Source: Candidatus Obscuribacterales bacterium (lineage in GTDB: Bacteria; Cyanobacteriota; Vampirovibrionia; Obscuribacterales; Obscuribacteraceae). From it: a DNA stretch of 64,000 nucleotides. The translations under genes and the position numbers were made by a program. Positions 1 to 64,000 of this stretch are shown here, in pieces. The stretch is taken from positions 1,344,001 through 1,408,000 of the forward strand of contig CBDDIJ010000005.1 in NCBI GenBank assembly GCA_965228855.1, given 5' to 3'. Each line of letters begins with the position of its first letter. Position 1 is the stretch's first letter. Under the pieces are notes generated by a model, which searched no databases, was not told where the DNA came from, and saw nothing but the letters and a program-made list of their open reading frames with translations.

Positions 1-2
1 TA

Positions 3-521
3 AAAGAGCTCAAGGCGCTTGGTATCGCCCGCAGTGTCATGCTTTCAGGTGACAATCAGACTGTAGCCAGAGCAATTGCCAATCAAATAGGTATAGACGA
101 AGCCCGAGCGCCTCTAATGCCAGATGCCAAAGCTAAAATGCTGCGCAGCCTCGCTAATGAAGGCGGAGTTGCGATGGTGGGCGACGGCGTTAATGACGCA
201 CCTGCGCTGGCCGCGGCTTCGGTTGGCATAGCTATGGGCGGTACCGGCTCAGACGTGGCGCTGGAGACTGCGGACTTAATCCTCATGAGCAAAGGACTCG
301 AGCAACTGCCATTTGCGGTCGAGCTGGCGCGCGAAGCCACGCGAAAGATCAACCAGAATCTTTCCATCGCACTTGGAGTGAGTGGTTTACTGGTCCTCGC
401 GACTATCTGTGGTTGGGTACAGATCAGTCAGGCTGTCATTCTGCATGAGGGAAGCACCCTGGTCGTACTCTTCAACGGATTGAGCCTCATTAGATTTCGC
501 GGTCGCTCATCAGTTGCCTGA
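3..521 (+). CDS. Heavy-metal translocating P1B-type ATPase, C-terminal part (5' truncated by window edge)
   Basis: Frame open from position 3 (KELKALGIARSVMLSGDN); motifs MLSGDN, MVGDGVNDAPALA, GSDVA and C-terminal HEGST. Confidence 0.93.
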   Translation, partial: KELKALGIARSVMLSGDNQTVARAIANQIGIDEARAPLMPDAKAKMLRSLANEGGVAMVGDGVNDAPALAAASVGIAMGGTGSDVALETADLILMSKGLEQLPFAVELAREATRKINQNLSIALGVSGLLVLATICGWVQISQAVILHEGSTLVVLFNGLSLIRFRGRSSVA

Positions 522-683
522 AACCGAGTGAAACTGCCGCAACCACTTCGTCGGCAAGCCGAATGCGCACCTTCACCGCATGCAAGTGTTAAGAAATAAT
601 CGCCGATCAGCAGCCTGTACGAGTGGCTCAAAAATTCTTTGGGAATAAAAACAGTTCCCTTTATTGATTGTGAGGCGCGCCGT

Positions 684-3077
684 ATGACTCAAACGCCATA
701 CAAGCAACGTAATCGCACGGGCGAGAACTTCAAGAAGAAACACAAACTAAAAGAGCACGATGAATCAATTCATCTTGTGGCAGAAACGGATACAGAACCA
801 CAGGAGCTTTCCGAGCGAGAGCGGCCCGATATCGCCGCTCGATACGATGTCATAGATCTCATTGGCAAAGGCGGAATGGGTGCAGTCTACAAAGTTTACG
901 ACAAGGAATTGGACAAAATTTTTGCTGTCAAACTCATGCAACAAGATCTGGCAAAGGACCAAGTTGCACAGAAGCGTTTCGAACAAGAAGTTGAAGCCTC
1001 CTGCCAGTTGACTCACCAGAATTTGATCGCAACCTATGGTCATGGCAAGACAGCGGACGGTGCACCGTATCTGGTGATGGAGTACGTACCGGGCGAAGCG
1101 CTATCGGATCTTCTCATCCGTGAAGGACCGTTAGAAGCAGCTCGAGCTCTCCGTTTGTGGACACAGATTTCTGAAGCGCTCGAACATGCCCACAAAAATG
1201 GTGTCATTCACAGAGATCTTAAACCAACTAATGTTATTATCTCCAGGGCAAGCGACGGTTCAGAAACCGCTCGACTTCTGGATTTCGGCATCGCAAAAAT
1301 TATTACCGCTACGAGCCGTGAAACCCATAATCTCACCGAGACCGGGACAGTATTTGGCAGTCCACAGTACATGAGCCCGGAGCACTGCCTGGGTTTCAAG
1401 ATGGATGAGCGGTCGGATATTTATTCGCTGGGTTGCATGGCCTACGAAATGCTGACTGGTCGCACTCCGTTTTCGGATAGCAACGCTGTTCAAGTCATTG
1501 TCAAACACATCAACGAAGAGGCATTGCCGTTTAACACGGAAAAGAAACTCGATCGAACGGCGAAGAAATTGGAAAGCGTCACGTTGAAGTGCTTGGAAAA
1601 AGACCCTGAAAGACGATATCAATCGGTCGGCGAAATAATCAAAGATCTCGAGCTAATCAGCCAGGGCAAGCAACCATCCAAGTTCATACGCCATAAAAAA
1701 CCGCGAGCCGAATTTAGCAGAGGACAAATTTTCGGTTTCGTCGCGGGTGCATCGCTGCTGGTTATGGCGATCTGGCAATACTCAAGCATGTTCGATCCGC
1801 ACTGGCAGCGACTCCTCATTTCAAGCTCCATCTTTCTTGTCTGCGCCACTGGAAGTGTAGCGTTTCTAATCGCCGCCATCGATCAAATCAAACACATCAT
1901 TTCCGGAAATAGATCGAGCCAGATCTGGTGGAGAGCGGCGCTTTCCATTTCGCTCACAATTAGTTGCTGGGCATTTCTCAACAACGCAATTACAATGCTT
2001 TCAAACTGGGACCCACTGCTCTCAATATTTACGGCAATGCACGCGCCCGAGTGGCTAACAACAGCCGCGACCTGGCTTCCATTCATCAACAAGGTGGCAT
2101 TCGGATCTGCATTGATTTCCGCTATCGGTTGCCTCTTATTCCGTGGCACCAAAAGAATTCCCTTTTTCGAGTTCTGTTTTCAGCACGTTGTCCTCACCAC
2201 CGTTGTCCTGATGCTCGTGTGCTCCTCGGTGCCAAAACAAACCAGCGGCATGCTCAATCTCATCACAGGTGGTGTCATGGAAGAGCGAGCACCAGCGCTA
2301 AACGAGAACCTGTTGAAGTTCTCTCTGCTCTTGGATCCGCGCAATCAGCGCTCAGTCATCAATCTCGCGGACGCTTACGTAAAGCGGGGACAACGAGCTC
2401 AAGCTGATCTTGTCTACGAAAAATATTTCATCAGAGAACCTCTCAAAAACAAGGCGGCATGGGCGCGATACGAGCATGCTCTGACCTACGCGGATGAGAT
2501 GGATAGCCAGTTGAAATTTCAAGAATTGACCACCGCGATTAGACTGGCTCCGCGTCGCGAATACTACGAAGCGCGAGGAGTGATCAACTGGGATCGCGGT
2601 CTGTATAAAGACGCCCTCTGGGACTTCTTCAGCGCCACCAGATGCGAGCCAGGCGCAATCGGTCCCTACTGCAAACGCGCTCTTGTCTTCGGAGCCGTCT
2701 ACGACTGGAGTGCTGCGCTTGGCGAATTAAACAGAATCGCATCCTCGCAAGCAACAAACCAACATCCGGAAATTTACTTTCTGCGCGGGCTCGTTTACGA
2801 AAAGCTTGGAGACCCGGAAGCCCGCAAAGACTTCCAACGTGTTATCGCGTTGTCCGCAACCGACGATCAATATGATGGTTTCTACAACGCAGACAAACTT
2901 ATTCGGCTTGCATATTGCTATAAGAAGATCGGCGAGATCGCCAACTACGAAAAAACATTCGAAGAGCTGGTGAAATCGCCTGATTACAAAACCGCGACAG
3001 AAAGATTGAACACTGATTTGAAACGCGCCAATCTCACACTCGAGTGGAAGCGTTCGGCCACGGCAGGCGATGACTAA
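684..3077 (+). CDS. Hanks-type Ser/Thr protein kinase with multi-TM region and C-terminal TPR-like repeats
   Basis: GKGGMG, AVK, HRDLKPTN, DFG, YMSPE; several hydrophobic helices mid-protein; TPR-like tail (YYEARG, YFLRGLVYEKLG). Start is ATG 684 or TTG 639. Confidence 0.9.
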   Translation: MTQTPYKQRNRTGENFKKKHKLKEHDESIHLVAETDTEPQELSERERPDIAARYDVIDLIGKGGMGAVYKVYDKELDKIFAVKLMQQDLAKDQVAQKRFEQEVEASCQLTHQNLIATYGHGKTADGAPYLVMEYVPGEALSDLLIREGPLEAARALRLWTQISEALEHAHKNGVIHRDLKPTNVIISRASDGSETARLLDFGIAKIITATSRETHNLTETGTVFGSPQYMSPEHCLGFKMDERSDIYSLGCMAYEMLTGRTPFSDSNAVQVIVKHINEEALPFNTEKKLDRTAKKLESVTLKCLEKDPERRYQSVGEIIKDLELISQGKQPSKFIRHKKPRAEFSRGQIFGFVAGASLLVMAIWQYSSMFDPHWQRLLISSSIFLVCATGSVAFLIAAIDQIKHIISGNRSSQIWWRAALSISLTISCWAFLNNAITMLSNWDPLLSIFTAMHAPEWLTTAATWLPFINKVAFGSALISAIGCLLFRGTKRIPFFEFCFQHVVLTTVVLMLVCSSVPKQTSGMLNLITGGVMEERAPALNENLLKFSLLLDPRNQRSVINLADAYVKRGQRAQADLVYEKYFIREPLKNKAAWARYEHALTYADEMDSQLKFQELTTAIRLAPRREYYEARGVINWDRGLYKDALWDFFSATRCEPGAIGPYCKRALVFGAVYDWSAALGELNRIASSQATNQHPEIYFLRGLVYEKLGDPEARKDFQRVIALSATDDQYDGFYNADKLIRLAYCYKKIGEIANYEKTFEELVKSPDYKTATERLNTDLKRANLTLEWKRSATAGDD

Positions 3078-5560
3078 ATCAACCTTCGCTTGCCACGCCT
3101 TTCTCTAATCGTCGAGAACAAGACAACGATTATAGCGGCCAGCGCGAGACCACAACCGAAGAAGAACGGCACGGGTCGATAATTGAACTCGACCGTATGC
3201 TTACCTGGTGGCAAACAGACGGCGCGAAAGGAATAGTTCGCTCTGGCGATCGTCACAGCTCGTCCGTCAATACTGGCTTCCCATCCCGGATACCATATGT
3301 CGGTCAATACCAGCATTGCCGGCACGCTCGACTCGGTCAAAATAGAGACGTTCAAGCTCGAGCGATTAGAGATGATTGCATTTCCGGCTATGCCGGTCGG
3401 AGCTGGTCTCATTCCTGACTTTGCAATCGCAGCAAATTCAATATCAAACTTGGACCGGTCTTCCGGCCGAATTTGGAGAACTAGTTGATTCGCCGGCTCG
3501 AAACTGCTGACCGAAACCGCGTTAAGAGCCTCATCATCGGAATCGACAAGTCGAATAGAATTGACAATGTAAGCGTCCGGAACCGCGTCCACGTTCTCAT
3601 AAATATGCATGCCTTCCGATGTCTCGGCAATTCGTTTGAACCTCTTTCCTGTGATATCACGCGTGGAGTCATCGAAAATTTCCTCTGGCTCATCGAGCGG
3701 AACATCGGTTGTGATGATGTATGCAACGCTTGCCGCATCCAGCATCTTGGAGGGTTTATTCGAGATTACCTGATTGAACTCATCTAGCGTTGCTCCGGCT
3801 TTCTCCAGAAAACGTATATAGTATTTCGGAAAGATCGGATTGTGAAAACGAGCATCGCGAAGGCTGTACACCAAGTTCGTATTTGGCCGCATCGTATGCT
3901 CGCCGGTAAATACCATTCTTCTGTCAGGCAGTGACTGAAGGCGTTCAATTGTTTCGGTGTGCGGATATGCGAATGCCGGTCGCCGAGGCATTGAGCCTTT
4001 GGAGAGAGCGACCTGGGAGAAACAGTTCACACCGAGTAAAAGCAACACCGCAACTAACGCGCCTGTAAAGCGCAACTTTGCGCGATTCACAACCATGATG
4101 ATCAAGAACACGACTCCAGCCAGAATTGCGTTTCTTACAAAATCTCGGTTGGCTAGCTGCATTCCGCTCAACGTCATATCGAAATTCGCGACATCCAGAT
4201 TTAAATGACCGCCTTGTGCGACTAGTGGGAAGCCGACAATTAGAACAAGCGAAATCAACATCAACAGCCACTCGTGGCTTAAGTGTCTATAGCGACCAGC
4301 CGGAACGATGCGGTCACCTTCGGGCAGAGCTCGCGCCATGTTGGAGACAAGGCGCTCCAAGCCGAACGCCGCAAAAGCGGTAACAAGAACCAGTAGCACC
4401 GGAAAGAAGTAAGTAACGACGACATATGAAAACGGTCTCTTCGTAAGGAGGATGCCCAATGGATAAATCTTGGCTGAAATCGCCCAGGCAAAAGCTGCCA
4501 GACCTGCTGTTACCGCGCTTGCCTTGAGTGCCCAGGCATCTCGTTCCTGAATCTGGACCTTTGAAGACAGAGTGCTCCAGGCATCATATATAGTGGCAAC
4601 ACCAAGCGGAAATACCAGAGTGGTCAGCAAACCTAGATACGGACTGGCAGCGCCAAAACCAGGTTGAACAAAGTTAAAGGCTAGAGTTTGCCAGGGATAA
4701 TAGGCTGGTGCTCTATTGGCAAATTTATACGAATCCGAATTGATAAGCAACTCTACGAAAGGCAACAGCATGGGCGCAGAGAGGCAGAGGGCAATTGTTC
4801 CAGCAATGCAGAGTAAAAGAGCCCCCCGCAACACTCTGTCGGGCGGCATCATAATTAATAGCAGTAACGAGGCGATTGTTATACTGCACAAAGAAAGCTC
4901 CGGATGCGCCGAGAGAACAAAAATCGACGACGCAACTCCCGCGATTAGAGAGCTCTGCACCGTTTGCTTTCTTGCGCAGTTGAGGAAGGCGGCTAGCAGC
5001 AGCGGCAGAAGGCAATAACCGTTCCCCAACAATTCGAGATACCATTGCTCGAATGGGCAGCAAAGCAGGGTAACACCGATAAACACAGACGGCACGCGAG
5101 ACAAGCCGAGGCTTCGGCCGAGAATGAATCCACCGACTGCCATCACTGCCAATTCGAAAACGAGAAGATAATTGTAAGTCAAGATAGTCGGATGGATTGC
5201 CAGCGGCAAATGCAAAATTGATAAAGCCAATGCCTGCGGGTCGGCTACCAGAGGCGCCCCAAAGCCACTTTCCGAGTTCCATAGCGGCAATTCACCGCCA
5301 TGCCATATCCGCCCAACAAGCAAATAATAAGGCACCATCAGCAGTATCTGAGAGGGGTCCATCAACTGCGACTTTCCAGTCGCAAAATTCTTAAAAATCG
5401 AGTCCCATTCAGCTATTACATGGATCTTCGAGATTGGCGCACCCAGAAATACGGTCTTGGCAAAAAGAGCAATTACGAGTCCTACTAAGCCTAGACATAT
5501 GAAGAAGTCGAGTCGTGAGTTCTTGCGTTCACCAATCTCCAGGATGGGTTCTTCCGACAA
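3074..5560 (-). CDS. YfhO-family (GT-C fold) membrane glycosyltransferase
   Basis: LPLWN...G.PL.ADPQ near N-terminus, many TM helices, C-terminal LVLTDIWYPGWEASIDG...ANYSFRAVCLPPGKHTVEFNYRP signature. Confidence 0.85.
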   Translation of the reverse strand: MSEEPILEIGERKNSRLDFFICLGLVGLVIALFAKTVFLGAPISKIHVIAEWDSIFKNFATGKSQLMDPSQILLMVPYYLLVGRIWHGGELPLWNSESGFGAPLVADPQALALSILHLPLAIHPTILTYNYLLVFELAVMAVGGFILGRSLGLSRVPSVFIGVTLLCCPFEQWYLELLGNGYCLLPLLLAAFLNCARKQTVQSSLIAGVASSIFVLSAHPELSLCSITIASLLLLIMMPPDRVLRGALLLCIAGTIALCLSAPMLLPFVELLINSDSYKFANRAPAYYPWQTLAFNFVQPGFGAASPYLGLLTTLVFPLGVATIYDAWSTLSSKVQIQERDAWALKASAVTAGLAAFAWAISAKIYPLGILLTKRPFSYVVVTYFFPVLLVLVTAFAAFGLERLVSNMARALPEGDRIVPAGRYRHLSHEWLLMLISLVLIVGFPLVAQGGHLNLDVANFDMTLSGMQLANRDFVRNAILAGVVFLIIMVVNRAKLRFTGALVAVLLLLGVNCFSQVALSKGSMPRRPAFAYPHTETIERLQSLPDRRMVFTGEHTMRPNTNLVYSLRDARFHNPIFPKYYIRFLEKAGATLDEFNQVISNKPSKMLDAASVAYIITTDVPLDEPEEIFDDSTRDITGKRFKRIAETSEGMHIYENVDAVPDAYIVNSIRLVDSDDEALNAVSVSSFEPANQLVLQIRPEDRSKFDIEFAAIAKSGMRPAPTGIAGNAIISNRSSLNVSILTESSVPAMLVLTDIWYPGWEASIDGRAVTIARANYSFRAVCLPPGKHTVEFNYRPVPFFFGCGLALAAIIVVLFSTIRERRGKRRLI

Positions 5561-5581
5561 TTTCGGTTTACCCTCCAGCGG

Positions 5582-6790
5582 CTATTGTGGCGCAGTCCAG
5601 CCAAAAGTGTCTAAGGTTTCTTCAACAGTCATATTGTTTTCGAGACAATACGCCATCACGATTGTGGCTTGCTCCAGCTTGAGTAAATCGTGGTCAAGAT
5701 AATTCTTCAAATGTGTCGCATGCTCTAAAACTTGCTCGTCGATTAATCGCGCGTCGAACAAAGTCTTCATGAGCGGCACCTTGTTGGCCAGCGCCAGTGC
5801 AGTCGCAATTTGCAAATCCTTATCGGATATCAATCCTGCCTTTTTCAAAATGTCAGTTATCTCTATCGGCTGGCGCTCCTCGAAAATCGCACCTGGATCT
5901 TCGTCGATCAGAGAAAGAACTCGTTGGAGCTCTTCGTTAGATGAGGCATATTGTACCTTTGAGATTATTTGGGCAGCCTGATCCTCGAAAAGCACACCGC
6001 TCTCGATCATTTTCAGGATGTGCTTAGCAGCTTTTATACACGGTTTTGAGGCATAACCAAGTTCGACAAAAACCTCATCCAGTTCCTTATCGTGAGTTGC
6101 TTCTATTTCATGCGCAGTCAGCAATTGACTCTCGGACACCGCGCCTGCCATGACAAAAAGCTCACCAATACCGAATTTAGGAGCAAGGTTCGCAAATTGT
6201 CCTGTCTCCTTCAATGATTGCTCAAGAGAGATTGAGCGCAATCGCGCCAGCTTCAAAGCATACAAAACCGCATCTCTCTCGACCTTTCCTTCGCGGATGA
6301 GCCGTTGAGCAGCCAGAGCAGAGTTCAAGGATGCACGCGTGATAACACCTTTATTCAACAGCACCAGACCAAGTGGTAAGCCGGTCTCAGCGCTCGTCAC
6401 CATCCCCTGATCGACGAGCGGCTGCGATGCGATCCCTGCCGAAGTCAAAATTTCGCCGAGGCGATTGTGAGTTGGCACCTGAGTAGGCATCGCAACCGGA
6501 CCGGATCTGTTGAGTGCTGTTTCAAGCGGCAGGCCTTCTTGTGACACCATCAGCAGTGCAGTGATCGCATGCTCAAACGGTATCAGACCATCACGGATAC
6601 GAGCCTGAATCTCCAGCGCAGCGCGCAGCTGATCTTCGGTTACGTGACCGTGCATCGTCAACACACGTCCAATCGGCAACCTCATCTTGAATGACAGGCG
6701 GTAAGCCGCCTCAAACTGCTCGGGACCGAGCAATCCGCCTCGAATCAATAATTCGCCTAACTGAATGTCGGCTGGCGCTTCTTGCGTCAT
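5582..6790 (-). CDS. Stand-alone protein of four MshEN-like (T2SSE N-terminal, c-di-GMP-binding) repeats
   Basis: Repeats begin QLGELLIRGGLL, RLGEILTSAGIA, GIGELFVMAGAV, EITDILKKAGLI; repeats 1-2 end in ALxxQ; no ATPase domain. Confidence 0.75.
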   Translation of the reverse strand: MTQEAPADIQLGELLIRGGLLGPEQFEAAYRLSFKMRLPIGRVLTMHGHVTEDQLRAALEIQARIRDGLIPFEHAITALLMVSQEGLPLETALNRSGPVAMPTQVPTHNRLGEILTSAGIASQPLVDQGMVTSAETGLPLGLVLLNKGVITRASLNSALAAQRLIREGKVERDAVLYALKLARLRSISLEQSLKETGQFANLAPKFGIGELFVMAGAVSESQLLTAHEIEATHDKELDEVFVELGYASKPCIKAAKHILKMIESGVLFEDQAAQIISKVQYASSNEELQRVLSLIDEDPGAIFEERQPIEITDILKKAGLISDKDLQIATALALANKVPLMKTLFDARLIDEQVLEHATHLKNYLDHDLLKLEQATIVMAYCLENNMTVEETLDTFGWTAPQ

Positions 6791-8829
6791 CAGTCTCTCT
6801 TACGGCTTCTCGACAGAACGATCGGGAAGGTTCCCTCTCTTGCTTCGTTTTTCGCGGTCCGGGCAGCTTCAATCAAGCTCAGCACATCATCACCATCAGA
6901 CGGCAGCCCGGCAACACCGAATGACAGCAAGAGGTTTCGCCGGTCAACATCCGGCGCCAGTGGTGTGGTAGTCAGCGCATCGAGAATTCTGTTGGCGACG
7001 AATGCAGCCTGTGACGGTCTGGTATTCGGCAGCAGGAGACCATATTCGGTGCTTTCGAAGTGACCGAGGCTATCGAGCGGGCGCTTAACAAGTTCGATTC
7101 TTAGAGCCGCAGCGTTGATCACATGCGGTGGCAGAGCATCCGCTCCAAAACCCATATCAGCGCGGCGCTTGTTCATCTCGAACATGATGAATGACAGCGG
7201 CCAGCTGTAAGCCTCGAAGCGATAATACTCGTATTCCATGTAGTAAAGCATCGCTTCCCACGAGAGTATGCCCGTGTCCGGTCTGATAAAGTTGTACCGA
7301 AGCGCTTGAACAGTCTGTTTTCCCTCACCCAGGAAGTCGAGCGCACCGCCCCTGGCGGATGCAGGCTCTTTGATGTCCATAATCCCGCAGTAAAGGAAAT
7401 TGAACAAAAGCGGCGCCCACTGCGCCATATCCATAGGTCTGTCTCGCAGCAGATCTGTGAAAGTGCGCTTCTTCTTGAGCATTTCATAGATTTGCTTCTG
7501 CCATTCAAAATCGAGAGGATGTCCTTTTGACAGCATAAGCTTGAGTTCGGTGTCGCCAAGATTCTTCTGCTTGAGGACGAGCTGTGATTCATAAACCAGC
7601 CCTGCCGCTTCGAGATGTCTAAGCTGTTCCAGCAAAGCGGTACCTTCCATGATCGAGACCTGCAGGCTCTTTTCACAGGAAGTCATATCCGTAACTTTTT
7701 TAGGATGAAACTTATAATCGCCTTTGCGCCAGGTGACGACTTCTTTGATTGCCGCATCACCGCGAGAAGCACCCGCCTGAGCGTGCTTGGGAGTTCCATC
7801 CACGAAGTAAACCTGCGCTATCGAAGCGTCAGAAATAACTTCGAGCATTCCGGTCACTTTATTCATTCCAATATTCGTGAGCACATCGGCAATCTTCGTC
7901 TTTCGAAGATTCCCTTCCAATGCCGCGACAGGAGCCTTACCAGCCCCTCCGGGAACCGCCGGGTTGTCCGAATAGAAGTCCGCGGGCAAACTGCCTTCGG
8001 GCAAGCCTGATAGTGATGACTGTTTAGGAAAAGTGTCTTCGACACCACCGCCTGCGCCACTGATCACGGGAGTGCCGCGATAATTAATATCGCCCGCTCC
8101 CGGTACTATCCTGTTGGTGCCGGTGGTTCCGAGAGCTTGATGACTTCCGGTTCTCCGCGGATTCTGAATTGTCTGATATCCGCCGGTCGACTTTAACGCT
8201 GGCGGTATCGCGCCTCCGCCCGGATCCATACCACCGTACTGCCCGGACTGCTGATATTGACCTGATTGTGTGTACTGACTGTATTGACCCGACTGCTGAA
8301 AAGGTGACTGCGAGCCGGTCATCTGCTGCTGATTGGCGTTAGGGTAGTTTCCTGCCTGCGGATTGTTTCGCGGAGGAATTGACCGTTCGACGTTAACCGG
8401 CGGAAAGTTTCCAGTGCCGCTGACCGGCGGAAAACTACCAGTTCCACCCGATGGAGCAAAGCCGCCTGTGGCACCACCCGCGCTTGCACCTGTTTGGGTT
8501 TCAAGCATCATGACCACGTCCATAATCAGGTTCAAATCGCTGGTTTCGAATTTGCTTACCAGCTTGGATTGGCGCCCATCATCTTCCCAGAGATTCCACA
8601 ACGGATGGGGCGTAACTTTATCGAACTTGATCAGCAAACAATATGTCTTATAAGTCCCGGGCACCGACCACATAAGCTCAACTTCCTGGGGGCGATTTAC
8701 CTGAGCCTGCTCATACAGATTCTTCAGAGCATTCATGTCAGGGAAGACTGCCTGTTTGGGCAGCCTTATCTTGCCTGGTTGTTGTGATTGCTTGCCTCTA
8801 CCGAACATTTGGGTCTTATGTGGCTCCAC
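6790..8829 (-). CDS. DUF4388/PATAN-like domain plus degenerate GGDEF-domain protein with long low-complexity linker
   Basis: LEGNL...IADVL...VTGMLEV...QVYFVDG...W..GDYKF (DUF4388-like); C-terminal D.LTG-like start, RPLD I-site, ESTEY in place of GGDEF, LSFGVA. Confidence 0.75.
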   Translation of the reverse strand: MEPHKTQMFGRGKQSQQPGKIRLPKQAVFPDMNALKNLYEQAQVNRPQEVELMWSVPGTYKTYCLLIKFDKVTPHPLWNLWEDDGRQSKLVSKFETSDLNLIMDVVMMLETQTGASAGGATGGFAPSGGTGSFPPVSGTGNFPPVNVERSIPPRNNPQAGNYPNANQQQMTGSQSPFQQSGQYSQYTQSGQYQQSGQYGGMDPGGGAIPPALKSTGGYQTIQNPRRTGSHQALGTTGTNRIVPGAGDINYRGTPVISGAGGGVEDTFPKQSSLSGLPEGSLPADFYSDNPAVPGGAGKAPVAALEGNLRKTKIADVLTNIGMNKVTGMLEVISDASIAQVYFVDGTPKHAQAGASRGDAAIKEVVTWRKGDYKFHPKKVTDMTSCEKSLQVSIMEGTALLEQLRHLEAAGLVYESQLVLKQKNLGDTELKLMLSKGHPLDFEWQKQIYEMLKKKRTFTDLLRDRPMDMAQWAPLLFNFLYCGIMDIKEPASARGGALDFLGEGKQTVQALRYNFIRPDTGILSWEAMLYYMEYEYYRFEAYSWPLSFIMFEMNKRRADMGFGADALPPHVINAAALRIELVKRPLDSLGHFESTEYGLLLPNTRPSQAAFVANRILDALTTTPLAPDVDRRNLLLSFGVAGLPSDGDDVLSLIEAARTAKNEAREGTFPIVLSRSRKRD

Positions 8830-9128
8830 GGCTTGTTTTACCGCTCGCCGTCATCTCGCGCATAGTAAGTAGCTGTATTAGATAAACCCAGGACTCTTTT
8901 CCATAAAACAGTAAAGCTCTCCTAAGTTTATTTGACCGAGCCAAATTAGCATAATAGCAAAGGGCAAATCGGACAACTTTTTACCGATTTACATTCCATT
9001 TCGTGACAATAAAAGACGCTCGTGGCTTTGGACGGAAACCTAATTACGCTACCCCTAAATTCACAGAAGATCGGACGGACCTGGTAAAGCACCGTCCGTA
9101 GTATCACATTCGATTTACTGCAGCCGAT

Positions 9129-9857
9129 TTATTGGCTGATTGAACTGACACTGGAGTTGAACGGCATCAATTCAGAACCGGGCCCAGTAAGCTTTAGAAA
9201 CCCCTCGGCTACGACCAGATCAGCCTTAGATTCGACAATGAGCGATCGTTCCGGTGCAAGTAAAAATGCGTGCGTATCTTCGGTCAGAAAGGTACCATGA
9301 GTTTGCACATACCCGACTGCGGATGCTGACATAGCGCTGCTCGTAGTATAAATGCGCGTATTCGGAGGTACTGGATCTTGATTGCCAAAAACTTTTCGCA
9401 TCTTGCGGCTCGTGTCCAGAACTACCAGGGATGCGGGACTTAAGCGGGTTTCCGAAACGGTGACAACAGGAGTACCATGATTTCGCAGGGAAACTTCAAG
9501 AACGCCGTCCAGGTCAGAGCCCAATATGAGCGGTGCTCCGGCGTCGATCACCGCGACCATATCATACTTCGCAAACTCACGCAGAGCAACAGCAGTAGCT
9601 AACGACGCCCTATCCATGCCGTTTTCCTTCGCCGGCGGAACTGCTATTACCGTTGCACCGATAACTTGAGAATAGCTTCTCACCTCATTGTCATCAGTCA
9701 CTACTATGATTCTGTCAACCGAGCGAGAATTTTTAGCAGTACTCACAGACCATGCGAAAAGCGGCTTTCCGCCGAGCATTCGCGAATCTCGACGCGCCAA
9801 AGTTTTACAACCGCCTATCGCGGACACTACAGCCAAAACGCTTTTACTATTTATCAC
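9129..9857 (-). CDS. Acylneuraminate cytidylyltransferase (NeuA/CMAS)-like protein with degenerate CTP-binding loop
   Basis: LGGKPLFAWSV, VDRIIVVTDD..V, R.L.VES..DL..AE pattern; N-terminal loop SAIGGCKTLARRD instead of PARGGSKG...KN. Confidence 0.7.
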   Translation of the reverse strand: MINSKSVLAVVSAIGGCKTLARRDSRMLGGKPLFAWSVSTAKNSRSVDRIIVVTDDNEVRSYSQVIGATVIAVPPAKENGMDRASLATAVALREFAKYDMVAVIDAGAPLILGSDLDGVLEVSLRNHGTPVVTVSETRLSPASLVVLDTSRKMRKVFGNQDPVPPNTRIYTTSSAMSASAVGYVQTHGTFLTEDTHAFLLAPERSLIVESKADLVVAEGFLKLTGPGSELMPFNSSVSSISQ

Positions 9858-10023
9858 TGAAACTCTCTTGTGACACGCGCAAGCCGCGCCAATAGTTTTG
9901 GTTGCTTAAATCAACGCGTATATAAAAATATCACCAGATCGACGGAATTGTTCTTAAAAACAGCGTAACCAAGAGGAAAAAACTTTCGCGAGGGTATACC
10001 GAAAATAGACAAGGGGCATTTTA

Positions 10024-12099
10024 GTGACGAAAGCCAACGATACTCCGACACCTCCGTTGAGCGATCCGCTGGCTGTGTTTGCCGGGAACGCTGAGGAAGA
10101 AATCACTTCCATAGCCGATCGATATACCATCTTATGCAAACTCGGTCAGGGCGGAATGGGACGAGTTTTCAAAGCGCACGACAAAATCCTTGATCGCGAT
10201 GTGGCCGTGAAACTACTAAATCGCGAGCTGTGTGACAACCACTTCGTACTGCGGTTTCAACAGGAGGCACGCGCCGCAAGCCAGTTGAAACATCCGTCTA
10301 TTCTTTGCGTTCTCGATTTTGGATTACTTTCCTCCAGACAACCATACATGGTGATGGAGTGGGTGAATGGAGAATCGCTTCAGCAGCGCATCGAGCGCGA
10401 ACACGGACTGAACGTCGCAGACGCGCTCATGATCACCCTGCAAATAGCCGAAGGCATGAATCATGCGCATCAGAAAGGCATAATTCATCGAGATTTAAAA
10501 CCAGGAAATATCATGCTGGCGAAAACAGACTTGGGTGATAAAGCTTTGATCTTGGATTTCGGCATTGCCAAGATCCAAGACGATCGCAAGGAAGGCATGC
10601 TTACTCTGACAGGACAAATTATAGGCAGCCCTCCATGCATGAGTCCCGAACAAGCGAGAGGAGAGCAGCTTGATTCGCGCACCGATGTTTATTCACTGGG
10701 CTGCATACTCTATTGGATGTTAACGGGCCAACCTCCATACGAGGGAGACAGTGCTCTGGCTACGATAAACATGCACCTATCGGAGCCCATTCCATCTGCC
10801 TCGGCAAACACCGCGGCAAATCTTCCAGATGAAATCGACAACATCATCAACAAGATGCTGGCCAAGGAAAAATTTGAAAGATACGCCAGCATGACAGACG
10901 TCAAACACGCGATAGAAGCCATTGATTTTGAACCTTTTCAATCCTCGCTTGCAGCGAATCCAATCGAAGTTGCGGTGGAAGAGAGTAGAACCATATTTGG
11001 TATCAAACAGACCTGGCTATTTGGAATATCAGCATGCATGATTGTAATTGTTGCTCTGGCGATCGGAGTGCAAATTCTTCAGGAAAGAGACAGGGCCGGC
11101 AAGACAATTAAAAAATCAGCTCAGGTCCGGCACCTGGACAACAACTCCAGCGTGATCAATCTTGTACCGGCAAATTTCGTAGATCAGACAATAGACATAG
11201 AGTACGAGAAGGCCAGAGGGCTAAAACCCAAAGACTATTTCACCCTGACGGTAAACTCGACAGCCGAGGACCTCAAGCAAAGCCTGCTTGAAAAACCCGA
11301 CGCCTTTCATATCAGAGTGTATGAGACAACAATAACTCCAGCGATTGTCAGTCAGCTCGAGGATACAGATCGCATAACGCAACTGCGGTTTCAGCATGCA
11401 ATCATTCCTTCCGATTTGCAACAACGAATTTGCTCGCTTGAACAACTCACAGAGCTCAAATTCGTTGAACAAAATCTATCGACCGATGCACTAGGTCATT
11501 TAAAGAACATTCCAGGCCTGGTCAATTTGCAAATCTACAGATGTAACTTGCAGGACCATGATCTCAGCGATGTAATTGCCTGCAAACACTTGAACGTTCT
11601 GCATTTGAACGGTAACAAAGACCTCTCATACGCGGAGCGAAAAAATATCGCTAAGCTGAAGCACCTCACCAGTCTTTATATGGAAGAAACCTCTCTCCAG
11701 GATCAGGATATCAATTGGATTTCAACGATAAAGACGCTCAAGGCTCTTGGTTTGAAAGGGAATGGCCCGTTCACTTCTGCTGCACTACGAAAGCTCAAAG
11801 CGCTGAACGGGCTGGAAGAACTCAGACTTCAAGATACCTCATTAGATGCGAGGAAGATGAAAGTTCTATCCGAAATCGAATCTCTGAATCTGCTGGAGGT
11901 TTCGAATAATCCCAAGGTCACTCCAGCATGTATTCAGTTTTTTAGAAACCGTCCTCGACTGAAAATTGTTGTGGGAGAAACAGCAATAAGCCTGGCTGAC
12001 ATGGAAAAACTGGGGGAAGAACTTAATGTGTCCTTGCTAATATCGGGAAGGGCGGACGTCTTCAGCAGGGCGTCAAGCTTACTATCACCAGGGAAGTAA
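10024..12099 (+). CDS. Ser/Thr protein kinase, single TM, C-terminal leucine-rich repeats
   Basis: GQGGMG, VAVK, HRDLKPGN, DFG, MSPE; TM around WLFGISACMIVIVALAIGV; LxxLxLxxN/T repeats. Confidence 0.92.
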   Translation: MTKANDTPTPPLSDPLAVFAGNAEEEITSIADRYTILCKLGQGGMGRVFKAHDKILDRDVAVKLLNRELCDNHFVLRFQQEARAASQLKHPSILCVLDFGLLSSRQPYMVMEWVNGESLQQRIEREHGLNVADALMITLQIAEGMNHAHQKGIIHRDLKPGNIMLAKTDLGDKALILDFGIAKIQDDRKEGMLTLTGQIIGSPPCMSPEQARGEQLDSRTDVYSLGCILYWMLTGQPPYEGDSALATINMHLSEPIPSASANTAANLPDEIDNIINKMLAKEKFERYASMTDVKHAIEAIDFEPFQSSLAANPIEVAVEESRTIFGIKQTWLFGISACMIVIVALAIGVQILQERDRAGKTIKKSAQVRHLDNNSSVINLVPANFVDQTIDIEYEKARGLKPKDYFTLTVNSTAEDLKQSLLEKPDAFHIRVYETTITPAIVSQLEDTDRITQLRFQHAIIPSDLQQRICSLEQLTELKFVEQNLSTDALGHLKNIPGLVNLQIYRCNLQDHDLSDVIACKHLNVLHLNGNKDLSYAERKNIAKLKHLTSLYMEETSLQDQDINWISTIKTLKALGLKGNGPFTSAALRKLKALNGLEELRLQDTSLDARKMKVLSEIESLNLLEVSNNPKVTPACIQFFRNRPRLKIVVGETAISLADMEKLGEELNVSLLISGRADVFSRASSLLSPGK

Positions 12100-12187
12100 A
12101 ATAGTTTTTCAGGCCGAGGTCGATGTGTCGCGGTAGAGTTGAACAGAAACGGTGTTGTTAGTTACCTTCGGAAATAACCGCGATAAA

Positions 12188-12775
12188 ATGCATTTCGGCA
12201 AGCCCTCCGGACCCATGTTGATTTCTGTCATTTTGGCATTGGTCGGCGTTTTTGCAGCATTTTATGAACACACATCACTGCGTAGCACCACGCACAATCT
12301 TGCATTGACTGACCCGCCGGAGGCTCGCGAAATACCAAATTTCGAGGCTGTTTCAAGTTACCTTTACCGAGGAGCTCTGCCGACGCCATGGGGCATGGAG
12401 TGGCTGAAACAGCACGGAGTGAAGACCATCGTAGATCTTCGTGAAGCGAATACGCCACCGGTTATCGGCGAACAAATTACAGCCAGAGCGATGGGTTTCA
12501 ACTACATAAATCTGCCGGTGCGAAACTTGCCCACAAGCGACCAGCTGGTTGCGTTCAAACAAATTGTCGAGAACGCGCGCGACGGTGCTGGACCTGTATT
12601 CGTGCACTGCAACTACGGCTCGGATCGAACGGGCTTCTTTATCTTCACATGGCGTGTTGCAGGCGAAAGATGGAGATGGAGTCTCGCTCTCTGCGAGATG
12701 ATCGAACGAGGTTTCTTCTTCCATAAATTCGCTGAAAATAAAACAGCACCGCTGGCCGACCCTCGAAACTGGTAG
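12188..12775 (+). CDS. Protein tyrosine/dual-specificity phosphatase-like protein with N-terminal hydrophobic segment
   Basis: NF..V...LYRG..P, IVDLR, catalytic loop VFVHCNYGSDRTG (HCxxGxxR). Confidence 0.88.
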   Translation: MHFGKPSGPMLISVILALVGVFAAFYEHTSLRSTTHNLALTDPPEAREIPNFEAVSSYLYRGALPTPWGMEWLKQHGVKTIVDLREANTPPVIGEQITARAMGFNYINLPVRNLPTSDQLVAFKQIVENARDGAGPVFVHCNYGSDRTGFFIFTWRVAGERWRWSLALCEMIERGFFFHKFAENKTAPLADPRNW

Positions 12776-12788
12776 TTTAGATCGGTAT

Positions 12789-14345
12789 CTAGGAAGACGG
12801 TGAATTGTCCATCAAAACAAGTGTTTGATCGACACTCTTTCTGCCAATTTCGTTAGTTAACCAGTTTTGAAATTCGTTTAAACGCCCGATTCTTGAACCC
12901 GTGAGACGCGACATAATATTCGCAGCCTTCAGCGTCATCTTTGCCGTGAATAAACCTGGGCGCTTCTTCAGTAGCTTCCACCAATAGATAATTCGGAAAC
13001 GATAAGAAAAGCGGTAGAGCGTATCGAAAACCATGGTATCAAAAGTCTTCATCATATAAAGCGCATCGTATACAACCGCATTCGGTGCCTTTTTGTAGAC
13101 GATGGACTTCTGACTTGCTTCGAAACGTTGCTCCGCAAGCTCATAAAGCTCGGCTGTCTGACGTGCGATTTCCATCCGTTGAAAATGTTCTAAAGTTCTT
13201 TCTCTGGCTTTCTTCGCCATTCGCTCTCGCAGCGCCGGATCATCAACCAAACGGAGAATAGCTTGGGCGATAGCATCCGAATCTTTGGGCTCGACAATGA
13301 TGCCGGACTCTTCAGCAGAAAGATACTCCTTCGTACCACCACCGGTAGTACCAATGACAGGCCGCCCGCAAGACATCGCTTCCAGACAGGTGTAAGGCGA
13401 GTTGTCGTAAACCGAGGGGACAACACAAATATCGGCGGAGCGATAGTATCCGGGAAGATCATTTAGCGGTACGCGGTTTATAAACTGGAAATATGCGCCG
13501 GTACCATCACGTTCAATTGTCGCTTTGAGTTTATCGAGTTCGGAACTCTGCCCTTTAGCGTTTTTGGTGTCATCGCCGATTATCACGAACTCGACGTTCT
13601 TATTTTTCGCGACAATTTTTGGAACAGCGTCGACTAAATACTGAATTCCTTTGCGCTCCTCCAGCCGGCCGACAAAAAGAATTCGAGTCTTTTCCGTGCC
13701 TGGAAGCAGCTTTTCACCGTCCGGTGTAAAAACATTCGGGTCGATAGGATTGCGAACGATTTTGATTTCCTCAGCATCGATATGCAGATCATTTGCCACC
13801 CAATCCCGGAGATCAAGACTGGGAGAGGTTATAACATCTGCTGAAGTCATAGCCACTCGCTCAAGCGCGGCGATAAACTCATGATCGAATGTTGGAGTTA
13901 CGTTGTGCAGTCGTTCTGCGATAAATTTAGAATGCGGAGTGTAGAGCCTGATGACCAGCGGACATACCCGAGTGAGCGCCTGGAAAAATCCTTCCGACAG
14001 AAGTTCCGGGGTATCGACGACATCAAACGGCTTCGCCAGATGTAGCTCCAAAAACTTGCGCCACATCGAGATAGACGCAGACAAAACGTAGTGACTATAA
14101 GGTATGCAAGCGTTCATCGAATCGAAATTTCTTTCAATCCATGTGAGACTGACGCGATGGATGCTGATACCCTCATCATCAATAACTTTGTCCACGTCTT
14201 TCGAGAGCGATACAACCACTACGTCATGACCGATCTCTTCCAGTCCATGGGCAAGGTGACGAGTAAATGTGGCGATTCCACCGAAACCTGTTTCGGGTGG
14301 ATATTCACGGGATATGAGACAGACTCGCAATTTTCGGGAGGTCAT
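12789..14345 (-). CDS. Glycosyltransferase family 4
   Basis: SREYPP...GGIATF, FVGRLEERKG, PS.YDNSPYTCLEAMSCGRPVI. Confidence 0.92.
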   Translation of the reverse strand: MTSRKLRVCLISREYPPETGFGGIATFTRHLAHGLEEIGHDVVVVSLSKDVDKVIDDEGISIHRVSLTWIERNFDSMNACIPYSHYVLSASISMWRKFLELHLAKPFDVVDTPELLSEGFFQALTRVCPLVIRLYTPHSKFIAERLHNVTPTFDHEFIAALERVAMTSADVITSPSLDLRDWVANDLHIDAEEIKIVRNPIDPNVFTPDGEKLLPGTEKTRILFVGRLEERKGIQYLVDAVPKIVAKNKNVEFVIIGDDTKNAKGQSSELDKLKATIERDGTGAYFQFINRVPLNDLPGYYRSADICVVPSVYDNSPYTCLEAMSCGRPVIGTTGGGTKEYLSAEESGIIVEPKDSDAIAQAILRLVDDPALRERMAKKARERTLEHFQRMEIARQTAELYELAEQRFEASQKSIVYKKAPNAVVYDALYMMKTFDTMVFDTLYRFSYRFRIIYWWKLLKKRPGLFTAKMTLKAANIMSRLTGSRIGRLNEFQNWLTNEIGRKSVDQTLVLMDNSPSS

Positions 14346-14488
14346 AGGTCAATCTTAATACCTGAGCGCGAGGTGGAACTTAGTAGGCGCTTATCTGCAG
14401 CTCTGGAGACTCCGCGAAACGCCGCGCCAGGACTCATTTGCGAATTCTTCGTTTCCCTTAATGGCAAAAGAGGCGCTTACTTCAGAAG

Positions 14489-15901
14489 CTATTTGCCGGC
14501 AGTGAGCCCGACCTTGCGACCGTGCTTCTCGAAAGCCTTGCCGTAGAGAGACTCCAGCTCATCCACCATAATCGAGATTGTGCGCTGCGGACCAATCGCT
14601 TCGCGAAAGCCTTCCAGTACTCGCCGGTCATCAAGCAATTTGCGCAACTGTGCGGCCAGATCTTCATGGTCGTTGAGTTTGAAAAGCAAACCGTTTTTAC
14701 CATGATCGATGAGTTCCGACATGCCCCCGAGGTCTGTTGCGATCATCGGGGTTTTGGTGGTAAGTGCGGACTGCATAACCAGCGGCGTATTCTCGTACCA
14801 GCGAGAGGGTACAACCATCACGTCGATTTCTGAAAGTACTTTTCCGAAGTCATCGTTGTGAAAGGTCTCCAGAAATTGCACCGAATCACGAGTAAGCGGG
14901 TCAGACTTTGCCAATGCAATCAAAGTATCAGCGTACTCGGCAAATTGTTTGGTGCTTCCGTAGATTTTCAACAGAGCTTTCTCGGGCGCTTTGAGAAGCT
15001 GAAAAGCTCTTATAAGGATGTCGACACCCTTATGCTCGAAAAGTGTGCCTATGTATCCAATACGCAACACATCAGACGCGGGTTTATCGCACCAGTCAAG
15101 GAGTTTAGCGGTATCGATTCCGAATGGCACATGATAAATTAGCTCGTCGTTGATTCCGTTTTGAGCAAACAAACGCTTCATCAACATGGTAGGAACGGTA
15201 ATCGCGTCTACTGTATTGGCAATTTTACTGAGAGCTTCCGGTCGACAAGCTGTAGCTTTCAGTGCCTGCGGGTACTTGGAAGCAAGATAACCATAGTAGA
15301 GAACTCGTGACCCGAGCTTTCCGGAGGCTCGAGCTAGAGCGGGAAAACGCTTGTCTATAGCCTCAATAAATTCGCTCTCGGGAGGCATGAGTTCAGGAGT
15401 GTAGCAGGTGAAACAGTTACGAGCTCCCGGTCCGGGACCCTCACAAACAGCACCGCTCGGTCGCTTCAGCTGCACGACCGGACAGATCCACCAGAAATCC
15501 GTCGGCGATAAAATCACTGGCAGATCGCGGGACTTTGCCTCCTCTATCACGCTGGCGGAGAGGTTTTGCGCGTGCATAACGTGAACGATGTCGGGTCGAA
15601 ATTCATCGATCAGTTCACCGAAACGCTCACGCATATGAGGATGCTGGTACTCGAATGAAAACTTGTAGTCCTTTAAGCGCAGCGATTCTTCCAGACTTAT
15701 TACACTTACGCCCTCGTAAGTATAGCGACGTTCAGTCTCGCCCGGGCGTCTTCTGGCGTCGACGTCAGGGGGGTTGGCGGTAACAACGAGCACTTCATGC
15801 CCACGTCGAATTAGATCCTGAGCTATTTTCAGCGTGAGCACTTCTGTTCCGGCGCGATGCTCCGGAAAGAATTTATGCACTGTCATTAGTACTCGAGTCA
15901 C
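14489..15901 (-). CDS. Glycosyltransferase family 4
   Basis: F.P...AGTE, DFWWICP, IGYIGTL..HKG, PSRWYENTPLV..SA....P.IATDLGG. Confidence 0.92.
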   Translation of the reverse strand: MTRVLMTVHKFFPEHRAGTEVLTLKIAQDLIRRGHEVLVVTANPPDVDARRRPGETERRYTYEGVSVISLEESLRLKDYKFSFEYQHPHMRERFGELIDEFRPDIVHVMHAQNLSASVIEEAKSRDLPVILSPTDFWWICPVVQLKRPSGAVCEGPGPGARNCFTCYTPELMPPESEFIEAIDKRFPALARASGKLGSRVLYYGYLASKYPQALKATACRPEALSKIANTVDAITVPTMLMKRLFAQNGINDELIYHVPFGIDTAKLLDWCDKPASDVLRIGYIGTLFEHKGVDILIRAFQLLKAPEKALLKIYGSTKQFAEYADTLIALAKSDPLTRDSVQFLETFHNDDFGKVLSEIDVMVVPSRWYENTPLVMQSALTTKTPMIATDLGGMSELIDHGKNGLLFKLNDHEDLAAQLRKLLDDRRVLEGFREAIGPQRTISIMVDELESLYGKAFEKHGRKVGLTAGK

Positions 15902-16178
15902 GATGGCGGGCGTTTAAAACTGGCGCGGCAGAACGAAATCGGTTGTTTACTAGACGATAGAATGATACACAAGATCGACAGAGTCTCTCCGCGCAGCCTA
16001 TTTAGAATCAGCAAAATCTTAACTTCGAGCTCCGAAACACTGAATCTCTACGAGACCTGAGCTATACGGAGATCGTAACTTGTTCCGTCAGTCGACCTGC
16101 GCCCGCGCCTCAGCACCATATTTGATACCAGTAGCAATAAATTGCTTTTGAAACGCGGACACGGTTTCAAAACTAAAC

Positions 16179-17261
16179 TTACCAATCGAGACGAGAAGTC
16201 GGATCGAAAATACCGATTTTTCCGGACGTGCACCGCAAACATTCCGGTCCTTCAAACTCATACTGGCACACTTCGCAAATGCTCTTTGCATACCGGCTAT
16301 AGTCTTTCTGCGGCTGCTGAGCCTTTTCAACCTGGGGCTGTTGTTGCTGCTGACCGTACTGGTCGTGACCCTGCTGTTGCTGCTGCCCGGACTGCCCATA
16401 GCCGGCATTCGCCTGACCGTACTGCGCTTGCTGCTGGCCTGCCTGACCGTATCCGGTGTTAGCCTGTTGGCCACCGTATTGCTGCGCGTACTGCTGCTGT
16501 TGAGCATACTGTTGCTGCTGAGCGTACTGTTGCTGTTGATACTGTTGTTGCTGATAAGCCGCTTGTTGTGCGGCTTGCTGAGCAGCCGCCTCCTTCGCCT
16601 TGAGCTCAGCCTCTTGCTGAGCGGCAATTTGAGCGGCTAGCTGGGCCGCCTGAGCCTGAGCTTCAGCGTATTGAGACCCCTGATTCTGACTAAGCGCCGC
16701 TTGAGTCTGCGCATATTGGTTCGAATAGGCTGCGTTTTGCCCAGCCGCGACGGTCGCAGGCTGAGGGACCGGGGCTGCAGCCGGTGCAGGCTGTCTGGCG
16801 ACGTAATAGTTATAAATCTCGGCAGCCTCTGCGGGGCGCTGCAACCACTTCAAAAGCTCAATGAGATTGGCTGCGATCTGCTGGCACTCAGCGTGGTCGA
16901 TCCCCAGGCTCGACGCGAAGATCCTGGCGGCTTCCTTGGCGTACTGTACGACCCGCTCGTACTGTTTAGTTTGATAAGTGGCCGCAATCAGGTTTTTTAG
17001 CGTGCGGGCAATTTCGACGTTGTCCGCGCCATAAAGCTGGACTTTCACTTTCGCGACATATTGGTAAATCTTTTCGGCGTCTGCAAACTTATGTTGCATG
17101 AACGCGAGCCACCCCAGTGAATCAAGCGCCGTACAAATCCTTTCGAGATCCTTCGCCTGACGCGCTTCTTTGAACGCCTGGTAAATGATTCGCTCTGCCT
17201 CGGCGTAATTGCCCTGCGCAACGTATTGCGATGCTAGATTACAGTACTCCTGCCAGCTCAT
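16179..17261 (-). CDS. TPR protein with Gln-rich low-complexity region and C-terminal zinc ribbon
   Basis: TPR-like helices (QGNYAEAE, LDSLGWL...KFADAE, LKNL...Y), QQQQYA repeats, CEVC-x8-CLRC. ATG 17261 preferred over 17318. Confidence 0.8.
   Translation of the reverse strand: MSWQEYCNLASQYVAQGNYAEAERIIYQAFKEARQAKDLERICTALDSLGWLAFMQHKFADAEKIYQYVAKVKVQLYGADNVEIARTLKNLIAATYQTKQYERVVQYAKEAARIFASSLGIDHAECQQIAANLIELLKWLQRPAEAAEIYNYYVARQPAPAAAPVPQPATVAAGQNAAYSNQYAQTQAALSQNQGSQYAEAQAQAAQLAAQIAAQQEAELKAKEAAAQQAAQQAAYQQQQYQQQQYAQQQQYAQQQQYAQQYGGQQANTGYGQAGQQQAQYGQANAGYGQSGQQQQQGHDQYGQQQQQPQVEKAQQPQKDYSRYAKSICEVCQYEFEGPECLRCTSGKIGIFDPTSRLDW
16365..16620 (-). repeat. In-frame coding tandem repeats (QQQQYA / QxQYGQ)
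   Basis: Recurrent (t)gctgctg / tactg(t/c)tg units on the plus strand encoding poly-Q/Y/G peptides on the minus strand. Confidence 0.75.
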
Positions 17262-17653
17262 TAGGTAGTCGGGCCCGCCGCTCAATATCTGGGTATGTGT
17301 TCTATCTTCCCAGCACATTTAATCTTTTAACGTTCATAGAAATAGATGTCTACCTATTTCTCATATTTAACTTATTACCAGACATTGAGACGCGGATAGA
17401 GCGAACGCTGTCAAGAAGCGCTTAAGGCGCCAATCGGCAGAAACCTTCACAGGCGCCAAATGTGCAGCATTTTTGCAAAGCGCCGGGTTTGATCACAAGT
17501 AAAGCGAATGCCATTGCCAGGTCGGTCAATCACTCCCGATACTTCGCAAATCCGGCATAGGTTAATGACAATCAAGGTTATGGCGACAATTTTTAGAGAG
17601 AATAACCTACTTGGCTTCTGCGAAAGGAGAGCCTGTTCTGCCCTGGTGCTCGT

Positions 17654-20521
17654 ATGCAGACTTCTGTCGACACGTCCAAACCCAAAGACGAAAAACCGCA
17701 TCCCGCGTCCTCAGCCTCCTCAGACGCGGCGTCTATGCGCTTGTGGCTAATCGCAATCTTTGCGCTCGCCCTGGGCATTCGCAGCTGGTTCGCCTTTGCG
17801 GACGGTCACAGCGCCATCGTATTCTCCTGCGACGCCTCGGAATACTTACGAGACGCCCGAGGGCTAGCTCAGCTTCTAACGAACAGCCCCAACTGGACCG
17901 AAACCATTCGATTACTGGGCAACAGCCTCTCCACTCAGGAAGCCGTTCAGCTCCGGCAACAGTTCGCGCCGGTCAAAGAGCTCGCGATTGCCGGTCCAAT
18001 TTTTCCGCTCGGACTCCTTATCAGTTTTGCCAGCTTCGGTCTGCCGGTTGCCCAGACCAACTGGCATGCACCAGTTATCTTTCAAATCGTCATCAGCGCA
18101 CTCACTTGCACACTGATTGCTTACATCGGCAAGTTCGCCTGGAACAAGAATTCTGGTATCGCAGCCGGTATCATAACAGCACTTTATCCAGGATTTATCG
18201 TCAACTCGATAAGGATGTACTCAGAGTCGTTCAGCTGTTTTCTGCTTTGCGCAGTAGTGGCGCTGGCGATACCAGTACTGAGCAAGAACGGCATGTTCCA
18301 CTCGCTGACAGCAGGCGCCTGCCTGGCATTTCTTCAACTCACCCGCTCGGTCATGGTGCTGGTAACCGGTCTCACATTCGCGCTCACCGCCTGGCTCAGC
18401 CCCGGAAGGAGCAGAATCTTGCGTCTCACCGGATTACTCTTAGGCATGGCGATAGTCTTCGCGCCCTGGCTCCTTTTTCAACAGCTCGCTTTCGGTAAGA
18501 GCTCCCTCGTCGTTGACAGAGTCGGTCACTACAACCTCTTCATCGGCACCAACATCTCCACGAACGGCTACCTGTCCTATCCCTACCCGGACGGTCGCGG
18601 CATAGAAAAACTGTCTTACGGTACACTGGTCGGCGCCCAGATAAAAGAGAGTCCGATTCGATTCGCCAGATTGATGCTAGACAAGCCGCTTCGCCTTCTG
18701 AAATTCCCGTGGAACGACTTCCGAACCCCGATCGGTCCTTTTGGCATGCCACCACAAGTGGTTTTCCACCAGCTGATGCTGGCATTCGCGGCGATTGGCG
18801 CCGCCCTCTGCCTGTTTGAAAAAACAGAAACAGCCGGCCGCCTGCGGTTGAAACTTCTTCTTGCTTCTTTGCTGGGCATGCACGCCGTCTATCTCGCATT
18901 CATCACCGTCCCGCGGTACAACCTCACTTCGATTCCGTTTATCGCTCTCTTCGCCGGTGCCGGTTTGGTTACAGTGGCCTCAGCAATATGTAAATCCAAA
19001 ACAGAAAACGCAGACTCGAACCTTTCAAGCTCGGCAGCAATAGCCCTTTGTAGCGCAATCGGATTGTCTATGTTCTTCGCCCGCATCGACTGGTTCTCAA
19101 CCATACTCGTGCCGTTGAACGCTTCACCTGTAGTGGCATTCGCCGTGACTTCAGCCATCAAAGCCTTACCGCTCATCGCATTCTTCACAGTCCTCTTCAT
19201 CACGGCATCGCAATTGAAAGAAAACTATCGCCATGTCAAATGGGTGTCAGTTGCACTCGCTCTCGTGACGGTGCCTCTATGTTCATTGCCGTTCCATTCA
19301 CACGGCAGAAACAACGAATGGACTCTGTCGAGTGGTTCCGCGCATGTAGCCAAGCAATTTATCCCACTGCCCGCGGAGAAACTTGAATCGTTAAAGACAC
19401 GTGATTGTCTAATCATCGTGGACAGTTCCAACTGGCAAGGAATCGGCAATGGTGCCCGCTTGCTTGTCAACGGCGTTGAGCTGAAAGGCGCAGCCTTTCC
19501 GCTAATGCCATTCACTCAAAATCTTAGCGAAACCAAAAGCCGAGGAGCGACTTCGAAGGTTGAGCAGCATTATTTAGAGTGCGAAGACATTTACTCATCA
19601 CTCACTGCCGCTGCCGGCGGTGGCAATCTCGATTTACGACAGTGGTTCGCAATCCCGATACCCGCGCAAGTTATTGAAACTGTTATACGCCAGGACGAAC
19701 CAGGTTTAACAATCGAGCTAGAACAGAAGCCTTCGTCCGGCAGCGAATTGTTCGGCATTTTTGTAGACGCAAAAGACAAAGAGGTTCGCATTCCAAGCGT
19801 GGCAAGATTCAGCTGGGAAAAGGCTTTCTATGCGGTTGAGGAGGAGAAGGGCTTTACGGACTCGCGTTACGACGACCGCATTGCAATTTCAAAGCCGACG
19901 CACCTTCGCACCTCCGGCGATACCACCGACTGGATTCGCATCCCTCACATCAGATTACTGATAGCCCCGCCAGCCCCTGCACTCGTTTCCCCGGAGAAGG
20001 AAGAAGATACAACTGTTAGAGTAGAGTTGAACGTGACGTCGAGTTCAGATGCCAACACAGGACAGGCTTCGATAAGCGCGAAGCAGTTAGAGGATGCCGT
20101 CTTCAAGGGGGGAACGATGGTCGCATCTGTTACCGCGAAGATCACCTCGAAAGAAACCGAGGCCAAGAATCTTCCCGTTGCGTTTTCTGCGACTTTCCAA
20201 TCGACTGACGAGAGCGGGCGCCAGCATCGCTACCGCAGCCCCTGGGTACCTACAAGCGTAGTCACATCACCTGGCTCAAACACTTATAGTTTCTCTCTGC
20301 CGTTCAACAAAGCAGCGCTCCCGGGACGCCTGGACAGTATCACGGTGCAATGCACTCCGGGCGGTGTGGCAAGCGGCACCGATTTCTTCGGTGTTAACGG
20401 GCCAACAAGATCCCGCATCCCGAGCGGCACCTTGGACGAGAAACACCATTTAGACTCGCTTACTCTGAATGTTTTCAGCATTAAATCAAACCCGATCGGA
20501 TATGGCTACGAAGTTCTCTGA
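17654..20521 (+). CDS. GT-C fold (PMT/ArnT-like, GT39/83) membrane glycosyltransferase with large C-terminal soluble domain
   Basis: DASEY acidic loop after TM1, ALYP...MYSE, PW, PRY motifs, many TM helices. Confidence 0.75.
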   Translation: MQTSVDTSKPKDEKPHPASSASSDAASMRLWLIAIFALALGIRSWFAFADGHSAIVFSCDASEYLRDARGLAQLLTNSPNWTETIRLLGNSLSTQEAVQLRQQFAPVKELAIAGPIFPLGLLISFASFGLPVAQTNWHAPVIFQIVISALTCTLIAYIGKFAWNKNSGIAAGIITALYPGFIVNSIRMYSESFSCFLLCAVVALAIPVLSKNGMFHSLTAGACLAFLQLTRSVMVLVTGLTFALTAWLSPGRSRILRLTGLLLGMAIVFAPWLLFQQLAFGKSSLVVDRVGHYNLFIGTNISTNGYLSYPYPDGRGIEKLSYGTLVGAQIKESPIRFARLMLDKPLRLLKFPWNDFRTPIGPFGMPPQVVFHQLMLAFAAIGAALCLFEKTETAGRLRLKLLLASLLGMHAVYLAFITVPRYNLTSIPFIALFAGAGLVTVASAICKSKTENADSNLSSSAAIALCSAIGLSMFFARIDWFSTILVPLNASPVVAFAVTSAIKALPLIAFFTVLFITASQLKENYRHVKWVSVALALVTVPLCSLPFHSHGRNNEWTLSSGSAHVAKQFIPLPAEKLESLKTRDCLIIVDSSNWQGIGNGARLLVNGVELKGAAFPLMPFTQNLSETKSRGATSKVEQHYLECEDIYSSLTAAAGGGNLDLRQWFAIPIPAQVIETVIRQDEPGLTIELEQKPSSGSELFGIFVDAKDKEVRIPSVARFSWEKAFYAVEEEKGFTDSRYDDRIAISKPTHLRTSGDTTDWIRIPHIRLLIAPPAPALVSPEKEEDTTVRVELNVTSSSDANTGQASISAKQLEDAVFKGGTMVASVTAKITSKETEAKNLPVAFSATFQSTDESGRQHRYRSPWVPTSVVTSPGSNTYSFSLPFNKAALPGRLDSITVQCTPGGVASGTDFFGVNGPTRSRIPSGTLDEKHHLDSLTLNVFSIKSNPIGYGYEVL

Positions 20522-23343
20522 TGATAAATCTGCGCAAACTATTATCTAACCCTCTGATTTACGTCACGATTCTAGCAACCGCTGTTCTCATCTGCTTTGG
20601 AAGAACCCTGGGTAGTTATTTCCTCGCCGACGACTTTGGCGAAGTCGCGTATGTTTCCAAAATATTCGAAGGTGACTGGGCAAGACTCTGGAGCAATTTC
20701 ACCGGCAACTACATGCAAGTGCCATCCATGGCAGTCTATCGTCCCTGGCTACTGATGACGCTTTTCTTCGATTATTCTATTTGGAAAACAAATGCCGCCG
20801 GGTACTATGCGACGAATCTTTTGCACTATCTCGCCTGCACGATATTGATTTTCACGCTAGTCAGACTGCTCACATCCTACTGGGGCAAACTGCGATCCAA
20901 TCTTGCCGCCACATTTTCGGGACTTCTCTTCGCGGTCAATCCGCTGCACTGTGAGAGCGTATCCTGGGTAGTCGGGCGCGTTGATATAGTCTGCCTGACC
21001 TACTACTTGTTAGGCCTTGTCTCAGTCGCTTTGTATGTCAGAAATCAGAACAAGAAATGGTTGATTCTGACATTCGCGTCTTTCTGGCTGGGAATCCTCA
21101 CGAAGGAGATGGCCATCGCACTGCCGGTGACCGCAACGGTACTCGCGTTTCTCTGGGCCAAACCTGACAGCTTTCAAAACCCAAAATCTAACGTTCTCAA
21201 TTTTCAACCGGATGAAAACAGTCAAGAAGCCACTCAAATAGGCAACGTGACAGACAGTGGCACGAGTGAACCATCCCGCGCAACCGCGCTTGCAGCGTTG
21301 CAGAAACTTGATCAAGAACTACAATCGCAGCATTCTTCTTTAACCGCATCATCTGAGAGTCCCACCCCCGCGATTGCAAAACCGATTGCTTCGCCCGCAA
21401 ATCTATCAGGAACGCCATCTTCCAATTCGCCGTCGAGCACACCCGTATCGCCGCTCAGTCCCTCTATCTTGATGGAGAAAATCAAGGTGACAATCCCTGT
21501 CGCAGGCATGCTCTTTGCCTGCACAGTTGTTTATTTCATAATCAGGTACGCAGCTCTGGGCACCATAACTGGTGGCTATACCGGCAGCATCGGTGACAGC
21601 CAGATCTCAGGCATACTGCAGAAGTGGACTGATCTGGACACCATTTCTCGAATCCTTTTTCCATTCAATCAATTTGTCTTCGCTGACGACACCGCGCACA
21701 AAACGATGCTAACCGTTTTATACGTCGCATTGGCAGCGCTTGCCGGAGCTAGACTGCTTGTCGGTGCCACACCGCGGCGCTGGCTGGTTTTCCTGTTCTT
21801 CGCCACCGTCGCCGTACTCGCTCCTATCTACCAATTATGGGGCATCGGTTACAACCTGGAGGGCAGTCGCTTCGTTTTCTTTCTCACGGTACCGCTATCC
21901 ATGCTGTTTCCGATTATTCTGTTTGCACCGCTTGAACGACGCGCAACTGCAAGCGAATCTACAGCGGCAAACAAAACTCTCAATGGAGCCGGCATAAAGA
22001 TCGTTGCGCTTTCAGTCCTGGCGTTAATTGGTTTGACGGTCGCGTACGCTAAGACTACTCTCCGCAACAACATTCCGTGGATCCATGCAGGGAAACAAAC
22101 TGATGCTATAACTAAAAAAGCTCAGGCTTTATCGAAGTCGACACCGGACGGTAGTTTAGTATGCGTCGTCGGCATCCCCAAAGATGAAGGCGGCGCCCAT
22201 ATGATCTTGAATGGTACAACGTTCAGACATCTGATTACGCCTCCTTTTGCAGGACCAGGCTTGACCGGTAAGATTCTGACTTTTGAACCGGTCCTTTTCG
22301 GAAATCCGGAGAAGATCGATACAGCTCATTTCAAACAAGCCCTGAACTTGAAAGATGTGAGAGCTTATTACGTATGGGACATGGACAAAAAGGACTTTAT
22401 TCCCTTCGATCCAGGTGCCTCACCCGTGGTACCACAACCATTTAGAATTCCACTTTCCTCTGGCTCGACGAAAGAAACTGGACCGTCCAATTCAGGCATG
22501 CTGACCGGCTCTCTGGCATCATTCCCGTACACACGCCAACGAGGCGATGTCGATGCAAAAGGGCTGGTGGAAAACGCGAACGCTGGTCTGGGTATTCGAG
22601 TGAGTGGTTTGAAATTGCGTCCGGCATCGTTCGACTACATGGTGATTCATGGCAAATTGCCAGGCAATTCCACTTTTCGCGGCACGAAATGCAAAGTTTA
22701 TATCGAGTCTATTGACGGAAAGAAAACTGATTTCGAATCAAACTTCTTCGTAAACGACGAGTCGATTCGGATACCGTTATCGGCATACTGGCGCTTCTAT
22801 GCCGCCGGCGAATTGGCGAGCATAGTTGTTGATCTTCCGCCGATTTCCGAACTTGCTATCGATGGTGTCGCGCTCCTACCCGAGAGCTTTGTAGCCCCGA
22901 CCGTCACAGCAGTGGGCAGGCATACTTCAAACGAAGGCTCCTTTGTAGTCGACAACAGAATCAACAGACCGAAGACGCTGGGCTCGTCGAAGAACAGTGA
23001 AACCAATGTCGTAGGGGCAAAAGAAAGCGCGAATCCATCGACTGAGAACAAAAAAGCAGTCACGATAGCTGTCGACGCGACCCGCCTCCTAGACACCCAG
23101 TCAATTGAAGTCCAGGTATTGCGCAAGAACTTTTTCTTTGACAATTTTACATCTGAAGCTGCGCTGAAAAACGGCACAGAGCAAACCTTCAATGCAACTG
23201 GAAATATTGCGACTGTGAACTTACCTGCAAAATTGTTTACGTCAAGCGGTTACATACAGCTTCGCGCCCGCGCACTGGACGAAACAAAACAGCAAACAGG
23301 CGAGTACTCCGCACCAATCACTCTAAGAGTTTTGACCGATTGA
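20521..23343 (+). CDS. GT-C fold membrane glycosyltransferase, TMTC/PMT-like
   Basis: FLADDF, YRPW, NLLH, NPLHCESVSWVVGR, TKE motifs; start overlaps upstream stop (TGATG). Confidence 0.72.
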   Translation: MINLRKLLSNPLIYVTILATAVLICFGRTLGSYFLADDFGEVAYVSKIFEGDWARLWSNFTGNYMQVPSMAVYRPWLLMTLFFDYSIWKTNAAGYYATNLLHYLACTILIFTLVRLLTSYWGKLRSNLAATFSGLLFAVNPLHCESVSWVVGRVDIVCLTYYLLGLVSVALYVRNQNKKWLILTFASFWLGILTKEMAIALPVTATVLAFLWAKPDSFQNPKSNVLNFQPDENSQEATQIGNVTDSGTSEPSRATALAALQKLDQELQSQHSSLTASSESPTPAIAKPIASPANLSGTPSSNSPSSTPVSPLSPSILMEKIKVTIPVAGMLFACTVVYFIIRYAALGTITGGYTGSIGDSQISGILQKWTDLDTISRILFPFNQFVFADDTAHKTMLTVLYVALAALAGARLLVGATPRRWLVFLFFATVAVLAPIYQLWGIGYNLEGSRFVFFLTVPLSMLFPIILFAPLERRATASESTAANKTLNGAGIKIVALSVLALIGLTVAYAKTTLRNNIPWIHAGKQTDAITKKAQALSKSTPDGSLVCVVGIPKDEGGAHMILNGTTFRHLITPPFAGPGLTGKILTFEPVLFGNPEKIDTAHFKQALNLKDVRAYYVWDMDKKDFIPFDPGASPVVPQPFRIPLSSGSTKETGPSNSGMLTGSLASFPYTRQRGDVDAKGLVENANAGLGIRVSGLKLRPASFDYMVIHGKLPGNSTFRGTKCKVYIESIDGKKTDFESNFFVNDESIRIPLSAYWRFYAAGELASIVVDLPPISELAIDGVALLPESFVAPTVTAVGRHTSNEGSFVVDNRINRPKTLGSSKNSETNVVGAKESANPSTENKKAVTIAVDATRLLDTQSIEVQVLRKNFFFDNFTSEAALKNGTEQTFNATGNIATVNLPAKLFTSSGYIQLRARALDETKQQTGEYSAPITLRVLTD

Positions 23344-23481
23344 AATCACCGCGGTTTCACAATCCGACAGCGCCTCCGCTACTGAGCTGAAACGCCGCGT
23401 CCGAGCCAGGTGATACGGTATGACTGGAGGATAGATGCCACGCATGGTAGAATCCGTTTCGATTGGCAATGGCAGCGGAAT

Positions 23482-24414
23482 ATGAAGGCATTAGTAATTG
23501 GCGGTAACGGTTTCATCGGCACGGCACTTGTCGACCAATTAATTGGTCGCGGGATTAAGGTCAGAGTTTTCGACCGCTATCCCAGCCGCTACAAAGAGCC
23601 AGTAGACGGCGTCGAATACATGATTGGCGATTTTGCCAATCACGGTGAAGTGTCCCAAGCGGTTCAAGGCATCGATTGGGTTTTCCATTTAGCGTATACG
23701 ACGCTTCCGGAAACCAGCAACGAAGATCCGGTCTACGACGTGCGTTCCAATGTCATAGACACTATTCAACTATTGCAAGAATGTTGTAATGCCGGCGTCG
23801 ACAAATTTGTTTTCGTATCTTCGGGCGGCACCATATACGGTGTCCCTCAATGCGTACCGATCAAAGAAGAACACCCGACCGAGCCAATTTGCTCATATGG
23901 CATAACGAAGCTAACAATCGAAAAGTACTTGCACCTGTTTCACCACACTAAAAAACTTGAGTATTCCGTCGCACGTATCGCAAATCCTTATGGCGAGCGC
24001 CAGAACCCGAATTCTAAGCAAGGAGCGGTTGGCGTTTTCCTCGGGTGCATAGCTCGAAAGCAGCCCATTACCGTTTTCGGTGACGGCGAGATTGTTAGAG
24101 ACTTCATCTATATCTATGACGCAGCGGACGCACTCATCGCCTGCGCAGACTACGTCGCATCAGAAAAGGGACCACGTGTGTTTAACATCGGTTCCGGAGT
24201 CGGCTACAGCTTGAATCAAATCGTGGACACGATTAGAAACGTCGTCGACGTCGAAGTAAAAGTCAATCACACTCCTGCGCGCCAGGTGGACGTGAAGTCC
24301 AACGTGCTAGACATCGAGCTTGCCCGCAAACTGCTCAAGTGGGAACCGAAAGTTGACCTCGAAACAGGCATCAAACGCGCCTGGGATTGGACCAAGTCGC
24401 TTAGCCTGGTCTAA
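23482..24414 (+). CDS. NAD-dependent epimerase/dehydratase (UDP-sugar epimerase family)
   Basis: GGNGFIG, SSGGTIYG, YGITK (YxxxK), NPYG, GDG..VRDFIY. Confidence 0.93.
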   Translation: MKALVIGGNGFIGTALVDQLIGRGIKVRVFDRYPSRYKEPVDGVEYMIGDFANHGEVSQAVQGIDWVFHLAYTTLPETSNEDPVYDVRSNVIDTIQLLQECCNAGVDKFVFVSSGGTIYGVPQCVPIKEEHPTEPICSYGITKLTIEKYLHLFHHTKKLEYSVARIANPYGERQNPNSKQGAVGVFLGCIARKQPITVFGDGEIVRDFIYIYDAADALIACADYVASEKGPRVFNIGSGVGYSLNQIVDTIRNVVDVEVKVNHTPARQVDVKSNVLDIELARKLLKWEPKVDLETGIKRAWDWTKSLSLV

Positions 24415-24614
24415 CGTTTCACGAGAGCCAATTCTGAATCAGTTCTAACCTGTTTACATCACGATCAAATTTCCAGGGGCGCAAATTCCGGCAAGTAGGC
24501 AAGAGCGCCGAAGTTTTCAAGCTTGGAGAAATCTAAGAATTGACACATTAGAATTGCCAAGTTGACCGCGCAACTTACTGTGCGCGACAATTTGCCATTG
24601 TTGGAAACCAGGGA

Positions 24615-25670
24615 ATGAAACAGCCAGTGACTACTTCCGCAAAGCAAATTGATCTTTCGGTCATAGTAGCGGTTTACAACGAAGACCCAAGAAACCTTAT
24701 AAGGCTTCTCGAGCGCCTGGACGCCAATATTCGTCCCCTCGACCTGTCCTACGAGGTCGTCTTCGTCAACGACGGCTCCAGAGACATCGCCACCAGCGCC
24801 CTGCGGCAAATCGCCGCCGAATGCGCCAATATCAAACTCATTGAGTTGTCGCGCAACTTCGGTCAGCAAGCCGCAATCACAGCCGGACTTGACCACACTG
24901 AAGGTCGCATGGTCGTCAACATGGACTCGGATCTTCAAGATCCGCCGGAACTCATTCCGACAATGTTCCAGAAGTGGAAAGAAGGATACGACGTTGTCTA
25001 CGCGACCAGATCGCGCCGCAGAGACCGTTTCCTGAAGCGCTCCACAGCTTATATGTTCTACCGCGTTCTCGGCGCGCTCTCCACAGTCAACATTCCGCAG
25101 GATACAGGCGACTTCCGGTTGATGGACCGCAAGGTCGTAGACGCGCTCGCATCTTTGCCGGAGCGCAGCCGCTTCATCCGAGGCATGGTTCCCTGGCTCG
25201 GCTTCAAACAATGCGGCGTCCCGCTCGACCGCGATGCACGCGAGGTAGGCGAAAGCACTTACACTGTCAAAAAACTGTTGCAGCTGGCGGTCGAAGGTCT
25301 GATTGCGTTCAGCGTCGCCCCGCTTTATCTGCTCAGCATCGTTGGCGCATCGCTCATCGGCTTATCAATCCTCGCTTTAGGCGCTATGGCTTTTACCGGC
25401 AGTTTTGAACTCACGAATGCGCAGCTTCTCTGCTGCACCGTATTGTTCACCGGACTGCAAATTGCATGCGTCGGTTTAGTCGCGGTCTACATTTCGAAGA
25501 TGCTCGACGAAGTTCGCAGACGCCCGACCTATCTAGTAGCTCGCCGTTTAGGAACAGGCTTCGAAAATCCAGAAGAAGATCGGACCGAAACAAAAGAAGC
25601 GACACCGGCAGCTGCAAAAGCAAAAGCTACAGCAAAACGTCAAGTCGCGTTTGCGTTCGACAAGAAGTAA
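24615..25670 (+). CDS. GT2 polyprenyl-phosphate glycosyltransferase (GtrB/ArnC-like)
   Basis: VYNE, VNDGSRD, LSRNFGQQAA..AG, MDSDLQDPPE, DTGDFRLMDR, two C-terminal TMs. Confidence 0.92.
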   Translation: MKQPVTTSAKQIDLSVIVAVYNEDPRNLIRLLERLDANIRPLDLSYEVVFVNDGSRDIATSALRQIAAECANIKLIELSRNFGQQAAITAGLDHTEGRMVVNMDSDLQDPPELIPTMFQKWKEGYDVVYATRSRRRDRFLKRSTAYMFYRVLGALSTVNIPQDTGDFRLMDRKVVDALASLPERSRFIRGMVPWLGFKQCGVPLDRDAREVGESTYTVKKLLQLAVEGLIAFSVAPLYLLSIVGASLIGLSILALGAMAFTGSFELTNAQLLCCTVLFTGLQIACVGLVAVYISKMLDEVRRRPTYLVARRLGTGFENPEEDRTETKEATPAAAKAKATAKRQVAFAFDKK

Positions 25671-25700
25671 CAGCTCCCCGCTATCCGTTCGATTGAAAAA

Positions 25701-27212
25701 CTATCGCAGCTTTTGCAGACGCGCAGCGGCGTCAGCCTGCCCAGCAGCTGTGTAGTCGGAAATCTGCCTTGCAAGCGTATCTTTGTACTCTTGCGATTCG
25801 ACGCCAAAAGCCTTTTCTGACTCGCTTAGCGCTTTGGAAAAAACTCTCTCCGCCTCATCAAGGTATTTGTCCTTGCTCGCGTCGTTTGCCGATGCAGCAT
25901 TCAGCATCACGCGTGCCAGGTCCATCTGGCAAACGACGATAGCTGCTGTGTTGTCGGGTTCAGCAAATTTGGTTTTGTCGAGTCGATAGCGTTCCAACTC
26001 AATAGCCTTGTCGAAATCCTTCTGTCGCTCATAAGCAGAAACCAGATTCTTCACAGGCGCCGCCAAACTTACGCGCTCAGATGAGGCGCCGTTTTTCACA
26101 TGAATTGCACCAAGATCAATCGCTTTGCGCATGCCACTATCTGCGGTGCCCAACTCGTTTTTAGACGCGAACCTCATTGATAAAGTGTTGAGAGCTGAGA
26201 TGGTTGGAACTGTTGCAGCGTCTTCGCCGAACTTGTCGATTACGCCTAAAGCTTCCCCGAATGCTTTCTTCGCATCGTCCACTCGATTCGCACTAATGGC
26301 CAGACCAGGCCACCTCAGTGAAGATCGAACTGCTCCTGCTTTATCCGTGAGATTGGCATCCTTTGCCAATTCCATTATGCGGGCATGAACCTTTGCAGCC
26401 TCGTCATAACGCTTATTCGCAGATGCGACAACCAACAAATAATTCAATCTGCGAAAGTCATGGATACTTTCCACCGGTTCATTTGTACCGGAGCGTTGTG
26501 TATGCTGTCCCGCGGGAGGCAGAGCAGAAGCGATATTTGGCGGTCCAAGCTGCAACGGACCGGAAATTCTATTTCCTCCGCCACGCCGAGGACCAGCACC
26601 TTCGCCCACTCGACTTCGAATCTGATTTCGAATATCCGGACCCGACGTATCTATATCGCCAGCCCGAATCGAGCCCGAGGAGCGAATCTGCAAACTATTC
26701 ATCTTGTATGGCGGAGAAGATAATTCGGCAAAGAAAAATGAAAGAGCCAGAGTTCCCTGTTCAATTCCCGGAATCGGGTCGAAACTGAGCGCCTTGAGCT
26801 TAGCCAGCGTATCAGATTGGACGGTCTCCGCCGGCGATGTAGACAAAAACTTCGCATCAACGACCTTTCCGCTCTGGTCGATAACAAGCTCAAGCCGACT
26901 GCTCGGCTCAATGTCGCTATCCTTGATTGAAGCTGCAATTTTGTCGAGAATCCCGAACTCGAACTGCCGAAAGCTACCACTCAGGCTTGCACCGGTAGAC
27001 GAAGTAATCGCCACGCCATAAGCCATTGCCGGCGCAGAGATCAAGCTTGAACAAACAGCCAAGCTGGAAGAACTAATCACGACAGATAGAGCCGTCAGAA
27101 TTGACGACGCCCGCGCAAATCCAGGCGGAAACGTGTGAAACAGTAATGAATTTAGCCCTGTGGGGCTCTTGAACGACATCATAGAGCGACTCCTGTCTGG
27201 AGATCTTACCAT
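25701..27212 (-). CDS. Exported protein with TonB C-terminal-like domain and TPR-like repeats
   Basis: Signal-like N-terminus; LELVIDQSGKVVDAKFLSTS...FDP; helical repeats (YLDEAERVFSKAL...KAFG). Confidence 0.6.
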   Translation of the reverse strand: MVRSPDRSRSMMSFKSPTGLNSLLFHTFPPGFARASSILTALSVVISSSSLAVCSSLISAPAMAYGVAITSSTGASLSGSFRQFEFGILDKIAASIKDSDIEPSSRLELVIDQSGKVVDAKFLSTSPAETVQSDTLAKLKALSFDPIPGIEQGTLALSFFFAELSSPPYKMNSLQIRSSGSIRAGDIDTSGPDIRNQIRSRVGEGAGPRRGGGNRISGPLQLGPPNIASALPPAGQHTQRSGTNEPVESIHDFRRLNYLLVVASANKRYDEAAKVHARIMELAKDANLTDKAGAVRSSLRWPGLAISANRVDDAKKAFGEALGVIDKFGEDAATVPTISALNTLSMRFASKNELGTADSGMRKAIDLGAIHVKNGASSERVSLAAPVKNLVSAYERQKDFDKAIELERYRLDKTKFAEPDNTAAIVVCQMDLARVMLNAASANDASKDKYLDEAERVFSKALSESEKAFGVESQEYKDTLARQISDYTAAGQADAAARLQKLR

Positions 27213-27442
27213 CTACGCCCTTTGAATGAGCGGCGAGCGGTTTTGTTCCGCAAAAGAGCTTGGGACATTCTCATGTTCGATTTTGATCTGAAAACTAACA
27301 TTCAATTCGGCAAGGGTAGAACAGCTACTATGCTAGCTCCCCTGCCAATGCCCGTTCCAAGCCAAAACGCAATATCAACAAAAACGGCGCAGGTGTTCCG
27401 AACGGTGCTAGCATGGAAGTGCGACCGGCAAAGAGACGGACA

Positions 27443-28150
27443 ATGAAGGCTCAAATTAGCAACTCTCGAATTATCCTCTCCGGCTTCGGAGTCGGAGTTT
27501 TGACGAGTGCCATTGCAACCTTTTTCTCACATAAGCCGTTTGATGCGTTTCAATTCCACGCAATGGCTGTGGGTTTCATCTATGTGACGGCAGCAGGTTG
27601 TTGGATTGGCAATCTCCAGGGCTCTGCCAAACGCACCATATTTGGTACCATCAGCGGAGCACTGCTTGGACTGACTTATTCGCTGTCAGTCAAATTCACA
27701 TTGCCGAATTACCCGAATGACAGCGGCTTGATGGTTTATTTTGCGCTGCTCCCGTGCGTGCTCAGCGGCCTACTGGCTGGCGTTCTTGGCTCAACCCGAG
27801 AAAACGGTTTCAAGGAATTTCCGGTGTGCTTCTCGAAGGGTCTTATCTCGGGATTCATGATGGGAATTGTCCACTTCGTTACTCTCTTACTTCTCCTGAT
27901 ACCGAGTCCATATATTGTTAAACTGTTTGGACCGCTCGGAGAAACTGGAACCCTCCAACTTGCCTGCGCTCTCGGCGTCGCCAGTGCGCTCTACTTTTTC
28001 ATGCTCCAGTGGTCGGTCGGCTTGCGGAGCACCGGCAAACAATCGGGATGGCTCGGCAATCTCTCCATCTCGCGCGTCGGGATACTCTTATTCGTCGGAA
28101 TGACTCTCGCCGGCATCGGCTGGTCGCTCTTACCGGCGATTTTTAGGTAA
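27443..28150 (+). CDS. Hypothetical multi-pass membrane protein (paralog of next gene)
   Basis: Hydrophobic throughout; shares SGLLA.VLG, ALG.AS..Y and GI.LFV.M.LAGIGW with 28234..28941. Confidence 0.7.
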   Translation: MKAQISNSRIILSGFGVGVLTSAIATFFSHKPFDAFQFHAMAVGFIYVTAAGCWIGNLQGSAKRTIFGTISGALLGLTYSLSVKFTLPNYPNDSGLMVYFALLPCVLSGLLAGVLGSTRENGFKEFPVCFSKGLISGFMMGIVHFVTLLLLLIPSPYIVKLFGPLGETGTLQLACALGVASALYFFMLQWSVGLRSTGKQSGWLGNLSISRVGILLFVGMTLAGIGWSLLPAIFR

Positions 28151-28233
28151 TGTTGTTGGTGTGTATCACAGCTAGCCGGATTGTCCGAATTGTGATTAGA
28201 TGGCTTGAGGACTCAATTTGAAAAGGTAAGACG

Positions 28234-28941
28234 GTGAGCTTAAACAACAGGCTTTCTATCCCAAAAGTTGCATTTCTAATTGGCGTCGGAGCAGATTCAA
28301 TTGGAGGTCTACTAGGTCTGTGCACGTCAAGTTCACCTCTATTCATGATTGCGGTGATTACATTATATGGTTTTGCTTCCTCATACTGGCTTGCAACTTC
28401 CAGCAAGAGGAGCACTGCCAACGGTATCACCATCGGCTTAGCGGCAACTGGATTGTACTTGGCGTCCCTGACAGCGCATGGCAATCCCCTCGAAACTCAG
28501 AATTTTGGATCCAGTTTCTTTCATGCTTTGTTTGTGGGTCCCGCGCTCATGAGCGGCCTGCTTGCCGCCGTTCTTGGAGCGAGGCGTAGAAATTGGACAA
28601 CATCAGTTCCGCTCCGTTTCATTCAAGGAACGGTTGCCGGTGCGATGCTTTGCGTCCTTCACATCCTATGCGTCGGGATGCTTTCGGCCTTACTTTACAC
28701 GCTTCCTTTTTCGTCAGCCTGGGGATTCATCTGCTATCCAATAGCGCTAGGCACCGCAAGTACGGTTTATCTACCAATTATGCACAACTTAGTTACTGAC
28801 GAATCCGAAAATGTACTTGAGACAAGCTTCAACGCAACAGCAACAGCGTGGGTGGATAAACTGACAATTGCGAAGAGCGGAATTATCCTCTTTGTTTTAA
28901 TGGCTCTAGCCGGAATCGGCTGGGCTGGAATATTTAGATAA
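28234..28941 (+). CDS. Hypothetical multi-pass membrane protein (paralog of previous gene)
   Basis: Same shared motifs and similar length; both end in IFR. Confidence 0.7.
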   Translation: MSLNNRLSIPKVAFLIGVGADSIGGLLGLCTSSSPLFMIAVITLYGFASSYWLATSSKRSTANGITIGLAATGLYLASLTAHGNPLETQNFGSSFFHALFVGPALMSGLLAAVLGARRRNWTTSVPLRFIQGTVAGAMLCVLHILCVGMLSALLYTLPFSSAWGFICYPIALGTASTVYLPIMHNLVTDESENVLETSFNATATAWVDKLTIAKSGIILFVLMALAGIGWAGIFR

Positions 28942-29048
28942 TTCCAACGCTCAGGTTCCCGCAGTATAACGCAGTGAATTTTTGAGTCGGATATACTGTG
29001 CCTTGGCTGGAAAGCGCATGGCAACTTACAACGACTATCGAGAATATT

Positions 29049-31076
29049 ATGAAACAGAAGAAACTGAAAATTGTTTTTGTCTCTGCGATCACAACATCCG
29101 TTTTGGGCGGTCCTTTAGTTGAAGCGGCATCAGCAGCGGATTCACTGCTGATAGCACAGCAAACAGGACAGCAGCCGTCTCTATGGCAGCAGGCTGGAAA
29201 AACGCTGTTTGAAGCAGGGCAGAAACAAATGCTTCATCAGATGAATCAAAAGCTCAACGCTCCACAGCAACAGGCACCAACTCAGACCACTCCAGCTGCA
29301 CCTTATGGTCAGACAAACCAGTATAATCAAACTGGCGATCCATACGCACAACCGGGCGCTCCGTATGGCACCACACCCGATACCATGACCGTCCCCCCTC
29401 AGAACACTGAAACAGGACCGGTTCATCAAGCGCCACCATGCAGAAGTTGGACGAAACCTGGGGCACAGCCGATCGCTGTTCTGTTGTGCATTCACGGCTT
29501 GGGTTTGCAGAGTAACTCATACGAGTTTTTCGGTAATGAACAATCAAATCGAGGTCTCGCAGTTTATGCGATTGACGTTCGCGGTTTCGGCGCATGGATG
29601 AATGCGAAAGGCAAAACCAAAGTAAACTTCGACGATTGCCTGCTCGACATAAAATCCTCACTAGAAGCCATCCGTGCAGCTAATCCCGGATTACCCGTCT
29701 ACATTCTTGGTGAATCAATGGGTGGAGCTATTGCATTGCGAGCGGCTGCGACCTATCCGGATCTCATAGACGGGCTTATTTCCTCAGTTCCCGCGGGTGA
29801 GCGATTTAACCAGGGGAAAACCAGTGTTCAAGTTTTCATGAATTTGTTGACCGGCATGAACGTTTCGAACATCGGCAAGGGAATCGTCAGCCAGGCAACA
29901 CAGAATCAACGACTTAAGGCGCAATGGACCGGCGATCCGCTTGCACGGTTGGATCTGACGCCTCAAGAGTTGATCCAGTTTCAGGATTTCATGAATGGCA
30001 ATCACGAATTCGCTAAGAAGGTTTCAACAATGCCCGTTCTCTTCGTCCAGGGAAACGGCGATCAATTAGTCAAACCCGAGGGAACCTGGGAATTGTTCAA
30101 TTCAGTCGCTTCGAAGGATAAATCGTTCTTCGCGGTGCCCGGAGAGCACCTGATTTTCGAGGAAGCGCAGACTCAAGATGCGGGTCCGCGAGATCAGAAC
30201 TTCCGCGTTATAAACTCATGGCTAACGGCGAAAGTCGGCAGAAGGACTCGTCGCGGCGCTCTCGCTGACAGACTCGATGGCATGGGCAACTCGGTAGGTA
30301 CTACCGGAAGATTCGGTGGGCTCGGAGCGGCAGGCGGTTTCGGCGCAATGGGAGGAGGCATGGGACGACTGGCGGCTATCGCCGGGCGCATGTCATCTTT
30401 GAATACTGCGGGTCTGGAAAGCCAGGCTCAGATGATCGATGCCGGTCAGTATGCTGACGCCATCTCGCAGCTGGAATCATTGCGCTCGCAACGGCCAAAC
30501 GATCCAAATGTTCTGGGTTTACTCGGCAAAGCCTACTTCCAGAGCGGACAGCCAGATAAAGCAGGGACATTTTTCCGCACAGCTATGAGAATGAGTAGAG
30601 GCGGCAGCGATCAGGCACGAGCTCTGAATAACTATCTTCTCGGCATGAGTCAGAGCGCTCAGCCGCTTGTTCCAGGCTCCGGGCTTGCGGCAGCTTCAAT
30701 TCCATTTGCAGGTTTCGGCTTGAAAAATGATCAACCCAATAATGTTGCAGATACCTATGGAGTAGTCGGAAATACGGGCACCGGCATTGGTGGCAAAGCC
30801 AAGATCTACGCTTTTTATTCAAATTGGGCGGACCAGTGTAAAGGCATGATTGACTCAGTTTCGAAGCTCTCCTCTTTATACGGGACCAAAGTGCAGGTTA
30901 ATTCTGTGAACGTCGAAGACAAAGGCAGTGACGCGCTCATCGAGCAATACAAGGTTGGACCGATTCCTACCGTTGTTTTCGTTTCGCCTAGCGGTCAAGT
31001 TAGCTCAACAATCATTGGCGAGTCCTCCTACACCAATTACGAACGAGCATTACAAACACTGGCTAACACACGATAG
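29049..31076 (+). CDS. Exported alpha/beta hydrolase (lysophospholipase-like) fused to TPR and thioredoxin-like domains
   Basis: Signal peptide; CIHGLG, DVRGFG, GESMGG nucleophile elbow, QG.GDQLV, GEHL; TPR-like GQYADAI...LLGKAYF; Trx-like FYSNWADQC...IPTVVF. Confidence 0.85.
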   Translation: MKQKKLKIVFVSAITTSVLGGPLVEAASAADSLLIAQQTGQQPSLWQQAGKTLFEAGQKQMLHQMNQKLNAPQQQAPTQTTPAAPYGQTNQYNQTGDPYAQPGAPYGTTPDTMTVPPQNTETGPVHQAPPCRSWTKPGAQPIAVLLCIHGLGLQSNSYEFFGNEQSNRGLAVYAIDVRGFGAWMNAKGKTKVNFDDCLLDIKSSLEAIRAANPGLPVYILGESMGGAIALRAAATYPDLIDGLISSVPAGERFNQGKTSVQVFMNLLTGMNVSNIGKGIVSQATQNQRLKAQWTGDPLARLDLTPQELIQFQDFMNGNHEFAKKVSTMPVLFVQGNGDQLVKPEGTWELFNSVASKDKSFFAVPGEHLIFEEAQTQDAGPRDQNFRVINSWLTAKVGRRTRRGALADRLDGMGNSVGTTGRFGGLGAAGGFGAMGGGMGRLAAIAGRMSSLNTAGLESQAQMIDAGQYADAISQLESLRSQRPNDPNVLGLLGKAYFQSGQPDKAGTFFRTAMRMSRGGSDQARALNNYLLGMSQSAQPLVPGSGLAAASIPFAGFGLKNDQPNNVADTYGVVGNTGTGIGGKAKIYAFYSNWADQCKGMIDSVSKLSSLYGTKVQVNSVNVEDKGSDALIEQYKVGPIPTVVFVSPSGQVSSTIIGESSYTNYERALQTLANTR

Positions 31077-31103
31077 GAAGCAGCTGCAAACTGATAGAAT
31101 TCG

Positions 31104-31541
31104 ATGCTCTTAGTCGGCGCATCGCCGGGAGAACGCGTGGATTCGCAGAAGGTAGTAGACCCGTTTTTGAAAGGAACGATCGATTGGCTCGATCAGTTCT
31201 CACCTGGGCTCTGGCGAAACCTGGATAAGGTTTTAGAGCTTGGCGAGGACAAAGCTAAGCTGATTCTGAAGAGTTTTCTCGAGTGCTCATGCCAATCACA
31301 GAATATGCAGACAATCCTCATTGGTAGACGCGGAGTGCTTTCGATGCCTCTGCCCTGGGTTCGAGAAAACCTGCCCGCGTGCGTCGAGCAAGAACTCGAC
31401 TTGAGTGATTACTGGCAATATCGCCGCTTGCTCGAACTTTGCGATGCGCTCGACGGCAGCCTTTTGAAACGTTATGTAGCGCTAGGCATCGAAAGCGACA
31501 AAGACGACATCAAAGAAGCAGCTAACGACTTTCGGGTTTAA
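31104..31541 (+). CDS. Hypothetical helical protein, possibly immunity-protein-like
   Basis: 145-aa acidic ORF with CQSQN...GR...P..W and D.WQYRRLLEL...IKEAA.DF pattern; family recalled, not verified. Confidence 0.55.
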   Translation: MLLVGASPGERVDSQKVVDPFLKGTIDWLDQFSPGLWRNLDKVLELGEDKAKLILKSFLECSCQSQNMQTILIGRRGVLSMPLPWVRENLPACVEQELDLSDYWQYRRLLELCDALDGSLLKRYVALGIESDKDDIKEAANDFRV

Positions 31542-32043
31542 GTTGCTGAAGAGCATAATACTCTAAGTACACGTACCAAGGTCCCTCAATGTGACGGAGG
31601 TTCACCCGTGCGCCACCGTTGAAAAACGGACCGTCTAAACTGTTATAGAGTTCCATGAATGGCCTGTAACCAGTGACATAAGCAATGCCCTTAGTCTCAC
31701 CTTGTTGCTCGCCATCGTCGGAAGCCATTGCTACTTTTATCATGAGAGAGTCTCTTCGGACATCTTGAGCTTTGCAGACTTGGAGAAGCTGAGTGTACCT
31801 CGAAGACGCCATCCCCCGTGTTGCTTCAGCAATCGCCTCTCCGTCCTTGGAATCAGGCGACATGTCTTCAAACGTCGCAACCAAGCTTGAGAAACTCGCA
31901 CGCTTATCTCGAAACGACTTAATCAAGAAATCATCACTGGGCAGCGGCGAGTATAAAACCATTCCAGCAACTATGGACGCGCCAACCAGACCAACTGCCA
32001 AAGTTGAAAAAACGAATCTTTTATCCAGACGTTGAAGTCGCAT
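31522..32043 (-). CDS. Hypothetical protein with N-terminal TM anchor
   Basis: 173-aa ORF, one hydrophobic helix, C-terminal RHIEGPWYVY. Confidence 0.6.
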   Translation of the reverse strand: MRLQRLDKRFVFSTLAVGLVGASIVAGMVLYSPLPSDDFLIKSFRDKRASFSSLVATFEDMSPDSKDGEAIAEATRGMASSRYTQLLQVCKAQDVRRDSLMIKVAMASDDGEQQGETKGIAYVTGYRPFMELYNSLDGPFFNGGARVNLRHIEGPWYVYLEYYALQQLKPESR

Positions 32044-32192
32044 ACTCTCGAAATACTAAATGCACCGTTCTTATCACTCTACAACTTCTTCAGTCAGAAG
32101 GGGTCTCCTCGAACTGCGCGGCGACCGCTAGATTAAATCCGCTCGTAAAAACCACACTGAAATTCTTGTCATCTCAAAACTTTCTGCCTAGT

Positions 32193-33122
32193 ATGGCAGC
32201 ACTGGGTCTGGGTGATAACGTGCCAGCTAGTGTGGAGACAATTAAATTGAAAAATGACGAACCAAAACAGGTCTTCCTTGGAGGAGCCTGCGGCTTGACC
32301 ACGTGGCGTAAGGACATAGCCATTCCTCTATTCGAAGAAGCGAACGTTTCATATCACAATCCGCAGATGCCCCTGGGTGCGTGGAAGGAAGATGATCAAT
32401 TCGATGAGATGCGGCGCAAGGATGAGTGCCTGGTACAACTGTTCGTAATCAATGGAGACACGCGAGGAGTCGCATCGGTAGCAGAAGTCGCATACTTGAT
32501 CGGAGCGCGGAAGCCGGTCGCAATTGTCCTCGAGGATATCAAAGCAGGAACAGATGTTTACGGTACAACCATCGACGCAGTCGAAGCCGATGATTTAAAC
32601 CGTGGACGCATTTTTGTGCGAGCGATGGCAGACCGGCACAATGTGCCGATCTTCACTGACATTGCCGAAGGGACAAGGTATTGCATTAAGCTCGTAAAGG
32701 AGTTGGAGGGGAGCCTGACTCTTCGTCAAATAAATGAGGCTCTATCACAAATCGAGTTTACGAACCATGTATTCCAGGCCGAAGAAGCCCCTGGTGGCTT
32801 CCACCTGTGGCTCAGCGGGATCGAACCTGATTCCTACACCGGAAAAATGGAGGTCCAGGAGAGTCGACGTTGGTTTATCAGCAATAAATGCACGCCATCA
32901 GATGTGGTGCGCACAGCATTCAAAGCGACCAGTACGTGGGCAGAGCATGAGGCTCGAGAAACTTTCAAATACAAAGGAGCGAGGGTATTTAGCCCGCACT
33001 TCGACTTAAATAAAGTGGCGGCTCGACGAAACGAAGCCGATATCGACGAAAACATCGAAGAACACGTTCACAACACGCCCGCACCGCTGGTGGTGCAGAG
33101 CGCTCGCCCATGCACGGTTTAG
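32193..33122 (+). CDS. Nucleoside 2-deoxyribosyltransferase-like (Raw/OLRN-1-type) domain fused to a second small domain
   Basis: VFLGGAC..TTWRKDIAIP...SYHNPQ...W...LFVI...TR.VAS..EVAYL...DLNRGR; C-terminal RRWFIS...SDVVRTAFKA...EHEARE.F.Y.G..VFSPH. Start uncertain. Confidence 0.72.
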   Translation: MAALGLGDNVPASVETIKLKNDEPKQVFLGGACGLTTWRKDIAIPLFEEANVSYHNPQMPLGAWKEDDQFDEMRRKDECLVQLFVINGDTRGVASVAEVAYLIGARKPVAIVLEDIKAGTDVYGTTIDAVEADDLNRGRIFVRAMADRHNVPIFTDIAEGTRYCIKLVKELEGSLTLRQINEALSQIEFTNHVFQAEEAPGGFHLWLSGIEPDSYTGKMEVQESRRWFISNKCTPSDVVRTAFKATSTWAEHEARETFKYKGARVFSPHFDLNKVAARRNEADIDENIEEHVHNTPAPLVVQSARPCTV

Positions 33123-34219
33123 AAGCATCCACCAAAACCTCTTTCAGCCTCCCAGTGATTGACACTGGACCGTACTTTACGGCGCGCTCGAGCGGTTTGG
33201 ATACAACTGATCAGGCGAGAATTCTCGGCGAAAAAATTAAACATGCCTGTCACGAGGCAGGCATGTTTTACCTGATTGGACACAACATAAAGCACGATCT
33301 GATGGATCGCGTGATTGCCGAATGTGCAAGTTTCTTCGCTCTTCCTGAAGAAGAGAAACAAAAAATCAGCTGCAGAAGAGATCCACATTTTCGCGGTTAC
33401 GGCTTGTTGAAAAACTCACGCGACTGGCGAGAACAAATCCATATCGGCGTCGAACCAGGACGTAGAGAAGGTGCGGATCTCAGTAAACTTTACTGGAATC
33501 TCGAGGGACCTAATAAATGGCCAACGCTGCGAACAAACGAATTCAGAGAAACGGCTCTAGCATATATAAATTCAATCGAATCATTGTCACGAACTGTCCT
33601 GACTCTCCTCGCGGAGGCTCTAGAGCTACCGTCGGACAACTTCACGAGAAGAATGAAAAACAATCCGTATCTCCTAACAAAGTTTATGTCTTATTTGCCG
33701 CAGTCCAATAGAGGAAGCAAAGACAGAAACTTAGAGACGGAGACATCGACCCGGGAGACAACAAAACAAACTGGCGTAACCGCTCACTGCGACTGGAGCT
33801 GGCTGACATTTCTTCAACAAGACAACGTCGGCGGCCTGGAGGCAATGGACACAAATGGTAATTGGCATAAGGTGACTCCGCTCGATAACGCGCTCGTCGT
33901 GAATACCGGCGAGTTGCTAGAAATCGAGACGGGAGGCTATTTACGGGCTAGCCCACATCGAGTTATAAACGAGCAGATCGATAGACAACGTTTTTCAAAT
34001 GCAGTCTTCATTAACCCGGATCTAGACGCGATGATCGTTCCTCAATCCAATCAATGGGGTGAGGAACGAGAAGCGGTCGCATCAAACGATGACGATCACA
34101 TCCACAAAGTGATTCGTCCGGGTAGCACTCTAACTCCGTTCGTATTCGGTGATAGCGAATGGGATAGGAAAGGCGAAGGAAACTGGTGTTATCGGAAGGA
34201 GTGCCTGACGCCATATTAA
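33110..34219 (+). CDS. Isopenicillin N synthase-family 2OG-Fe(II) dioxygenase (DIOX_N plus 2OG-FeII_Oxy)
   Basis: LPVID, AC...G.FYL.GH, FF.LP.EEK, FRGY; H-x-D (HCD), HRV, R-x-S (RFS). Confidence 0.92.
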   Translation: MHGLEASTKTSFSLPVIDTGPYFTARSSGLDTTDQARILGEKIKHACHEAGMFYLIGHNIKHDLMDRVIAECASFFALPEEEKQKISCRRDPHFRGYGLLKNSRDWREQIHIGVEPGRREGADLSKLYWNLEGPNKWPTLRTNEFRETALAYINSIESLSRTVLTLLAEALELPSDNFTRRMKNNPYLLTKFMSYLPQSNRGSKDRNLETETSTRETTKQTGVTAHCDWSWLTFLQQDNVGGLEAMDTNGNWHKVTPLDNALVVNTGELLEIETGGYLRASPHRVINEQIDRQRFSNAVFINPDLDAMIVPQSNQWGEEREAVASNDDDHIHKVIRPGSTLTPFVFGDSEWDRKGEGNWCYRKECLTPY

Positions 34220-34273
34220 AGCGCAAATCAGGAAACAGGGACGGTTACACACGAGAACCTCAGCAGGTTTGTC

Positions 34274-34666
34274 TCAGCGCTTCGATTTTGAGGCGGTGAG
34301 CTGCTGAACCCGTTGAAACGAAAGCGCCAATACTTCACCGGCATCCCTGAGACTTACCCCCAGATCCTCCGTCAGATGGCACGCAGCTTCCATAGTGCTG
34401 GATTGGAGAGCCGCCTCGTCCTCAGCGACCTTCCTGCGAGCGCTCACTACCTTTCGTACAAGCTCATTTGCTTTCCGGGGAAGGCATATATGCTCGATGA
34501 ACTCAGCATCGACCACATCATCAACATACAAACTGAGCGCTTCTTTCAGGCGATTGCGCGTTTGCGCTATCGATTTACCCTGTGTGTGACAACCAGCCAC
34601 CTCCACTATTGTAGCTACCCACCATCCGCTCGAATCCCGCTTGTATCGTACGTTAAAAACATTCAT
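34274..34666 (-). CDS. hicB: HicB-family antitoxin with C-terminal HTH
   Basis: GWWVA...EVAGCHTQG.S......L.EAL; C-terminal GVSLRDAGEVLALSFQRVQQL HTH. Confidence 0.88.
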   Translation of the reverse strand: MNVFNVRYKRDSSGWWVATIVEVAGCHTQGKSIAQTRNRLKEALSLYVDDVVDAEFIEHICLPRKANELVRKVVSARRKVAEDEAALQSSTMEAACHLTEDLGVSLRDAGEVLALSFQRVQQLTASKSKR

Positions 34667-34864
34667 TGACTCAGCCAGCCTTCGCCTAATCAGGGACTTA
34701 GATCCTTTCTGATCTGCTTCAAGAGCCCAATCCCCAGCTCCTCACCAGAGTGGTTCGGCACAGTCGTGTTACAGATACCAACGGATCCTAATATGAGAAA
34801 CCTTCTGCCTCACTCGAGTACATTTCAGATCATGCAACACTTTCAGCAATTCTCTAGCTCTCAT
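34663..34864 (-). pseudogene. hicA: Disrupted HicA-family toxin
   Basis: Manual translation: MRARELLKVLHDLKCTRVRQKVSHIRIR, frameshift near 34780, GICNTTVPNHSGEELGIGLLKQIRKDLSP*LGEGWLSQ*; last stop overlaps hicB ATG (ATGA). Confidence 0.85.
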
Positions 34865-34884
34865 AATCTCACATAATTCCCAAA

Positions 34885-34904
34885 GTGTCTAGCGCATTAG
34901 ACAC
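34885..34904. promoter_or_regulatory. Inverted repeat, probable HicB operator
   Basis: GTGTCTA-gcgcat-TAGACAC, 20 nt upstream of the hicA start. Confidence 0.65.
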
Positions 34905-35179
34905 ATGCTCCTACCCGTTTTTCTGAAACAAGTCACGGCGCTTCCAACAGCCATCGATCAACAAAATGATCATCAAGAGGTCTGTCAACAGATACGACAA
35001 TAAACACATAGACTGCGAAATAATCGCACTCCACATACATTCGTACAGACAAGAGCGGACCATCTAGCCGACCTGGGTTTCACAGCCTCGGTTGCGACGA
35101 CCGACACTCCCTGCCAAGACCTGCAAGGGATGCTGAGGGCAAAAAAGCCTGAAGGATCGATCGATGCTTAAATAGAAAT

Positions 35180-35725
35180 ATGGACATCGACCTGAAAAGC
35201 CATCGAGCCCATATCACCTATCACCAGGCGCTCAACTGGCACGAAGCCAAAATCCAGCGCCACCTGCTTGCGCGCGGCGATGATAGAGAAACGATGTTGG
35301 GCTTGGCACTTGCCTTGCTGTCGCACAGACTAGCTTTCTTTGACTCAAATAAGACGGCGCCAGTTCTAGAATCGGCAGAAGGACTAGGAGACTACGTATT
35401 GTGGAATTGCGCGGACGGACAGGGCAAGGACAACGCTGTAGCCGTTCAGATACTGCTCGAAATAGCTGAGCAAAACCTTGACGACGGCATGTTTCCTGAT
35501 TCGATACAGATCGAACTACTGATCTATTTTGCAGGCTCTCTTTGTCGGATGATGGCGCCTCGGGGCCTTACTTACCTAAACTGCGTGAGACTAATCGAAA
35601 AGTTGAGTGGCAGGAAATTCGAGCTAGAAGACCTTTCTTCCATCGCCCCGCGCATCTACAAACATCGTGTCGACAACGGTATTTTTCAAAACAGAAATGT
35701 GTTCGAACAGCTTGTTGATGACTAA
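35180..35725 (+). CDS. Hypothetical protein
   Basis: 181-aa ORF filling the gap before the convergent sbcD stop; no recognised motif. Confidence 0.6.
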   Translation: MDIDLKSHRAHITYHQALNWHEAKIQRHLLARGDDRETMLGLALALLSHRLAFFDSNKTAPVLESAEGLGDYVLWNCADGQGKDNAVAVQILLEIAEQNLDDGMFPDSIQIELLIYFAGSLCRMMAPRGLTYLNCVRLIEKLSGRKFELEDLSSIAPRIYKHRVDNGIFQNRNVFEQLVDD

Positions 35726-36963
35726 CCATCTTCGTTGTGCAACTCAGCGTTGAGCTGAGTCATTACGTCCCGTGCACGTTCTATCAACTTATCTTTCCTA
35801 TCGGGCGCGACCTCATCCAGGTAAGTTTCCAGAGCCCGAAGAGGTGAAGCGACCGATGTTTCGGTTAATTCCGGCAATCGTCCACGCGTATGTTCGTTCA
35901 CGATTTCTGGTTGCACTCTCACTGACATGCAATCACGAGCAGCCCGATAAATTTGTGATTCATCAACGTCCAACATCTGGTCTTGTAGCACTTTATATCG
36001 AACTCTCAAGACGCAGCCTTGAAGCGCATCGCGATTGACGCACTTCACAATGTCCTCGGTCGGCTCCACTGATTTCGTTACATCCACGTCCACGGTGACA
36101 AACGGGCGCGGATCGATTGTTTTAAAAGAGAAATCAGTTTTGTTTCGCTCGAGAATCACATGGATAAAACCTTTATCTTCTCGCTCCTCGCCGAAGTCGA
36201 CTCGTTCTAAACTTCCGGCGTAAACGATAATCGGATCCTTCTCCCGAATGACTTGATGCTTGTGAATATGTCCCATAGCGACATAGTCGACACGACTGTC
36301 AATGAAGATGTCGGAAGGGAACGTAAGAGTGTAACCAACCAGCAACTCCTGCTCGATACCCGCCAGTGCTCGATCCAGTGACATATGAGCTGTCACCACA
36401 GACGGTATCAGTGGATCGAGTTCATCGTAGTAATCGCGGAGCATATCATGAACATGATGAACCAACACATCATCAATCTGAGATGAAGAAAACCCTGAAT
36501 ATTTGTCCATCGCCATCAGATTGTTTCGAGTGATATGAGGCAGTCCAATTAGTTGAAACGGGCCATTTTTTGTTTCAATCAATTCGAACGTCGGCTTGTC
36601 GACAGTCAGCACATTTGCGACCTCTAGGCTCTGAAACACTGACATAGCATGGCTCTGCGTTGAACGCAAAATCTGGTCATGATTTCCCACTACAAGAATG
36701 GTTTTAATTCCTGCCTCAGATAGACGTTTTAGTTCCCGCGCGAATAGTTTTTGATAGATCGGTTCGGGCGATGCGTTTTTATAAGCGTCGCCTGAAAATA
36801 AGAACACATCTACGTTCTGTGCAATCGCATAATCTACGACCTTCTTAAGAGCGAAAACAAAATCCTCCAACCGTGTATTCAGCCCTGTATCAGGATTAAT
36901 ACGGCCGTGCGACTCGCCGGAGCCGAAGTGAATGTCGGAAACATGTATAAGGTGGATCGCCAA
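35722..36963 (-). CDS. sbcD: Exonuclease SbcCD subunit D (Mre11-like)
   Basis: SDIHFG, FSGDAY, VGNHD, AH, AMGHIH, YAGSLERVDFGE. Confidence 0.93.
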   Translation of the reverse strand: MAIHLIHVSDIHFGSGESHGRINPDTGLNTRLEDFVFALKKVVDYAIAQNVDVFLFSGDAYKNASPEPIYQKLFARELKRLSEAGIKTILVVGNHDQILRSTQSHAMSVFQSLEVANVLTVDKPTFELIETKNGPFQLIGLPHITRNNLMAMDKYSGFSSSQIDDVLVHHVHDMLRDYYDELDPLIPSVVTAHMSLDRALAGIEQELLVGYTLTFPSDIFIDSRVDYVAMGHIHKHQVIREKDPIIVYAGSLERVDFGEEREDKGFIHVILERNKTDFSFKTIDPRPFVTVDVDVTKSVEPTEDIVKCVNRDALQGCVLRVRYKVLQDQMLDVDESQIYRAARDCMSVRVQPEIVNEHTRGRLPELTETSVASPLRALETYLDEVAPDRKDKLIERARDVMTQLNAELHNEDG

Positions 36964-37046
36964 AGTGCTCTCCCGAAAAGGGAATATCTGAACGCTAGCT
37001 CATGTACAATAATTGTCTCGGTCTGAGGACGGTCAGTCAAATCATT

Positions 37047-37877
37047 ATGTCAGCCGGCAAACCCTTTATACAAAGGAGTCTTGCAGGAGCGCTGGTATCA
37101 GCACTCCTCTTAGCAAGCCCGATAGCAGCAAGTGAAACTCTTGCCGGCTCCGAGCCGTTCACTTCCAGAGATATTTCGACCAACGAGTCACGTCTTGACC
37201 CGGGCGATGATGCGCACGCAGCTGCCAACATGGCTCCTCCAGCAGCAAAAGATCCGATTGAACAGCTCAGAGAGACCCTGCAGAAATCGCACATATTTAC
37301 ACTCAACAGCAAATTCAAAATTCGCAAAACCGATTCCACAATAGCTGTCTCAACTTACCGCCACCCGTACGGCAATGAAAACGACATGAAGATCGACGCT
37401 CTTCTGGTTGCACGTGAGGTGCTCAAAACTAATGCCCTCGGCATCAGTACAGTCCGAGTTTATTTCTTCGATGAAACAGACCAGAGCCAATACACAATGG
37501 CCTCTGTCGATTTAGAGATGGTCAAGCAATTCAATGCCAGATTGCTGGGAAACGCAGAAGTCGTCGACGCCTTGAAACTCAAACATGAGGATTTAGGTGG
37601 AGGTCTGAAACAGCTTGAGAAGAAGAGCTATGACGAAATTGCCACCGACGCACCAATGGCTGAAGGTATCCTTCGTAAAGAACGTCAGGAACTCGTCAAA
37701 CAGATAGAACAGCTCACTTCCGCCGGTGCAAACGTAAACAGTCTGAGGACAGCATATTTGCTAATTGAAGATGCAATCAGGCAAAATGATGACCTAGGCG
37801 CGCAAGCCGCTTATGCTTTTGCGACCGAGCTTTTGGAAAATGCGAAAGTAAAAAAGGGCATCAGCTCGGCTCGCTAA
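37047..37877 (+). CDS. Hypothetical exported protein
   Basis: Signal-peptide-like N-terminus (LAGALVSALLLASPIAA), long ORF. Confidence 0.65.
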   Translation: MSAGKPFIQRSLAGALVSALLLASPIAASETLAGSEPFTSRDISTNESRLDPGDDAHAAANMAPPAAKDPIEQLRETLQKSHIFTLNSKFKIRKTDSTIAVSTYRHPYGNENDMKIDALLVAREVLKTNALGISTVRVYFFDETDQSQYTMASVDLEMVKQFNARLLGNAEVVDALKLKHEDLGGGLKQLEKKSYDEIATDAPMAEGILRKERQELVKQIEQLTSAGANVNSLRTAYLLIEDAIRQNDDLGAQAAYAFATELLENAKVKKGISSAR

Positions 37878-37916
37878 TCAGAAAAGAAGAGAAACCTCCA
37901 GTCGAAGGACAACAAA

Positions 37917-39434
37917 TTGGCGAAACTAAGCCGCATGCACGGACTTCACAAAGGTCAAAAGATTCGCGTCAAAATCGAATCGTTGGCACCCGGTGGCGAT
38001 GGCGTCGGTCATCACGAAGGTCTGGCAGTTTTTGTCGCCAGATCCGCCCCAGGAGACACGGTCGAAGTCGAGCTTTTCGACATCAGAAAATCATTTGCTC
38101 GCGGCAAAATTTTGGAGGTGCTCAAGAGTTCACCAGTCAGAGTGGAGCCGGTTTGCAAAGTCTTCGACCGATGCGGTGGCTGCCAATGGCAGCATGTTAG
38201 TTACGAAGCGCAGCTGCTGACGAAACACGAGATCGTATCGCAGGCTCTTCGTCACATTGATGTTTCGATTGAACCGACTCTTGCGGCCAAGCATCAGTTC
38301 GATTATCGAAACAAAGCGCAGTTTCCCGTCAAACAGTTGAATAACGGTCGACTGTTGGTTGGCTACTACGAAGACAGCTCACACAGACTCGTCAATATCA
38401 ACGAATGCCCAGTCCAACCAGAGCCGCTTGATTTTGTTCTTCAAATCATACGGCGCTCGCTGACAGAAAACAAGATTACGGCATTCGATGAAGAAACGCA
38501 TACTGGGCTGATTCGGCACCTTTGCGCAAGGGAGTCTTTCTACAATGGAGATATTCTAGTTACCCTCGTCGTCAATCATCCAGGCGGCGAGAAATTGAAG
38601 TCAGGTCTGAAAGGCGCTCTGGAGGCGGTGGCCGAAGAGCTCATGGGAGAGATGGAAGAGGTTCAAGGTTTTTGCGCAAATTTCAATCCAAACAAAGGCA
38701 ACAAGATCTTCGGGGAAGAAACTCTCTTGATCCGCGGCAAGTCGGAAATCGAAGAAGTGCTTCAAACGCAACGTTCGGACAGACCAGAGAAGCTGCAAGA
38801 GGGAATTCGTTTTCGATTGTCGACGCAGAGCTTTTTCCAAATCAATACTGAGCAGGCCACGAATCTCTTCGACGAGGTTTACGATGAGGCGCTCAAGATA
38901 AATCAGGAACTCGGTCGCCCGCTGAAAGTGATCGACGCTTATGCGGGTGTCGGTTCGATTGCTTTGTGGGTTTCGTCACTAGCGGAGAGCATCGTGGCAA
39001 TCGAAGAGGTTCCCGATGCCGTTCGCGACGGACTTGTCACGGTCAAAGACAACGGTGTGGAGAATATTCGGTTTGAAGAAGGACGCGTTGAAGATGTTTT
39101 GTCCAAACTGGCAGACGCGGATGAAAAGTACGATTTAGTCATTCTAGACCCGCCGAGAAAGGGAGCCAGTAACGAGGTCTTGCAAGCCTTATTGAGGCTT
39201 GCGCCCAAACATATCATTTACGTCAGCTGTAATCCTCAAACTCTTGCGCGTGACCTGAAAATCCTTCAGGATGGAATGGTAGAGGAGCGTGAAGGGAAGC
39301 ACCTTTGTTCTGGGTATAAAACCAAACGGGTGAAGCCTGTCGACCTGTTCCCGCAGACTTACCACATTGAGTCGGTAGCCTCTCTGGAGAGATTTGAAGA
39401 CGATGGTCCTGTCCGGAATCTGGAAGAAATCTGA
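37917..39434 (+). CDS. rlmD: 23S rRNA (uracil-C5)-methyltransferase RlmD
   Basis: TRAM domain, C..F.RCGGCQWQ Fe-S motif, YRNK, SFFQIN, DAYAGVG, LDPPRKG, YVSCNP.TLARD, DLFPQT.HIE. Confidence 0.95.
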   Translation: MAKLSRMHGLHKGQKIRVKIESLAPGGDGVGHHEGLAVFVARSAPGDTVEVELFDIRKSFARGKILEVLKSSPVRVEPVCKVFDRCGGCQWQHVSYEAQLLTKHEIVSQALRHIDVSIEPTLAAKHQFDYRNKAQFPVKQLNNGRLLVGYYEDSSHRLVNINECPVQPEPLDFVLQIIRRSLTENKITAFDEETHTGLIRHLCARESFYNGDILVTLVVNHPGGEKLKSGLKGALEAVAEELMGEMEEVQGFCANFNPNKGNKIFGEETLLIRGKSEIEEVLQTQRSDRPEKLQEGIRFRLSTQSFFQINTEQATNLFDEVYDEALKINQELGRPLKVIDAYAGVGSIALWVSSLAESIVAIEEVPDAVRDGLVTVKDNGVENIRFEEGRVEDVLSKLADADEKYDLVILDPPRKGASNEVLQALLRLAPKHIIYVSCNPQTLARDLKILQDGMVEEREGKHLCSGYKTKRVKPVDLFPQTYHIESVASLERFEDDGPVRNLEEI

Positions 39435-39858
39435 TAGCTCGAAAGATTTGCCTGAAGGCTTGGTGATTCGACATGATCGAAAACTTCCTCCTGACGACGT
39501 TCAGGACATTTGCGCTTCGGTTGGTTGGAGTCGCCGCGAACCAGAACTTATCAGTCGCGCCCTCGAAAATAGCGTCGCCGTAGTTTCAGCCTGGGACAGG
39601 GGTCAAATGGTCGGTTTCGCACGAGCGACCGGCGACCGGGTCTTCAATGCCACCATCTGGGATATGGTTGTTCGCCCCTCCTATCAGGGACGCGGCATCG
39701 GGCGCCTGGTGCTGGAGGAGTTGTTGAGAGAACTCGATCAATCCGGCATTCCCTTAATTACGCTTTATGCGGACCCGGGCACTGACAACTTCTATCGCCG
39801 ATTCGGCTTCACAGCCGACCCTTCGGGCGTCAGAGGCATGTTTCGCGAGACCTCTTAA
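39403..39858 (+). CDS. GNAT N-acetyltransferase, Ycf52-like
   Basis: C.SVGWSRR...AL.NS, GFARATGD.VFNATIWD.VV.P.YQG.GIG, ITLYADP. Confidence 0.88.
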   Translation: MVLSGIWKKSDSSKDLPEGLVIRHDRKLPPDDVQDICASVGWSRREPELISRALENSVAVVSAWDRGQMVGFARATGDRVFNATIWDMVVRPSYQGRGIGRLVLEELLRELDQSGIPLITLYADPGTDNFYRRFGFTADPSGVRGMFRETS

Positions 39859-40002
39859 CCAGTCACCGCTGCCTATCTTCTTAATATATTTGTACATCCA
39901 GAGCCGTGAAGTTTGAGGACGAGGCCTCTCCATGGTAAATTCATACGTCTATCTATAGAGACCAGACGGAGGCGGCTGGCGCATTGGCGCCCGGGAGATG
40001 TC

Positions 40003-40548
40003 ATGAAGGTAATTTTGCAAGACAACGTTCAGAAACTAGGAAAAGCTGGAGAGATCGTAGAGATCAAGCGAGGCTATTTCCGCAATTACCTCGAACCCCG
40101 CGGTCTGGCAATGCTTGCTACCAAAGGAACCCTGAAGAAGAGAGAAGAAGATCTCGAATCTTATCGACGCAAAGCTGAAAAAGCACACAACGAAGCCGTT
40201 GCATTCGCCGAAAAGATTTCCAGCTTGCCACCAATGGTAATGAACGTCAAAGCTGGCGAAACAGGCAAGCTCTACGGAAAGGTCACCAACAAAGAAGTAG
40301 CTCACTTGCTTGAGAAGAGCCTTGGTCACGAAATCGACAAGCGTCTTCTCAAAGTATCCGGCGACATCAATGCGACCGGAACCTACAAAGTGCAAGTTAA
40401 GCTCACGCCAGAAGTACAAGCTGAAGTTCAGCTCGAAGTTCTCGCAGAAGGTCAATCCTACAAACTGAAGGAAGAGGCCGCTGAAGAGAAAACAAAAGCT
40501 GAGGAAACTGAAGCAGAAGCTGGCGAAGAAGAAAAAACCGAAGAATAA
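40003..40548 (+). CDS. rplI: 50S ribosomal protein L9
   Basis: MKVIL.D.V..LGKAGEIV..K.GY.RNYL.PRG.A; GKLYG.VT. Confidence 0.97.
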   Translation: MKVILQDNVQKLGKAGEIVEIKRGYFRNYLEPRGLAMLATKGTLKKREEDLESYRRKAEKAHNEAVAFAEKISSLPPMVMNVKAGETGKLYGKVTNKEVAHLLEKSLGHEIDKRLLKVSGDINATGTYKVQVKLTPEVQAEVQLEVLAEGQSYKLKEEAAEEKTKAEETEAEAGEEEKTEE

Positions 40549-40570
40549 CTCTCTTCGGCATGAAGTCTTT

Positions 40571-40621
40571 ACGACTCCGGTATCACCCGTGGTTCCACGG
40601 AAGACTACCGGAGTCGTTTTT
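40571..40621 (+). terminator. Long hairpin between convergent rplI and xseB, probable intrinsic terminator
   Basis: ACGACTCCGGTA...TACCGGAGTCGT 12-bp stem enclosing CCGTGG-tt-CCACGG, followed by a T run. Confidence 0.75.
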
Positions 40622-40624
40622 CAT

Positions 40625-41029
40625 CTACGGCACTTGAACTACAGTTCCGCTGAAAAATGACAGCTGTTCAGATTCTTTAACCATCAGCTCTCCGCTTTCG
40701 CTGGTCGCGGCAGGCTGAGCTTTTTTAGTCTTAGCTTCCTTTACCGTTTCTTCTTTCTCAACACGAACAGCGGTGGCCGCGCTTGCGACCGTCACTGCTT
40801 CAATGGTCTCACCGCTCACCGGCATGGAGATCAGTTCTCCCTGATCGCCGCGCTTCAGCATCTCGATCTTTTGTTCTGCGCCTTTGAGAAAGTCTTCGCA
40901 TTGCTTCGACAGCTTCATACCTTGCTCGAACAGAGCGAGTGCTTGCTCGAGCTTCACCTCACCATCGAGCTCCGAAACTACAGTTTCCAGATCTCTCATG
41001 GCGATTTCAAAATCAATCGGTTTATCCAT
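40625..41029 (-). CDS. xseB: Exodeoxyribonuclease VII small subunit, with C-terminal extension
   Basis: FE.AM..LE.VV.EL....LE.AL.LFE.G..L...C...L..AEQKIE; directly downstream of xseA. Confidence 0.93.
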   Translation of the reverse strand: MDKPIDFEIAMRDLETVVSELDGEVKLEQALALFEQGMKLSKQCEDFLKGAEQKIEMLKRGDQGELISMPVSGETIEAVTVASAATAVRVEKEETVKEAKTKKAQPAATSESGELMVKESEQLSFFSGTVVQVP

Positions 41030-41041
41030 GGTTGATACCTC

Positions 41042-42271
41042 CTACCACCAATCTTCTCTGGTTTCTTTTACTTCGATGATCAATCGACCGGTTTCCAAAA
41101 GCGCTTCCAGTTTTTCGCCTGGCTTGACGCTGCTGAAATCACGCACGATCGACCCGTCTTCTCTGCGAATTACCGAGAACCCCCGGCCCAAAACCTTCTT
41201 CGGTCCAAGCGCTCCTAACTTTTCGGTTTGCTGTTTCAAACGATGACAATGACCAGCTAGTTTGTATTCGATTTTGTCACCCAGAGTTTTCCTCGACGCC
41301 AAAACTTTGGCGCTCAAGTGGCGAAGCCGTTCTTGATATCGGGCCAGGGACTTCTCCGGACTGGACTGCGACAATCGCCTTTGCGCTCGAATTACTCGTT
41401 CGTCGATTGCAGAAGTCAGATGACGCCTCAAATATGTCCATTTTTCATAGAGTTCGGCATAGCCGCGAGCCACAAGTTCTGCTGCAGCGGTCGGCGTAGG
41501 GGCGCGCAGGTCAGCGACCAGGTCGCATATCGTAATGTCAGTCTCGTGACCGACACCCGAAATAATTGGCACCGGGGATGATGCCACCGCTCTTGCGACG
41601 ATTTCAGTGTTAAACGACCACAAATCCTCGATAGAACCGCCCCCTCGAGCCACAATAATGCAGTCGAGATGATCAAGTTCGTACAACATATTGAGAGCAT
41701 CACGAACACTCTCGGCAGATCCGTCGCCCTGAACTTTAGCAGGAGCGATCAGGACGTTTACCGACTTATTGCGGCGCTTGATCGTATTGAGAATATCTTG
41801 AAGAGCCGCCCCGGCAGGGCTGGTTACGATACCAATGGTGCGCGGCAACATCGGTATCGGACGGCGCCTGGTCTCATCGATCAAGCCTTCCTTGATCAAT
41901 TTCTCCTTGAGTTGCTCGAATGCAAGCTGCCATTCGCCGACGCCTACAGGTTCGATCGAGCTGACGACCATCTGATATCCGCCCCGAGGTGGATACACAC
42001 TGAGCTTACCCTTTGCGACGACCATCATGCCGTCTTCCAATTTGAACTTTATGTGTTGGTTCGAATTCTTGAATGAGACGCAAGACAAAGTTGCATCTTT
42101 ATCCTTTAAAGAGAAATACCAGTGGCCCGACGGATAGACCTTAGCGTTACTCACCTCGCCGGCAACCAGGACGAAATCGAATGTCGATTCGAGAATGTCC
42201 TTTATCTGATCAGTGAGTTCCCCGACGGTCATAACGGGGCGCAGCGGGTTGTTCGGTTTGAGACTATACAT
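41042..42271 (-). CDS. xseA: Exodeoxyribonuclease VII large subunit
   Basis: GEVSN, SGHWYFSLKD, TSP.GAA.QD, ARGGGSIEDLWSFN, GVGHETD, APTPTAAAE. Confidence 0.97.
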   Translation of the reverse strand: MYSLKPNNPLRPVMTVGELTDQIKDILESTFDFVLVAGEVSNAKVYPSGHWYFSLKDKDATLSCVSFKNSNQHIKFKLEDGMMVVAKGKLSVYPPRGGYQMVVSSIEPVGVGEWQLAFEQLKEKLIKEGLIDETRRRPIPMLPRTIGIVTSPAGAALQDILNTIKRRNKSVNVLIAPAKVQGDGSAESVRDALNMLYELDHLDCIIVARGGGSIEDLWSFNTEIVARAVASSPVPIISGVGHETDITICDLVADLRAPTPTAAAELVARGYAELYEKWTYLRRHLTSAIDERVIRAQRRLSQSSPEKSLARYQERLRHLSAKVLASRKTLGDKIEYKLAGHCHRLKQQTEKLGALGPKKVLGRGFSVIRREDGSIVRDFSSVKPGEKLEALLETGRLIIEVKETREDWW

Positions 42272-42633
42272 ACTGAACCTCAGACAAAAAGAGGTGGCCG
42301 GACAGAATAGCTTCTGTCTTCGAAATGGCTGTGTAGAGAAGATAATTCAAATCGATCGATTTATGCTGATTATCGAGAGGAATTAATCTCGGAAACCCGC
42401 ATGAACACTTAGACATATCCGATCGCGCCACGATATTGACGATCGGGACCAAAAACCGATCTCACCACATATAGAAGTACATACACAGCAGCCTTTCCCT
42501 GCGATTTATCGGATGTGGCATGTAATTTGTGTCGAATGAAATTCATTTGACTGATTTTAGGAAAGTGCCATATATTAGTATGACATACAAACGTCTGGTA
42601 GCACAATTAAATTCGAACTGGGGGGTCTGACTG

Positions 42634-43428
42634 ATGGACCGCACACTGTTTTCACCTTCAATGATTGACACTTTTAGAGCCTGCAAACGAGCATTTGAGC
42701 TCGCGGTGTCCTCGTACACGTCTCAACCATCCAAGAGAAATGTACCTTCTTTATGCAGACAATTCGTGAGAAAGGGAATTGCCGAAATCAACCGCGGCAA
42801 GATAATGACGCCAGGCGATGTCCAAACTTTCATGGGTCGTCACTGGCCACTAGAGCAAGTGGAAGCGTGTAATGCTGATCCAGACTCCGTCGCGAAAGCG
42901 TTTCTGTTCTGCTATAAAATCCTGATGAGTTACGCTCGCGCACCGTATCGACCAGCCGGAGCAGAGGTCGTAGCCGTCGCGCTCAAGGCTCGCTCTCGCG
43001 TAGCGCATGTCCGCGTATATCTAGAAGACACATTCGATTTAATTCTGTGGTATCCGAAAACAAGGCATCTGGAAATTGTCGAATACCAGCTGCGCTCTCA
43101 GAGACAATTTTCTTCATCCTGGCCGACTGTTTCAGCTCAAGTAAAACGCTTTCTGTGCGAGCGTCTTCGCGTGCGCTGGCCCTTCGAATCGGTGTCGATT
43201 ACGACCCTGAAAATGCAACCGAATGGTATGAGCGCAACCAGTACTTCGATCGACGATTCGATATTCAAAGCACATTTCGAGGAGGTCGTAAGAGATCTTG
43301 AAAGCATGAAATCTCCTACTGACCGGGGACAACATTCCAACGACGAGCACTGCAAGTATTGCCAGTCTCTCAATACTCGAGCCGTTCAAGAAACTGACGA
43401 CAAGGACGTTTTGTCACTCAGCGCTTAG
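42634..43428 (+). CDS. PD-(D/E)xK nuclease-like protein (RecB/AddB/Cas4-type fold), degenerate
   Basis: FSPSMIDTFRAC N-terminus, LEDTFDLI...LEIVEYQ in place of IDRID...IIDYK, C-terminal HCKYC. Confidence 0.7.
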   Translation: MDRTLFSPSMIDTFRACKRAFELAVSSYTSQPSKRNVPSLCRQFVRKGIAEINRGKIMTPGDVQTFMGRHWPLEQVEACNADPDSVAKAFLFCYKILMSYARAPYRPAGAEVVAVALKARSRVAHVRVYLEDTFDLILWYPKTRHLEIVEYQLRSQRQFSSSWPTVSAQVKRFLCERLRVRWPFESVSITTLKMQPNGMSATSTSIDDSIFKAHFEEVVRDLESMKSPTDRGQHSNDEHCKYCQSLNTRAVQETDDKDVLSLSA

Positions 43429-43520
43429 GTTTACATCAACCTGACAACGCAGCGACAGCTTTAGGTCCGCAATCGCGGTGATATCAAATATGGTGAATTC
43501 CATAGCACCGACACTGGTGG

Positions 43521-43880
43521 CTATGGCTGCACCCAAGCCATACCTTGAGACCAGCCGAATCCTACCAGGAAAAGAAATAGCGCTACGGCTATTCCCACCT
43601 GCCACTGCTGCAAACGGCCTATGTGCTTGAGAAATCCTATGTAAGGAGAAGCGGGCACTGGAAAGAACATTTCTTCCCAGGTCCATTGCAGAAGATGGTG
43701 CGCACCCAGGAAGGCGAAGAATGATATACCGACGCCAACTAAACACTCCAGCCACTTCGCGGGAAGCGCGTCCGGAGTTTCAAGCATCAGACTTGTAAAC
43801 AGACTGGAGCAATTCGCAAGCAATAAGAAAAAGCCGGTAACAAGCAGTATGGAGCCAAGGAACTTTTTCAAGAAATTCAT
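43521..43880 (-). CDS. Small hypothetical membrane protein (about 3 TM)
   Basis: From ATG 43880 (MNFLKKFLGS...), three hydrophobic helices; the longer upstream extension overlaps the hutI start and is doubtful. Confidence 0.6.
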   Translation of the reverse strand: MNFLKKFLGSILLVTGFFLLLANCSSLFTSLMLETPDALPAKWLECLVGVGISFFAFLGAHHLLQWTWEEMFFPVPASPYIGFLKHIGRLQQWQVGIAVALFLFLVGFGWSQGMAWVQP

Positions 43881-44152
43881 GCGTTTACTCACAGTTAATT
43901 CCGGATGATGCCAGTCAACAACACAACGAAAAGTGCGTCTATCCGGCACGCCGATTTTTCTAGCATTCGCGGCACTCTGGTCTAGCTTAACCGCAAACTT
44001 CGTGCCAACAGGGACCACGTATTTGGTAGCGCACTCCCATGTCGCGATGGATCGGCAAGTTTCATATACCACTAAACCCCAATAGATCTGCACATTAGAC
44101 GCGACGCAAACCAATTCGATATAATCGGCACCTCCAGCAAAGGAACAGTGGC

Positions 44153-45445
44153 ATGGTCGAAGCGGCAAGTGAAACCAAAGTGAAGGTCGATCTCTTAATC
44201 AGCCCAATCGGCGAATTGGCGACGCCGTATGTCGAATCCGGTCCGGCGCGCGGTGCCGACATGCAAAACATACGACAGGTCCAGGATGCTGCTATTGCCG
44301 TTAAGGACGGCAGAATAGTTCACTGTGGCAAACGTGAAGCTGTTCTTTCCAAAATTCAGGCTGACGAAGCAACAGTAATCGATGCCAGTGGAAAGCTAGT
44401 CACACCCGGACTGGTTGACCCCCATACCCATCTCGTTTTTGGTGGCAATCGCCACCAGGAATTCGCGATGCGTTGCCAGGGCAAAACTTACAAGGAAATT
44501 GCAGATCAGGGCGGCGGAATCGTCGCCAGCATGCGCGGTACAAGGGGCGCGTCAGTTTCCGATTTGATTGAGCTCGGGCGCGAGCGCCTTAAACGTTTAA
44601 TTGAGCACGGCACCACAAGCTGCGAAGTAAAAACCGGTTATGGACTTGATAAAACCAGTGAGTTAAATATGCTCGAGGCTATCTTCGAGCTCGACAAAAT
44701 GCAACCAGTAGAATTGACTCCAACATTCATGCCAGCACATGCGGTACCACCAGGCACTCAACGCGAGGCATATGTCCGCGAGGTAATCGAGGATATGCTG
44801 CCGGCCGCGGCTAAACTCGCCGAGAAAAAAGGCTTTCCAGTAAATAAGATCTACGTGGATGTTTTCTGCGACGACGGTTACTTTACGCTTGAGGATACCC
44901 GCCAAATTTTTGAGAAGGCAAAGGCGCTTGGCATGAAATTGAAAGTTCACGCAGACGAATTTGCCAGTTTAGGAGCAACCGCTCTGGCTTGCGAATCCGG
45001 AGCCGACAGCGCCGATCACCTTCTCGCGATAACGCCTGCTGATATTGACCGTTTGAGCAAGTCTGACTGCGCAGCGGTGCTCTTACCTGGCACCTCGTTC
45101 TTCTTGAACCTGAAAGACCATGCCCCGGCGCGCACTATGGTAGAAAGTGGTGTCATAGTGGCAATCGGTTCGGATTTCAATCCGGGGTCCTGCCACATAT
45201 TCTCTCTACCATTCATCATGGGTCTGGCAAGCCTGAAACTCAAATTGACCGCACAGGAGGCGCTCACGGCTGCCACCATGAACGCGGCGTATGCCATCGG
45301 GCGTGGTGCATCTATCGGTCAGTTACGCACTAATTATCAGGCGGATATAGTCGTATGGAATGTCTCAACGGTTGCAGAAATTCCATACAACATGGGCTGG
45401 AATTCAGTCGCACAGGTCGTTAAGAAAGGCGCACCAATTCTGTAG
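44153..45445 (+). CDS. hutI: Imidazolonepropionase
   Basis: PGLVDPHTHLVFGG.R..EF, GGGI, E.KTGYGL, DVFCD, HADE, SADHL, SDFNPGS. Confidence 0.95.
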   Translation: MVEAASETKVKVDLLISPIGELATPYVESGPARGADMQNIRQVQDAAIAVKDGRIVHCGKREAVLSKIQADEATVIDASGKLVTPGLVDPHTHLVFGGNRHQEFAMRCQGKTYKEIADQGGGIVASMRGTRGASVSDLIELGRERLKRLIEHGTTSCEVKTGYGLDKTSELNMLEAIFELDKMQPVELTPTFMPAHAVPPGTQREAYVREVIEDMLPAAAKLAEKKGFPVNKIYVDVFCDDGYFTLEDTRQIFEKAKALGMKLKVHADEFASLGATALACESGADSADHLLAITPADIDRLSKSDCAAVLLPGTSFFLNLKDHAPARTMVESGVIVAIGSDFNPGSCHIFSLPFIMGLASLKLKLTAQEALTAATMNAAYAIGRGASIGQLRTNYQADIVVWNVSTVAEIPYNMGWNSVAQVVKKGAPIL

Positions 45446-45627
45446 ATCAGAGAGATCACATCTGATAGAAATTTTCTTTTTCTTTACCCTTGTTTTATTA
45501 TCGGCTTTAGTTATAATTCTATGGATGCCACCACTAATGGGGGCCATGGCTAGGGACATATAGTGAGACCGCGCACTACTTTCGGTGCACAACACTAGAT
45601 GTTCTGATAACTTTAGGAGCTTGTTGC

Positions 45628-46041
45628 ATGGCTGAAGCAAAGCGCGTATCGGAAGAAAATCAAGACAAAAATCTTGAGATGGAAGGGTTTGAAACATTCT
45701 TCGAAAGCGAAGAACTGAATCCGATCGAGGGTGCCACCACCCGCGGTGATGAAGTGATGCAGCATCAAATGGAAAAATTAGTCGGGAAGTTGTCCGAGCT
45801 GATCACACTGAGCGTCGATCAGAGACTCGAAACCAGCAAGATTTCCAATCAGCTGATCGACAACCAGCGGCAGCTTATCGCTACCCAACAAATTTTGATT
45901 AAGCTGATGGAACGCTCGATTGAACTGACCCGCCACGTTACGTCCATCGAAGAAAGATTACCAGGCGTTTTCGAATTGCCCCGCGTCGTTGAGAGCCTCC
46001 GCCAGCGAGTGGCTCAGCTCGAAGGCATCGAAACCCGCTAG
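45628..46041 (+). CDS. Hypothetical coiled-coil protein
   Basis: AGGAG RBS; heptad-rich E/Q/L sequence. Confidence 0.7.
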   Translation: MAEAKRVSEENQDKNLEMEGFETFFESEELNPIEGATTRGDEVMQHQMEKLVGKLSELITLSVDQRLETSKISNQLIDNQRQLIATQQILIKLMERSIELTRHVTSIEERLPGVFELPRVVESLRQRVAQLEGIETR

Positions 46042-46370
46042 TTCGATAATCAGACCAGAGAAGCTTCCTGAGGAGCTTCGTTCCGCAATTGCGCCCCCTT
46101 CAGAAGGAGTCGGGGCGTGCCGCCACCACTAGCGTGGGCGATTTGCAGTCATCTGTTTCACCATTCTTTTATCGACTGAAGCACTTACCGAGATTTCATG
46201 TCGTTCGCCGAGTACCTCCGACCGGCGCAGTTGTTTGGCGACGACGGAATGAGAAAAATATATATAACAACTATGATGTAGATCGTAGTTTCACCATTTA
46301 CACCGGCGCATCAACAAATATATATTTCCCTCAATGGCTCGTATGATCGAGCAGCTCAGAAGGAGCGCAG

Positions 46371-47183
46371 GTGAGCGAATTCTCGTACATGGACGGCATC
46401 ATTGACGGTCAAACGCCGGACAGCATGGGTCGCAGTCCAATTCAACAGGCTTATCAGGTCAACGTTCAGAAGAACAAAAAGGTTTCGACTAACAAAGTCA
46501 ACTTTCTCGATATCTTCGCCGGCTTCAAGCCGACCATCAACGGCATCGTCGCTATGTTCTTCATCGGCTACGCGCTCTGGCTTGTCGTCATCTATATGAT
46601 TCGCCACAACGAGCCCTTAGCCAACCAGGTTTTAGGAACGCCTACAGCCGGAGCACCGACAGCGCACGCAGACCGAATCATTGTGGGGGGAGCCAAGTAT
46701 GCGCTTCCGATCAATGCGACAGGCAACCAGGGTTTTTACACGCCGGACAAAAAGCATCACGACATCGCTCCATCGCTCAGTCCACCTCAAGCATCGCTTC
46801 CGACTATGGGTGATCCGTCCAGCTTCAGCAGCCAATCACAACAGGCATTGACTTCAAATAACGGCGCACACGGTCTTCCTTCCAGCGATGGCATGGCAGC
46901 AGCTGCGTACGGACATTCTCGCGTCGTCCATGAAGGCAGAGAGCGTTACATCATTCATCATCCAGAGCCGCTGCCTGGCGAGACACCTCAGCACGAACAA
47001 TACCTGGCCGCACCACATGCGGTGACGCCTCAATCTAACTTCGGAGCACCTGCTCAAGCCGGCGGATTCGCCCACCATCAATTGGGCGCAAACGCCTACG
47101 CACCGTCTCAAACCACGTCGGGATACAACATGCCGGTGCAAACTCAGGACGGCTTAAAACTGCGAACCGTAGTTAATCGCTAG
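46371..47183 (+). CDS. Hypothetical single-TM protein with His/Pro/Ser-rich disordered C-terminus
   Basis: AAGGAG RBS before GTG; TM GIVAMFFIGYALWLVVIYMI. Confidence 0.7.
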   Translation: MSEFSYMDGIIDGQTPDSMGRSPIQQAYQVNVQKNKKVSTNKVNFLDIFAGFKPTINGIVAMFFIGYALWLVVIYMIRHNEPLANQVLGTPTAGAPTAHADRIIVGGAKYALPINATGNQGFYTPDKKHHDIAPSLSPPQASLPTMGDPSSFSSQSQQALTSNNGAHGLPSSDGMAAAAYGHSRVVHEGRERYIIHHPEPLPGETPQHEQYLAAPHAVTPQSNFGAPAQAGGFAHHQLGANAYAPSQTTSGYNMPVQTQDGLKLRTVVNR

Positions 47184-47260
47184 TTAGTCAACAGTGCAAC
47201 GGACCAAGCCGGCGCAGAACCGCATGCGGCTTGAAATAAGCACTTCCGGTCAATGCACGC

Positions 47261-48211
47261 CTAGAGACCGAACCTATTCCTTTTTAGATCTTCGATTTTG
47301 TCCAATTCGTTCATTGTAAGTTTCGGAGCATCCGGAGCTCTGAAGTCTTCTTCGGCGTGTTCAGGCGTTTTTATCCCCGGAATTACTGCTGAGACGGCAG
47401 AACTTCTCAAGACCCACTGCAATGCAGCTTGAGCGAGTGAGCGTGAACCGTTTAGTTCAAGAAAACCTAGACGCTGCGCCGCTTGCACGCGGGCATTAAT
47501 AAAGTCTCGAGGCCACCCCTTTCGAATATCACCGGCTTCAAAGCTGGCGTCCAGGCGATACTTGCCTGTGAGAAATCCATTGGAGAGGGGCTCGCGCGCG
47601 ATGATAGCGCAGCCGACCTGGGTTGCTAAAGGAAAAAGATCGGTTTCCATTCCGGCGGCAAAGATGTTGTATGGAACCTGCAGACTGTCCGGCTTGGCGA
47701 CCATAAGCGCTATCTGCGCGTCGCGAGAATTTCGCACTGATAAGCCCCACGCGCGGATTTTCCCCTCGTTTTTCAGCTTTAACAGAACGCTGTAAGTGCG
47801 CTCGTTCTCAATAACTTCCGTGGGAGGGTTGTGAAGTTGATAGACGTCTATGTAGTCTGTCTTTAGCCTTTCGAACGTTTTCTCGAGCGCAAACCTTATG
47901 TAGTCTTCATCAAATGTTTGAAACCCATAACCCTGGTAGAAGTCGGACCCCACCTTCGTGGCGATTACGACTTGATCCCGCTTGTTTTTGAACGCCTTCC
48001 CGATGAGCTCTTCGCTATGACCCCATCCATATGCATCGGCTGTGTCGTAAAAATTACAACCTAGATCGAGAGACTTTTCCAAGGCTTCGATCGAAACCTT
48101 GTCATCAGTGACGCCATAGCTGTTGCCATGCCTGTTTCCGCCGATTGCCCAGGCACCGAATCCCACTTCCGATACCTTGATTCCTGTTCTGCCAAGATCC
48201 CTGTAATTCAT
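47261..48211 (-). CDS. Aldo/keto reductase
   Basis: LG.TG.KVSEVGFG.W, DTADAYG.G.SE, IATK, LKTDYIDVYQLH, GKIR.WG.S, IPG. Confidence 0.95.
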   Translation of the reverse strand: MNYRDLGRTGIKVSEVGFGAWAIGGNRHGNSYGVTDDKVSIEALEKSLDLGCNFYDTADAYGWGHSEELIGKAFKNKRDQVVIATKVGSDFYQGYGFQTFDEDYIRFALEKTFERLKTDYIDVYQLHNPPTEVIENERTYSVLLKLKNEGKIRAWGLSVRNSRDAQIALMVAKPDSLQVPYNIFAAGMETDLFPLATQVGCAIIAREPLSNGFLTGKYRLDASFEAGDIRKGWPRDFINARVQAAQRLGFLELNGSRSLAQAALQWVLRSSAVSAVIPGIKTPEHAEEDFRAPDAPKLTMNELDKIEDLKRNRFGL

Positions 48212-48352
48212 TCAGTAGCTCTAGTCTTTGCTCCACTTTGTACCCGTTGTTGCGACTCCTTCATTATTCATGAAGGGCGGACCATTTAGCGCTTCTAGTG
48301 TATTACAATAACCAATCGGCTACTTGGATATCCCGGGGAACAAGTCAAAGAG

Positions 48353-49351
48353 ATGGATGTTTACGACATAACGATCATCGGCGGCGGCCCGACTGGTCTT
48401 TTCGGCAGTTTTTATGCGGGTCTACGCGGACTCAAGACGAAGGTAATCGACGTATTACCGGAACTCGGCGGTCAGCTAACCGCCTTGTATCCAGAGAAAT
48501 ACGTCTACGACGTTGCTGGACACCCCAAGATTTTGGCAAAAGATCTTGCGAAGAACCTCGCCACACAGGCGGCTATCTTCAAACCGGCTCTCTGCTTAGG
48601 AGAGAAGGTCAGCAATATTGCCCAGGTCGAGGAAGGTGGCGAAACCCTCTGGAAGGTACAGAGCGATCGCGACGAACACCTCAGCAAAACAGTTTTGCTG
48701 GCGCTGGGTGCAGGCGCATGCGTTCCCAAGCGGCTTGACATGGAAGTTCCAAGCGATTGGGAAGACAAATTTATTTTCTATGCGGTCAAGAGCAAAGAGC
48801 GCTTCCGCGACAAAGACGTGCTGATCATTGGCGGCGGCGACTCCGCTGTCGACTGGGCTAACGAATTTTCAGTACTTGCAAACAAGGTCACCTTGATTCA
48901 CAGACGCGACCAGTTCCGCGCAGTGCAGAGCTCGGTTGAAGAGATGAAGCGCAACAAAGTCAACATCAAGACCTTCTACGAACTGAAAGACATCAAGGTC
49001 GAGAACGGCGATGTCAAAGAAGCGATTATCTTCGACAACCGCACGGGTAAAGAAGAAACCTTAAAGGTCGACGCGATTCTTATCAACATCGGTTTCGTCA
49101 TCAACCTCGACTTCCTCCGCGAATGGGGCTTGTCGATGGATAAAAACGCGATCGTCGTAAACGAAAAGATGGAAACAAATCTGCCAGGAGTGTACTCTGC
49201 CGGCGATATTGCATCGCACATGGCAAAGTTGAAACTGATCGCAACCGGAGCCGCAGAAGCGGCAACAGCGGTCAACTTCGCAGTTACGTTCATCAATCCG
49301 CAAGCTAAGCTCTACCCTGGACACTCGTCCAATTTGAATTTGAGCATCTAA
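48353..49351 (+). CDS. Ferredoxin-NADP+ reductase, thioredoxin-reductase-like (YumC type)
   Basis: GGGPTG, LGGQL.ALYPEK.VYDV.G, GGGDSAVDWA, HRR..FRA, KLI..G..EA, PGHSS; no CxxC. Confidence 0.92.
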   Translation: MDVYDITIIGGGPTGLFGSFYAGLRGLKTKVIDVLPELGGQLTALYPEKYVYDVAGHPKILAKDLAKNLATQAAIFKPALCLGEKVSNIAQVEEGGETLWKVQSDRDEHLSKTVLLALGAGACVPKRLDMEVPSDWEDKFIFYAVKSKERFRDKDVLIIGGGDSAVDWANEFSVLANKVTLIHRRDQFRAVQSSVEEMKRNKVNIKTFYELKDIKVENGDVKEAIIFDNRTGKEETLKVDAILINIGFVINLDFLREWGLSMDKNAIVVNEKMETNLPGVYSAGDIASHMAKLKLIATGAAEAATAVNFAVTFINPQAKLYPGHSSNLNLSI

Positions 49352-49380
49352 ATTTAGCTGCAAAAAAAAACAAAACTATG

Positions 49381-49410
49381 AACGCAGGTCTCAAAACGGC
49401 CTGCGTTTTT
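49381..49410 (+). terminator. Intrinsic terminator after FNR
   Basis: AACGCAGGTC-tcaaaac-GGCCTGCGTT stem followed by TTT. Confidence 0.8.
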
Positions 49411-49549
49411 GCTTTGAACAATTTATGAGCGAATGTAAATGAAAGCACTTGCCAATTGGAGCTTCTTCTTGAATGTAATTGTCTCTTGGTGGAGAATCTG
49501 TCAACTCACTTCTTGAAAAGCCGGGTTAACAGATCAGCAGAGAGGCAAA

Positions 49550-49596
49550 ACGCTACATATTGTGCAACTGGAGCGTCAAACCGCTACATCTAGTGC
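49550..49596. promoter_or_regulatory. Tandem NrdR boxes
   Basis: ACGCTACATATTGTGC (49550-49565) and CCGCTACATCTAGTGC (49581-49596), starts 31 bp apart, resembling the acaCwAtATaTwGtg consensus, upstream of an RNR gene. Confidence 0.88.
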
Positions 49597-49609
49597 CATA
49601 CAAATGTAG

Positions 49610-49615
49610 TATAAT
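49610..49615 (+). promoter_or_regulatory. Sigma70-type -10 element for nrdJ
   Basis: Perfect TATAAT just downstream of NrdR box 2. Confidence 0.6.
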
Positions 49616-49675
49616 GTTTTTGTTGACCGGTCTGTAAGTTGTAGAATTCGGTCGTGAAGGAGGGTAGGTAGTTTC

Positions 49676-51811
49676 GTGTTTTCTGAAAACGCCATCAAGG
49701 TTCTGGAAAAGCGATACTTCTTAAAGGATGCCACCGGCAAACCTTTGGAAGATGCCGCCGCGCTCTTCAAAAGGGTTGCAGACACTATCGCTTCCGTCGA
49801 CAAGAAGAGTTCTGCTGAGGAAGTTGCAAAACTTGCCTCCGAGTTTTACGACATGATGATCAATCGCGAGTTCATGCCGAATTCACCGACCTTGATGAAT
49901 GCTGGTAAGCAGGGCGGACAACTCTCCGCTTGTTTTGTTTTACCGGTGCCGGATTCTCTGGAAGGCATTTTTGAGACCTGCAAAAACGCAGCGCTCATTC
50001 ATAAAACCGGCGGGGGGACGGGGTTTTCATTTAGCAGGCTTCGTCCAGCTAATGATCCGGTAGCTTCATCCTGCGGAGTGGCCTCGGGACCGGTAAGCTT
50101 CATGACCGTTTATGATGCAGCCACTGAAGCGATTCGTCAGGGTGGTACCAGGCGTGGTGCCAATATGGGAATGCTGCGTGTCGATCATCCCGATATCGAG
50201 ATGTTTATTGCCGCAAAACGAGAGACTGACAGGCTCAATAACTTCAATATCTCAGTGGCAATCACCAATCCATTTATGAAAGCTCTAGCCGAAGATGGTG
50301 AGTACGAACTGATACACCCCAGCACTGGCAAGCCTGTCAAAAAAGTGAGAGCCCGAGCCATATTCGATTCGATCGTGGAAAACGCTCATGCCACGGGAGA
50401 ACCAGGTCTTGTTTTCATAGACCGGATCAACGCACACGATCCGGTGCGATTGCAACTCGACGATGAAGGCAATGTCATCGCCGGAACTGAAGACATCGAG
50501 GCCACAAATCCTTGTGGCGAGCAGCCTCTGGGACCAGGCGATGCCTGCAACCTGGGTTCTATCAACGTCGCACAGTTTGTGGATGAGGCAAAGAAAGACT
50601 TTGACTGGAAGCGTCTGGAACACACTGTCAAACAGTCGGTCCGCTTTCTCGACAATGTGATTGATGCCAACACTTATCCGCTTCAGTTCATTGCCAGCGC
50701 CACGCTTAACAACAGACGTATCGGTCTTGGAGTGATGGGGTGGGCGGAAGCATTGATCAAGCTGGGCATCTCCTACGATTCTGAAGAAGCTTTGACCGCA
50801 GCAGAATCACTAATGCAGTTTTTCCAGACTACTGCTCATGCGGCTTCACGCGAACTCGCCGAAAAACGTGGGGCGTTTCCGAATTGGCAATTCACCTCCT
50901 GGCACGACAAAGGGATCAAGCTTCGCAATGCGACCGTCACAACGATAGCTCCGACTGGAACAATCTCTATCATTGCAGGTACATCTTCTGGTATTGAGCC
51001 ACTCTTCGCGATCTCCTATGTTCGTCGAGTACTCGGTGGCACTGAACTCATCGAAGTCAACCCTTTGTTCGAGAAGATCGCTAAAGAGCGCGGTTTTTAC
51101 TCGGTCGAACTCATGGAGAGAATTGCCAGAGAAGGCACGCTCAAGCATGTTGATGGCGTGCCTGACGACATCAAACGACTGTTCGTGTCATCCCACGACA
51201 TATCATTCGAGTGGCACGTTCGAATGCAGGCCGCCTTCCAGAAGCATACGGACAATGCTGTTTCCAAAACCATCAATTTCCCTGTCGAGGCAAGTTGCGA
51301 AGACATCGAAAAAGCATACCTCTTAGCGTGGGAGCTCAGTCTCAAGGGCATCACGGTATATCGCGATGCTTCCAGACAATCTCAGGTCCTCAACATAGCC
51401 AAAACAGACCCACTCAAGAAAGCTGACTCGGCTAGTGTCTCGGTGACTCTGATCGACACGACAAAAGAGCATGGCGTCTGTGCCATCACGCCAAACGCTT
51501 CCAGCAGTGGAGGTCTATTAGAAGATTCAAAAAAGTGCAGTTCGAAGATCGTTGCGGGGACTGTTACTAGTCCTCCAGCGGTGCCCGCCGAGGCTGTCGA
51601 TATCGCGAACATATCAAACAGACAACCTCGTCATGATACAAAATTAGTTGGCTCGGGACCGGCTACCCAAGCGCAGTTCCAGTCAGCGTTTCGAGGGGCG
51701 CCAAAAAAATTCCAATCTGACGCTTGCCCCGAATGCGGCTACCAGTCAAGATCTCTCGTCAAATACGAAGCATGTTTGATGTGTGTATCCTGCGGTTATA
51801 CTAAGTGCTAA
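49676..51811 (+). CDS. nrdJ: Class II (adenosylcobalamin-dependent) ribonucleotide reductase
   Basis: FMPNSPTLMNAG, LSACFV, GGGTG, QGGTRRGANM, ATNPCGEQ, CNLGS, IAPTGTIS, KGITVYRD; C-terminal Cys4-type tail; no nrdB nearby. Confidence 0.93.
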   Translation: MFSENAIKVLEKRYFLKDATGKPLEDAAALFKRVADTIASVDKKSSAEEVAKLASEFYDMMINREFMPNSPTLMNAGKQGGQLSACFVLPVPDSLEGIFETCKNAALIHKTGGGTGFSFSRLRPANDPVASSCGVASGPVSFMTVYDAATEAIRQGGTRRGANMGMLRVDHPDIEMFIAAKRETDRLNNFNISVAITNPFMKALAEDGEYELIHPSTGKPVKKVRARAIFDSIVENAHATGEPGLVFIDRINAHDPVRLQLDDEGNVIAGTEDIEATNPCGEQPLGPGDACNLGSINVAQFVDEAKKDFDWKRLEHTVKQSVRFLDNVIDANTYPLQFIASATLNNRRIGLGVMGWAEALIKLGISYDSEEALTAAESLMQFFQTTAHAASRELAEKRGAFPNWQFTSWHDKGIKLRNATVTTIAPTGTISIIAGTSSGIEPLFAISYVRRVLGGTELIEVNPLFEKIAKERGFYSVELMERIAREGTLKHVDGVPDDIKRLFVSSHDISFEWHVRMQAAFQKHTDNAVSKTINFPVEASCEDIEKAYLLAWELSLKGITVYRDASRQSQVLNIAKTDPLKKADSASVSVTLIDTTKEHGVCAITPNASSSGGLLEDSKKCSSKIVAGTVTSPPAVPAEAVDIANISNRQPRHDTKLVGSGPATQAQFQSAFRGAPKKFQSDACPECGYQSRSLVKYEACLMCVSCGYTKC

Positions 51812-51951
51812 CCGGTTACCAAAGGATTCCCGAAGGCATATGTTGGTTCTGACCTTCTCTTCCTGCGGTAAATAGCTCGACTCAGGGCTCCGCTAATCTA
51901 TAGATAGCGAGACAACCGAGCTGACGGCACGTACCTATAAGGAGAAGCGTC

Positions 51952-52521
51952 ATGTCCATACTTGTCGACCATGAAATTAGAGAGGAAATTCGCTCGGAAC
52001 GTCTCATTATTGAGCCGTTCGACGACTCACTCATCCAACCTAATTCGATCGACGTTAGACTTGCAGACCGTTTCTCCTGGCATGAAAACGGCGATGGGGT
52101 CATCGATCCCTACAAATCGGAGAGCGTGCTCGAAGGTCTCGTTCATGTAGTTGGAGACAGCATCGTCATCCAGCCGCATCAATTTGTTCTCGGAGCGACT
52201 CTTGAGAAAGTATGCTTGCCGGACGACATTGTCGGACAGCTCACAGGCAAGTCAAGCCTGGCAAGACTCGGCGTGATGGTTCACGTTACCGCCGGATTCA
52301 TCGACGCCGGCTTCAGCAACCCACCTGCACAGATCACGCTGGAGATCGTCAATGTGGGCAATCGACCGGTTCGTCTCCACGCTGGAATGTGCATTGCCCA
52401 AATGGTATTCACAAGGACCGCACGCTGTGAAGTCCCATACAACTTGAAACCATCCGCAAAATATAACGGTCAACCGGCGGCCGCTCACAGCCGCTACTAC
52501 CTCAACAGTGTCAGCGGCTGA
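51952..52521 (+). CDS. dcd: dCTP deaminase
   Basis: IQPNSIDVRL, GKSSLARLG..VH.TAGFIDAGF, ITLEI.N, KY.GQ. Confidence 0.95.
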   Translation: MSILVDHEIREEIRSERLIIEPFDDSLIQPNSIDVRLADRFSWHENGDGVIDPYKSESVLEGLVHVVGDSIVIQPHQFVLGATLEKVCLPDDIVGQLTGKSSLARLGVMVHVTAGFIDAGFSNPPAQITLEIVNVGNRPVRLHAGMCIAQMVFTRTARCEVPYNLKPSAKYNGQPAAAHSRYYLNSVSG

Positions 52522-52879
52522 AAAGCTGGCATCGATGGGTCAGAGGTATCGAGAAATAGCGCCGACCTCGACGAAATCGACGAGACCAAGTAATCGCTGA
52601 TCGCAACTTGCGTTGGCGTACCTTAAATCTTCTCGCCCAGGCTACGGACGGGAAGATTTTTGTATGCGCGAAAATGCCTGTAGTATTGAATAATCGGCAT
52701 TTGTTTAAAACGTTTAATAAACCACAGTGGGAATCTTCCCATGGCCCCCGTGGTTACACGCATTTACCACCCCATACTCTCGGTCTTAATATCTGAATAC
52801 CGCTAACAGCGAGGCACAAGCTCAATTTTTCCTGATGGCGTAGTGAGTGCCAGTTTTTATAACTCGGAGGAGTTAAACA

Positions 52880-55330
52880 ATGGGAGATGGTCCTTTCAGA
52901 GAGCCCCAAGAACCCGGAAATGCCCCAGGTAGAGCCCGGTACGGCGGCTTATCCCCGTTAGTCGAAGACATGGGCAAACCAAAGCCCAAATCTTCTGATC
53001 CATATTTTACGCCGCCATCAGACGGTACGCCGGGAAGAGGCAGACCTTATCTAGATCCGCCGGCATTCAAGCCTGGCGGCGAACAGCAAAATCCAGGCGG
53101 ACAGCCGCCGGTAGCTCCAGCGCCGGAAGTGCGTCAGCCAGAGCAGCCCAAGTGGACGCCACCCAAGAACACACCGGATTGGAATACAAAGCAACCCTAC
53201 AGCGATGCGGCGAAGCCGGGTCAACAGCAACAGTCGCCGCTTGGAGACGCCATCGGTAGCAAGTCTAAGTTGATGGTCGAATCGCGCGACGTTCAACGTG
53301 GCTCGAATCTCTCTAAAGCGATCATCGGCGGCACCGCGGCTGGCTTGTTCGGAGAGCCTCTGATCAAGGTCACCGGCGCTGCCGCAGACAAAGGTATAGC
53401 GGTCCAGGGCGATGGACTCTTCTCGCGTGGTCTCCGCAGCACCGCGGAAATCTGGAAGAACAACGTCGACCCGGTCGGCATACACTCATCGCAGATTGCC
53501 AAAGAAGAGTCAATCGTGGGCAAAGCATTTGCCGGCGTCGAGAAAACGTACACGATGGACGAACAACTTCTCACCAAGATGAAGTCATCGAGCGCTCTGC
53601 TCCCTGAAGAGCGCGCTCACCTTCTAACTTTGAAAACGGGTCTGGGCATCAAAGATGATGCAAAACTCGTTCAAGTCTTGATGGAGCGTCAGGCACACTT
53701 CAACCCAACCGCCATCAAAGCCTTGAATTCAGCCGAAACAGTCGATCACCTTGCGAAAATTCGCGCACTCGAGTTATCTGCAGATCAGAAGATCCTGACG
53801 ACCGCAGAGAGAGGGCTTCTCGAAACACGCTCATTGGCGCTTAAAAACATCGGCACGCTTGAAGTGGCAGCGAAAGAGGCTGGTACTGAAGCAAAATGGT
53901 TTACCGGAAAAGGCGCATGGAGCAATTTCAAAACCGCATTCGGTCTCACGTTGGGTTCCGGTGCGGCAATCGAAATCGACCATACCGTTCGCGATCGCAT
54001 GTATGGCAAAGATGCAAAATCACTGGAGACAACCAGTTTGACGGTACCACTGGCCATGGCTCTGGGCGCCGGATTCAAAGGCAAAACAGCATTGACTGTC
54101 GGTGCAGTTCTTGGCGGTCACCTGATTGATGGCGCGATTCCGAACGTATCAGTTCCTGAATCATTGAAGCACTTCACCGCATGGGACGCCGTTCCCATGG
54201 GTCTGGCATTCGTGATGCCCAGCAAGAGCAAAATGGTCAAAGCCGCACTGGTAGGCGGTGCCTGGGCGCTGGGCAATACTGCAGAGAGCGCATTCACCGG
54301 ACCATCCGCCGGTGATATCGAGAGTCGAGCAATCGATACGTCCAAGCAAGATAAAACTGAGCGGACCTTTGGCTCCTTTGAGAAAACGGTAGAAGGCTTC
54401 AAAGAACTCGGTCAGAAAAACGAAATCATTCTGGAGCAAAACCTCGGTCAACTTCTTGTAGATTCAAACAAGAATTACAAGACCATGAGTCAGGAAGAAA
54501 AACTCGGCGCGCACCGCACGACGGCTGCACTGGCAAGAGCACTCGGCGAATACCGCCTGGAGCATGGAACGAGATTGGCAGCTGGAACGACAGACCGCCC
54601 AACTTACATTCTTGACGGACTCGATCTGGACATGGGTGGCGACGCACTCGCCTTCTTGCAAATGTCGCGCAACAGCGTGAAAGGTTCGCAAGCCATGACC
54701 AAAATCATGATGGACAACCAGGCTTTTGGAACCAAGGTCACAGAACAAGAAGTCAAAGACCTGGACCGCGTCGCTGACAAAGTGAATGCCGACATCAATA
54801 AGATAACCGGCAAGCACGATCTTGAAAAAGCGATGGGTCAACTTTCGAACTTCATCGAAAGAGGTACCACCGCCAGCGGTGCTACCCTCAACAAGGAAAT
54901 CGCTTTCCACAAGACTTTCGTTGAAGAGCTCAATAAAAAGCTCGGAAGAAATATGCCGAATCTTCGGATGAGCAATGGCGAGATGAACCCTGATGCAGCG
55001 CTGATGGTTTCGAAACTGCTTCGAGATCAAGCACTTGCCAAACTGGCTCAAACCGCTTACAAGCTCGACCACGGTGATGACCCTATCGGCGCTGGTCAAC
55101 TCTTGTACGGCACACCGCAAGGTCGCAATGAGATTCTTCCGGGAACCGACAAGCCCAAAGGCTTCGATGGCGCAATGCAAGCAATCATGCTGGCTGAAAA
55201 ACTGGCGCCGGACAATCCGGATCTGGCTGAACTCAAAGCGATTGCTACTCGCCTGCACGAACAAGTTCAAGCGAAGGCACCATCGCAATACTCGAATTAC
55301 AAAACCAATCCGCTGGGCGTCCGCCCCTAG
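52880..55330 (+). CDS. Large hypothetical protein, Pro-rich N-terminus, Gly/Ala-rich hydrophobic hairpins
   Basis: 816-aa ORF with GGAGGAG RBS and its own terminator; no recognised domain. Confidence 0.8.
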   Translation: MGDGPFREPQEPGNAPGRARYGGLSPLVEDMGKPKPKSSDPYFTPPSDGTPGRGRPYLDPPAFKPGGEQQNPGGQPPVAPAPEVRQPEQPKWTPPKNTPDWNTKQPYSDAAKPGQQQQSPLGDAIGSKSKLMVESRDVQRGSNLSKAIIGGTAAGLFGEPLIKVTGAAADKGIAVQGDGLFSRGLRSTAEIWKNNVDPVGIHSSQIAKEESIVGKAFAGVEKTYTMDEQLLTKMKSSSALLPEERAHLLTLKTGLGIKDDAKLVQVLMERQAHFNPTAIKALNSAETVDHLAKIRALELSADQKILTTAERGLLETRSLALKNIGTLEVAAKEAGTEAKWFTGKGAWSNFKTAFGLTLGSGAAIEIDHTVRDRMYGKDAKSLETTSLTVPLAMALGAGFKGKTALTVGAVLGGHLIDGAIPNVSVPESLKHFTAWDAVPMGLAFVMPSKSKMVKAALVGGAWALGNTAESAFTGPSAGDIESRAIDTSKQDKTERTFGSFEKTVEGFKELGQKNEIILEQNLGQLLVDSNKNYKTMSQEEKLGAHRTTAALARALGEYRLEHGTRLAAGTTDRPTYILDGLDLDMGGDALAFLQMSRNSVKGSQAMTKIMMDNQAFGTKVTEQEVKDLDRVADKVNADINKITGKHDLEKAMGQLSNFIERGTTASGATLNKEIAFHKTFVEELNKKLGRNMPNLRMSNGEMNPDAALMVSKLLRDQALAKLAQTAYKLDHGDDPIGAGQLLYGTPQGRNEILPGTDKPKGFDGAMQAIMLAEKLAPDNPDLAELKAIATRLHEQVQAKAPSQYSNYKTNPLGVRP

Positions 55331-55356
55331 CAGCTAGATTGTGTTTGAACTTCACG

Positions 55357-55386
55357 ACCGCGCCCCAACTCAGGGGCGCGGTTTTT
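55357..55386 (+). terminator. Intrinsic terminator
   Basis: ACCGCGCCCC-aactca-GGGGCGCGGT followed by TTTT. Confidence 0.88.
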
Positions 55387-55467
55387 CGTTGAGAGTTAAT
55401 CACTTGACTTGAACTTTTTGGTGCGCCAATACGTATTTAGAAGTAGAAGGGTCAACGGAGTTGAACA

Positions 55468-57762
55468 ATGAAGCCACCAATCGTCACGGTGATTGGCTCG
55501 CTTTCGTTTGCGTCCGGTTGTCTTGTCGTCGCAAGTTGCGCCGATAGACTTACCGCCGGAAGCAGGCTGCTACAGCGCATAGCCAACGAAAACGCAGACG
55601 CACCATTAATCGTAAACCAGTTGATCGCGTGCCTGGAACTTGCATGGCCGGCGTTGCTTACTGTTGCGCTAGCCGGTGCGACCGTAGCGTGGCTAGCGGG
55701 CAGACGCATACTGGCCGGTGTTCTGCTGGTTACGCCGTTTATTGCAACCATTTACGCACTTAGCAGATTACCCAGACCCGATCCGTCTGACCTCTGGTTT
55801 CAACGCAACGCCGGCAACGTCGAGTGTATTTGTCGCGTCGAATCAGTCAGAAACAAGAACAGCCTTGTATGCTCCCCGGTGGAGATGACCTTCCCAACAA
55901 GAAAATGTTTGGGAGGCAAACTTCTTGTCACCATATTTGGTGCAAGCACTAAGCAACAAACCTACGGTATTGGCGAATCTATCACAGTCCTGGGGCGGAT
56001 ATCGCAGCTGCACGAAGCTCCCGCATCCTGGCAGAGAAACGAACGAAGCAGGCTGATTGGAAGCGGAATCTTCTCCAAAATCTCTACGGATGAGAACAGC
56101 ATCAAGCGAAACGGTTCATCAACTGACAGGATTCAACACTCGATTAAACCAATTGAAGAAGAGACGCTTTCTACAAAGTGGCAAAACTTCTGGCAACGCG
56201 CTCGAGAGGAAATCATCCGCGCGCATTCCAACAGCCTGGGCCCGGGCAAGGGCGATCTTTTATCCTCAATGGTATTGGGCGACCGCGTGGTGAAATTGCC
56301 AAAGGAAATTAAGGAGCTCTTCCGCGACGTGGGGCTGTCGCATCTGCTCGCGGCATCAGGGTTCAACCTTTCGATAGTGGTAGCATCCAGCTACTTTCTC
56401 GCACGCCTGTTGCCGGTACGCCCTCAGTTCGCGAGCCTATTTGCACTTGCAGCTACAGCCTGTTTTGTTTGTCTTGCTGGTCCCTCGCCGTCCGTGGTGC
56501 GGGCGGCCATGCTATCGGTATTCTTTCTCGTTGCCAAACTGTTTGCGCGCAAACTTCACAGCCTCGCTGCATTATCGCTGGTTCTCACTGTCGCGCTGGC
56601 GATTGACCCGCTGAGCGCATCGGACGTTGGCCTGCAGCTTTCGTATCTCGCAACCGCCGGTATCATCAGTGGAGCTCAATCGGCAATTGGTCGACCGAAG
56701 ACAAAGGGACTTTTGGAAGGGGTCCTGCGATGGCTTCAAGACTCCGCTTCGGTTATTTGTCTCGCACAGCTTTCCGTCTTGCCCATCCAGCTAATTTACT
56801 TTCAGTATGCCGGGGTTCTCTTTCTTCCGGCAAATTTGCTCGTGGATCCGGTGGTCGCACCAGTAACGGTGCTGGGTTTCATCTCATCAATCATCGTTTT
56901 CACCGCATCACTGCTTCCGTTTACAATCACAGGTAGCGGCATGCTAGTCGAATCGATCGACAAGCTTACCGCGCTTCCTCTCGACTATATGATGCAATGC
57001 GCGTCCTGGCTCGCATCCATAAAAGGCACCATGATCCGTATGGGGCCACCGGTGCCATTCGCATTGCCGATTTACTATTTTTGTCTTGCATACTTCTTCT
57101 ACGTTTTGCCGCGGAAAAACCTACGATCATTGGGATTGATCGTCCTTCTCGCCGGACTTTCCATCCTCTTATTCCGACCGAACATACCAGATGAGATTAT
57201 TTACCTGTCTGAAAAAACAGCCCTCACGATGACCACAAAGTCCGGAGTGGTGTTAAACGATGACAGCCCGGACTGGCTCAGCAAGCAACTCTTGAAATAC
57301 AGCGGAATCGAAAAGATTGAAGGCAATGCTAATCTAGATGTTCCCAGCCAAGTCACAATACCGACAAAACGGCGAGTCGGAAAAACAGCTCCAAAAGCCT
57401 CGTTCAATATCGGGATAAGGGAAACCCAAAACTTCGCTATCGTTTCACAGCACTCCTCGGAGAAATGCAGAGAAACACCTCTGACATGGACTCAATCTCA
57501 GTATGTTTTAGAGATGCTTGGGAACGACAGCGTTCAACTCACCGGAAAACCTCTACTGATCTGGACCAGGGGCTATAGGTCAACAATCAGAAGATGCAAA
57601 TTCATCAATCCGCAAAAGGTATATTTGGCTCTCGTCGACAGCCGAAATCCGCTGATAATTAGCCGCACTCCGACAGGTCCAGCTAATAAAATCACAGATG
57701 GAGAGACCTTCTATCCCTTGCGAATTCGCAGAAAGGAGGATGACGTTCTGGTTCTTCGATAA
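55468..57762 (+). CDS. comEC: ComEC/Rec2-family competence protein
   Basis: OB-like region, SMVLGD, F...GLSHLLAASGFN, PSVVRA, DVGLQLSYLAT.GI, P.Q...F, ANLL. Confidence 0.9.
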   Translation: MKPPIVTVIGSLSFASGCLVVASCADRLTAGSRLLQRIANENADAPLIVNQLIACLELAWPALLTVALAGATVAWLAGRRILAGVLLVTPFIATIYALSRLPRPDPSDLWFQRNAGNVECICRVESVRNKNSLVCSPVEMTFPTRKCLGGKLLVTIFGASTKQQTYGIGESITVLGRISQLHEAPASWQRNERSRLIGSGIFSKISTDENSIKRNGSSTDRIQHSIKPIEEETLSTKWQNFWQRAREEIIRAHSNSLGPGKGDLLSSMVLGDRVVKLPKEIKELFRDVGLSHLLAASGFNLSIVVASSYFLARLLPVRPQFASLFALAATACFVCLAGPSPSVVRAAMLSVFFLVAKLFARKLHSLAALSLVLTVALAIDPLSASDVGLQLSYLATAGIISGAQSAIGRPKTKGLLEGVLRWLQDSASVICLAQLSVLPIQLIYFQYAGVLFLPANLLVDPVVAPVTVLGFISSIIVFTASLLPFTITGSGMLVESIDKLTALPLDYMMQCASWLASIKGTMIRMGPPVPFALPIYYFCLAYFFYVLPRKNLRSLGLIVLLAGLSILLFRPNIPDEIIYLSEKTALTMTTKSGVVLNDDSPDWLSKQLLKYSGIEKIEGNANLDVPSQVTIPTKRRVGKTAPKASFNIGIRETQNFAIVSQHSSEKCRETPLTWTQSQYVLEMLGNDSVQLTGKPLLIWTRGYRSTIRRCKFINPQKVYLALVDSRNPLIISRTPTGPANKITDGETFYPLRIRRKEDDVLVLR

Positions 57763-57845
57763 ATTCAACTTGCTTGTTTGGCACAGATACGTCATATTTC
57801 TCTAGGAGTCACGTATGAGATTTCAATGCAAGCAGCCCTTTTGTA

Positions 57846-60080
57846 ATGACGAAAACCGCACCACCAGAAGACATTTGCTCCAAGTGCGGCAAACAAAGAC
57901 GCGAACTCAAGAAGATGTCACTGACGCAATGGGTGTTTGCGGCAGGTGCTTGCAATTGTGATAGTCCGGTCAGAAACTCAGACGCGGCAAACGAATTCAC
58001 TTCCATGGTCGAGATCTGCGACCACTGCGGCTTGCCCGTAGTCGCCGGCCGCGCTGGCTCAATGACTCAATGGATCTTCCGAGCAAACAGCTGCTCATGC
58101 GCTGCAAAGCATTCGCTCAACCAATCGGATGAACGGACAAAAAACAACAAAACATCCACTTCTGGACCTTCCGAAAAGGTTTCACGTACATCAGCCGCCG
58201 ACGACCCGATCGATGAGGAACCGACTCCGCTCACCATCGAACTCGGTCTTCCGAAGGAGCGTTATCATGTACTCCAACTCGTCGGCAGTGGCGCGGTCTC
58301 TAAAGTTTATAAGTGCCTGGATAAGCTTCTACAGCGGGACGTAGCTATCAAGTTTCTCATCAATGATCGATGGACAAACCATGATCTCATGCAGTTTCAA
58401 ACGGAAGCAAAAGCGACAAGCAAACTGACACATCCAAATATCATAACCGTCCACGATTTTGGGTTAACAACAAAGGGGCAACCATATATGGTGCTCGAGT
58501 TTTTCACAGGAGTTTCCCTCGAAGATCTCATAAGCACGCGAGGTCCCTTGCCTGAAGATATTGCAGCAGAAATAGGAGCTCAGATCGCCGCAGCCATGCA
58601 GTATGCACACGGCAAAGGCGTTCTCCATCGCGACATCAAACCGGCGAACATCATGCTGATTGAAACCGATGATAACGTCGTGGCAAAGATCATAGACTTC
58701 GGAATCGCAGACTTGAACGCAAATGAAAGGCTGGCAGTCGACGGTAACTCGTTGGCAGGTACGCCGAGTTACATGAGTCCCGACCAACTTGCCGGCAGGA
58801 AAGCTGATCCGCGCTCAGATATCTACTCGTTAGGCTGCACCTTATTCGAGGCAATGACGGGTCGTCCTCCGTTCGAGGGGGCAAGCTCTCTGGAAATCGT
58901 GACCAAACACGCGAATGAATCACCACCCACTCTTCGAGAAGCGCTCCCGGAGCGCACATTCAGCGACAACATCGAGCAAGCAATCGCGACGACACTGCGC
59001 AAAGATCCAGAAAAACGATTTGAAAACATGGAAGACCTGCACTCAGCACTTACCAGTCTCCATCAACCAGTCGCGCCGTCAAGCAGCATCGATTCAACAG
59101 TTCCCGATATCACGCCAGCGAATCGCAGTCCTGCAAACGACAATAAACGAACGGCCAGAAACGTTTCTCTAATCGCATTATCGATCGGAATTCTCATAGG
59201 CGGAGTTACTCTTGTTGCTCCGATTCTCACAAAATCGGAAAGCGCCTCCGGCGATGCGAAGAAGAACCGCCGCTCATCCAGCGAGGCGCCCGAGAAACTC
59301 GACGACATTCGTTGGCAATCTCCATTCGGTCCGGACATTCAAGAAAACATGCAGACCAACGAGGTTCTGAAAGAATTCGAACATCGGAGAAACGTTCAAA
59401 ACATTTCAGTTCGCGGCGCCAACATAAATGACGACGGTTTGAAATACATAATGAACTGCGGGGTTTATTCACTGGGCTTGGAAGCCAGCAAAATCAGCAA
59501 CAAAGGATTTAAACAAATTTGCTCGATCAAAACATTGAGGCTCCTGAACCTGAGCCATTGCCCACAGCTGACCGACTACTCGTGTTTGAAACTGTGTCCG
59601 GAATTAACATCCCTCTGGCTTCTCAACAATGAACTTACAGATAAGGAACTCGAAAACTTCGCCGGTCTGCAAAAGCTCAATTCGACCAACCTGTCAGGCA
59701 ATCCAGGCATAACCGGAACTGGCTTTATCCACTTCCGAAATTTGAAAGCTCTCAGAGACTTGCGACTGAACAGCTTACAGTTCACCACCGACGGTATCAA
59801 ACGATTATCAGAGTTGAAGCAGGTGGAACTGCTTCAGCTGCGCTACTCGAACATTACCGACGCAGATTTGGACCAGATCGTAACCATGAGCCATCTCAGG
59901 TCTCTCAGCTTGATTCGCACAGATATCTCCGACTCCGGTATCATGAAGCTGGCCAACCTCCCTCATCTTGAAACTGTCTTTCTCGGCACCTGCAAAAACG
60001 TTACTTCAGAAGGCATAGCAAAATTGCAGAAGCGAAAACCTGGTCTCACCATTGACACCAACCAGGCCTACACACTTTAG
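57846..60080 (+). CDS. Ser/Thr protein kinase with N-terminal Cys-rich repeats, single TM and C-terminal LRRs
   Basis: GSGAVS, VAIK, HRDIKPAN, DFG, GTPSYMSPD; TM SLIALSIGILIGGVTLVAPIL; LRRs (I.D.GL..L). Confidence 0.92.
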   Translation: MTKTAPPEDICSKCGKQRRELKKMSLTQWVFAAGACNCDSPVRNSDAANEFTSMVEICDHCGLPVVAGRAGSMTQWIFRANSCSCAAKHSLNQSDERTKNNKTSTSGPSEKVSRTSAADDPIDEEPTPLTIELGLPKERYHVLQLVGSGAVSKVYKCLDKLLQRDVAIKFLINDRWTNHDLMQFQTEAKATSKLTHPNIITVHDFGLTTKGQPYMVLEFFTGVSLEDLISTRGPLPEDIAAEIGAQIAAAMQYAHGKGVLHRDIKPANIMLIETDDNVVAKIIDFGIADLNANERLAVDGNSLAGTPSYMSPDQLAGRKADPRSDIYSLGCTLFEAMTGRPPFEGASSLEIVTKHANESPPTLREALPERTFSDNIEQAIATTLRKDPEKRFENMEDLHSALTSLHQPVAPSSSIDSTVPDITPANRSPANDNKRTARNVSLIALSIGILIGGVTLVAPILTKSESASGDAKKNRRSSSEAPEKLDDIRWQSPFGPDIQENMQTNEVLKEFEHRRNVQNISVRGANINDDGLKYIMNCGVYSLGLEASKISNKGFKQICSIKTLRLLNLSHCPQLTDYSCLKLCPELTSLWLLNNELTDKELENFAGLQKLNSTNLSGNPGITGTGFIHFRNLKALRDLRLNSLQFTTDGIKRLSELKQVELLQLRYSNITDADLDQIVTMSHLRSLSLIRTDISDSGIMKLANLPHLETVFLGTCKNVTSEGIAKLQKRKPGLTIDTNQAYTL

Positions 60081-60133
60081 ACGCGTGAACACGCCTCGAT
60101 AGCCGGTCTCAGAACGACGGCGGCTTCTCAGGT

Positions 60134-60166
60134 AAGAAAACGCCCGCTTCTTGCAAAGCAGGCGTT
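60134..60166 (-). terminator. Intrinsic terminator for the AAA ATPase gene (possibly bidirectional)
   Basis: Minus strand AACGCCTGCTT-tgcaag-AAGCGGGCGTT followed by TTCTT. Confidence 0.65.
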
Positions 60167-60200
60167 CAATTCTATTTCGCGCGACGTGCGAGCGAACTAC

Positions 60201-61493
60201 TTATTTGCCCATCGCTGCAAAGTAAACCGCGCAAGCGTGATCCAGGTATTCGCGCGAGAGACGCGGTTCCGTCTGCAAGAATGCGCAGAGGTTGATGACC
60301 TGGTCGACAATGTCCCGCGGGTGGCAGCAACGCATTGCGCGCTTACCTGAACGGTATTGCGATTCGATCAGATAGTTGACCGCTTCCTCGTTGTACGGCA
60401 CACCGGTGCGTTGGCAGTATTGCAGGAAGATCCACTTGAACTCGTCTTCAGTAGGTGACGTGATGTTGATCTTGTACGGAATCCGTCTCAAGAACGCTTC
60501 GTCAACAAGGTCCGAAGGGTTGAGGTTAGTCGAGAAAACCAGGAGCTGTTCGAACGGCACTTCCAGTTTTTTACCGGTGTGCAGCGTCAAATAGTCGACC
60601 CGCTTTTCCAATGGAACAATCCAACGGTTGAGGAGCGACTTGTGGTCGATACGTTGACGACCAAAGTCATCGATGAGCAGCAGTCCGCAATTGGACTTCA
60701 GCTGAATTGGCGCTTCATACAGTTTAGTACCGTAGTCGAACTGGAGTTCGAGCATGTCGATCGTCAACTCACCACCGACGACGACGCAAGGTCTTTGAAT
60801 GCGCACCCAACGGTGGTCATAGTCACGCGGATAGTTAGCCGCTGACACGGGATCGTGGTTGTGGCTGTCAAACACACGGATAATCTGTCCATCGCACTCT
60901 ACAGCGTACGGAATAAAAATGTGACCTTTGAAGGAACGCACGATACGCTCTGCAATTGAGGTCTTACCGTTGCCAGGCTCACCGAAGAGGAACATCCCAC
61001 GTCCGGAGTTGATAGCCGGACCGACAGAGTTGATGGTTCTGCGGTTGACCATGATGTCGGAGAAGGCAACTTCCAGGTCGCGCGGTGTAACCGATTCGCG
61101 GCGAATGGTTTGATACTTGAGAGAGTCGATATAACGGTTCCACGGTACCGGGCACGGACCCACGTATGCGTTGTGGTCGAAGTAGGCACGAGCGCGGTCT
61201 CTGCCTTTTTCTGTCGGGCAGTATTCGTAGTCCGCCAATCCGCCTGAGCTTCTGACTTCAATGAGAAGCTGTTTCTTCAGAACCTCGAGAATTTCCTCGA
61301 CAATCTTGAAGGGGAGCATGGTACGTGCGGCAATTTCACGACCTAGCGCGAAGTTGACGAGATAAATGTCTTTGAGAATCAGCTCTTCCAGGAAGCCTTC
61401 CTTAAGACCAGTCTCGGCAATCGAGCCCGGATACGGAGGGACAAACTCCTGCTGCTGTTGAATACCGGTTGTCGTTCTGACCTGTTGAACCAT
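60201..61493 (-). CDS. AAA+ family ATPase
   Basis: Walker A GEPGNGKTS, Walker B LLIDDFGR, STNL, DEAFLRRI arginine finger. Confidence 0.9.
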   Translation of the reverse strand: MVQQVRTTTGIQQQQEFVPPYPGSIAETGLKEGFLEELILKDIYLVNFALGREIAARTMLPFKIVEEILEVLKKQLLIEVRSSGGLADYEYCPTEKGRDRARAYFDHNAYVGPCPVPWNRYIDSLKYQTIRRESVTPRDLEVAFSDIMVNRRTINSVGPAINSGRGMFLFGEPGNGKTSIAERIVRSFKGHIFIPYAVECDGQIIRVFDSHNHDPVSAANYPRDYDHRWVRIQRPCVVVGGELTIDMLELQFDYGTKLYEAPIQLKSNCGLLLIDDFGRQRIDHKSLLNRWIVPLEKRVDYLTLHTGKKLEVPFEQLLVFSTNLNPSDLVDEAFLRRIPYKINITSPTEDEFKWIFLQYCQRTGVPYNEEAVNYLIESQYRSGKRAMRCCHPRDIVDQVINLCAFLQTEPRLSREYLDHACAVYFAAMGK

Positions 61494-61833
61494 ATTCTGT
61501 ATGCCTTTTGTTGTCTACATTGTCGCGGACAGATCTACATTCTAGACTACGCCTGCGCGTATAACTTAGTAAGTAAACCAGATTCTCCACTAAATATGTG
61601 ATAAATCGTGGGTCTTTATAACCTTCATCTGATAAATGTCAAGAAATGAAAGCAGTATAACCACTCTATCGCGTGAACAGCCGATCTGCCAATGATCTGA
61701 GCGCCTTTTTTGCGGAAGAAAAACCGAAAACATCTATGCGCTGCAGAATTTGCCTCATGATATCATTGTCGGCAAATGATACGACTTGCCCAAAAGTCAC
61801 ACAGCCTGGCTCTTTTGCCCTCATCCTGCCGCC

Positions 61834-63624
61834 ATGGTTGACCAGACATTCGAGAATCGATACCAGAATCTCACGCCGATAGGCGAGGGCGGCATGGGTC
61901 AGGTCTTTCGAGCGTTCGACACGCTGCTGCAGAAACACGTCGCCATCAAGGTCTTGACGAACACCCTTTCGGACGGGGCCAAAATTCGGTTTCAAACAGA
62001 AGCGCGTGTAACAGCAAGGCTCAATCATCCGAATATCATCGGTATTTTGAACTTCGGTCTCACGGTCGACCATTCCCCGTACATGGTCATGGAATGGGCG
62101 GATGGTGAAGACCTCTCCGAATTTTTACGCCAGCACCATTCGCTCCATGTAAGAGATGCCCTGCAAGTCTTTTTCCAGATAGGAGCAGCTCTCACACATG
62201 CCCACGGAAAAGGTGTAATCCATCGAGATCTGAAACCGGCGAACGTTCTACTTTTCGAAGACGAAAACGACTTATCCATCAAACTTTTGGATTTTGGCAT
62301 CGCCAAGGTCTTCCAAGACGAACATCAGTCACTGACTGCTTCAGGAACTCTGCTTGGTAGTCCTTTGTACATGTCTCCGGAGCAATGCGCCGGCGAGAAG
62401 GCAGACGCGCGCACAGATATCTATTCGTTTGGATGCCTGATGTATGCGTGCCTAGCCGGCCGACCGCCTCTTCGTGGCGCAACAGCGATAGAAACGATGT
62501 CACTTCATCGCAGTACCAGACCTGAACCTCTTGCGGAAATCGCCCCGGACATTCCCGGTTGGCTCGACGAAATCATAATGAAGTGTCTGGAGAAGAAACC
62601 GGAAGACAGGTATCAGAGCATCGCGAGCCTGGTGACAGCTCTCAACGAAGCTTACGAAGCTTCTGAGATCAGAACGGCCGAACTCGACAAGGCCGCTACA
62701 ACCGCTAGTTCCGAAGCAGCGCAGGAAGTAAAAGGAACTCAATCAAAGTTGCCTGTCGGCATCTATATGACACTACTTGCAGTGTCAATCGTTTTCATGA
62801 CATGGATGTGCGCGGTAGGCTTCAAGAAGCCGGCCCTTTTGGAAACATCGGACGACTTGAAAAAGCCATTCGTCACGTTTACGTCCCGTGAGCAGAAAGA
62901 AATTAGAGCTCTAAACGAGCCAGGCATCGAAGTGCAAGGCAACACCGCCCGCGGTACCAACCTGGTCGACGAACAACTTACGATGTGCTCAAATTTTCCA
63001 GGAATTCACTCGTTCAATTTTCTCGAAAGCCCTGACATTACCGGCAGTGGACTGAAGTTTCTCGTGCAGCTCAAGCCGAAGTCAATCAAATTGAGAGCAG
63101 GAATCAAGGATCGATACTTCAAGTATTTCTCGCAAATGCCGGAACTTGAATACTTAAAACTGGACAATGTCGAGTCACTCGACGGCAGCGGTTTTGCAAA
63201 CTTGCGAAACCTGGAACGCCTGGAATACCTTAGTTTGGAACGATGCAAACTTACAAACGTCGCTTTTAGAAATATCGCGCTTGTAAGACCTGTCAAAATT
63301 TTGGAGCTAAAGGGAACCTTCGGATACGACGCTAACGGTCTAGCGTATCTGAGAGACCACCCAATTAAGGTGCTGGATCTCACCGAAGTAGAGGACCTTA
63401 ACGATGAGGCAGTCTCCGGATTGGAGAGAACCCATATATCGACTCTTTTGCTCAACAGATGCCATAACGTGACAGACAAATCCCTTGATGTTGTCAAAAC
63501 TATTGAAGGTCTTCAGACTTTCGCTTACACGGGGACAGGCATAACTCGACGTGGTGCAGCGAAATTGGCTCGCTCTCTCGGTTTCGCAAATGATGTCATC
63601 AAAGAAACGATGGCGAAAATTTAA
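61834..63624 (+). CDS. Ser/Thr protein kinase, single TM, C-terminal LRRs
   Basis: GEGGMG, VAIK, HRDLKPAN, DFG, YMSPE; TM IYMTLLAVSIVFMTWMCAVGF; LRRs. Start is ATG 61834 or TTG 61786. Confidence 0.92.
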   Translation: MVDQTFENRYQNLTPIGEGGMGQVFRAFDTLLQKHVAIKVLTNTLSDGAKIRFQTEARVTARLNHPNIIGILNFGLTVDHSPYMVMEWADGEDLSEFLRQHHSLHVRDALQVFFQIGAALTHAHGKGVIHRDLKPANVLLFEDENDLSIKLLDFGIAKVFQDEHQSLTASGTLLGSPLYMSPEQCAGEKADARTDIYSFGCLMYACLAGRPPLRGATAIETMSLHRSTRPEPLAEIAPDIPGWLDEIIMKCLEKKPEDRYQSIASLVTALNEAYEASEIRTAELDKAATTASSEAAQEVKGTQSKLPVGIYMTLLAVSIVFMTWMCAVGFKKPALLETSDDLKKPFVTFTSREQKEIRALNEPGIEVQGNTARGTNLVDEQLTMCSNFPGIHSFNFLESPDITGSGLKFLVQLKPKSIKLRAGIKDRYFKYFSQMPELEYLKLDNVESLDGSGFANLRNLERLEYLSLERCKLTNVAFRNIALVRPVKILELKGTFGYDANGLAYLRDHPIKVLDLTEVEDLNDEAVSGLERTHISTLLLNRCHNVTDKSLDVVKTIEGLQTFAYTGTGITRRGAAKLARSLGFANDVIKETMAKI

Positions 63625-63629
63625 GCGGT

Positions 63630-63998
63630 CTATTTGTTTGCGCTGACCAGCTTTTTAATTTTCTCGCTCATTCGCTCGAGGTCCGCTATGCGAGCCTCCT
63701 TTCGTCCGAATCGTTCGAGAGTGTAAATTTCAATAAAGTCTGAGACCAGCGGCTCCAATTCCGGATGAACATACTTGCCTTCTTTGCGATGGGTTTCAAA
63801 GCCTTCCAGAACCCGGGCACGCAAATCAAGCGGAGTATCGGCCGGCAGTCGAACGATCTTGTACTTTCTTAGATCCCGTACCACTTGGAAGAACAGCAGA
63901 GTAGATTTCTTCGCGTCATCCGGAATAGCTACGTATTCTTTCTTACGCTGACGCTGCAGCAAAATCACGATAATAGCGGCAGATCCAAGCAAGATGAA
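63630..63998 (-). CDS. C-terminal fragment of a membrane protein, DUF4129-like (often ends transglutaminase-domain proteins); 5' end lies outside the window
   Basis: TM followed by R.P..TP.D...Y..ERFG pattern. Confidence 0.6.
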   Translation of the reverse strand, partial: FILLGSAAIIVILLQRQRKKEYVAIPDDAKKSTLLFFQVVRDLRKYKIVRLPADTPLDLRARVLEGFETHRKEGKYVHPELEPLVSDFIEIYTLERFGRKEARIADLERMSEKIKKLVSANK

Positions 63999-64000
63999 CG

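Follow-up and report, generated by a model that had tools for sequence, protein, structure and literature searches.

A bacterial relative of Raw joined to a phage-type domain and paired with a dedicated dioxygenase subfamily: a widespread, apparently undescribed gene module

A bacterial relative of the animal Raw/OLRN-1 proteins and a 2-oxoglutarate/Fe(II) dioxygenase form a gene module that is real, widespread and apparently undescribed. The pair was analysed in a stretch of 64,000 nucleotides from Candidatus Obscuribacterales bacterium (contig CBDDIJ010000005.1, positions 1,344,001 to 1,408,000), called the window below; all coordinates refer to it. The features are as follows.

32193..33122, plus strand: ORF1, 309 aa, a Raw-family NDT/TIR domain joined to a phage-type domain
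32262..32708, plus strand: Raw-family NDT/TIR-fold domain of ORF1, aa 24-172, with F28, C33, E72, E98, D134, R137 and F141
32712..33041, plus strand: C-terminal domain of ORF1, aa 174-283, PHROG 1540 (E 9e-17), with the motifs RxW and EHExRExF...PH
33110..33122, plus strand: overlap of ORF1 and ORF2, 13 nt
33110..34219, plus strand: ORF2, 369 aa, DIOX_N/2OG-Fe(II) dioxygenase of a dedicated subfamily, with H226, D228, H283, R294 and S296
34097..34204, plus strand: C-terminal tail of ORF2, with H330, H332, C360 and C365

A preliminary description had reported two same-strand reading frames overlapping by 13 nt, and both frames (32193-33122 and 33110-34219) are as described. All motifs that it quoted from ORF1, and HxD...H and RxS of ORF2, are present, and PF15891, DIOX_N and 2OG-FeII_Oxy are matched above their cut-offs. 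The overlap would allow translational coupling of ORF2 to ORF1, and the same overlap of 13 nt occurs in five other loci (L027, L030, L042, L043 and L054). A longer ORF1 starting at a TTG codon at 32004 was considered. This start is unlikely, as a related contig has a one-base insertion at 32069 and two contigs from another run diverge from the window at about 32123. The homologues start 0 to 25 residues ahead of VFLGG. Each gene is present in a single copy in its own genome, the GC content of the pair equals that of its flanks, and the closest named relative, at 99% identity, also belongs to the Obscuribacterales. Both genes are under purifying selection: in seven close pairs dN/dS is about 0.015-0.06 for ORF1 and 0.07-0.2 for ORF2. 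Promoter and terminator scans gave signals near the chance level, and the RNA trace consists of two short contigs from one metatranscriptome, too thin to serve as evidence of expression. A hicAB pair adjoins the module in this genome. Neither gene has a match in NCBIfam or in the PADLOC 2.0 profile library dated 2023.

The strict co-occurrence of the two genes is established. ORF1 was found in 26 of 107 Obscuribacterales genomes, including four of the seven other genomes of the genus, and the dioxygenase with its characteristic tail is present in the same 26. As these carriers are kin (six genera), a wider GTDB survey carries more weight. The dioxygenase is located near ORF1 in 54 of 59 GTDB loci from seven phyla, with records from Cyanobacteriota (Obscuribacterales/Melainabacteria), Acidobacteriota, Verrucomicrobiota, Accumulibacter, Polyangiaceae, Bacteroidota and Planctomycetota. 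Three of the five exceptions are at or close to contig ends. The fourth is a stand-alone N-terminal domain of 159 aa in a cyanobacterium, whose genome contains no tail-bearing dioxygenase, and the fifth is a planctomycete with the two genes on separate contigs. Thus the conserved pairing, for which the preliminary description had recommended a neighbourhood survey, is well supported.

Three arrangements with short overlaps were observed: ORF1 followed by the dioxygenase, the reverse order, and convergent genes. The 54 GTDB loci comprise 39 tandem and 15 convergent pairs; the metagenomic loci comprise 30 tandem, seven reversed and 12 convergent ones. Other genes intervene in two convergent pairs, L060 and L065. 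A co-transcribed pathway would not be expected to have convergent genes, as 15 of the 54 GTDB pairs do. Clustering of the neighbours of the GTDB loci revealed no third gene conserved across phyla, and 13 loci of one group show stable synteny amid ordinary genes. No fusion of ORF1 with ORF2 was found among the top 150 representatives or in a weak search of longer proteins; an apparent fusion in L023 and L047 was rejected, as the reading runs across a gap of N.

ORF1 and ORF2 each come from a known enzyme family. The N-terminal domain of ORF1 matches PF15891 (aa 25-115, E 1.7e-11, 44.8 bits with a cut-off of 30). A profile built from 28 fusion proteins retrieved two-domain Raw-like proteins among its top matches, with E down to 1e-81, and ORF1 is 35% identical over 138 aa (E 2e-24) to the first domain of one of them, P0195. 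The residue spacing in P0195 is exactly that published for Drosophila Raw, and from this we infer that P0195 is an insect-type Raw. Judged by these comparisons, the N-terminal domain belongs to the Raw/OLRN-1 family, and the kinship suggested in the preliminary description is confirmed. A FastTree tree of the domain does not settle whether Raw and the fusion family are sister groups, and thus we make no claim about the order of ancestry. In most genomes of the order a second PF15891 match occurs in a different protein of about 370 aa, which was set aside.

The ORF1 model has pLDDT 86.6. The top structural match of its N-terminal domain is 4mcj (Z 12.5, rmsd 2.9 over 127 residues); NDT-family structures score Z 12.5, 11.4 and 11.2, MilB 10.0, and TIR domains rank just under the NDT family with Z about 9-10. 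The NDT-type fold proposed earlier is therefore upheld. Foldseek with the ORF1 model gave no match at E<=0.001, and a sequence search of the PDB gave no ORF1 match better than E 0.04.

The preliminary description called the biochemistry of Raw unknown. This is outdated: Raw hydrolyses cADPR to ADP-ribose and does not hydrolyse NAD (PMC13455253, 2026). The Raw pocket spans two domains, with F354, C359, E396 and E422 from one and D946, R949, Y953 and D956 from the other; E396, E422, R949 and Y953 are required for cADPR hydrolysis, and R949 touches the pyrophosphate in a model (PMC13455253). The same report, in its accessible part, assigns bacterial homologues to the Raw family, proposes a bacterial origin and describes the removal of cADPR-type messengers as largely unknown. 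That part presents neither assays nor gene context for the bacterial homologues, and the word dioxygenase is absent from what is accessible of its text and supplement text; its Fig. 7B and supplementary alignments may include domain architectures of prokaryotes.

The residues of this pocket are largely retained among 121 fusion proteins. F28 is kept in 118 (Tyr in two others), C33 in 112, and D134 and R137 in 120 each; E98 is invariant (121 of 121), and E72 is Glu in 104 and Asp in 17. The position of F141 is aromatic in 120 (Phe in 109, Tyr in 11). The spacing agrees with that of F354/C359/E396/E422 and D946/R949/Y953 of Raw, as verified on P0195. The position of Raw D956, occupied by A144 in ORF1, is Thr in 59, Ala in 40 and Ser in 22 fusion proteins and never Asp. 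As this Asp is always absent and Y953 is mostly replaced by Phe, the specificity may differ from that of Raw. In many two-domain Raw-like proteins the pair of Glu residues is kept by the first domain and DxNRGR by the second, whereas the bacterial domain has both. Thus there is one Raw-type catalytic domain per ORF1 chain compared with two in Raw, and since this single domain holds both Raw halves, it would most naturally work as a homodimer in which the subunits share two sites. The residue pattern predicts that ORF1 acts as a homodimer and hydrolyses N-ribosyl bonds of the ADP-ribose type, rather than deoxynucleotides.

A comparison with MilB points in the same direction. MilB is a dimer in which F17 selects ribo- over deoxynucleotides, and the F17Y substitution switches it from CMP to dCMP (PMC4081090, accessible part). 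Phe28 of ORF1 lines up with F17 by the aligned range of the structural match, so that the position match is indirect; given the F17Y switch, this makes a ribosyl substrate likelier than a deoxyribosyl one. ORF1 also retains, as R137, the Arg that binds pyrophosphate in the model of Raw (R949). With both residues in place, the earlier suggestion of 5mC or 5hmU deoxynucleotide substrates is weakened, whereas the more general idea that a glycosidase works together with an oxygenase is supported.

The preliminary description correctly named ORF1 a fusion but left its second part without a name. This part, aa 174-283, is the PHROG 1540 domain. All 51 viral loci match the C-terminal domain part of ORF1 only, and 43 of them give ORFs of 101-153 aa; the domain exists alone as a small phage protein. 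The homologue in Pseudomonas phage Vanda is encoded by its third CDS. Matches occur in 105 annotated phage records, none of which covers 80% of ORF1, and among the matches listed (40 of these 105 records) 34 hit the C-terminal and six the N-terminal domain. The motif EHExRExF...PH is conserved in the fusion as strongly as the catalytic residues. The domain has no match in Pfam and no sequence match in the PDB, profile search included. Most likely, it binds a nucleotide or aids oligomerisation. In size, the stand-alone domain fits the class of phage nucleotide sponges as covered in the accessible part of PMC12265669, which is a lead only.

ORF2 matches both DIOX_N and 2OG-FeII_Oxy above cut-off, and its ligands H226-x-D228...H283 and R294-x-S296 are intact. 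Its best PDB match has E 1e-38, whereas thymine dioxygenase is a mid-rank relative (rank 23, E 4e-16). The subfamily is marked by RDWREQxH, HCDWSW, an invariant Lys191 and a C-terminal tail with the pattern HxH...RK...CxxxxC. This tail is invariant in all 54 aligned ORF2 homologues and occurs in all 110 complete distinct sequences, although it was absent from the scan patterns used, while 15 paralogue matches end before it. We regard it as a probable zinc site.

In some genomes the dioxygenase has another partner. A survey starting from the dioxygenase gave 125 metagenome matches, and the 80 best of these yielded 79 loci. The partner is ORF1 in 49 of these and an unrelated protein of about 300 aa, family B, in 18; in the remaining 12 the sequence stops no more than 300 nt away from the gene on one flank. 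Family B is encoded directly upstream of the dioxygenase and never occurs together with ORF1. Three further family B-dioxygenase pairs come from acidobacterial genomes. A search of 251 genomes of one acidobacterial class gave one weak, partial match to family B, and none was found in the 107 genomes of the order Obscuribacterales. When the dioxygenases are clustered at 90% identity, 66 clusters are linked to ORF1, 18 to family B and 10 are unassigned. In a FastTree tree the B-linked dioxygenases nest within the ORF1-linked ones at several places, and thus partner exchange has occurred repeatedly. The phage-type domain, the His/Cys tail and this interchangeable second partner all lie outside the preliminary description.

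HDxDH is present in all 120 family B homologues and HEK in 117-119 of them, which suggests a metal site. There is no informative Pfam match (one sub-cut-off match in one of ten members scanned) and no sequence match in PHROG, Atlas or the PDB. The family B model has pLDDT 93, and its structural matches are helical bundles only (best Z 5.2; best Foldseek E 1.1); this null result on a model does not prove a new fold. As its model matches no known fold, family B offers no confirmation of the proposed chemistry.

A few neighbourhoods hint at NAD metabolism. In L197, family B and the dioxygenase lie behind genes for NrtR, a nicotinate/nicotinamide phosphoribosyltransferase and a cytidylyltransferase-like protein, with 4-nt overlaps, and are followed by a macrodomain gene; this B pair lies within an NAD-salvage operon. 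PnuC adjoins ORF1 in L059, and a macrodomain gene adjoins the dioxygenase in L155. These are three distinct loci of 147 screened, a raw count obtained with queries derived from the same loci, and the clearest case, L197, concerns family B rather than ORF1.

Our preferred reading, to which we give somewhat less than an even chance, is a self-contained module of two enzymes for the disposal or recycling of a modified small molecule of the NAD/ADP-ribose type. ORF1 would be a homodimer, in which each of two Raw-like active sites is composed of E72/E98 from one subunit and D134/R137 from the other. It would cut the N-ribosyl bond of X-ADP-ribose (cADPR, a linear adduct or an analogue) and free ADP-ribose. 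The dioxygenase, using O2, Fe(II) and 2-oxoglutarate, would oxidise X or the intact substrate, the steps taking either order. The C-terminal domain would bind a nucleotide or aid oligomerisation, and family B would perform the hydrolytic step by other means.

Another possibility, though an unlikely one, is an anti-phage system, in which the C-terminal domain senses or baits its phage counterpart and thereby switches on the NDT/TIR domain and the dioxygenase, which deplete or modify a nucleotide pool. The free-standing form of this domain in phages (ORFs of 101-153 aa in 43 of 51 viral loci; third CDS in Vanda), the patchy distribution (26 of 107 genomes; four of the seven other genomes of the genus), the linkage that persists through flips of orientation, and the adjoining hicAB would all be explained. 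However, PADLOC matches neither of the two genes and only 12 of 228 neighbours in 45 selected loci, mostly generic kinases, ATPases and the like with no recurring system; dN/dS is very low, and the synteny in 13 loci of one group is stable amid ordinary genes. With no defence-island context and no TIR enrichment either, the anti-phage role proposed in the preliminary description was not borne out. In a signalling scheme of writer and eraser, a cyclic-ADP-ribose-like messenger would be produced or edited by the dioxygenase and erased by ORF1 or family B, a true bacterial counterpart of Raw. The nearly complete Raw active site of ORF1 fits this, and so does a constant dioxygenase whose partner switches several times on the tree, as expected if any eraser suffices. 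However, no TIR_2, ThsB_TIR or CAP12 domain was detected in the genome of the window (95% complete), TIR_2 occurs in four of 26 carriers as compared with 18 of 81 non-carriers, and no conserved receptor or effector gene lies nearby. To our knowledge, no 2OG dioxygenase makes a cyclic-ADP-ribose-like signal. This scheme is quite unlikely.

Salvage of modified bases, as originally suggested, with ORF1 freeing a base from NMP or dNMP like MilB or DNPH1 and ORF2 oxidising it like thymine 7-hydroxylase, draws on the NDT-family structures being the best structural matches (Z 12.5, 11.4 and 11.2; MilB 10.0) and on the relationship of thymine dioxygenase to ORF2 (E 4e-16). We consider it improbable: the sequence of ORF1 is far nearer to Raw (E 2e-24) than to solved NDTs (none better than E 0.04), thymine dioxygenase is only 23rd among the PDB relatives of ORF2, Phe28 speaks against deoxy substrates, and no gene family of nucleoside catabolism recurs in the neighbour clustering. 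Finally, linkage regardless of orientation would be typical of a poison-antidote or selfish pair, in which the partner neutralises a harmful product of the dioxygenase. Three arrangements with short overlaps would suit it, and among the 79 loci every dioxygenase with room on both sides has a partner. This is very improbable, however, as the NDT domain is also found alone, one genome has the genes unlinked, and no mobile-element context recurs. 

A more far-reaching form of the NAD/ADP-ribose reading is speculative and rather unlikely as a whole. It would be a novel bacterial system for processing ADP-ribose signals or NAD damage, made of a zinc-tailed dioxygenase and one of two unrelated, exchangeable hydrolase partners: a symmetric, one-domain forerunner of animal Raw with a captured phage nucleotide sponge, or family B (HDxDH...HEK), whose fold is unmatched. 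If it is true, PHROG 1540 would be a protein with which many phages bind cADPR-like immune signals, and the substrate of the dioxygenase would be an ADP-ribose messenger. The literature searched, mainly open-access journals, yielded no account of the fusion, of the pairing, of the tail or of family B, and none of the four appears in a term search of a 2025 preprint about TIR systems of bacteria (10.64898/2025.12.03.692087). A one-domain version of 309 aa offers a simple system for the mechanism of Raw and a handle on how a symmetric dimer turned into two half-domains. The strict tie to one dioxygenase subfamily points to chemistry up- or downstream of the hydrolysis, of which we found no description. 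The module also provides handles on two orphan families, PHROG 1540, a common phage protein, and family B.

Among known systems, the IPNS/DIOX_N dioxygenases (thymine 7-hydroxylase, TropC, the EFE-like 9ovh, 6jyv) have HxD...H and RxS in common with ORF2, which differs in its own subfamily motifs and in the tail that 15 paralogues lack. The Pseudomonas genes PA0144-PA0148 are presumably a cluster of NDT and IPNS-like genes; no supporting paper was found, and the cluster carries no weight here. Tad1, Tad2, Sequestin, Lockin and TadIV-1 resemble the C-terminal domain as small conserved phage proteins of the sponge size class. Unlike these sponges of TIR signals, the domain has no sequence match to solved structures and is here fused to a host enzyme.

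MilB, NDT and RCL-DNPH1 share with ORF1 the flavodoxin-like fold (Z 8.6-12.5) and a catalytic Glu on the same helix, and MilB also has Phe at the ribo-selecting position, as matched by the aligned range. ORF1 differs in the lack of detectable sequence similarity, in the Raw-type DxNRGR and in the additional C-terminal domain, and, unlike MilB, it lies outside any antibiotic cluster. The Tyr by which DNPH1 selects deoxy substrates at the first-strand position is, by the same range, replaced by Phe in 118 of 121 fusion proteins. Drosophila Raw and C. elegans OLRN-1 are alike with ORF1 in the domain family, the fold, and the F/C/E/E/D/R residues with their spacing. However, ORF1 is linked to a dioxygenase, and no SARM1/TIR producer was found here; a single complete domain stands where Raw has two half-specialised ones, with D956 absent and Y953 mostly Phe, and a phage domain is fused to it in place of the dimerisation domains of Raw.

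The dioxygenase has an alternative partner. At family B loci (L178:62-979, L180:4051-4965, L212:4000-4890 and 18 more), the position upstream of the dioxygenase is occupied not by ORF1 but by a gene for a protein of about 300 aa carrying HDxDH...HEK motifs. Family B has at least 143 homologues; its structure model is confident, and neither a family match nor a fold match was found. At one such locus (L197:3-6115) family B and the dioxygenase form a single operon with genes for NrtR, a nicotinate/nicotinamide phosphoribosyltransferase, a cytidylyltransferase-like protein and a macrodomain.

The surroundings of the pair vary between loci. At L060 ORF1 and the dioxygenase are convergent and separated by an inserted small gene pair (6861-7518), which, by motif, we take to resemble a PIN-type toxin-antitoxin module. 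In one group of Obscuribacterales (L033:7972-8820 and 12 related loci) the pair is followed by a convergent gene for a TrhO-like sulfurtransferase, conserved in this group and not elsewhere. The immediate flanks in the window are:

31522-32043, minus strand: 173-aa gene, upstream of ORF1
34274-34856, minus strand: hicAB toxin-antitoxin pair, directly after ORF2

The window hicB is intact and hicA is disrupted by a frameshift and a stop, unlike the intact hicA of a close relative (L027). The 173-aa gene appears to be absent from some related strains, in whose contigs position ~32123 is joined to sequence similar to the gene end at 31541.

The C-domain of ORF1, PHROG 1540, is encoded by very different phages as a stand-alone protein of about 115 aa (loci L086-L136; PP496449.1:2448-2810; NC_019405.1:153754-154140). 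Its gene lies in the early region of a T7-like phage of P. putida. The phage protein is a candidate nucleotide sponge.

Raw-type N-domains also occur in viruses, namely Prevotella Lak phages (MK250025.1 and others), Pseudomonas phage Psa21 (MK552327.1) and a pithovirus (UniProt A0A481Z3X1), where they are possible erasers of the cADPR signal.

PF15891 matches were found in 95 of the 107 Obscuribacterales genomes. Among them is a second protein, different from ORF1:

G000:C3:2123459-2124571: protein of about 370 aa, NDT-like N-part and C-part of unknown kind

Most genomes of the order seem to have such a protein. Finally, single Raw-type domains of 150-180 aa stand alone, lacking the C-domain, in L080:5989-6468, with no dioxygenase nearby, and in proteins P0167, P0181 and P0225. 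The second motif of P0225 retains the tyrosine and an acidic residue, as in Raw.
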